Source of the DNA: Candidatus Jordarchaeia archaeon
Lineage (GTDB): Archaea > Asgardarchaeota > Jordiarchaeia > Jordiarchaeales > Jordiarchaeaceae
Length of the DNA: 19,925 bases
Direction: 5' to 3'
Assembly: GCA_029856435.1 (NCBI GenBank)
Contig: JAHQXB010000095.1
Coordinates: forward strand, 1 to 19,925
The notes beneath the pieces are model-generated. The model saw only the letters and a program-made list of their open reading frames with translations. It was not told where the DNA came from and did not search any database. Made by a program: the position numbers and the translations under genes. How positions within the stretch are numbered: position 1 is the stretch's first letter; each line of letters starts with the position of its first letter. Of this stretch, positions 1-19,925 are shown piece by piece.

Positions 1-76
1 GAAGCAAAGAAGTAACTAATAGATAGAAATTCTAGTTAGTAACAGTACTAACTGCACAATGCGCATATTCAAGAGA

Positions 77-338
77 TTATGGACTGTTTTCGGGAAGTTC
101 TCCAACGTCAAAATTACTATTTTTAATTTTGCACTCTTGCGAATCTTCATCATTTGTAGCTAAGATTTTTATTTTGATTTTTTGTAATTTTTGCGGGCTT
201 CCATTGTTAAGTGTGAATCTAATAGTTTTTCTCTCTAGCCCATCTGAAAAATTTGAGGAGCTCGGGAAAGAATTCATCGGCTTTGAGATGGCTAATTATA
301 ACGCTTGTATCGAGTGAAACTCTAATCCTCTTCTTCAG
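77..338 (-). pseudogene. vapC: VapC/PIN-domain toxin remnant (premature stop, frame change, internal deletion)
   Basis: Minus strand 338-219 reads LKKRIRVSLDTSVIISHLKADEFFPELLKFFRWAREKNY*, matching the PIN N-terminal motif. A second frame ending at 77 contains KIKILATNDEDS, resembling the PIN C-terminal TxDxxF motif. The central PIN helices and a canonical start are missing. It lies directly downstream of an AbrB-type antitoxin remnant. Confidence 0.65.
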
Positions 339-369
339 TTTTACCTTTAAGCCATTGGATAACCTCTAC

Positions 370-593
370 TTATTTTTTCATTTTTCCAAAGATGGAGTGA
401 TTGTTCCAAACCCCTGCGGTTTCCACAATGACTTTCTCCCACTCTCCGCCAACCTTCCCTATAACTATTTTGCCATCTACATATCGGGCATCACAATATC
501 TCCTATGTTTAGCCCTACTTCCTCCCTAACCTCTTGAGAAATTGTTACCTGAAAGCGACACGTGACCTTTACAAACAGGATACCCGCACCCAT
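370..593 (-). pseudogene. vapB: AbrB/MazE/SpoVT-type antitoxin (VapB), frameshifted
   Basis: ATG at 593 gives MGAGILFVKVTCRFQVTISQEVREEVGLNIGDIVMPDM* (stop 477-479), matching the AbrB pattern QVTIPxEVRExLGLxxGD. It continues in another frame as VDGKIVIGKVGGEWEKVIVETAGVWNNHSIFGKMKK* (stop 370-372). Confidence 0.75.
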
Positions 594-695
594 TCCTATT
601 AGGTTGGTAGGACTATTTAAAAATGTCGAAGTGGGTTAAAGGAGGATAGTTTTTGGGGGAATGTGTTTAAAGGAGGAAGGAGTTAATCGTTGTGG

Positions 696-1763
696 TTATG
701 GGAGAATTGCTTTTGCTTGCATTATTGCTGCTATGAAGTCTGTGGGGTTTACTCCAGGTGTAACTACATTTTGTTTATAGAATTGTTCAACTATTTGCTT
801 TATGGTTTGATAGTTGTATGGCGCGTCTTTAAGCATTTTTTCAAGTTGTTTTAGGGCTTGTGGGGGGTTTATGAAGAAGTCCCCGCTTATGTTTATTTCC
901 TTTATGTTGTTGTTGGATATGTTTAGGGAAACGCGTATTAGTCCTCCGGGTGCCTTGTATGCGGTTTCGTGTTCAAACTCGAGGCTGCTTCCAAAAATCC
1001 ATTCTGGGGAGCTGTACTTTTTTTGGAGTTCCCGGGCCATTTCTAGTTCTTCCGGTGTGAGCTTAGAGTCTTGGAACTCCACACCGAGAGCTTCTTGGTA
1101 TCCTTTGCGCAACGCGTTTTTCACAATACTCACGGGGATTGTTGTCCCCAGCTCCCTTCTTATTGTTGTCACTCTATCTCTGACTGAGGAGGCATTCTTG
1201 TCCCTGAGTTTTTCGGTGGGCACTGTCAGAGCATTTTCCAAATTTTCAAAGTTAAGATCCATAAGGAGGGTTCCGTGATGGATGAGAACATTGTAGAGTT
1301 GGTGCTGGGCGTTTCCAGAAATTTTTCTCTTACCTATAACAATATCATTTACGGGTTTAAACTCTGCCTCCAGTCCCAATAGTTTAAGGGCGATGATTAA
1401 ACCCCTACAGAGATACGAGTATGACTCTACGGGGTCTTTGAAGGATCTAAACTTGTTAGTGTCTATGTAGAGTGAGTAGTTTAGGTTTCCCGAATCCTGG
1501 TATACCGCCCCGCCTCCTGATAGTCTCCTCACTATTTTTATTCCTTTCTGTTTACAGTAATCTATGTTCACTTCTTTCTCCACCCGCTGGTTGCACCCTA
1601 CGCTTACAATTAGGGGGTGTTGCCACACTCGGAGAGCGTTTGGAGAATTTTTTTCCAGTATGCTTCTGGCCATGGTTTCCTCTATTGCTAAGTTCATGTA
1701 GGGGTCATCTGAACTATAGTCGATGAAGCGCCAGGACTCCTTCAAAGTCACCCCGCCCCCCAT
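696..1763 (-). CDS. lplA: Lipoate-protein ligase A with fused C-terminal LplB-type domain
   Basis: Motifs DPYMNLAIEE, RRLSGGGAVYQDSGNLNYS, NDIVIGKRKISGNAQ (catalytic Lys) and HGTLL are present. The C-terminal KAPGGLIRV...ISGDFF is the small accessory domain. Confidence 0.95.
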   Translation of the reverse strand: MGGGVTLKESWRFIDYSSDDPYMNLAIEETMARSILEKNSPNALRVWQHPLIVSVGCNQRVEKEVNIDYCKQKGIKIVRRLSGGGAVYQDSGNLNYSLYIDTNKFRSFKDPVESYSYLCRGLIIALKLLGLEAEFKPVNDIVIGKRKISGNAQHQLYNVLIHHGTLLMDLNFENLENALTVPTEKLRDKNASSVRDRVTTIRRELGTTIPVSIVKNALRKGYQEALGVEFQDSKLTPEELEMARELQKKYSSPEWIFGSSLEFEHETAYKAPGGLIRVSLNISNNNIKEINISGDFFINPPQALKQLEKMLKDAPYNYQTIKQIVEQFYKQNVVTPGVNPTDFIAAIMQAKAILP

Positions 1764-2824
1764 TATTTTATCCTTTTAATCTCTTCCCTTATAACATCTG
1801 AAAGTTCTTCAGGGGTGGGAACATTTCTTCCATATTTTAGCTCGCCGTTTACTATTACTGCGGGAATCTGGGACTTTTTAGCAGCTTCTATTAACCCGTT
1901 TGTAACAGTAACGCCCGGAGGTAAACCTCTTCCCCTTCTCCATATCCTCAATTCAATTTCTTCTTCGTTCCCAGACATTTTTATTCCCTCTTTCACATTT
2001 TTTTCTATCTGGGAACACATTTTAGTGGGGGGAGAAGCAGTCAAAACCTCTATGAGAAGTTTACCATAAGCTAGAGGTGGAGAAAACTCTAGATTCCATT
2101 TTGGAGACTGATACTTAGTTTTCAAAACCCGTTCAAAAGTGTTTTTCTCTAAATCTGTTAAACTTCCCTCAACAAGGGCGGCCCCAAATTTTTCCCTTAT
2201 CCTATGCGAAGCCTCCCCAATAAATTCTTTAATTTTCTTTTCGCTTGATGAGAGCCGTTTTAAGCTGGATACCTTTTTGGGTAGGATACCCGCAGAGTTG
2301 GCAAAATCCACGTCAATATCTAGGTAAACGACGCCCTGAAAAACTAGTACGTCATAGTACCAAAACTGTGAAACCTGAGAAATTACCACATCATCTACGA
2401 ATAGGTAAGAAGTATTATCAAAGGCACATTTTAACCCAAAATTTTCTATTGTTTCAATTAGGGGAGAGTAAACCAGCCGGTACAAATCATTTAACTCCCT
2501 TGGAAAAAAGGGGTCACGCGTATCAAGAATAAAGCCAAAGAGCAGTGAGCCTTCATCAGCGTAGAATGTTGGTCCATCAGTAACCCTCCTAATAATACTG
2601 ACGTTTTTCCCTTCCAAGAAACCCATCTGGTCTCGGTTCAACCGCAGGTTTCCCAAAACTATGGAGGGAGGACTCCTCCAAAAATGTACTGAGTTGGGTG
2701 CATCTCCACCCTTAACGTGGAGCATAATGGTTTCATCTAAAGCCCACCCCCGGCTTGGCTCAACAATGTCCTGGATGAAAAGTCTTAGTTCCCTAATTTT
2801 GGTGGCCTCCCTTAAAGTACACAC
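1763..2824 (-). CDS. Degenerate LplA/LipB-fold paralogue fused to a C-terminal thioredoxin-like domain (real start may be ATT at 2797)
   Basis: Colinear with LplA (WALDETI, PPSIVLG, IIRRVTDGPTFYADEGSL, KYQSPKWNL) but lacks GGG, ND, the catalytic Lys and HGT. The last ~99 aa (LLIEVL...TKMC...IPAVIVNGELKYGRNVPTPEEL) match the MTH895/Thioredoxin_3 pattern. Confidence 0.8.
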   Translation of the reverse strand: MCTLREATKIRELRLFIQDIVEPSRGWALDETIMLHVKGGDAPNSVHFWRSPPSIVLGNLRLNRDQMGFLEGKNVSIIRRVTDGPTFYADEGSLLFGFILDTRDPFFPRELNDLYRLVYSPLIETIENFGLKCAFDNTSYLFVDDVVISQVSQFWYYDVLVFQGVVYLDIDVDFANSAGILPKKVSSLKRLSSSEKKIKEFIGEASHRIREKFGAALVEGSLTDLEKNTFERVLKTKYQSPKWNLEFSPPLAYGKLLIEVLTASPPTKMCSQIEKNVKEGIKMSGNEEEIELRIWRRGRGLPPGVTVTNGLIEAAKKSQIPAVIVNGELKYGRNVPTPEELSDVIREEIKRIK

Positions 2825-3494
2825 ATTTATCCTTTTTACATTCTACATTATTGGAAGAAAAAGGACACTCCTCGAAATTTGAGGGTAATTTGATTTTAAA
2901 TTTTTTTTCTAAAAGGCCTATGGCGCTTTTTATAGAAGCATAAACGCTGGCTTTGCAGCACCTTGGACCCCCTAGCCTTGAAATGGAGAGTAGCGATTCA
3001 CCACTAGCATCCAAACACTCTGACCTCTCAGTATCAGACCTGTAAGTTGCTCCCGTTAGAACACTCATAGCGATTCCAACACCTGCTCCAGCCCCACACA
3101 CACCCCAGGATCCACAAGTACCATAGGGTATCCTTTTCCCCCTCTTAATGGCAATCCTAACCGCTCTGGGTGGCAAATCATAACCTACATTTTTTATGGC
3201 GGTTAACAGCACAGCGGGAACAAGGTAGTGATGAATGGGTGAATGTATGGGTATTGCAGGATGCTTCATTATTAGGTTAGCTAGTTCGTACGGATTTTTT
3301 ATTTCACTCCTCTCACAGGTTTTTAAAACTAGTTCTTCGGGAAGAGCTAACCTACAGTTCTCGCACACAAAGTGATGGTCATCACAAGTATAATCAGCCA
3401 CTGAAACCTCCTTACAGTATATGCACTTCAGCTCCTCAGAAGTTGGGTGAAGAACCTTATTGCAAATATTGCAGTAGAAAACCTCGTTCTCCAA
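2793..3494 (-). CDS. Cys-rich DUF5714-like protein (C_GCAxxG_C_C-related) with N-terminal Cys/His metal-binding region
   Basis: N-terminal CxxC, CxxC, C-x-HHFVCxxC, followed by HSPIHHYLVP, GTCGSWGVCGAGAG, GGPRCCK and a C-terminal CPF...C...C. TTG start. Confidence 0.75.
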   Translation of the reverse strand: MENEVFYCNICNKVLHPTSEELKCIYCKEVSVADYTCDDHHFVCENCRLALPEELVLKTCERSEIKNPYELANLIMKHPAIPIHSPIHHYLVPAVLLTAIKNVGYDLPPRAVRIAIKRGKRIPYGTCGSWGVCGAGAGVGIAMSVLTGATYRSDTERSECLDASGESLLSISRLGGPRCCKASVYASIKSAIGLLEKKFKIKLPSNFEECPFSSNNVECKKDKCVYFKGGHQN

Positions 3495-3643
3495 AAACAG
3501 CCCTCGACCATTTTGAATAACTTGTTAACTTATCTAGATTACCTTCTTGTTGGTTCATTGATGCAGTTCCACCCTTGAAGCATCCTTGCAAAAGTCGCCG
3601 TCGACAGTTCTTGGAAAAACGTATGAAGGAGGATGGTTTGTGG

Positions 3644-3904
3644 CTATGCTTTTAGAGCATTTTCTATTGCTTTTTCTAGGCTTTCCGGGTTGAAAAATTC
3701 AGGGAACACTTCGCTGCCATTTACCACTAGTCCTTTACTGCCGATTTTGAATTTCCTAGCCTCGTCTGAGAATGAAGGTTTTACGTCAAATTCCACTTGG
3801 TCTCGGTATTTTGTCAGTACTGCAAATACGCGATCCATGAATGCTGAGAATTGGCAGGCGCATGAACCCATGGGGATAAAAATATCTACCTTAACTTTTG
3901 ACAT
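3644..3904 (-). CDS. Small thioredoxin-fold protein with CxC motif
   Basis: 86 aa with a GGAGG SD. Pattern: beta strand VKVDIF, CAC at the helix start, then LVVNG and a C-terminal helix (ESLEKAIENAL), typical of small Trx-like proteins. Confidence 0.7.
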   Translation of the reverse strand: MSKVKVDIFIPMGSCACQFSAFMDRVFAVLTKYRDQVEFDVKPSFSDEARKFKIGSKGLVVNGSEVFPEFFNPESLEKAIENALKA

Positions 3905-4120
3905 GGAATCATTCCTCCTATTTTCTGTTTTTGTTCTGGTTTATTCACTTTTTTCACTTTTGGTCTAAACTTGTGTTTTTGGTTTGACGCCCATTAACAT
4001 AGTTTTCCTTTGTATGATATTAGTGGCGGCACCTTTTAAATATATCGACTTATAACAATATATCAATAATTTCACAGCACACCACAAAAGTGGAGAAAGG
4101 AGCAAAACTGATAAAGAAAT

Positions 4121-4483
4121 TTAGAAAATGATTACGGCTTCGCCATGTTTTAGAATTATTTTTACCAATTCGTCTTCTTCAATGGGAGTGATACCTTTTA
4201 TTATTCTTGTTTCAGGTATTTTTCTCTCCGCGAGAGATTTTTTGTGAACATACAACTCGGACTCTGGGAGAAGGGTATAGATCAAATCTTCCACACTAGG
4301 CATAGATATTTTTTCGGGGCTTTGATTTGAAATCGTAGCATATACTCCATCGCCCATAAATAGTAAAATGCATCTCAACCCACTGTTAAGGCAAGCGACA
4401 GCCACATATAGTCCACTAAAACAGTCTTCAAAGCCATAGGGCGCTTTCGTGATTATTAGCAGTACCGTGTTAATTTTAACCAC
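4121..4483 (-). CDS. dsrF: DsrF/TusC-family sulfur relay subunit (start possibly ATT at 4474)
   Basis: LLIITKAPYG, LLFMGDGVY, LYVHKKSLAER and a terminal VIIF. Adjacent to dsrE and dsrH homologues. Confidence 0.8.
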   Translation of the reverse strand: MVKINTVLLIITKAPYGFEDCFSGLYVAVACLNSGLRCILLFMGDGVYATISNQSPEKISMPSVEDLIYTLLPESELYVHKKSLAERKIPETRIIKGITPIEEDELVKIILKHGEAVIIF

Positions 4484-4488
4484 CTTCT

Positions 4489-4869
4489 CTAAAGGGCCAA
4501 CACCCTATCGCTGTTTTTGAGCCAGTGACCCAAGTCACGCAGATTAGCTATGTGAACCCCACTAACATATTGGCTGGTGGGATAAATTCCATCATTTTCC
4601 TCCCCCTCAACATAACCCCTAGCTCCCGCACACCGCGAGCAGGATTTTATTTTCGCTCCCTTCTGAGCTAGTTCACTGAGTTTTTCACCAACATTAGGAA
4701 AATATTTTGGGCTTTGCCCCTTCTTAGCAGAGTGAACCGACTCCATATAAAGAAAAATGTTAACATTGTAACCCTTTTCTAGAGCCTTCGCAGCTATTAA
4801 GAGACCAATATCCACTCTTTGAGAAGCATAAGGACCATGATATAGAACTAAGGTCAATGTCTTACTCAT
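4489..4869 (-). CDS. dsrE: DsrE/TusD-family sulfurtransferase subunit with CxxC
   Basis: GPYASQ, IFLYMESV, KSCSRCAGARG (persulfide-Cys position) and SDRVLAL. ATG at 4869 lies 6 nt after a GGTG SD. Confidence 0.9.
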   Translation of the reverse strand: MSKTLTLVLYHGPYASQRVDIGLLIAAKALEKGYNVNIFLYMESVHSAKKGQSPKYFPNVGEKLSELAQKGAKIKSCSRCAGARGYVEGEENDGIYPTSQYVSGVHIANLRDLGHWLKNSDRVLAL

Positions 4870-4878
4870 CACAATCAC

Positions 4879-5202
4879 CTAGAAGCATAGAATTCTATCC
4901 GCACTCTCCATAATATCAACTATCATCTTACCAATCAAATCATATTGACACCTCAACCTCTTTGAAAGTAAATCCTCCTGAACGCCCCGCGCCTCCAAAT
5001 CCTCCTTACTCGCAAAAACTTGAATACGCTCAGAATCAATAGTTTCCAGAGTCATTCCTCTCATCCCACAGTATACTCCATCACCAATCAAGTATACTGT
5101 AACATTAGCATCAGTTCTAATAATTTCATTTATTATGTCGAATGCTTTCGCTACCCGCTCCGAAAGTGGGGGATCAATTATGATAGAAACAACTTTCAAC
5201 AA
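4879..5202 (-). CDS. dsrH: DsrH/TusB-family sulfur relay subunit
   Basis: YLIGDGVY, FASKEDLEARGV and a terminal ADRILCF. TTG start chosen after the GGTGG SD; the ORF track starts at 5220. Confidence 0.8.
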   Translation of the reverse strand: MLKVVSIIIDPPLSERVAKAFDIINEIIRTDANVTVYLIGDGVYCGMRGMTLETIDSERIQVFASKEDLEARGVQEDLLSKRLRCQYDLIGKMIVDIMESADRILCF

Positions 5203-5357
5203 GACACTACCACCACACACTTAACTGTTCAATTTCTTTTATCCTTATTCCAACAAATCTAAAAATATCTAAGCTAACTTGCTTTATGCTCCTCTTTTTC
5301 TGACTTTAAGGTCACCTATATTAGTAAACATTCAACTTTTAAGTTTGATATGTATGT

Positions 5358-5373
5358 AAATATTATAATATTT
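5358..5373. promoter_or_regulatory. Perfect 16-bp palindrome AAATATTATAATATTT next to a TATA-like TTTATAAAAA; candidate ArsR operator in the divergent dsrH/arsR promoter
   Basis: The palindrome is read directly, with the TATA-like element at 5381-5390. It is AT-only in an AT-rich region, so chance occurrence is possible. Confidence 0.35.
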
Positions 5374-5537
5374 CGATAAGTTTATAAAAATTTTAGATTC
5401 TAAATAGTATAGAGAACACGAATTAGAAAAACACACACCATCTCAGAGCATACACAACACGCTCAAGTGTCAATTTCTGTAGGTAATACATTACTTAGGA
5501 TTAATGGTTAATCTACTCGGAATTTGGAGGTACTTTT

Positions 5538-5867
5538 TTGGAAGTTAGGAATCTAGTTATGAAAAAAAATGTTGAATTTTTAAAAGCCCTAGCAGATGAA
5601 ACAAGATTGAAAATTCTTCAGTTTTTAGGTGATAAGGAGATGTGCCAGTGTGACATTATACCTGCCATGGATAAATCGCAGTCCACGATTTCCCAGCACC
5701 TTCAAATTTTAACAAACGCGGGAGTCCTTGAGTATCGCAAAGAGGGTCAAAGAAGCCTTTACAAGTTGAAGGATGAAAGAATACGCAAAATAATCGAGTT
5801 AGTCAGCAGCATATCGAGTGATTCCCTTTTAGAAATATCTAAACTCGCAAAATCAATAGGAAGATAG
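5538..5867 (+). CDS. arsR: ArsR/SmtB-family transcriptional repressor with CxC (alpha3-type) metalloid site
   Basis: FLKALADETRLKIL, EMCQCDI (cf. ELCVCDL of As(III)-sensing ArsR), SQSTISQHLQILTNAGVL and RKEGQRSLYKL. Confidence 0.92.
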   Translation: MEVRNLVMKKNVEFLKALADETRLKILQFLGDKEMCQCDIIPAMDKSQSTISQHLQILTNAGVLEYRKEGQRSLYKLKDERIRKIIELVSSISSDSLLEISKLAKSIGR

Positions 5868-5983
5868 AACTAAAAAAAATCGAATTAACAAAAAATTTTT
5901 TAAAAAAAGAATATAAGATTTAGAGATACAAGTGGATTCTTAATTGCCCGATATTGATTATAGTAGTGTCTTTTTTATTGTTT

Positions 5984-6403
5984 TCAGAAGTCTTCTAACC
6001 AGGTACCGAATGAGTTATCGTGGTCCTCTTCGTCTGCAAGTATGCTCATGAATAGTTTTTTGGTGGTGTAGTCTTTTTCTTTCTCTGCCATTTCTATGAT
6101 TTTTCGGTACATTTGAATCGCTTCTTCTTCGGCTTTCTTATCTAGCTCTATCATTTCTTTTAGTTTTTTACCCACTGTGATGGGTGAGGGCTGGGTTGTT
6201 GGTTCACCGCCAAGATAGTCAAGTCTCTCCGCAATGGCTTCGGCGTGTTTCATTTCTTGGATGGCTATCTTTTTTAATTCATCAACTATTGCTACACTCT
6301 TTGTTCCCACTGCCCTTACATGCTGCCACATATATTGGATGGATACCTGTAATTCTCGGGCTATGGCCTTGTTTAACCATTCTTTTAGTTCCTCGCTCAC
6401 CAA
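5984..6403 (-). CDS. bfr: Short bacterioferritin-like ferritin-superfamily protein (~139 aa)
   Basis: RELQVSIQY, IQEMKHAEAIAERLDYLGG (heme-ligand Met position retained), AEEEAI and DEEDH ferroxidase ligands. TTG at 6403 lies 6 nt after a GGAGGTG SD. Confidence 0.85.
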   Translation of the reverse strand: MVSEELKEWLNKAIARELQVSIQYMWQHVRAVGTKSVAIVDELKKIAIQEMKHAEAIAERLDYLGGEPTTQPSPITVGKKLKEMIELDKKAEEEAIQMYRKIIEMAEKEKDYTTKKLFMSILADEEDHDNSFGTWLEDF

Positions 6404-6520
6404 TTTTTTCACCTCCACTCAGAAACAAAATTTTTTAGGGTAAATGTAGGCAGCGGATATTATAAGATTAACTAGAAGGAGTTTTATATTTTGTTAGTTA
6501 GTAACATATATAAATAATTA

Positions 6521-6550
6521 ATTGATATTCAATATTGACTGATACTCAAT
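6521..6550. promoter_or_regulatory. Tandem ATTGA-N3-TCAAT inverted repeats downstream of a TATA box; candidate operator
   Basis: ATTGA-TAT-TCAAT at 6521-6533 and ACTGA-TAC-TCAAT at 6538-6550, 17 bp apart, just 3' of TATATAAATA. Confidence 0.4.
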
Positions 6551-6569
6551 TTACATAGGAGGAATCGCA

Positions 6570-6686
6570 ATGACTAAAGTAGGAGAAGTCTACTACTGCA
6601 CAATTTGCGGAAACAAAGTACAGGTACTACAAGCAGGAAGAGGCACACTCGTATGCTGCGGACAACAAATGGTCCTTCAAAAATAG
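6570..6686 (+). CDS. Stand-alone desulforedoxin (Fe-Cys4 domain), 38 aa, not in the ORF track
   Basis: Manual translation gives MTKVGEVYYCTICGNKVQVLQAGRGTLVCCGQQMVLQK*, with the CxxC...CCG motif and a GGAGG SD. Confidence 0.92.
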   Translation: MTKVGEVYYCTICGNKVQVLQAGRGTLVCCGQQMVLQK

Positions 6687-7034
6687 TAAGAAAAACCAAA
6701 CACTCCTCTTTTTTCTACTATGATACTGAAAATGATCATTTGACAAAACTAAATTCAGAAATCAGCAGTATTAATAGCTTAAGTTCTGTGCCAAACGATT
6801 AGTAGACCCAGAATAATTACCTCCTCGCGTATTTAGTGTATTTATAAATGAGCTCTAATATGGGAAAGCCTGTGATTATTCTGCTTGCTTGTGTGTTACC
6901 AAAATAAAAGTATTCGGCTCTTGACGAAAACCTGCAAATGAGTATGGAAAACATTTTTAAGATTTCAACATGGCAATAGTTTCCATTACAAGGCTGAAGA
7001 AGCATACCTACAAAAATTATTGAGGTAATGAAAA

Positions 7035-7397
7035 ATGAGTGAAAGACCAACTGGAGTCACAATTCTAGCGATACTGATGATACTCTATGGTATACTTACT
7101 CTTATGGGCGGATTTATCATTGGAATAGCAGGGGCTTCCCCCTTCGTAGGAATCAGCATAACTGTCTTCATCTATATTATTTGGGGCATCATTTATATCA
7201 TCGGCGGCCTGGGATTATTCTCCCTCAAAGATTGGGCTAGGATATTGGCTATCATCATTAACGTTTTAGGACTCATCGGAGGCATTATACTGACAATAAC
7301 TATCGTTGGCGCTCTCATCGGAATTCCAATGATCATAATCAGCATCATTATCATCTGGTACCTTACGAAAGAAGAAGTAAAAGCATACTTTACATAA
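7035..7397 (+). CDS. Small integral membrane protein (~4 TM) of unknown function
   Basis: 120 aa and highly hydrophobic, with RPTGVTILAIL at the N-terminus and WYL...VKAYF at the C-terminus. GAGGT SD upstream. Confidence 0.8.
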   Translation: MSERPTGVTILAILMILYGILTLMGGFIIGIAGASPFVGISITVFIYIIWGIIYIIGGLGLFSLKDWARILAIIINVLGLIGGIILTITIVGALIGIPMIIISIIIIWYLTKEEVKAYFT

Positions 7398-7425
7398 AAA
7401 AGGATAAAAATCCTTTTCTTTTTTT
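7398..7425 (+). terminator. Hairpin plus U-tract terminator candidate
   Basis: AAAAGGAT-AAAA-ATCCTTTT is followed by CTTTTTTT immediately after the stop at 7397. Confidence 0.45.
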
Positions 7426-7843
7426 AATTTTTCAATTTTATTAGTTTTATTCTCGGTTCTAAAAAATGAAGACATATTCCAAAACTTATTTATAAAAACC
7501 ATATTTTTAAAAATTATAAAAAGGGTATGTAGTTACCATAAAAAACTTTAGGTTTTCATCCTTTGTCTAAAGCGCTTTATCGTATGAGTGTTCAGCTTTT
7601 GTGATCAAGTAACGGATGCTGGGGCTCTAAACACCGAAGGAAAGCTTATTTAGACTTCCGGCGAATGCTTAACACCATGGAAAAGGACCCAAAAGGCCTC
7701 CTTTCAGGAAAAGGAAGCATATAACACCAGATCTGCTCCCAGGAGCTAAATACATACTAAAAAAGAGATGAGGAAATTGCCAAATTTAAATTGAGGAGAA
7801 TTTAGTTGTTTGATGAATTTTAAATTTTTATGGTTTCCAAAGT

Positions 7844-8992
7844 CTACAGGTGTTCTTTAATGGTTTTTACTGCGTCTTCTGTGCTGGTTTTGAAGCCAAG
7901 ATCTTTTAGACTTTCGCTTAGTGCAAAGATTGCATGTATTGCTTTGTGGGGGTAGGCGTTGTAGCCCATATGTCCCAAGCGTATTACTTTTCCGCGTAGA
8001 TCTCCCCAGTTGCCAGCAATCATTACTCCATATTTTTGAAGGATATGGTTTCTGAGCTTTTCATCTTCTATTCCTTTAGGGATTTTTATGGCTGTAACGG
8101 TATCTGAACAGTAGTCTTCTTCTTTGGGGTATAATTCGAGACCCATGGCTTTAACTGCTTGTCTGACACTGTTTGCCACTTTTTGGTGTCGCTCATATAC
8201 TTTTTCGATTTTTTCTTCCAAAATAATTTGGCAAGCTTCATCTAGAGCGTATAGTAGGGAAGCCGCATGAGTATATGGGAAAATTCTGTTTTGGAACCAG
8301 TCTCTTTTCCAGGATAAAAGGTTTAGGTAGAAGCTTTTTATCCTACTTTTTTGATCTCTTCTCTCCATTTTCTCCCACGCCTTCTTGCTTACAGAAATTA
8401 TTCCGATGCCTGGTGGGGCGCTGATGCATTTTTGGGAGCCTACAATGTTTATGTCTACGTGCCACTTGTCGGTTTCTACAGGTACTCCAGCAACGCTACT
8501 AACTGCGTCGGTTACGAGTATTATTCCGTATTCGTTGCAGATTTTGCCTATTTCTTTGAGGGGGTTTAGGGTTCCGCTGGGGGTTTCGCAGTGAACCATT
8601 GTGGCGACTTCTATATTTTTTTCTTTTTCGAGAGCCCTCTCTACCTCTTCAGGTTTCACTATTTCATCGTAGGGAAATTTGACGATTACCGGTTTTCCTC
8701 CATACATTTGAACAAAATTTGCGAAGCCCTCTCCATAAATACCGGAAGCTATTGTGAGGACTTTTTCATCCGGACTCACAAGACTTGCTACAGCGGCCTC
8801 AAGACCGATAATTGCCTCTCCAGAGTGTAGTATAACATCATTGTCGGTCTTCATAATTTTCTTAATCTTTTCACATAGGGAATCATAAAAGCTGTAAAAG
8901 TCGGGATCCAGGTCTGGATTTTGAAGGGGACGGGCCATTGCCTGAAGAACGCGTGGGTGAACCTCTGTGGGTCCAGGGGTAAACATTAACAC
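7844..8992 (-). CDS. Class V PLP aminotransferase (alanine-glyoxylate/serine-pyruvate type)
   Basis: MFTPGPTEV, VHCETPSG, DAVSS, GSQKCISAPPG (PLP Lys) and IRLGHMG. GTG at 8992 follows a GAGGTGG SD; the ORF track starts at 9019. Confidence 0.93.
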   Translation of the reverse strand: MLMFTPGPTEVHPRVLQAMARPLQNPDLDPDFYSFYDSLCEKIKKIMKTDNDVILHSGEAIIGLEAAVASLVSPDEKVLTIASGIYGEGFANFVQMYGGKPVIVKFPYDEIVKPEEVERALEKEKNIEVATMVHCETPSGTLNPLKEIGKICNEYGIILVTDAVSSVAGVPVETDKWHVDINIVGSQKCISAPPGIGIISVSKKAWEKMERRDQKSRIKSFYLNLLSWKRDWFQNRIFPYTHAASLLYALDEACQIILEEKIEKVYERHQKVANSVRQAVKAMGLELYPKEEDYCSDTVTAIKIPKGIEDEKLRNHILQKYGVMIAGNWGDLRGKVIRLGHMGYNAYPHKAIHAIFALSESLKDLGFKTSTEDAVKTIKEHL

Positions 8993-9174
8993 GTTTAACC
9001 ACCTCTCAATGAGAATCAATTTTAGATGTGTTAATATAAGAATGTTTCTTAAAATCTTCCCCCAAACTAAAAAAAGAACTTTAAGGATGAATTTTCCAGT
9101 TGTGCCCTAATAGTTTGGAGATTTGTGATTTTTAGAGTTATTTGCATGGGTAGATACTCATTTTTGGGGGGAAT

Positions 9175-10425
9175 TTAGTGTATTTTTGCTCCTTCGCCTA
9201 TTGCGGATATCCACCCTTGGGTTGCTCCTGCGGCTATTCCTGCTTCTAAAACTTTTTCGCATTTTTCAGAGTCTACGAGTGAGATTAGGCTACCTCCCAT
9301 TCCTGCTCCGGAAATCTTTGTTCCGTATGCTCCCGCTTGTAGTGTGGCGTCTCTTATCTTTTCCAGTTTTGTTAGGCTCACTTTGTATAGGTCTCTTAGA
9401 AGCTCGTGTTGATAGTTCATTATTTCGCCCAGAATCTGGAGGTCGTGTGATTTGTTTTTTATTCTCTGCCATAGAGGACTCATTGACGGCCCCTTTTTTG
9501 GGGGTTTTGGCCTTTTGCCTTTTAGGATTTTTAAAGCGATTTCTGTGGATTTTTGCATTCTGAGGGTGAAACGTATTCTATCAGCTACATCATCGCGCAA
9601 CAGTTTTAGGTATTCTTCTAGTTCCTCCTCGCTTATTTTTTCCCATTCTGGCTCATCAAACCGGTAACCCAATTTGCTTTTAATTTTGTCTGGAAGCGTG
9701 CTACACTCCATAAGGGTTTTTAGGCCCTCGCTTATTTCCTTTTGTCTTACTGGGTGAATTTCTGCGGTGGAGTGTTTGATTCCAGAATTAAGGATTACAA
9801 AGGTGAGGTTTCTTGCAGGAAGCTTTTCCACACGGATGGGAAACTTGCAATCTAGTTTTATTATCCCCCCAAATGCTGAGCCATACTGATCCAGACGCCC
9901 ACAGGGTATACCTAACTCTGCATTCTCCGCTTGGTAAGCTATTTCGGCTAAATCTCCCTCCCTGTATTTTAGTTTGAAGGCCTCATTCAGTAGTGTGGCG
10001 AAGGCCACTTCTAGGGCGGCGCTGCTTGCTAATCCCGACGCTATGGGAATCTGGCTCTTAACATAGATGCGCATTCCTCTGAGTTTCTTTGAGAGGCCTC
10101 TTTTTTCCAAGATTTTCACTATGGCTCTGAAGTAGTTTCCGAACCATCCCTTACCAAGATACTCTATACTACCTATTGAGAACCTGTCTTGAAACTCCTC
10201 TCCTGCCGCCTGAAGGTCGAGTGAATTTACTTCGAAAACATCATCGTTCCTAAATTCTCCGCACATATAGGTTCTCAGGTTTAGTGCCACAGGCACCACG
10301 GGTAATCCTTTGTAGTCTTGATGAGTGTTTAGGAAGTCCGCTCTTGCTGGTGCAGAGGCTATAATGTTTGATCCGCTTTTTGTGAAGGGGATTTCCAAAA
10401 TTTTGGGAGAGTTTATATTTTTCAT
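9175..10425 (-). CDS. GHMP-family sugar kinase, galactokinase-like with altered sugar-binding motif
   Basis: PIASGLASSAA (ATP loop), CGRLDQY and GTKISGAGMGG are present. The N-terminal APARADFLNTHQDY replaces the GalK APGRVNLIGEHTDY motif. Confidence 0.85.
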   Translation of the reverse strand: MKNINSPKILEIPFTKSGSNIIASAPARADFLNTHQDYKGLPVVPVALNLRTYMCGEFRNDDVFEVNSLDLQAAGEEFQDRFSIGSIEYLGKGWFGNYFRAIVKILEKRGLSKKLRGMRIYVKSQIPIASGLASSAALEVAFATLLNEAFKLKYREGDLAEIAYQAENAELGIPCGRLDQYGSAFGGIIKLDCKFPIRVEKLPARNLTFVILNSGIKHSTAEIHPVRQKEISEGLKTLMECSTLPDKIKSKLGYRFDEPEWEKISEEELEEYLKLLRDDVADRIRFTLRMQKSTEIALKILKGKRPKPPKKGPSMSPLWQRIKNKSHDLQILGEIMNYQHELLRDLYKVSLTKLEKIRDATLQAGAYGTKISGAGMGGSLISLVDSEKCEKVLEAGIAAGATQGWISAIGEGAKIH

Positions 10426-10449
10426 TTAGGATTTCATTCCCCATTTTGT

Positions 10450-11283
10450 TCATTCTCTTTCGTAAGACAGATAAATTTTTTTCAGTAGCAGGGCGTCGAA
10501 CTCAATATTGGGACTCTCCGAGATCACTACTCCTTTTATCCGGTAGTCCCTCCAAGATTTTACCAGCTCCACATAATTTATGTCAGACTCCTCTAAAACA
10601 GTGTGTCGCAGCTCTCCCTTGGAGGAATACTCTATTCCCGATATGTGAATGTGCATGTTGTCAAGAATTTCACGTCCCAAACCTTCCTCTAACATGTTGA
10701 GGGTCAGTTCAAAGTGTTCGTACCTTCGACACATGCCGTTTGTGCGAGCGTTGAGATGAGCAAAATCAACATTGGGTAGGATTTGCTCTACCTCTTGGCT
10801 CAATTTTATTATCTCATTGAGAGTTCCAAACTGGCTTTTCTTACCAGTAGTTTCAGGCCTTATCCAAATATTGTTTCCTTCGTCTTGAAGAATCCTAACT
10901 ATTTGGGAAAGATGTTCCTTAACATTCTTGTAAACAAGCTCTGGTTTCATTCCTCCATAGTATGCTGGATGAAAGGTTATGGATTTGCCCCCCGCCTTCT
11001 TAGCTATTCTAGCGGTTCTAAGTATTCTCTCAATGCTTGCTTGAACTGTTTCCTTCCGATAAGAATTTAGATTTATATAGTAGGGTCCGTGCGCTGTGAG
11101 GTGGACATTTTCATTTTTGGATACCTCATTTATTTTTTGGGCTAGAGCTTCACCCATTTTTACTCCATAAACGAATTCTAGCTCCATAGCGTCTAGCCCC
11201 AGTTCTCTCACCCTTTTAATACCACCAATTGAGTTCCTCACCGGACTGGTGATAGGTGTACCTGCCGTGCCAAAGAGCAACAT
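10450..11283 (-). CDS. nfo: Endonuclease IV (AP endonuclease family 2)
   Basis: AHGPYYINLNS, FHPAY, RPETTGKKSQFG, DFAH and HIHISGIE metal-ligand motifs. Confidence 0.92.
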   Translation of the reverse strand: MLLFGTAGTPITSPVRNSIGGIKRVRELGLDAMELEFVYGVKMGEALAQKINEVSKNENVHLTAHGPYYINLNSYRKETVQASIERILRTARIAKKAGGKSITFHPAYYGGMKPELVYKNVKEHLSQIVRILQDEGNNIWIRPETTGKKSQFGTLNEIIKLSQEVEQILPNVDFAHLNARTNGMCRRYEHFELTLNMLEEGLGREILDNMHIHISGIEYSSKGELRHTVLEESDINYVELVKSWRDYRIKGVVISESPNIEFDALLLKKIYLSYERE

Positions 11284-11502
11284 TGCTAATCAGCTTTCAT
11301 AACTTTATTCGTCTCGGAATAATGTGTTTTATTGAAATTATAGTTTTTAAGTGCTTGTTAAAAGTTTGGACATCAAAAAGATTAAGAAGCACACACTTAA
11401 AGTTTATATTTGCCTTTAAACATATAGAAAAGCAAGCATTAAAATCTTTAATTTAGTTTTTTAAACACTTTTGTAAGGTGAAAGTGAGCCTGTAAAAGCG
11501 AA

Positions 11503-12645
11503 ATGCTTGGATGTGATATATTGTTTGAGAACAGAGGCGTTTGTTTAGCCATTTTCGATGAAGAAGCTGGCCCCATTAGTGTCTACTTTAAGGGAATCGA
11601 TAAGGCAGTCGCCAACAAAATCGCCCTAAAGAGTATGATTAGTTCACTTTCCCTAAGTCAACAGGTGGATGAGGGGGAATCCATAATACCACTCATAGAA
11701 GAGCAGAAGAGCGCCTTTGTTTTTTATTTCGCCATAAAGGATGAGAAAGCTAGAGGGGGAGTGAGAATCGGCACACTTTCCTTCGTAGTTGGGAGAGAGG
11801 ATAGCGAATTACTTTATCGCTTCGCCCCGATCCTTTCTGAGCATTCCAAGCGAGTAGTGGAGGATGTTAAAAAATATTACGTTTACAGACAGCCCATCCC
11901 GCAGGTTTTAATAAATAGTGTGAACAGTATGCTCTCAATTAAAGACTTTGAAAGAGCTTTTCTGCCAGTTAGTTTTAAAGAATACCTCATTCGAAGCTAT
12001 CTTTCTAGGCAAACCACTTTTCACCGATCAATTATTGAGAAAACAAGTAGCGTCTCCCGCTATATGGATGTTTTAGGCCAAAAAATCGACCTTGTGGGAA
12101 GAGATAGAGAACAAAATATCGTTTGGACGCTCATCACCTATGACTCCACCAAAATGGGTGGAGAGGAAAAACGCAACTTACTCCTGTACATAAATAAGCT
12201 ACAAGAAAGCATTCCCTCTCTGGAGGTGATATTTGTACTAAATGAGGTGGGGTTGCGAAGGGGAGGCACATTTGACGAAAAAATTGTAGAAAAGACTACC
12301 CAGATCCACAGGACAAGCGAAGTCGACGGAAAAGAATTTGACCTATACGGAGCTGACAATGAAGGAAATATTGTTTGGGCGCTTTTATCCAAAAACTTTC
12401 TAGTCATGAAGGAGGAGGAGCTAGACGAATTGAACCAAAAAATATTCAAACTCAAGAGGACACACCCCTCAATGGAGGTGCTCTTTGTATTAGCTGAGGT
12501 ACTTAGATCAACAATAATTCAACCACCAAAACCGGATTTATCTGGTAAACCTGAGGGTATAAGGAAAATTTTGGGAGCAAAAAGGGAATATGAAGAATTA
12601 ATGGAGGCTCTTAGAAAGAAAGGAAAGAGTAGAGAAGAAACGTGA
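11503..12645 (+). CDS. uDENN/longin-domain protein (folliculin/SMCR8-like) with two duplicated C-terminal alpha/beta domains
   Basis: The N-terminal FDEEAGP and FYFAIKDEKARGGVR match the FD-x3-GP and D-x-x-A-R-G-x-x-R patterns of FLCN/SMCR8-type longins. Internal repeat at aa 177-249 and 261-333. Confidence 0.7.
   Translation: MLGCDILFENRGVCLAIFDEEAGPISVYFKGIDKAVANKIALKSMISSLSLSQQVDEGESIIPLIEEQKSAFVFYFAIKDEKARGGVRIGTLSFVVGREDSELLYRFAPILSEHSKRVVEDVKKYYVYRQPIPQVLINSVNSMLSIKDFERAFLPVSFKEYLIRSYLSRQTTFHRSIIEKTSSVSRYMDVLGQKIDLVGRDREQNIVWTLITYDSTKMGGEEKRNLLLYINKLQESIPSLEVIFVLNEVGLRRGGTFDEKIVEKTTQIHRTSEVDGKEFDLYGADNEGNIVWALLSKNFLVMKEEELDELNQKIFKLKRTHPSMEVLFVLAEVLRSTIIQPPKPDLSGKPEGIRKILGAKREYEELMEALRKKGKSREET
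12031..12501 (+). repeat. Intragenic tandem domain duplication: two 73-aa units at 12031-12249 and 12283-12501
   Basis: Hand alignment is ungapped with 33 of 73 residues identical, at an offset of 252 nt. Confidence 0.9.
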
Positions 12646-12702
12646 TTCCCCAAATTTTAATTTCTGAGAATACAATATTACTATAACTGGAAGGTTGCCT
12701 AA

Positions 12703-13623
12703 GTGGACATTAATAAAAATCTCCTCACCTACTCAATAGTATTCCTCACCATAGAAGCCTTAGGACTATTAGGCACATTCTTCATCTCGTGGCAATCCGT
12801 TTACTATTTATACTCGAAGAGTCTAATATGCGAGAATATTTACGGAATTTATACTACTTTTCAGTATTTCTCCTACTCCCCTGAGACCCTACCCCCACTT
12901 TTGACCTACTGGCTACTCACAAGAGCCACCGCCCACCCCATACTTTGGATAACACTTCCGGTGTATATAGCCCTAAAGGGGATTTTGCTAGTTTTGAAAA
13001 GGTTTAATTTAGCCCGTATTTCTGTATTCACGCCATTACCTTTTTTGGCGGAAAAATTTTTTGCAAACTTGAACCTTTCTGAGGCTCAGCTTGTGCTACT
13101 GTGGCCTTCAAATATCGTCGTTTACCCTCAACAGGGCTTGGGAGGAATCGCGTTACTACTAATACTCTTTTTGGGAATATACGGAGTTAATTTCTTTGAA
13201 AACGCCTTAGTGTTTCCCATAGTTAGAAAAATAGCAAAGCTCTTGAAGGAGAGACCAGAACTGGAAATTTCCGAAATCGCCAAAGAAAGCGGATTCGGCT
13301 CAAAACAGTTTTACAACTACCTCTCTAAAGCCGTATATGAAGGAATAATACTGGCAGTTTTAACCCCCACAGAATTGGTGGCTTACGATAGCCCCAAGGC
13401 GCAGGAACTAATAATAGAGGCCTATATGAAAATACTCCAAAAAAACGAAAGAATAAACATCAACGATTTACGCCTAGTTATGAGATACTCGAAAATATGG
13501 TTCCCACCACAAAGGGAAGCGATTCTAGATATACTAAAAAAAGCGCAGGAAGAAGGCAGACTCCCAGCATTCATCATCGACAAGGAAATCGTAAAACAGC
13601 CAGAAACAGGTTTGGTGTATTAG
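12703..13623 (+). CDS. Multi-pass membrane protein with C-terminal tandem winged-helix (PCI/ESCRT-II/DDRGK-like) region
   Basis: Several hydrophobic segments in aa ~8-165, then LEISEIAKESG...LSKAVYEGIILAVL and ININDL...LKKAQEEGRLPAFI (two HTH-plus-wing patterns). Confidence 0.65.
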   Translation: MDINKNLLTYSIVFLTIEALGLLGTFFISWQSVYYLYSKSLICENIYGIYTTFQYFSYSPETLPPLLTYWLLTRATAHPILWITLPVYIALKGILLVLKRFNLARISVFTPLPFLAEKFFANLNLSEAQLVLLWPSNIVVYPQQGLGGIALLLILFLGIYGVNFFENALVFPIVRKIAKLLKERPELEISEIAKESGFGSKQFYNYLSKAVYEGIILAVLTPTELVAYDSPKAQELIIEAYMKILQKNERININDLRLVMRYSKIWFPPQREAILDILKKAQEEGRLPAFIIDKEIVKQPETGLVY

Positions 13624-13655
13624 ACACTCCAAAACTCAACCACACCAATTAAGTT

Positions 13656-14387
13656 TCAAATATAGTAGTTGTTGTTTTCTGGGAAAATTTTGTTTATTGA
13701 AAGCATAAGTTTTTCGGCGGTGTCCACTTTTCCGGCACTAAGATAGCTCTGGAAAGCCCAGACATATTTATCCCTCGCCTCGTTCATTTCCCCCAACTGC
13801 TTGAAGAGCTCCCCACTTTTAAGATACATCGAAGCCGCTTCCTCATGCCGCTTCATAGAGTCTCCGTAGAGAATACCTAAGAGTCCCAGCACCACCGCCT
13901 GCTGGTACTTGTCACCAGACTCTTCACATAGTTTAAGGGCCTTTAAATAGCATTCTTCGGCAGATTGGTAATCAGCCTGCTGCCTATATGATACCCCCGC
14001 CCGCCAATAGTTCTCAGCCGCACTTCTAAAAGAGTTCAACTTCACGTAAATCTCCGCAGCAGCCACATAGCTTTCCGCCGCTTTCTCATATTTCTCCTGA
14101 ACGAAATAGTTGAACCCCAAATGGCTACAGTAGAATGAAAAACGCTCATCTTTTATACCAAGTTTCTCCAGTATAGCTACAGCCCTTGATAGGCACTCTG
14201 AAGCCTCAACACTTCTTTGAACCAATTCCAACAAGACCCCCGCTTTTGCATAGGCCTCGGCACACTTCTCCAAATCACTTGTTTGAAATTTTTCCGCTGC
14301 AGATATGTAAAGTTCAATAGCTTCCCCATATTCTCCAGAATTATGCTTATTCTCCGCAGCGGAAAAAAGCTCCTCTGCACTCTTCAA
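13656..14387 (-). CDS. TPR-repeat protein, SNAP (Sec17/alpha-SNAP)-like
   Basis: Repeated helical units: YGEAIELYISAAEKF, YEKAAESYVAAAEIY, AAENYWRAG, AEECYLKAL, HEEAASMYLKSGELF. TTG at 14387 follows GAGGCGGTGG; the ORF track starts at 14429. Confidence 0.75.
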   Translation of the reverse strand: MKSAEELFSAAENKHNSGEYGEAIELYISAAEKFQTSDLEKCAEAYAKAGVLLELVQRSVEASECLSRAVAILEKLGIKDERFSFYCSHLGFNYFVQEKYEKAAESYVAAAEIYVKLNSFRSAAENYWRAGVSYRQQADYQSAEECYLKALKLCEESGDKYQQAVVLGLLGILYGDSMKRHEEAASMYLKSGELFKQLGEMNEARDKYVWAFQSYLSAGKVDTAEKLMLSINKIFPENNNYYI

Positions 14388-14797
14388 CTGCCACCGCCTC
14401 TTTTCACACAAATAGAAAACAGTTTTCACTAAATTGCTTTCCTATTTTGAAACTAATCTAATAAATTAATGTAATTCACAAAGAACATAACGGTGAGCGA
14501 CAAATAATATGTACACCTAACGCCATAGAGGGAAAATGGAATCTTTCAAACAAGAAAAATAAAAGCAATTTCAACTGAAAACCAAAAACTACGAAGTATA
14601 ACAACCTTCTAATAGACGAAAACACTAGAGAACATATTAGGTTAAGAATAAAAACAGGTAAACCTATTTACATTCCAAGGAATAGCTTTATTGTAATTTA
14701 TTGTTTAGGGGGTTTAAGTTTACCATTTTGATACAAAACTTTTAAATCTGAATCCAGAATTAATCCATTCAAACATTTTTACCATCCGGTGAGATTT

Positions 14798-16312
14798 ATG
14801 AAATTTTCAGAAAAGTTGGGGATGCAGTATAACAATAAAATCAATGAGCACCTAGCATTTGACGATGTTGCCCTACTGCCTGGAAGGAGCGATTTTGAAC
14901 CCAGCGAAGCTGATATTTCTGTGTGGATAACTCCAGAGCACATGTTAGCTTTACCTTTTATATCCTCACCCATGGATAGGGTTACTGAAGCAGAAATGTG
15001 TATAGCTTTAGCAAGGGAGGGAGCTTTGGGAGTACTTCACAGAAACTGCCCCACACAAGTAGAAGTGGAAATGGCAAAGAAAGTTAAACGCGAGGAGATA
15101 TCGGGAATAATTAGGGATCCCCTCACAGTTACACCGGACACTCCCATCTCCACAGTGATTAGAATTATGCGTGAAAAAAATATTTCGGGGCTGCCGGTTC
15201 TGGACAGATCTGGCGACTTGGTAGGAATAATCACCAATAGAGACGTTATCACCGCTAATCCTGACGCTCCAGTAAGTTCGGAAATGACTCCCAAGGAAAA
15301 ACTGGTTACAGTCATGGAAAAGGAAATACTTCATGAAGGAAAACTTAACACAGAGAAGGTAAAGCAGTTGCTCCACCTTCACCGAATAGAAAAGCTGCTT
15401 GTTTTAGACGAACTCCGAAAACTCACCGGTCTGATAACACTCAAAGACATCAAAAGGTTGGAAGACTCACCACACGTTTCGAGAGATGCAGAGGGACGCT
15501 TAATGGTGGGAGCCGCCATAAGCCCCTTTGACCATGAAAGAGCCATAAGACTGGACCTGGTAGGAGTAGACATTTTAGTCATAGACATAGCCCACGGTAT
15601 GAACATCAATGCCTTAAAATCAGTGGAAAAAATCTCGAAGGACGTAAACGCTTTCATCATGTATGGAAATATAGCTACAGAAGAAGCAGCTCACGAGGTA
15701 ATCACAAGCGACATAAACAATCTGGCGAGTCTACGAGTAGGATTGGGAGGCGGAAGCATTTGCCAAACCACTCAAGTAACCGGAGTAGGACTAACAACCT
15801 TATCCGCCACAGCACTCGTTGCAGACGCAGTTCAGGAACACGACGCACATATAAGTGTTGTAGCAGATGGCGGAATTCGAGGAAGTGGAGACATTGCAAA
15901 AGCCATGGGTGTAGGAGCAAGTGCGGTTATGATTGGGTACCTATTTGCCGGAACAGATGAGGCACCAAGCGAGAAAGTCTATATTAGGGGAGTGCCCATG
16001 AAAAGGTACAGAGGAATGGCGTCTCCATCAGCCATTAGGGAAAGATACGCAGTAGACAGATATACCAGAGGCACCAAGAGAATAGCGGAGGGTGTAGAGG
16101 GAATGGTAACTTATAGGGGTTCTGTTAGAACACTGGTAAGGGACCTAGCAGACGCCCTCAAAGCAGCGTACGGTTACGTTGGAGCAAGAAACACCAAGGA
16201 GATGTGGGAAAAAGCACGCTACGCCAAGAGAACATGGGTGGGGTTCAGAGAAGGACTTCCACACGATATAATACCAGAATCACACGTCCAAGACATGCTA
16301 GACACCCTATAA
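14798..16312 (+). CDS. guaB: IMP dehydrogenase with CBS pair
   Basis: [18 protein letters not shown] pair (ISGLPV, VGIIT), DIAHG, GSICQT (catalytic Cys), [23 protein letters not shown] and AEGVEG. ATG at 14798 lies 6 nt after GGTG. Confidence 0.96.
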
Positions 16313-16376
16313 AAGAGAGGAGTGGTGGAACCAAATAGGAACATATTCTCCCCATGGGTGAATTTTCCCTGCTAGA

Positions 16377-17243
16377 GTGGTTATGGGAGATAAGTGTATA
16401 TTGAGGCAGGAAGAAATACTTAGAGAGTTGCTTCCTGAGGATAAGTGGCACCTAATTCCACGCAGACATGAACAGGTGGGGGATATTTGTGTATTAAGGC
16501 TCTCCCCGGAGCTGTCGGAGTTTTACCCCCAGATAGGTAAAGCGATTCTTGAGAATTATACCCATTTTCGAACTGTTGTTGTGCGGGTGGGAAATATTGC
16601 AAATGAGGAGCGTGTGGGGGAAGTGAGGGTCATTGCGGGGGAAAATAGAACTGAAACAGTCCACAGAGAATATGAGTGTAGATACAAGCTGGATTTGGCT
16701 AAGGTTTTTTTCACCCCTAGACTAAGTTATGAACATAACAGGGTAGCAAACCTAGTAAGAGAGGGGGAAGTTGTGCTAAACATGTTTTCGGGAATTGGAG
16801 CCTTCTCCATCCTGATCGCGAAAAGGGTAAGAAACTGCCGAGTTTTCTCCGTTGATATTAACCCCCTAGCCATCGAGTATCTGAAGAAAAACATTCTACT
16901 CAACCATGTTGAAGACAGGGTCATTCCCATCCTTGGAGATGCGGCACAAACCCAGGAACCAGCGTTAGCTAATCGAATAATTATGCCTCTTCCCCTCAAG
17001 GCCTACGAATATTTGAGCGTCGCAGCCCAAAAAATCGCTCCAAAGGGAACAATTCACTACTACGACACAGTAATAGCTAAGGGAGAAAGACCTCAACAGC
17101 TTGAAAGGCTATGTGAAAAGGTTACATCCAGACTCGAGGAATTGAATCTGGAAGTTGAAATTCCTTACAAGAGAAGAATAAGAAGTTTATCTCCCGGCTT
17201 TTATCTAAGCGTTCTGGACATTTTTGTAGCTAAAAAGTTTTAG
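16377..17243 (+). CDS. trm5: Trm5/Met-10+-family SAM-dependent tRNA G37 methyltransferase lacking the D1 domain
   Basis: EQVGDI, TVHREYECRYKLDLAKVFFTPRL, NMFSGIGAFSI, VDINP, RIIMPLP and IHYY. Confidence 0.85.
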   Translation: MVMGDKCILRQEEILRELLPEDKWHLIPRRHEQVGDICVLRLSPELSEFYPQIGKAILENYTHFRTVVVRVGNIANEERVGEVRVIAGENRTETVHREYECRYKLDLAKVFFTPRLSYEHNRVANLVREGEVVLNMFSGIGAFSILIAKRVRNCRVFSVDINPLAIEYLKKNILLNHVEDRVIPILGDAAQTQEPALANRIIMPLPLKAYEYLSVAAQKIAPKGTIHYYDTVIAKGERPQQLERLCEKVTSRLEELNLEVEIPYKRRIRSLSPGFYLSVLDIFVAKKF

Positions 17244-17321
17244 GAACTGAAACTAAATGGCGACGTCTATCTGCGGATAAAAGTACTAAAATCCTTAAAA
17301 AGAGGGGAGGGTCAACAATTA

Positions 17322-17855
17322 GTGAAAAACAATTTGATTCTACAGGTGCATATCTTGGAAAGAATCAAAGAAAAAGACATGGGAAAAAAGACGACTCCTG
17401 ACCCGTTAATTGGGGACGACTGCATCCAAGCGCTAATAAAGGGTTACACCTCTGAGGTGGAAGAGTGTCCCTTCTTTTCAGAGTCTGTGGAGTCTAAGTG
17501 TTTACTCGATCCCTATTCTAGAAGAACCTGGAATTGCAACGGCAGATGTTTCGTTAATGGGTTCAGATGTGAATATATAAGTGAAGCCTTCCCCCACAGC
17601 AAACTTAATGGGGAAATAAATTTTCTTATATCGCTAATAGGGAGTGAGGGCGTAAGCATTGTTAGAAACTTGGGCTGGAGCCTTTTAACGATTGATGAAA
17701 TTTTAGCAGTTAGTGGTGTCAAAAAGGAGGAATTACCCTTCAAATTAACCGTTTTAAAAGTTTTGAAACTGGTCTCCGAAGAAAATGGAACGCTGCACTT
17801 AACCGATAAAGGAAGAATGCTCCACGATTACCTACTGATTTACCAAAAAATGTGA
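17322..17855 (+). CDS. Hypothetical protein with six-Cys N-terminal region and C-terminal winged helix (alternative start ATG 17379)
   Basis: Cys in DDC, EECP, SKC, WNCNGRC and FRC. The C-terminal TIDEILAVSG...LKVLKLVSEENGTLHLTDKG is a wHTH pattern. Confidence 0.7.
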   Translation: MKNNLILQVHILERIKEKDMGKKTTPDPLIGDDCIQALIKGYTSEVEECPFFSESVESKCLLDPYSRRTWNCNGRCFVNGFRCEYISEAFPHSKLNGEINFLISLIGSEGVSIVRNLGWSLLTIDEILAVSGVKKEELPFKLTVLKVLKLVSEENGTLHLTDKGRMLHDYLLIYQKM

Positions 17856-18105
17856 AATGAGCACATCCACACTTCTAGTAGCCTTAATATCCAGAATCTG
17901 ATTTTTTGTATTTTTGCTGGAAAAGAAACATTGACACCTCCACGTGTAAAGTCGGGACTTTCTCGCCAATAATTCTTGTAATGAGGAGCAAAGAAGGGAG
18001 CTATTAGGTTAGTGGATTTGCATTTCCATTTTTTAGGAATTTAACAGTTTTTAGAGTATATTTAAATCTGCTAATTATTCAAATTATATCTGATGGGTGT
18101 TAGTT

Positions 18106-19764
18106 TTGTCCGACATTGATGTTCTCAGAGAATTGGTGGAAAAGGGCGAAAATTTCCGCGTGGAATTTAAACGTTTTCTAAAATCTGCAGACCTTTCCCC
18201 AAAAAGAAAGCAGAAGTTAATAGCACAGTTGAAGTATATAACAAGTGAGGGTGAGGGAAACCTCTTTGTGGGAATAGAAGACTTAAACGGTGAAAAGTGG
18301 GAGGTATTTGGGTTAACAGAGGAACAGGCTGAGATTTCAGACTTTGTGCTAAGGAGAATCTGCCAAGAAGCAGATTTAACCATAATCGAGAAAAACACCT
18401 TTCACACCGGCAGGGGAATTGTGGTAAGGTATGTTCTGGCAAAAACACCCTCAGAAGAATTACAGGATCTAATCTCTGTGGGATTTGCGGGAAGAGTTAA
18501 CGCTGGTAAAAGCACTCTCATAGGGGTTCTCCTAGGAAACAAGCTAGACGACGGAAAGGGATCAGCAAGAGCCTGCCTACTTAGACACCCCCAGGAACTG
18601 GAAAAAGGGCAGACAGCAGACCTCCACTTCGCATTCGTAGGACTAGACCACAACAACAAAATAACCCCCTTAGAAAATCCATTGGATCCACAGGAAAGAG
18701 CCAGAGTACTGGAGCAGTCAAAAAGAATAATCAATTTTGTAGACGCCCCCGGACACTCAGAATATGTAAAAACCATGATTAGAGCCATTCTGGGTTCCGA
18801 TTCCCAATATGGTGCAATACTCATCCCAGCCCGAGACGAGTATAAACTCATGCTATCAGAAGAGATGCGGACAGGAGTCTGGCGCTTAGACGACATTACA
18901 AGAGAACACCTATTGCTCATGGCCAGTCAAGAAACACCATTCATGGTTTTAATCTCAAAAGTGGACCAGGCAAAGCCCACCGAACTGGAAAAGGTAAGAG
19001 AAGTGGTTCGCCAAACCATCAAAAACATTGGCCGGCTACCCCTATTCGTCAGAGACGAGGAAGACATCAAAATTATACAAAAGGAGATTACACACAGAAT
19101 AATCGTCCCCATAGTGGAAATAAGCAGCGTCACCAGCAATGGCTTAAACCTCCTCATAAACATACTAGCCAACCTACCCTCACGCATAACTCAGGAATCA
19201 CTCACAAAACCAGCACTAGCCTACATAGACAAGATTTACCTAGGACTGCCAGGAACAAACGTGGTAGTCACGGGGACCGTCAAGCAGGGAATATTCAAAC
19301 CCGGACAAAGAGTGAAAATAGGCCCAGACGAAAACGCACACTTTTTCGAGGGAAAAATCTCCACAGTAGAGGTCTTCCGGGAACGCGTCCAGCGCGTCAA
19401 AGCAGGAGACATATTCGGCTTCGACATCAAACGCGTAGACCCAAAGAAATTGAGAAGAGGCCAAATCATAGCAGACATGGACTTTGAATCCCAAGCCTGC
19501 AGGCTATTTGAAGCCAACATTGTAGTAACAAGACACCCCGCAAAAATCTCCGTAGGCTACTCACCCGTACTCCAATCCAACACCATCCAACAAACCGTAA
19601 TCTTTGAAGAAATAGAAGGCCGCAACTACCTAGTAGTCGGAGACTTTGCAAAAGTCAAACTGAGACTAAAATACTCCCCAGAATTCCTAAGAGTGGGAGA
19701 CAGAATCCTCACCAGAGAAGGAACAACAAGAACAATCGGACGCGTAACAAAAATCCTAGAATAA
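18106..19764 (+). CDS. GTPBP1/GTPBP2-family translational GTPase (archaeal type)
   Basis: N-terminal GENFRVEFK...QLKY...GEGNLFVGIED domain, G1 GRVNAGKST, G3 DAPGH, G4 SKVD, G5 SSVT, and EF-Tu-like domains II (VVTGTVKQG) and III. TTG at 18106 lies 6 nt after GGTG; the ORF track starts at 18097. Confidence 0.9.
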   Translation: MSDIDVLRELVEKGENFRVEFKRFLKSADLSPKRKQKLIAQLKYITSEGEGNLFVGIEDLNGEKWEVFGLTEEQAEISDFVLRRICQEADLTIIEKNTFHTGRGIVVRYVLAKTPSEELQDLISVGFAGRVNAGKSTLIGVLLGNKLDDGKGSARACLLRHPQELEKGQTADLHFAFVGLDHNNKITPLENPLDPQERARVLEQSKRIINFVDAPGHSEYVKTMIRAILGSDSQYGAILIPARDEYKLMLSEEMRTGVWRLDDITREHLLLMASQETPFMVLISKVDQAKPTELEKVREVVRQTIKNIGRLPLFVRDEEDIKIIQKEITHRIIVPIVEISSVTSNGLNLLINILANLPSRITQESLTKPALAYIDKIYLGLPGTNVVVTGTVKQGIFKPGQRVKIGPDENAHFFEGKISTVEVFRERVQRVKAGDIFGFDIKRVDPKKLRRGQIIADMDFESQACRLFEANIVVTRHPAKISVGYSPVLQSNTIQQTVIFEEIEGRNYLVVGDFAKVKLRLKYSPEFLRVGDRILTREGTTRTIGRVTKILE

Positions 19765-19925
19765 AAAGAACCATAAACTCATCCGGCAGAAAACAGAAGA
19801 CATTTAGAAAAGTTAACAGCGAAGCCAAAATCTAGAAGCATCCTAACCTTCAACTTTCAGGTTCTACCGAAAACCATATTTCAATAAACTTGAAATTTCC
19901 ACCGATTCCCATACATAGCTTAGGG

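Follow-up and report, generated by a model that had tools for sequence, protein, structure and literature searches.

The 19,925-nucleotide stretch of DNA analysed here (the window) may hold that end of an arsenic island under ArsR control which lies nearest the regulator, in an Asgard (Jordarchaeia-like) archaeon, a reading that, together with its proposed working, we give an even chance of being correct. Two accessory modules would be present. One is a tightly coupled triad encoding DUF5714, a pseudo-lipoate ligase (pseudo-LplA, or pLplA) fused to a thioredoxin-like domain, and LplA, with a gene for a CxC thioredoxin-like protein ahead of it; the other is a DsrH-E-F trio. The data support the conclusion that the cluster concerns lipoyl proteins, since its LplA looks active and a DGC::GcvH carrier cassette adjoins it in relatives. 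Lipoic acid is a classic target of arsenic, and dedicated machinery may handle it during arsenic stress. Our literature search found no paper describing the system, and nowhere in the ars literature searched are the ligase, the pseudo-ligase, the DsrE-type trio or a DGC-fused lipoyl carrier described as ars components.

Arrangement of the locus and its regulator

Between positions 696 and 5867, seven minus-strand genes run in one direction, and a gene for an ArsR with a CxC motif diverges from them. A preliminary description of this DNA had reported seven co-oriented genes and a divergent ArsR carrying CQC, and all eight are found where it had placed them. The coordinates also confirm its overlapping or near-touching genes: base 1763 is common to the pLplA and LplA genes, the DUF5714 and pLplA genes overlap by 32 nt provided that pLplA starts at the GTG at 2824, dsrH and dsrE abut, and 5 nt separate dsrE from dsrF. 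Its further statement that the window lacks lipoyl synthase, lipoyl carrier, sHdr, dsrAB and tusA genes was borne out when the window genes were checked, and the window itself also contains no ars structural genes. The arrangement is not a product of chance: the cluster is kept at 89% DNA identity across 5.2 kb in one same-genus genome and its gene order is also kept in other lineages. Positions 226-631 hold the remnant of a small ORF and PIN toxin-antitoxin pair (blastn, 87% identity to G121 C94rc 4762-5175). In the relative G121 this pair sits between LplA and the DGC cassette, and the window contig ends at the remnant; the PIN domain lies in L012.

The ArsR/SmtB-family repressor is encoded at 5538-5867 on the plus strand (PF01022, 56 bits; NF033788, 91.9 bits against a cut-off of 55). 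Its only two Cys residues both lie in MCQCD, a C-Q-C-D motif at the alpha3 position, and C-x-C-[DE] is invariant in an alignment of 10 island ArsRs. We take this CxC to be the counterpart of the ELCVCDL site in R773 ArsR, minus the third Cys. The ArsR family also includes sensors of other metals and of persulfides. The sensing sites of BigR/SqrR are located elsewhere than alpha3, and the BigR model scores the window protein at 42 bits against a cut-off of 155.

The divergent AT-rich intergenic region (5221-5537) contains the palindrome AAATATTATAATATTT at 5358-5373, a candidate operator or TATA region. A 216-nt gap at 3905-4120, probably a second promoter, carries the inverted repeat ATATAT-N12-ATATAT at 4040-4063. 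Palindrome and repeat are each kept in the relative G121; sequence comparison found no operator common to the two putative promoters.

Proteins of the two modules

LplA (696-1763, minus strand) combines a lipoate-protein ligase with a C-terminal accessory domain (TIGR00545, 283.4 bits against a cut-off of 280; PF21948, 198.5; PF10437, Lip_prot_lig_C, 53.2). Its motifs G-K-R-K-I-S-G-N-A and RRLSGGGAVY are intact, and judged by its sequence it looks like a bona fide ligase that is active. The pLplA fusion (1763-2824, minus strand) matches PF21948 only (65 bits). Its LplA-fold domain has neither the catalytic Lys nor the GGG motif, and just 2 of 15 members of the pLplA family retain that Lys (alignment A2). 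The AF2 model of the fusion has a pLDDT of 91.8 and aligns to Thermoplasma acidophilum LplA with a TM of 0.82 (by target). Its C-terminal thioredoxin-like domain carries a conserved PPTxxC, follows the pattern b-a-b-a-b-b-a in the model and has MTH895 as its top PDB sequence match (E 0.064).

The 86-aa thioredoxin_3-like protein, here called Trx86 (3644-3904, minus strand), has a C-x-C in place of CxxC and lacks the cis-Pro; the CxC is conserved (alignment A5). It yielded no Pfam, NCBIfam or PDB sequence matches, and its Atlas feature look-alikes are archaeal proteins of ~90 aa (0.96) and Thioredoxin_3 clusters (0.90).

DUF5714 (2793-3494, minus strand; PF18978, 184.7 bits) has an N-terminal double zinc-ribbon-like Cys/His set followed by a helical core, in which C127, C133, the vicinal pair C179-C180, C210, C219 and C224 are invariant (alignment A1). 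A Foldseek comparison of its AF2 model (pLDDT 90.3) with the PDB gave no fold match; the best VIA Z was 5.6, and the highest-ranking structural hits, which are weak, belong to Fe-S enzymes (CyuA, Z 5.6; L-serine dehydratase, Z 4.4), values below 8 not being diagnostic where folds are helical. Among 82 DUF5714 loci from bacteria and archaea, 17 have ACR3, ArsM, ArsC or ArsB at most 5 kb away. Within this distance ACR3 occurs at 13 of the 82 loci, ArsM at 9 (called with NF008823, 344 bits against a cut-off of 263), LMWP-ArsC at 7 and ArsR at 14, and at four bacterial loci DUF5714 follows ACR3 at a distance of 1-48 nt. The family is enriched in ars operons; ~79% of the sampled loci have no ars gene inside 5 kb.

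The minus-strand trio encodes a DsrH/TusB-like subunit (4879-5220; PF04077, 34.4 bits against a cut-off of 24.4; TIGR03011, 39 bits against 49.2), a DsrE/TusD-like subunit (4489-4878; PF02635, 72.6 bits; TIGR03012, 38 bits against 89) and a DsrF/TusC-like subunit (4121-4483; PF02635, 47.4 bits; TIGR03010, 42.7 bits against 94). Both Cys residues of the DsrE motif C-x-R-C-x-x-A-R-G are kept in all nine DsrE-type rows of alignment A4, the corresponding position of DsrF has no Cys, and an alignment of 4 DsrH orthologues contains no conserved Cys. The ArsR-DsrHEF unit was found again in three other Asgard contigs (L119, L120 and L121), in the last of which Trx86, GcvH, two DGC genes, Trx_3 and FeS come after it. 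The preliminary description had named dsrEFH tracking with tRNA-thiolation genes as the contrary expectation, and no such gene stands beside the unit in these contigs. DsrHEF always occurs with an ArsR partner, and further DsrE sets are present in the genome; the trio is lineage-specific and can be uncoupled from the ligase genes. DsrE/F-like genes of Thioalkalivibrio respond to As(III) (PMC6620896).

Related islands and competing explanations

In the closed same-genus genome G117, the gene order is Bfr, the ArsR orthologue, Trx86 (the first gene beside ArsR), DGC, DGC, unk187, Fer4, DGC::GcvH, DGC, DGC, rSAM-SPASM and the arsenite pump ACR3. Since G117 combines the cassette with ACR3 but carries neither the triad nor DsrHEF, the modules can do without one another. 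A single 30.5-kb contig of G121 carries both the window cluster and the ACR3 cluster of the window's own genome. On contig C56 of the window's own genome, a pLplA paralogue (44% identity) flanked by two ArsR genes adjoins ACR3 (TIGR00832, 424.9 bits against a cut-off of 282.8). Asgard family f31 and genome G397 bring together FeS, ACR3, Trx86, ArsR, DUF5714, pLplA, LplA and the DGC::GcvH cassette within 9-11 kb, and in Bathyarchaeia the triad adjoins ACR3 (L013) or an ArsB-like transporter (L007). Proposed earlier for checking, the co-occurrence of lplA, pseudo-lplA and DUF5714 was found again next to ArsR/ACR3 in further Asgard families and among Bathyarchaeia, with ACR3 synteny in at least six Asgard genomes plus Bathyarchaeia. 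The suggested connection with ArsR likewise stands: an arsenic-type regulon is supported by the alpha3 CxC, the ArsR orthologue heading an ACR3 island, the triad beside ArsR/ACR3 and the enrichment of DUF5714 in ars operons.

A genome-wide search for lipS and carrier genes, also proposed earlier, found LipS1 (above cut-off), a LipS2-like gene and three ordinary GcvH genes; GcvP and about ten LplA paralogues are present as well. LipS1 and the LipS2-like gene each adjoin an LplA paralogue, and another LplA adjoins GcvH. Because these housekeeping lipoate genes exist elsewhere, the window LplA is an extra copy; the radical-SAM-independent lipoyl sulfur route offered in the preliminary description is unnecessary, given LipS1 and the LipS2-like gene. 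For this genome a dedicated carrier is no more than a possibility, since its assembly has no DGC genes. Both flanking contigs end where relatives carry the cassette, and the missing DGC may reflect an assembly gap.

Under the arsenic-island reading, As(III) would release the CxC ArsR. LplA would lipoylate a GcvH-type carrier, which in relatives would be the island's own DGC::GcvH fusion, and the dihydrolipoyl arm, Trx86 (CxC), DUF5714 (vicinal CC) and DsrE (CxRC) would bind As(III) and hand it on towards ACR3. The pseudo-ligase, predicted to keep a lipoyl-binding fold and to be incapable of adenylation, might act as an adaptor, positioning the lipoyl arm beside its single-Cys thioredoxin-like domain. 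The analysis establishes the identities of the genes, their motifs and folds, the synteny and the association with ars genes; all functional steps, including any role as trap, chaperone or repair system, are predictions from sequence. What stood of the lipoyl maintenance module first proposed is its arsenic-type regulon and its lipoyl proteins; 'maintenance' itself is indistinguishable from use of a dedicated carrier as a tool, with the balance leaning to the latter, as relatives have such a carrier.

Attack of As(III) on dihydrolipoamide is established, and the cluster could therefore be a stress-induced repair system for housekeeping lipoyl proteins, in which Trx-like domains strip As(III) off GcvH lipoyl arms, LplA re-lipoylates them, and DsrEFH and DUF5714 give sulfur. 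We regard this as unlikely. The pseudo-ligase retains an LplA fold that could dock lipoyl arms, the triad has no nearby cassette at some loci (L007, L139), and the genome's own assembly has ordinary GcvH and GcvP and no DGC::GcvH. However, that gap may lie in the assembly, most of the informative relatives carry an adjacent dedicated carrier cassette, and the genome already has LplA paralogues by GcvH, LipS1 and the LipS2-like gene. The supply of sulfur to lipoate by DsrEFH and DUF5714, also part of the preliminary description, found no support.

A sulfane-sulfur or thioarsenate system is a rather improbable explanation. DsrHEF would take sulfane sulfur (for example, converting thioarsenate to arsenite for ACR3), the lipoyl carrier would present sulfur to Fe-S proteins as in sHdr-LbpA, and ArsR might be a persulfide sensor. 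The recurrent partners are nonetheless ACR3, ArsM and ArsC, the window and the islands examined contain no sHdr, TusA or DsrC genes, and the ArsR Cys residues occupy an As(III)-type alpha3 site in a protein scoring far under the BigR cut-off. In its favour are the conserved Cys of the DsrE trio, exporters of the TauE type at L012, at L015 and on the P0170 contig, a ferredoxin and one protein without family assignment in the cassette, the precedent of sHdr-LbpA, where DsrE-type proteins occur with a lipoyl carrier that has a ligase of its own (PMC6067878), and the dominance of thioarsenates in sulfidic waters (PMC6620896). It is very unlikely that the cluster has no arsenic link and that a generic regulator of the ArsR family controls either a plain operon for lipoate salvage or a new way of making lipoyl groups independently of radical SAM, with DUF5714 donating sulfur from an Fe-S cluster. 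ACR3 synteny and the paralogue between two ArsR genes by ACR3 argue against either version, as do LipS1 and the LipS2-like gene, even though LplA looks active and most DUF5714 loci lie outside ars contexts; the Fe-S enzyme matches of the Cys-rich DUF5714 fall in the Z range that is not diagnostic for helical folds.

Comparison with known systems

The island has several points in common with canonical ars operons (ArsR with ACR3/ArsB, ArsC, ArsD/ArsA, ArsM and MTH895/ArsE-type thioredoxin-like proteins): its ArsR has the alpha3 CxC, ACR3 belongs to the same island in relatives and is found on C56 in this genome, small Cys proteins with a thioredoxin fold occur, and DUF5714 recurs with ACR3, ArsM and ArsC. 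Unlike them, it has no ArsC, ArsD or ArsA, and it encodes a ligase for lipoate, the pseudo-ligase and three DsrE-type proteins; in relatives there is also a lipoyl carrier joined to a DGC domain with four Cys. ArsD is an arsenic metallochaperone with a thioredoxin fold and Cys12-Cys13-Cys18. Trx86 resembles it as a thioredoxin-like protein of ars islands with close Cys residues (CxC) and without a redox CxxC or cis-Pro, and DUF5714 in its invariant vicinal CC pair and its frequent position directly after ACR3; however, sequence similarity to ArsD is absent, an ArsA partner is missing, and the ability of Trx86 and DUF5714 to bind As(III) is putative.

For a dedicated LplA serving a non-canonical lipoyl carrier, the sHdr-LbpA system is the precedent (Cao et al. 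2018, PMC6067878). It likewise has a GcvH-like carrier outside central metabolism, an LplA-type ligase beside that carrier and DsrE-family proteins at the same locus. The island differs in lacking sHdr, TusA and LipT, with LipS1 and the LipS2-like gene elsewhere, and in its partners ArsR, ACR3, DGC-domain proteins and DUF5714; nothing there corresponds to the pseudo-ligase-Trx fusion. The trio recalls the DsrEFH/TusBCD heterohexamer in its three adjacent paralogous DsrE-fold genes, of which the E-type keeps the active-site Cys and the F-type does not, whereas its order is H-E-F, its scores fall far under the TusB/C/D equivalog cut-offs, its DsrE has an extra Cys (CxRC), its DsrH has no conserved Cys, and its constant partner is ArsR rather than DsrC, TusE or TusA. 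Finally, the pseudo-LplA N-domain superposes on LplA of T. acidophilum (PDB 2c8m, 3r07), and, like the bipartite LplA/LplB of that organism, the window encodes a two-gene ligase pair with overlapping genes, but the place of LplB is taken here by another LplA-fold domain, which lacks the catalytic Lys and is joined to a monothiol thioredoxin-like domain.

Gene content of the cluster and its ArsR

The window is one of 181 contigs (C17) of an Asgard metagenome-assembled genome of 3.54 Mb that is 97.8% complete; its closest protein matches in the databases carry the name Jordarchaeaceae. A listing of its open reading frames and scans for protein families bear out the eight genes of the preliminary description. 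Seven of these occupy the minus strand: a trio of DsrH-like (5220-4879), DsrE-like (4878-4489) and DsrF/TusC-like (4483-4121) genes, a gene for an 86-amino-acid Cys protein (Trx86; 3904-3644) that was found by the listing and has no family match, a DUF5714 gene (3494-2793), an LplA-like gene (pseudo-LplA; 2824-1763) and LplA itself (1763-696). The eighth gene, on the plus strand, encodes an ArsR (5538-5867). The remainder of the window carries housekeeping genes for an aminotransferase, a GHMP kinase, IMPDH, TYW2 and an EF-Tu-like GTPase. As had been claimed, family scans found no lipoyl synthase, lipoyl carrier, sHdr, dsrAB or tusA in the window, and no locus uniting sHdr with LbpA, LipS1/S2 and LipT was present there or in the islands that we read.

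The regulator is a winged-helix protein of the ArsR/SmtB type (NF033788, 91.9 bits; cut-off 55). Its only two Cys residues form the CQC motif noted earlier, within C-Q-C-D-I-I, and the third Cys of the alpha3 C-x-C-x-x-C arrangement is absent. We match C-Q-C-D to ELCVCDL, the As(III) site of R773 ArsR, minus its third Cys. Two Cys residues probably suffice for an As(III)-responsive ArsR. C-x-C-[DE] is invariant in an alignment of ten ArsR proteins from arsenic islands. The orthologue of this ArsR adjoins an island bearing the arsenite pump gene ACR3 in two genomes of the same genus, G117 (closed) and G121; the ACR3 gene of the source genome lies on another contig. A shared ArsR operator was sought among palindromes and repeats in the three intergenic regions of the window, the promoters of the contig with ACR3 (C56) and the G121 orthologues, and was rejected: only orthologously conserved AT-rich palindromes were recovered, none common to different promoters. 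A TTCAA-N4-8-TTGAA box is absent from the window cluster. Scans for promoters and terminators used bacterial models and are uninformative for an archaeon.

Adjacent to ArsR, the H-E-F trio comprises three paralogues of the DsrE fold that exceed Pfam cut-offs (PF02635, 72.6 and 47.4 bits; PF04077, 34.4 bits) and fall below the equivalog cut-offs for TusB, TusC and TusD (39 versus 49.2, 42.7 versus 94.15 and 38.4 versus 89.25 bits). The motif C-x-R-C-x-x-A-R-G is kept in all nine aligned DsrE-type sequences, and its conserved Cys is presumably equivalent to Cys78 of TusD. Alignments reveal no Cys at the DsrE site of the F-type subunit and no conserved Cys in the H-type subunit. Close homologues of the window DsrE subunit are few (18), and the further DsrE sets of the source genome, on C160, C128 and C176, share 25-37% identity. 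A divergent ArsR accompanies H-E-F in all three other contexts: preceded by a PF04060 Fe-S protein (L119), at a contig end (L120), or followed by Trx86, GcvH, two DGC genes, Thioredoxin_3 and the PF04060 Fe-S protein (L121). DsrC/TusE, TusA and MnmA partners were found neither in the window nor in these three loci. For the preliminary description, a trio that tracks with tRNA-thiolation genes independently of lplA would have refuted its model. No tRNA-thiolation genes lie beside H-E-F in the three loci, and the trio is not specific to LplA; because of these contexts, we conclude that it tracks with ArsR and the island instead.

Ligase, pseudo-ligase and Cys-rich proteins

LplA passes the equivalog cut-off of TIGR00545 (283.4 bits; cut-off 280) and retains GKRKISGNA, whose G-x-K-x-S-G motif holds the catalytic Lys (K133 in E. 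coli), as well as RRLSGGGAVY, which fits RRxSGGG. The protein also carries the LplB-type C-terminal accessory domain (PF10437, 53.2 bits; NF053749, 73.5 bits versus a cut-off of 65). The N-terminal domain of pseudo-LplA adopts the fold of the LplA catalytic domain (AF2 model, pLDDT 91.8; Foldseek E 2e-17 and TM 0.82 by target to Thermoplasma acidophilum LplA, 2c8m/2c7i). However, it scores only 52.6 bits against the TIGR00545 cut-off of 280, has Val instead of the catalytic Lys (D-V-V-I-S-Q) and has lost the GGG nucleotide/lipoyl loop, with RRVTDGPTFY in place of RRxSGGG. In an alignment of 17 rows, only two of the 15 pseudo-LplA family members retain the Lys of G-x-K-x-S-G.

Pseudo-LplA also lacks the LplB-type domain. 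Its last 100 residues follow a thioredoxin-like pattern, b-a-b-a-b-b-a, and include a conserved PPTxxC; the closest PDB match of this domain by sequence is MTH895 (E 0.064). The domain is rare: a search of 1.84 billion representatives yielded only 36 matching clusters, of which about 20 are LplA fusions (330-380 aa) and about 10 consist of this domain alone (roughly 100 aa). Its distribution is patchy and island-like, since only 14 of the 400 Asgard genomes, from 8 of the 85 genera, have it, and distant representatives of pseudo-LplA are likewise flanked by DUF5714 and LplA.

Trx86, for which a Pfam search gave no match, can be aligned with Thioredoxin_3 proteins, where it has an invariant C-x-C at the position of their CxxC and S-K-G in place of T-P-A, and thus no cis-Pro (alignment A5). 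Its look-alikes by feature similarity in the Atlas are archaeal proteins of about 90 aa, with Thioredoxin_3 clusters at 0.90. Sequence searches found no solved relatives of Trx86, DUF5714 or DGC. DUF5714 has 15 invariant Cys and three invariant His residues, including a vicinal CC in GGPRCC. Its AF2 model (pLDDT 90.3) retrieved nothing from the PDB at E below 1 with Foldseek, and a structural relative proposed by a wide VIA search was set aside at a best Z of 5.6, under the level diagnostic for helical proteins.

A survey of 82 DUF5714 loci from many phyla, with neighbours counted within 4-5 kb, links this family to arsenic more broadly. After ABC transporters, the commonest neighbours are ArsR (14 loci), ACR3 (13), ArsM (9; above the NF008823 cut-off) and ArsC of the LMWP type (7), and 17 loci hold at least one arsenic-specific gene. 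By our own estimate, at roughly one ACR3 per genome, about 0.2 loci with ACR3 would be expected by chance, although the loci are not independent of one another. In four bacterial loci from Bacteroidota and Chloroflexota (L017, L042, L018 and L021), DUF5714 starts 1-48 nt 3' of the ACR3 stop codon, a spacing that points to translational coupling of DUF5714 to this pump. Adjacency of LplA to DUF5714 is confined to five archaeal loci among the 82.

Arsenic islands in relatives and the source genome

The gene neighbourhood search proposed in the preliminary description recovers the triad of DUF5714, pseudo-LplA and LplA with ArsR and ACR3 in other Asgard genomes, and beside ACR3 (L013) or an ArsB-like transporter (L007) in Bathyarchaeia. 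In Asgard family f31 (G319, G372, G330 and G374) and in G397, an Fe-S protein, ACR3, Trx86, ArsR, the triad and a DGC cassette all fall within 9-11 kb. The cassette is built around a DGC::GcvH lipoyl-carrier fusion (L012 8460-9341, L116 15498-16334, L117 5319-6155), with genes for a ferredoxin and an unassigned protein (125-187 aa) before it and a further two DGC genes after it. The DGC domain has four invariant Cys residues; a relationship to DsrE was considered and rejected (hhalign probability 0.3%). Between ArsR and DUF5714, family f31 also encodes a conserved protein (L117 7761-8369, L116 9951-10574, L118 11587-12210) that is about 205 aa long and has no NCBIfam match. Elsewhere in Asgard archaea (G370, L143 8232-9485), genes for an LMWP-type ArsC and a short LplA stand back to back, another adjacency of ars gene and ligase, here in the absence of the pseudo-ligase.

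Within the genus, the modules vary beside the same regulator. In G117, the Bfr-ArsR anchor is followed by Trx86, a seven-gene cassette of DGC, unassigned protein, ferredoxin and DGC::GcvH genes, a radical SAM gene and ACR3, and this island has neither the H-E-F trio nor the ligase triad. A single 30.5-kb contig of G121 opens with DsrHEF, Trx86, DUF5714, pseudo-LplA, LplA, a PIN toxin-antitoxin pair and the DGC::GcvH cassette, continues with TauE, two radical SAM genes, a second Trx86 and a PF04060 Fe-S protein, and ends with ArsR, a second pseudo-LplA, another ArsR, ACR3 and an ABC transporter. The second half of this array sits on C56 of the source genome, where ACR3 scores 424.9 bits (cut-off 282.8) and a pseudo-LplA paralogue of 44% identity lies between two ArsR genes. 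This presence/absence pattern shows that the modules are separable insertions beside one conserved regulator. Overall, the evidence shows that the genes of the window cluster make up accessory modules of an arsenic island of the ArsR/ACR3 kind, with the triad as a single functional unit.

The small-ORF/PIN toxin-antitoxin pair between triad and cassette in G121 (L012 4815-5527) is degraded in the window, where its remnant (226-631) marks the end of the contig. Two assemblies of the genus break at this point, and the site fits a recombination-prone junction between modules. HMM, tblastn and blastn searches found no DGC cassette in the source genome; because C17 and C56 both end where relatives carry it, the missing DGC genes are no proof of absence. 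In the Jord genus and in G330, the island also contains two radical SAM genes, one of the SPASM type (AhbD/NirJ-like) and one that is B12-binding (BchE/PhpK-like), both below cut-offs (L094 on C56, 7956-10818; G121 C94rc, 14180-16793). This pair hints at organo-arsenical or cofactor chemistry.

Possible roles of lipoate in arsenic defence

Arsenite toxicity is classically attributed to the binding of dihydrolipoyl groups. The whole-genome check for lipoyl synthases and carriers that had been advised found no canonical LipA and no E2 (2-oxoacid dehydrogenase acyltransferase) in the source genome. It does contain LipS1 (C137; 269.9 bits, cut-off 230) and a LipS2-like gene (C25; 218.6 bits, below the cut-off of 270), each beside an LplA paralogue, together with GcvP and three GcvH proteins with the lipoyl Lys, one adjoining a further LplA. 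Directly downstream of one GcvH gene is a 646-aa PUA-PAPS-reductase fusion (C32; L008 11958-13898). A tblastn search with the window LplA returned about 10 LplA-like paralogues of 23-41% identity (C35, C137, C25, C145, C16, C101, C36, C2 and C28), an unusually large family for one archaeal genome. Given this genome-wide inventory of LipS1, LipS2-like, GcvH and ligase genes, we regard the window LplA as an extra, specialised copy.

In the model that we prefer, LplA would charge a GcvH-type carrier, whose dithiol arm, together with the Cys proteins, would bind As(III) and relay it onward to ACR3, and the pseudo-ligase would serve as an adaptor that binds the lipoyl arm. The preliminary description instead proposed a module for lipoyl maintenance, in which LplA takes part in repair and DsrEFH and DUF5714 supply sulfur. 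We consider this repair model less likely; its case is strongest for the source genome if the DGC cassette is truly missing there. A further rival is a sulfane-sulfur or thioarsenate system, for which the presence of the DsrE trio and TauE and the analogy with sHdr-LbpA (PMC6067878) can be cited. The As(III)-responsive DsrE/F genes of Thioalkalivibrio (PMC6620896) also count for this reading.

Extended to all modules, the carrier model makes lipoic acid a tool of arsenic defence and not its target alone, a proposal that we advance tentatively and consider rather unlikely to hold as a whole. A dedicated carrier charged by its own ligase would trap As(III) on its dithiol arm, which the pseudo-ligase would read. 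DUF5714, which has a vicinal CC and often directly follows ACR3, would be the first chaperone known to feed this pump, and the ArsR-linked DsrE trio would handle thiol or sulfane arsenic chemistry, for example that of thioarsenate. Our literature search found no description of DUF5714, or of ars loci with a module of lipoate ligase, GcvH or DGC, and we know of neither an ars system containing lipoate machinery nor an ACR3 chaperone. Three leads emerge. Lipoate ligase, pseudo-ligase and Cys proteins form a conserved set that is coupled to ArsR and ACR3; DUF5714, which occurs in many anaerobes and has no assigned function, is associated with ars genes; and a DsrE-type trio always accompanies an arsenic-type repressor. 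If the proposal is true, it would provide a new mechanism of arsenic resistance, a function for several orphan protein families and, after sHdr-LbpA, a second job for lipoate outside metabolism.

Follow-up and report, generated by a model that had tools for sequence, protein, structure and literature searches.

We have found that a gene of a Jordarchaeia archaeon encodes a conserved protein, under purifying selection, in which a copy of lipoate ligase that has lost its catalytic motifs is fused to a predicted thioredoxin-fold domain with a single active-site cysteine. In most loci the gene lies with a bona fide LplA and a cysteine-rich DUF5714 protein of unknown function, often inside arsenic-resistance islands, suggesting that lipoic acid may be handled by dedicated machinery under arsenic stress.

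Results

A degraded LplA domain fused to a one-cysteine thioredoxin domain

The analysis concerned a window of 19,925 nucleotides, positions 1 to 19,925 of contig JAHQXB010000095.1 (Candidatus Jordarchaeia archaeon, assembly GCA_029856435.1). The features considered are as follows.

1763..2824, minus strand: pseudo-LplA/thioredoxin fusion gene (353 aa)
2087..2791, minus strand: N-terminal predicted LplA-fold domain (residues ~12-246), with loop RRVTDGPTFYAD at 2555-2590, Val147 at the Lys position at 2384-2386 and QGVVY at 2324-2338
1766..2077, minus strand: C-terminal predicted thioredoxin-fold domain (residues 250-353), with Thr267 at 2024-2026, Cys270 at 2015-2017 and Pro321 at 1862-1864
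696..1763, minus strand: intact lipoate-protein ligase Lpl(AB) with its own LplB-type C-terminal domain
2793..3494, minus strand: DUF5714 cysteine-rich protein (PF18978, E 1.4e-54)
3644..3904, minus strand: 86-aa thioredoxin-like protein with a C-x-C motif after the first strand, without a Pfam or NCBIfam match
4121..5220, minus strand: three DsrE/DsrF/DsrH (TusBCD)-like small proteins (4879-5220, 4489-4878 and 4121-4483), with Pfam DsrE and DsrH hits and NCBIfam TusB/C/D hits below cut-off
5538..5867, plus strand: divergent ArsR/SmtB metalloregulator with the motif M-C-Q-C-D (NF033788, 91.9 bits, cut-off 55)

A preliminary description, made from the sequence alone, had proposed that 1763-2824 encodes a non-catalytic LplA paralogue carrying a monothiol thioredoxin in place of the LplB domain; this observation was confirmed. 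The frame is open from a GTG start, although the true start codon is uncertain, because GTG 2824 is the most upstream possible start and would overlap the DUF5714 gene by 32 nt. The product matches Pfam LplA-B_cat at E 1e-17 over residues 23-202, but scores only 52.6 bits on the equivalog model TIGR00545 against a cut-off of 280. In contrast, the neighbouring LplA scores 283.4 bits on TIGR00545, 198.5 bits on LplA-B_cat and 53.2 bits on Lip_prot_lig_C. A Foldseek search matched the N-terminal domain to the LplA of Thermoplasma acidophilum (2c8m; E 1.4e-17, TM 0.83 on the target), the ligase of the bipartite archaeal LplA/LplB system (2c8m, 2art, 3r07), and the domain keeps the WR, E, R, D and KY..W positions shared by that family.

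BLASTP of the two neighbouring proteins gave 24% identity at E 1e-19 and aligned the motifs exactly as the preliminary description had them: RRVTDGPTFYAD against RRLSGGGAVYQD, SYLF against NDIV, VISQVSQ against KISGNAQ, placing Val147 at the position of Lys147, and QGVVY against HGTLL. A family profile aligned to the solved Listeria LplA1 (8cri) again placed Val under the catalytic Lys of K-V-S-G, the residue equivalent to E. coli K133. This Lys is essential for both ligase steps, and RRxxGGGxxxxD is the lipoate-binding loop (PMC7186572). The Lys, the GGG run of the loop and the HGT motif are lost in every Jordarchaeia and Thorarchaeota member. In 72 metagenomic members the Lys column reads R22, E19, T14, K12, M3 and I2, with the loop and HGT motif degraded in all of them. 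Nevertheless, 12 of the 72 members keep a Lys and the family member P0062 keeps all ligase motifs, so part of the wider family might still be enzymes.

The C-terminal 104 residues were modelled as a beta-alpha-beta-alpha-beta-beta-alpha fold with pLDDT 88.8, and all 50 best VIA-align matches are thioredoxin-fold chains (Z 7.4-9.7 over the whole domain). The domain begins near 2077 rather than at about 2062, as had been estimated. The site of the usual CxxC pair reads T267-K-M-C270, Cys270 being codon 2015-2017 as originally given, so only the second Cys of the pair remains and the usual intramolecular disulfide cannot form. Thr is kept in 74 of 74 metagenomic members and Cys in 73 of 74, whereas a distant member, P0064, reads PPCPGC at this place. 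Pro321, at the usual cis-Pro position, is invariant and precedes strand 322-325 of the model. Similarity to small archaeal thioredoxin/glutaredoxin-like proteins is weak at the sequence level: MTH895 (1nho) was matched at E 0.0065, and Thioredoxin_3 at 21 bits, below its cut-off of 24.8, with 6 of 11 members matching below threshold. Searches of a protein atlas gave only weak leads to small Trx-like families (0.83). MAFFT aligned the domain with the LplB domain of the neighbouring ligase, but hhalign did not support this (probability 0.2%) and no Pfam hit to Lip_prot_lig_C was obtained; the domain is therefore not of LplB type. The 86-aa CxC thioredoxin is likewise not detectably related to it (hhalign probability 0.2%).

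Peroxiredoxins, with the active site PxxxTxxC, also place Thr three residues before a single reactive Cys in the first turn of the helix of a Trx-type fold. However, the fusion protein has no Pro at position -7 (Ala263) and none of the extra peroxiredoxin secondary structure.

The gene is maintained by selection

Relaxed selection, together with retention of the catalytic Lys in orthologues, had been set beforehand as grounds for rejecting the pseudo-enzyme reading; no Jordarchaeia or Thorarchaeota member has the Lys, and the gene is under purifying selection. dN/dS is 0.11-0.16 for the gene, 0.11-0.17 for the N-domain and 0.08-0.10 for the C-domain, equal to the values for LplA and DUF5714. 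We identified 12 full-length homologues at 44-93% identity and further ones at 24-27% in Thorarchaeota, and the frame is open in 13 Jordarchaeia-type, 5 Thorarchaeota and 74 metagenomic members. The family is rare, with 57 clusters among 1.8 billion proteins. In a phylogeny, pseudo-domains and true LplAs split at a single branch with 100/99 support, and the subclades are partly parallel. Loss of all ligase motifs in the window copy, and broken copies in two other genomes, designated G025 (one stop plus a frameshift) and G004 (five stops), might suggest a decaying duplicate of lplA, but this alternative is refuted by the selection data, the conservation of TxxC and a gene order conserved across lineages that share only 24% identity.

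A three-gene unit, often in an arsenic context

The preliminary description had suggested translational coupling with the downstream LplA, and tight coupling of the two genes was supported here and in distant relatives: stop TAA and the LplA ATG share base 1763 (TAATG), overlaps of 1 or 4 nt occur in Thorarchaeota, and stop and start codons of the family often overlap. A bona fide LplA lies downstream in 54 of 60 loci. What had been missed is that the unit has three genes, DUF5714 being as constant a partner as LplA: it lies upstream in 51 of 57 testable metagenomic loci, and within the genus it is present or absent together with the fusion gene. DUF5714 has no solved relative by sequence, and atlas searches returned nothing beyond DUF5714 itself.

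Also missed were a dedicated DGC-GcvH lipoyl carrier, CxC-type ArsR repressors, the Acr3 arsenite pump and a second paralogue. Thorarchaeota loci read FeS protein, Acr3, unknown, Fer4, DGC-GcvH, DGC, DGC, Trx, ArsR, unknown, DUF5714, fusion gene, LplA. In the sister genome DGC-GcvH lies 4 kb from the LplA. The second paralogue in the present genome lies directly beside an Acr3 equivalog (429 bits) and is co-directional with ArsR. All linked ArsRs carry CxC, the motif that forms the As(III) site of R773 ArsR (ELCVCDL). Homologues of the 86-aa thioredoxin, all with CxC, lie beside ArsR in the second Jordarchaeia cluster and in Thorarchaeota clusters, and the whole neighbourhood is rich in cysteine proteins. 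ArsR or Acr3 is present in 20 of 43 metagenomic loci of 6 kb or more; about half of these longer loci thus show no ars gene within reach. The present genome has a separate LplA and LplB plus three GcvH genes, so the ligase pair studied here is an extra one.

Some observations count against a dedicated role in arsenic-linked islands. The window copy is about 15 kb from Acr3 in the sister genome, not next to it. Two genomes of the same genus, one of them closed, have Acr3 but lack both DUF5714 and the fusion protein; the unit is therefore dispensable for basic arsenite efflux. In the assembly of the present genome tblastn found only three ordinary GcvH genes and no DGC domain, although the contig ends 695 nt after the LplA and this may hide them. 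A search for the candidate ArsR operator ATTTCAA-N6-TTGAAAT gave 7 matches with 3 mismatches against 3.9 expected, none convincing, and the intergenic inverted repeats of this cluster and of the second cluster show no shared box.

Discussion

The interpretation originally offered, a non-catalytic scaffold that binds lipoate or a lipoyl domain and delivers a thiol to the lipoyl dithiolane, possibly as a heterodimer with LplA, is supported only in part. Our analysis establishes the predicted folds, the loss of ligase motifs, the conserved TxxC, purifying selection and the gene partnerships; binding of lipoate, of a lipoyl domain, of LplA or of arsenic, the role of the cysteine, any thiol chemistry on the dithiolane and the link to arsenic chemistry are inferences. 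The one complex prediction for LplA with the fusion protein scored 0.00, which says nothing either way.

Our best reading, which we hold tentatively, is that the gene encodes a non-ligase member of the LplA superfamily that keeps the LplA fold, has lost what adenylation and transfer need, and carries a TxxC thioredoxin-fold domain where other ligases carry LplB. In this view it is one subunit of a three-gene unit, DUF5714, the fusion protein and an active LplA, that would serve a dedicated GcvH-type lipoyl carrier in ArsR/Acr3-linked islands. The LplA-fold domain would dock the lipoyl-lysine arm or the lipoyl domain, although the residues still shared with LplA (R14, E31, R79, D90, KY..W) may be purely structural. 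Cys270 would then provide a third thiol next to the dihydrolipoyl pair, which could take As(III) off the arm or put it on, or exchange a disulfide or persulfide with it, while the neighbouring LplA keeps the carrier lipoylated. Among the closest known systems is the sHdr-LbpA sulfur-oxidation system with its dedicated ligase sLpl(AB) (PMC10332631), in which a dedicated GcvH-like lipoyl carrier, its own extra ligase and DsrE-type thiol carriers also sit in one gene cluster, apart from housekeeping lipoylation. Here, however, there are no Hdr-like genes and no LipS1/LipS2 nearby, ArsR(CxC) and Acr3 are present instead, and no pseudo-ligase, DUF5714 or DGC domain has been described for that system.

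A bolder form of this idea, which the data do not exclude but which we consider unlikely, is that lipoic acid, the classic cellular target of arsenite, is used here as a tool. The pseudo-enzyme would hold the dihydrolipoyl arm of a dedicated carrier, or free dihydrolipoate, and together with Cys270 form a three-sulfur As(III) site. That would make a new kind of cofactor-based metalloid chaperone or repair factor, feeding the Acr3 pump or rescuing poisoned lipoyl proteins.

Alternatively, the fusion protein could be an accessory or specificity subunit of the neighbouring ligase, taking over the job of LplB or steering the ligase to the DGC-GcvH carrier, with the Trx cysteine as a redox or metalloid switch on ligase activity. 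A catalytic LplA domain alone needs LplB to adenylate lipoate, as for T. acidophilum LplA/LplB. Bipartite ligases are described in PMC10332631. Most same-strand partner LplAs in the wider family are short (241-309 aa), have intact KxSGxA and RRxSGGG motifs and give no Lip_prot_lig_C hit; the same holds in Thorarchaeota, where the partner is 257 aa. The overlap of stop and start codons, and the position of the Trx domain exactly where LplB sits in fused ligases, also favour this view. Nevertheless, here, in G025 and in the convergent metagenomic subgroup the partner already carries its own LplB domain, Thorarchaeota genomes have separate LplB genes beside their other LplA, the Trx domain shows no similarity to LplB, and the second paralogue in the present genome has no LplA next to it. 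We regard this alternative as rather unlikely.

We think it less likely still that the protein is an arsenite metallochaperone of the ArsD kind, whose Trx-fold domain would bind As(III), perhaps together with thiols of DUF5714 or the small CxC thioredoxin, and pass it towards Acr3, the LplA fold being only a scaffold or holding free dihydrolipoate as a bound dithiol cofactor. ArsD (3mwh, 3kgk) is among the best Foldseek matches of the C-domain (E 1.3e-3), and shares with it a thioredoxin fold, a reactive cysteine at the end of strand 1 and start of helix 1, and an arsenic-operon context. Consistent with this, the second paralogue lies beside Acr3, and one distant family member, P0047, fuses this domain to an ArsC/LMW-phosphatase-like N-terminus. 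However, the match is weak and sits among ordinary thioredoxins, the Cys12-Cys13-Cys18 triad and an ArsA partner are absent, and the one conserved Cys of the domain cannot make the three-sulfur site that As(III) prefers. Nor does this idea explain the near-obligate pairing with an active LplA.

It is similarly doubtful that the protein is still an enzyme with new chemistry on the lipoyl-lysine, such as an amidotransferase, a lipoamidase or a thiol-modifying enzyme using residues other than the lost Lys. LplA-fold relatives LipB, LipM and LipL perform different acyl transfers, selection on the N-domain is strong, and family-specific conserved motifs exist, such as SQ..QFWYYD.L.FQG in Jordarchaeia and YYFDYL..QG in Thorarchaeota. 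However, LipB, LipM and LipL all keep the conserved Lys of the Cys/Lys dyad, which is gone here, and NCBIfam LipL and octanoyltransferase models gave no hit for this protein. Across the wider family no polar N-domain residue is invariant except those shared with LplA in general.

Pseudo-enzymes in the lipoate-ligase superfamily have not been described as a conserved family. We found no paper on DUF5714, on this fusion or on a lipoyl carrier in arsenic islands, and a literature search on the DGC domain returned only diguanylate-cyclase papers. The data define a compact, directly testable unit, DUF5714, the pseudo-LplA/TxxC-thioredoxin and LplA, which recurs across Asgard archaea and many uncultured anaerobes and is often wired to arsenic sensors and pumps. 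If the protein proves to be an LplB substitute, it would be a third architecture for lipoate ligases. If instead the cysteine acts on the lipoyl arm, lipoylation would be linked to metalloid or thiol stress in a new way, and DUF5714 and DGC proteins would gain a first functional context.

Gene organization of the locus

The gene under study lies in a run of co-directional genes on the minus strand of this contig from a Jordarchaeia-type Asgard archaeon, with a divergent regulator:

4879-5220, 4489-4878 and 4121-4483, minus strand: three DsrH/DsrE/DsrF-like proteins
3644-3904, minus strand: an 86-aa thioredoxin-like CxC protein
2793-3494, minus strand: a DUF5714 protein
1763-2824, minus strand: the LplA-like/thioredoxin-like fusion gene
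696-1763, minus strand: a canonical lipoate-protein ligase with its own LplB-type domain (TIGR00545 283.4 bits against a cut-off of 280)
5538-5867, divergent: an ArsR/SmtB regulator

The contig of this assembly ends 695 nt beyond the ligase. The 86-aa protein carries its C-x-C motif immediately after strand 1 and has no Pfam or NCBIfam match. The DUF5714 protein aligns with positions 37-269 of the 468-position NCBIfam model for the ‘metal-binding double selenoprotein MbdU’, although its score of 130.9 bits is far below the cut-off of 600; it has a zinc-ribbon-like N-terminus and conserved CG..G.CGA and RCCKAS motifs, and a search for solved structures found no relative.

A degraded ligase domain joined to a predicted thioredoxin-fold domain

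The 353-aa product of the fusion gene matches Pfam LplA-B_cat (E 1e-17) but scores only 52.6 bits on the ligase equivalog model. BLASTP against the neighbouring ligase gave 24% identity (E 1e-19) and reproduced every substitution listed in the preliminary description: RRVTDGPTFYAD for RRLSGGGAVYQD, Val147 for the catalytic Lys147, and QGVVY for HGTLL. Consistent with this, a profile of the family aligned to the solved Listeria LplA1 placed the same Val under the Lys of K-V-S-G. That Lys is needed for both ligase steps, and RRxxGGG is the lipoate-binding loop (PMC7186572). The AlphaFold model of the protein (pLDDT 83) matches Thermoplasma acidophilum LplA with a TM of 0.83 on the target.

The last 104 residues, when folded alone (pLDDT 88.8), gave a beta-alpha-beta-alpha-beta-beta-alpha arrangement. 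All 50 best VIA-align matches were thioredoxin-fold chains, with Z of 7.4-9.7 over the whole domain, while Foldseek found thioredoxins and ArsD at E about 1e-3. By sequence, the domain falls just below the Thioredoxin_3 cut-off (21 against 24.8 bits; 6 of 11 members match below threshold), touches MTH895 (1nho) at E 0.0065, and is unrelated to LplB. It is not detectably related to the small CxC thioredoxin-like protein encoded at 3644-3904.

T267-K-M-C270 sits at the start of helix 1, where CxxC lies, and a distant member, the protein P0064, reads PPCPGC there. The first Cys has therefore become Thr while the second is kept, as had been proposed, and the TAATG overlap with the ligase start is real. 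The observation in the preliminary description is thus confirmed.

The gene is under purifying selection

Twelve full-length homologues at 44-93% identity were found, all labelled Asgard, and Thorarchaeota carry a 24-27% identical form with the same architecture. Pairwise dN/dS against three genomes of the same genus was 0.11-0.16, with 0.11-0.17 for the N-domain and 0.08-0.10 for the C-domain, in the same range as the ligase (0.09-0.17) and DUF5714 (0.09-0.16). Relaxed selection is therefore excluded, and simple decay of a duplicated ligase gene is very unlikely. Two broken copies do exist: one in genome G025 (L027:7859-8960), with an in-frame stop plus a frameshift, and one in genome G004 (L011:150-743), with five stops; the neighbouring LplA and DUF5714 stay open in these. 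This may reflect assembly error or real loss.

Distribution of the family

A profile of the C-domain, searched against 1.84 billion representatives, found only 57 clusters, of which about twenty are 330-380-aa LplA-like fusions and the rest stand-alone proteins of about 100 aa. A metagenome scan recovered 79 loci. In the 74 proteins extracted from these, the Thr is kept in 74 and the Cys in 73, whereas the Lys column reads R22, E19, T14, K12, M3 and I2, with two gaps; the glycine loop and the HGT motif are degraded throughout. One representative, P0062, keeps every LplA motif (RRISGGGAVYQD, KISG, HGS) together with the TxxC domain and may be an active form that shows the ancestral state. Another, P0047, joins the same Trx-like domain to an LMW-phosphatase/ArsC-like N-terminus (CGGNSARS).

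In a maximum-likelihood tree of 17 pseudo-domains and 18 true ligases, the two sets fall on either side of one branch (100/99) and their subclades are partly parallel. The rows were a hand-picked 13 of the 74 metagenomic loci plus the Asgard ones, the tree is unrooted, and long branches could contribute to this result.

The fusion gene is almost always accompanied by DUF5714 and a ligase

In loci with enough flank, DUF5714 lies directly upstream of the fusion gene in 51 of 57, and directly downstream in two more, while a ligase lies directly downstream in 54 of 60. These loci are related to one another, so that the counts are not independent events. The partner ligases are genuine (Pfam 162-181 bits). 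Most same-strand partners are short (241-309 aa) and lack LplB, whereas a convergent subgroup and the Jordarchaeia form carry it. In Thorarchaeota the three genes overlap by 1 or 4 nt. Within the genus, DUF5714 and the fusion gene are present together in four genomes and absent together in two, one of them closed; all of these genomes have Acr3.

The many LplB-less partners favour the view that the fusion protein replaces LplB, or sets target specificity for the partner ligase. The LplB-bearing partners, here and elsewhere, together with a second paralogue that has no ligase beside it (see below), argue against it. We regard this as the main rival explanation, but as less likely than the reading favoured below.

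Association with arsenic-resistance genes and a lipoyl carrier

Thorarchaeota loci read FeS-domain protein, Acr3, unknown, Fer4, DGC-GcvH fusion, DGC, DGC, CxC thioredoxin, ArsR, unknown, DUF5714, fusion gene, ligase. The sister genome, G047, has Fer4, DGC-GcvH and several DGC genes about 4 kb beyond the ligase. A MazE/PIN toxin–antitoxin pair (L023:4988-5700) sits between the ligase and the DGC block in G047, suggesting that the island is a patchwork or is mobile. On the same G047 contig, 15 kb away, lies a second paralogue of the fusion gene (44% identity) together with two ArsR genes, an FeS-domain protein, a CxC thioredoxin and Acr3.

The genome studied here holds that second cluster on another contig, C56. 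The paralogue (L021:4737-5774, minus strand; 44% identity, same TxxC) sits between two ArsR genes and next to an Acr3 equivalog (429 bits), an FeS-domain 200-aa protein and a CxC thioredoxin, with no DUF5714 or LplA beside it; a radical-SAM/SPASM gene and a B12-radical-SAM gene follow.

Every linked ArsR has a CxC box (MCQCD, CCQCD, MCVCE or QCQCD), which corresponds to the ELCVCDL As(III) site of R773 ArsR. Homologues of the 86-aa thioredoxin-like protein, with the same CxC, accompany ArsR in every cluster examined. Among the 43 metagenomic loci of 6 kb or more, ArsR or Acr3 is seen in 20 and DGC-GcvH in 10.

DGC and GcvH are fused in one protein at L023:1174-2055 (in G047) and at L026:2319-3155 (a further locus), flanked by more DGC proteins and a small ferredoxin, and the GcvH parts keep the lipoyl lysine, as ESIK and ESTK. 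No DGC protein was found in the assembly of the genome studied here. In the window, the DsrH/E/F-like trio (4121-5220, minus strand) stands where Thorarchaeota clusters have DGC proteins next to the CxC thioredoxin and ArsR. The genome also has three ordinary GcvH genes, no E2-type lipoyl domain, and a separate LplA and LplB on contigs C137 and C29 respectively. The ligase pair in the window is therefore an extra, specialised one.

Discussion

The protein is not a member of functional LplA, since three defining features of that group were looked for and found to be lacking. Neither is it a standard thioredoxin, since it has no CxxC and scores below the cut-off. The cluster resembles the sHdr-LbpA arrangement of a dedicated carrier with a dedicated ligase (PMC10332631); it lacks Hdr and LipS genes and has ars genes instead. 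We found no paper on DUF5714, on such a fusion or on lipoyl carriers in ars islands.

The protein cannot be a ligase by the known mechanism, yet both domains are under strong constraint and the TxxC site is conserved in all but one of the 74 metagenomic proteins. An ArsD-like chaperone role and a new enzyme chemistry both appear unlikely, although the readings considered here are not all exclusive. The preliminary description had inferred a non-catalytic scaffold that binds lipoate or a lipoyl domain and delivers a thiol to the dithiolane; this interpretation is partly supported. The loss of the ligase motifs, the selective constraint and the gene partnerships are shown by the analysis, whereas every step that involves ligand binding or chemistry is inferred. 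We tentatively favour, as the simplest reading, a non-catalytic lipoyl-handling subunit, whose LplA fold would dock the lipoyl arm or domain and whose single cysteine would work next to the dihydrolipoyl pair. This would happen within a module that also needs an active ligase and DUF5714, and that is often under arsenic-type control.

Follow-up and report, generated by a model that had tools for sequence, protein, structure and literature searches.

The evolutionary question raised by the locus described here is how the longin domain turned into a GAP. Both mTORC1 signalling and the function of lysosomes are under the control of folliculin (FLCN), GATOR1 and C9orf72-SMCR8, which also have links to disease, namely Birt-Hogg-Dube syndrome, epilepsy and ALS/FTD. 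The eukaryotic GAP longins are heterodimers, one subunit of which is devoid of the arginine. An earlier note, made from the DNA letters alone, assigned a FLCN/SMCR8-like longin domain with a retained arginine finger, fused to a duplicated domain, to a gene located in a window of 19,925 nucleotides (the whole stretch of DNA analyzed) from a Jordarchaeia archaeon. Does this protein belong with the longins of the GAP complexes, is its arginine placed as a finger should be, and what kind of domain occupies its C-terminal half?

The gene and its longin domain

The ORF at 11503-12645 on the forward strand (380 residues, the span including the stop codon) is a real, conserved gene of a Jordarchaeia (Asgard) archaeon. 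Delineated from the ORF list and its translation, it encodes, in this order, a longin domain, a helical linker, two repeat modules, and a basic C-terminal helix. A six-frame search reports a full-length match in 11 out of the 11 Jordarchaeia genomes searched, and, among 5.8 billion proteins, a word-indexed search returns 19 relatives sharing 60-83% identity. Every named relative comes from a metagenome bin assigned to Jordarchaeaceae, Jordarchaeum or Freyarchaeota (Asgard). Proteins from a second genome family within the class are ~30% identical and retain the GP motif and a TARGG stretch, both discussed below. The two peptides quoted in the earlier note, AIFDEEAGP and FVFYFAIKDEKARGGVRIGTLSFVV, are present in the translation of this ORF, and codon 84 (AGA, 11752-11754) is indeed an arginine codon. 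Regarding the start, the N-terminus of the orthologues reads MFE(K/N)RG in an alignment of 20 sequences. As this corresponds to an alternative in-frame TTG codon at 11521-11523 (forward strand), which yields the N-terminus MFENRG and where the genome match starts, the true start may lie six codons downstream, in which case the residue numbers would shift by -6. An antisense ORF of 105 residues (12138-12455), located inside the gene, is devoid of any support and was disregarded.

The AlphaFold2 (AF2) model of the protein, calculated from the 20-sequence alignment, has a mean pLDDT of 76 and a pTM of 0.61. The longin core covers residues 12-125 (11536-11877, forward strand), as delineated from the AF2 secondary structure, the structural ranking reported below, and the Pfam match to residues 44-125. 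It comprises strands at residues 12-19, 23-30, 58-64, 69-79, and 87-97 and helices at residues 34-52 and 98-125, and the resulting order of elements, strand-strand-helix-strand-strand-strand-helix, is that of the canonical longin. A VIA-align structural search against 48,161 representative chains returns the longin domain of a Lokiarchaeota Roadblock-Longin protein as the best hit (8yqg; Z 15.6, rmsd 2.8, 144 of 157 residues aligned). It is followed by the Kluyveromyces lactis Lst4 longin (Z 13.0), a chain of the FLCN-FNIP2-Rag-Ragulator complex (6nzd_H; Z 12.4, 20% identity), C9orf72-SMCR8 (Z 12.3), GATOR1 (Z 10.5), the SEA complex (Z 10.2), and FNIP2 (Z 10.0). The GAP-complex longins and the Loki longin thus fill ranks 1-7, with a modest lead over generic longins (AP5 sigma, sedlin, VAMP7, Ykt6, and SRX; Z 8-9.7), and the Foldseek ranking agrees with that of VIA-align. 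The longin fold proposed for this segment is therefore upheld, to the extent that secondary structure allows, by its element order, and also by its nearest solved structures, namely the Loki longin and the FLCN/FNIP/Lst4, C9orf72-SMCR8 and NPRL chains. The interval first assigned to the domain (11503-11960, residues 1-152) likewise matches the range of the model, residues 4-153, that aligns to solved longin domains.

At the sequence level, Pfam analysis reports a sole match for the entire protein, with the Folliculin family (PF11704; residues 44-125, 18.9 bits, E 1.4e-3, the curated cut-off being 23.3 bits), while NCBIfam does not return any match. PF11704 matches 20 out of 20 orthologues, with a best E of 1e-6, and several relatives reach or approach the cut-off, the relative P0024 scoring 33.6 bits. 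That the score of this copy falls under the gathering threshold is the argument that could be raised for a coincidental motif match in an unrelated α/β protein, or for an ORF that is not a gene. Such a reading is already effectively refuted by the conservation of the ORF in all 11 genomes of the class, by the Folliculin match in every orthologue, and by structural Z-scores of up to 15.6 with a solved Asgard longin domain, the GAP-complex longins coming next.

The wider family was collected by an orthologue-profile HMMER scan of 1.84 billion cluster representatives, which reports 92 proteins at E ≤1e-3, nearly all aligned over the longin part only. The named proteins among them are from Heimdallarchaeota, Hodarchaeota or the 'Asgard group', and the profile search thereby ties the Jordarchaeia protein to relatives in Heimdallarchaeota and elsewhere among the Asgard archaea. 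Against the PDB sequences, single-sequence and orthologue-profile HMMER searches do not return any match. Wider family profiles reach only the Loki longin 8yqg, the one PDB sequence that they match significantly (E 8e-5), and SMCR8, the latter through the DENN part of the relatives. With a profile built from 50 relatives, human SMCR8 is matched twice, and the C-terminal parts of other Asgard relatives align with the SMCR8 cDENN domain (residues 699-756). The FLCN and NPRL2 chains of the PDB were never reached by HMMER profiles of the family, wider profiles included. Taken with the structural ranking, in which GAP-complex longins come nearest, and with the Folliculin match common to the 20 orthologues, these data uphold the Folliculin/SMCR8-like assignment of the earlier note, and the protein very probably belongs to the Asgard FLCN/SMCR8/NPRL2-type 'GAP longin' family.

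Arg84 and the proposed GAP activity

By definition, the GP motif of this family closes the strand 1-2 loop or opens strand 2 (PMC12290439 section 2.4). In the Jordarchaeia protein, it corresponds to G23-P24, within FDEEAGP (11569-11574, forward strand), which opens strand 2 (residues 23-30). The second motif, ARGGVR (residues 83-88; 11749-11766, forward strand), contains R84 (11752-11754), the candidate arginine finger. In the AF2 model, R84 belongs to the seven-residue connection between the strands covering residues 69-79 and 87-97, and hence is located, as had been anticipated, on the strand 4-5 hairpin loop. Among the 20 orthologues, G23, P24, A83, R84 and R88 are each at least 90% conserved, G85 is invariant, and R84 is replaced by a methionine in a single case.

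The known arginine fingers with which R84 may be compared are FLCN R164 and SMCR8 R147. The sole residue-level tie obtained here between R84 and a known finger is the SMCR8 profile alignment, in which the segment ktarg of the profile faces LEARGFVR of SMCR8 (E145-A146-R147-G148), the equivalent of R84 being R147, over a weak stretch of 4.3 bits. Because the sequence searches never reached the FLCN chains, the putative equivalence of R84 and FLCN R164 rests on the Pfam match and on the literature. The motifs were counted in the wider family, whose 92 representatives contain 98 longin domains. Of these domains, 87 have G23, 69 have P24, and 66 have the GP pair; the arginine is kept in 38 and accompanies the GP pair in 29. 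D19 and GP are far more widespread than the arginine. With both motifs present, the Jordarchaeia protein falls in the subset of 29 domains that carry both marks.

The fold, the structural ranking, the PF11704 match, the alignment with SMCR8 R147, and the conservation of the GP and ARG motifs all support reading the protein as a GAP longin, as do the candidate GTPase partners encoded by the genome and the published Asgard longins with both motifs. We propose that it is a longin GAP subunit whose dimer docks on a Rag- or Arf-like GTPase, whose R84 drives hydrolysis, and whose C-terminal half serves as a scaffold, a reading to which we give a probability of roughly 0.55. In such a mechanism, the N-terminal longin domain would pair either with itself or with a longin-only paralogue of 167 residues encoded by the same genome, forming a dimer that would bind a Rag/Gtr1-like or Arf-like small GTPase. 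R84, carried by the strand 4-5 loop beside G23-P24, would then enter the nucleotide pocket and accelerate GTP hydrolysis. The tandem C-terminal module, standing in the place of DENN, would probably be a non-catalytic scaffold, binding or sensor domain, and the basic C-terminal helix may mediate further contacts. From the fold and the motifs, we infer dimerization, a Rag- or Arf-like GTPase as the partner, a catalytic role for R84, and the functions ascribed to the tail. Of the structures compared, the nearest solved one, 8yqg, is a dimer according to its title.

Several observations speak against a GAP function. The arginine gives way to methionine in the one orthologue mentioned above and is missing from 60 out of the 98 wider-family domains, the PF11704 score is under the cut-off, the family profiles miss FLCN and NPRL2 and align only weakly with the SMCR8 longin, and neither a GTPase nor a Roadblock gene is linked to the longin gene. 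All the paralogues found here keep the arginine, as opposed to the eukaryotic heterodimers with their arginine-less subunit.

The main rival explanation makes of the longin domain a platform without catalysis, or else a GEF-type regulator such as most longin and Roadblock dimers are. It would bind a small GTPase, or some other partner, with no arginine contributed to catalysis, and R84 and R88 would have structural or binding roles. Longin domains are mostly platforms or GEFs (PMC10933270), and a platform would account for a family in which GP and D19 are far commoner than the arginine and in which no GTPase is genomically linked. However, the arginine is conserved together with G85 and R88 across both genome families of the class, the ARGxxR pattern is that of the SMCR8 sequence, and the nearest structures are the longins of GAP complexes rather than those of TRAPP, adaptins or SNAREs. 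Moreover, the loss of the arginine in part of the family has its counterpart in the non-catalytic partners of eukaryotes. This explanation appears unlikely to us, while being the one most deserving of consideration beside the GAP reading.

The C-terminal tandem module

Beyond the longin core, residues 126-177 (11878-12033, forward strand) form a conserved helical linker with F158, E160, L162, I163, F173 and H174 invariant. Two repeats ensue, at residues 178-252 (12034-12258, forward strand) and 264-336 (12292-12510, forward strand), the second being a duplicate of the first: they share 45% identity over 73 residues (E 1e-18), indicating a tandem duplication. In the AF2 model, each repeat unit, a module of roughly 75 residues, is built from three strands followed by a helix and a fourth strand, and is preceded by another helix. 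Across 20 repeat units taken from 10 genes of the class, G22, W31, E64, F67, L69 and E71 are invariant. The protein ends with a helix rich in Lys, Arg and Glu (residues 351-379; 12553-12639, forward strand), for which the model is of low confidence. In the orthologue clusters P0019 and P0020, a Cys-rich, zinc-ribbon-like tail replaces this basic helix.

The repeats do not resemble DENN domains. Pfam does not report any DENN match in the protein, in its 20 orthologues or in the isolated repeats, the latter being without any Pfam match at all. A profile of the repeat unit does not return any hit against the PDB, and in the set of 5.8 billion proteins, longer lengths included, it finds only this protein family. 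The description of this region as a duplicated module distinct from a cDENN/dDENN pair is therefore well founded, based on the tandem duplication, the lack of DENN matches, and a repeat profile that finds its own family only. As far as sequence comparison goes, the module is confined to one Asgard class (Jordarchaeia/Freyarchaeota) and stands where eukaryotes carry DENN. This restriction makes it look like a lineage-specific architecture. Thus, the suggestion that the protein is 'ancestor-like' is not supported, the C-terminal module being present in a single Asgard class and the arginine in 38 of the 98 wider-family longins.

A different view of the whole protein places its main job in this tandem module, which would consist of PD-(D/E)xK domains acting on nucleic acid by binding or cleavage, with the longin domain as a regulatory add-on. 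The topology of the repeats in the AF2 model is compatible with the helix, three strands, helix, strand core of the PD-(D/E)xK fold. The VIA-align list for repeat 1 is composed mostly of nuclease-fold proteins (I-Bth0305I, Bax1, Exo5, Vsr, and the tRNA-splicing endonuclease; Z 4-5.7), and Foldseek reports NucS/EndoMS (probability 0.93, E 0.04, the best E in the list being 0.01). Pfam NucS_C appears in 2 out of 20 orthologues (E 0.025), and Atlas features match PDDEXK families with a score of 0.82. All these signals nevertheless remain under the reliability levels of the respective tools (Z below 8, Atlas below 0.9). The C-terminal half folded alone gives a poor model (pLDDT 57), worse than the full-length run. 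Repeat 1 is the usable part of this C-terminal model, so that the C-terminal fold searches rest mainly on repeat 1. Furthermore, the catalytic D...(D/E)xK signature is absent from strands 2 and 3 in the 20 repeat units, no (D/E)xK motif being found on strand 3 among their invariant residues, and in one of the genome families repeat 2 lacks the aspartate. The want of a Pfam match for the isolated repeats and the profile searches, which place the module in this family only, also argue against a nuclease. We hold this view to be highly improbable. The weak nuclease-fold signals are mutually consistent, though each is below threshold, and the C-terminal half is probably inactive, and possibly a nuclease-derived or a novel scaffold domain.

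Known systems and genomic context

Longin proteins of this type have been described in other Asgard archaea. FLCN-like longin-DENN proteins are known in Heimdallarchaea, and Asgard NPRL2-like longins are fused to many domains in architectures that are for the most part lineage-specific (Liu et al., bioRxiv 10.1101/2020.10.19.343400). Asgard 'Folliculin/SMCR8 longin domain-containing' proteins with a GP motif and an arginine finger in the same arrangement have been reported (Traffic 2025, PMC12290439 sections 2.4 and 2.6) and proposed as possible GAPs for Asgard Arf-related or Rag GTPases (PMC12290439). The central idea of the earlier note is hence not new, as it had already been published (PMC12290439). 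The published proteins and that of Jordarchaeia have in common the longin fold, the GP motif at the strand 1-2 turn and the arginine in the strand 4-5 loop. In contrast, the published Asgard reference is heimdallarchaeial, and the Asgard relatives of ~360-390 residues possess a cDENN domain like that of SMCR8, where the Jordarchaeia protein possesses the tandem module. A literature search on Jordarchaeia and longin did not return any description of an architecture combining a longin domain with this tandem module. The longin class being published, the only new feature is the lineage-specific duplicated tail in the place where eukaryotes have DENN, and the protein adds little to the published idea of Asgard GAP-type longins.

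The comparison with human FLCN (partner FNIP1/2), SMCR8 (partner C9orf72) and NPRL2 (partner NPRL3) leads to a similar picture. The likeness resides in the longin fold (Z 10-12.4), the Pfam Folliculin match, the GP motif, and the ARGxxR loop. On the other hand, the Jordarchaeia protein has neither a DENN module nor the N-terminal zinc-binding region, identity is low (about 10-20%), and its paralogues all keep the arginine whereas the eukaryotic partner lacks it. The Loki Roadblock-Longin protein 8yqg, the best structural match, was crystallized as a dimer. Its chain is devoid of an arginine at the R84 column, where the loop reads NLKEPEKT, and its longin domain is fused to a Roadblock domain instead of a tandem module.

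The genome encodes further members of the family. The 167-residue longin-only paralogue (contig C82), which keeps the GP motif and ARGG, is divergent from a gene for a KaiC/GvpD-type ATPase, and another paralogue, a fragment without strands 1-2, is found on contig C21. In a complete related genome, two full-length copies and a short one lie in tandem, all with the arginine. As for candidate partners, the genome contains three Gtr1/RagA-type GTPases (304-409 residues), ~22 Arf/Ras-like GTPases, and 14 Roadblock proteins, none of whose genes adjoins the longin gene or its paralogues. The practical value of the system lies in its being compact and well conserved for tests of longin GAP chemistry, with the 380-residue form, the 167-residue paralogue, and three Rag-like GTPases at hand. 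If GAP activity dependent on R84 were demonstrated, it would be direct evidence for GAP chemistry in longins before the rise of eukaryotes.

A bolder variant of the GAP reading sees in the tandem module a new ligand or partner sensor, substituted for DENN, through which a nutrient signal would reach a Rag-like GTPase via R84. Together with the short paralogue, which bears the arginine, the protein would then represent a minimal prokaryotic longin GAP without an arginine-less partner. We regard this variant as a long shot, a little less remote than the nuclease view. If true, it would offer a tractable model for the origin of nutrient signalling of the folliculin and GATOR1 types.

The neighbours of the gene in the window are housekeeping genes, which encode a GHMP galactokinase-like kinase, a xylose-isomerase-like TIM barrel, an IMP dehydrogenase, and TYW2. 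The longin gene is linked to a downstream gene for a membrane protein of 306 residues and to a convergent gene for a TPR/SNAP-like protein, but this linkage does not extend beyond the genus. An 'island' composed of the longin, membrane-protein and TPR genes was therefore rejected as a class-wide unit, since the homologue of the membrane protein lies elsewhere in the other genome family. The galactokinase gene is found beside the longin gene in 4 out of the 4 contexts inspected, two for each genome family. The two genes are separated, in the second family, by a long open reading frame that we take, from its sequence, to be a putative galactose-1-phosphate uridylyltransferase gene. This galactokinase adjacency, seen in both genome families, accompanies the nutrient-sensor reading of the tandem module.

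Neighbourhood of the longin gene

A galactokinase-like GHMP kinase gene (window 9175-10425, minus strand) neighbours the longin gene in either genome family of the class; the regions concerned also include positions 5700-8059 of locus L016 and 5830-8135 of locus L017. Genomes of the second family have a frame of 326-350 residues that immediately precedes the longin gene in the same orientation, separated from it by 31 and 115 nt. By eye, the sequence of this frame looks like that of a galactose-1-phosphate uridylyltransferase.

On the other side, a 306-residue membrane protein is encoded 57 nt downstream of the longin gene (window 12703-13623, plus strand), its gene being preceded by a Shine-Dalgarno-like GGAAGG. 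The protein returns no match in Pfam or NCBIfam; homologues are present in 9 of the 11 class genomes and adjoin the longin gene within the genus only. The ensuing gene (window 13656-14429, minus strand), convergent with that of the membrane protein and conserved in position within the genus, encodes a TPR protein whose residues 14-179 match PF14938 (SNAP, soluble NSF attachment proteins; E = 2e-15); it also has a weak MIT match.

Elsewhere in the window, two adjacent LplA-type lipoate ligase paralogues, one of them devoid of the C-terminal domain, were noted together with a DsrE/DsrE/DsrH-like trio (696-2824 and 4121-5220, both minus strand). In the 555-residue EF-Tu-type translational GTPase (18097-19764, plus strand), the G domain (PF00009, residues 125-359) is preceded by about 125 additional N-terminal residues.

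Further longin copies

The same genome encodes two paralogues. The first, a longin-only protein of 167 residues (contig C82, locus L002 1489-1992, minus strand), retains FDEDFGP as well as DEKARGGER, and its C-terminal tail is rich in Lys. Its gene and that of a KaiC/GvpD P-loop ATPase (2471-3490 of the same locus, plus strand; PF07088, E = 1e-13; PF06745, E = 4e-12) are divergently transcribed. The other, a third longin copy (contig C21, locus L003 1486-2034, minus strand), matches profile positions 25-142 only: it lacks the strand 1-2/GP region, it carries an unrelated N-terminus rich in Arg, Lys and Pro, and a 208-residue ORF overlaps it. This copy is probably a decaying duplicate.

In a related complete genome, two full-length longin genes and a short one stand in tandem (L015, G006:C1:631000-650000, about 8100-11336), all three with the ARG motif. 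The syntenic place in the window holds a single full-length copy.

Variation among orthologues

In orthologue clusters P0019 and P0020, a Cys-rich tail (CxxC ... CPFC; about columns 345-400 of the 20-orthologue alignment A1) replaces the basic C-terminal helix and looks zinc ribbon-like; one of the two clusters carried the source name RpoP-like. The orthologue matches at L006 (genome G008), L007 (G009), and L014 (G006) are each listed with one in-frame stop (TAG, TAG, and TAA, respectively), although the open frames there comprise 379-396 residues; this may be the terminal stop counted within the match.
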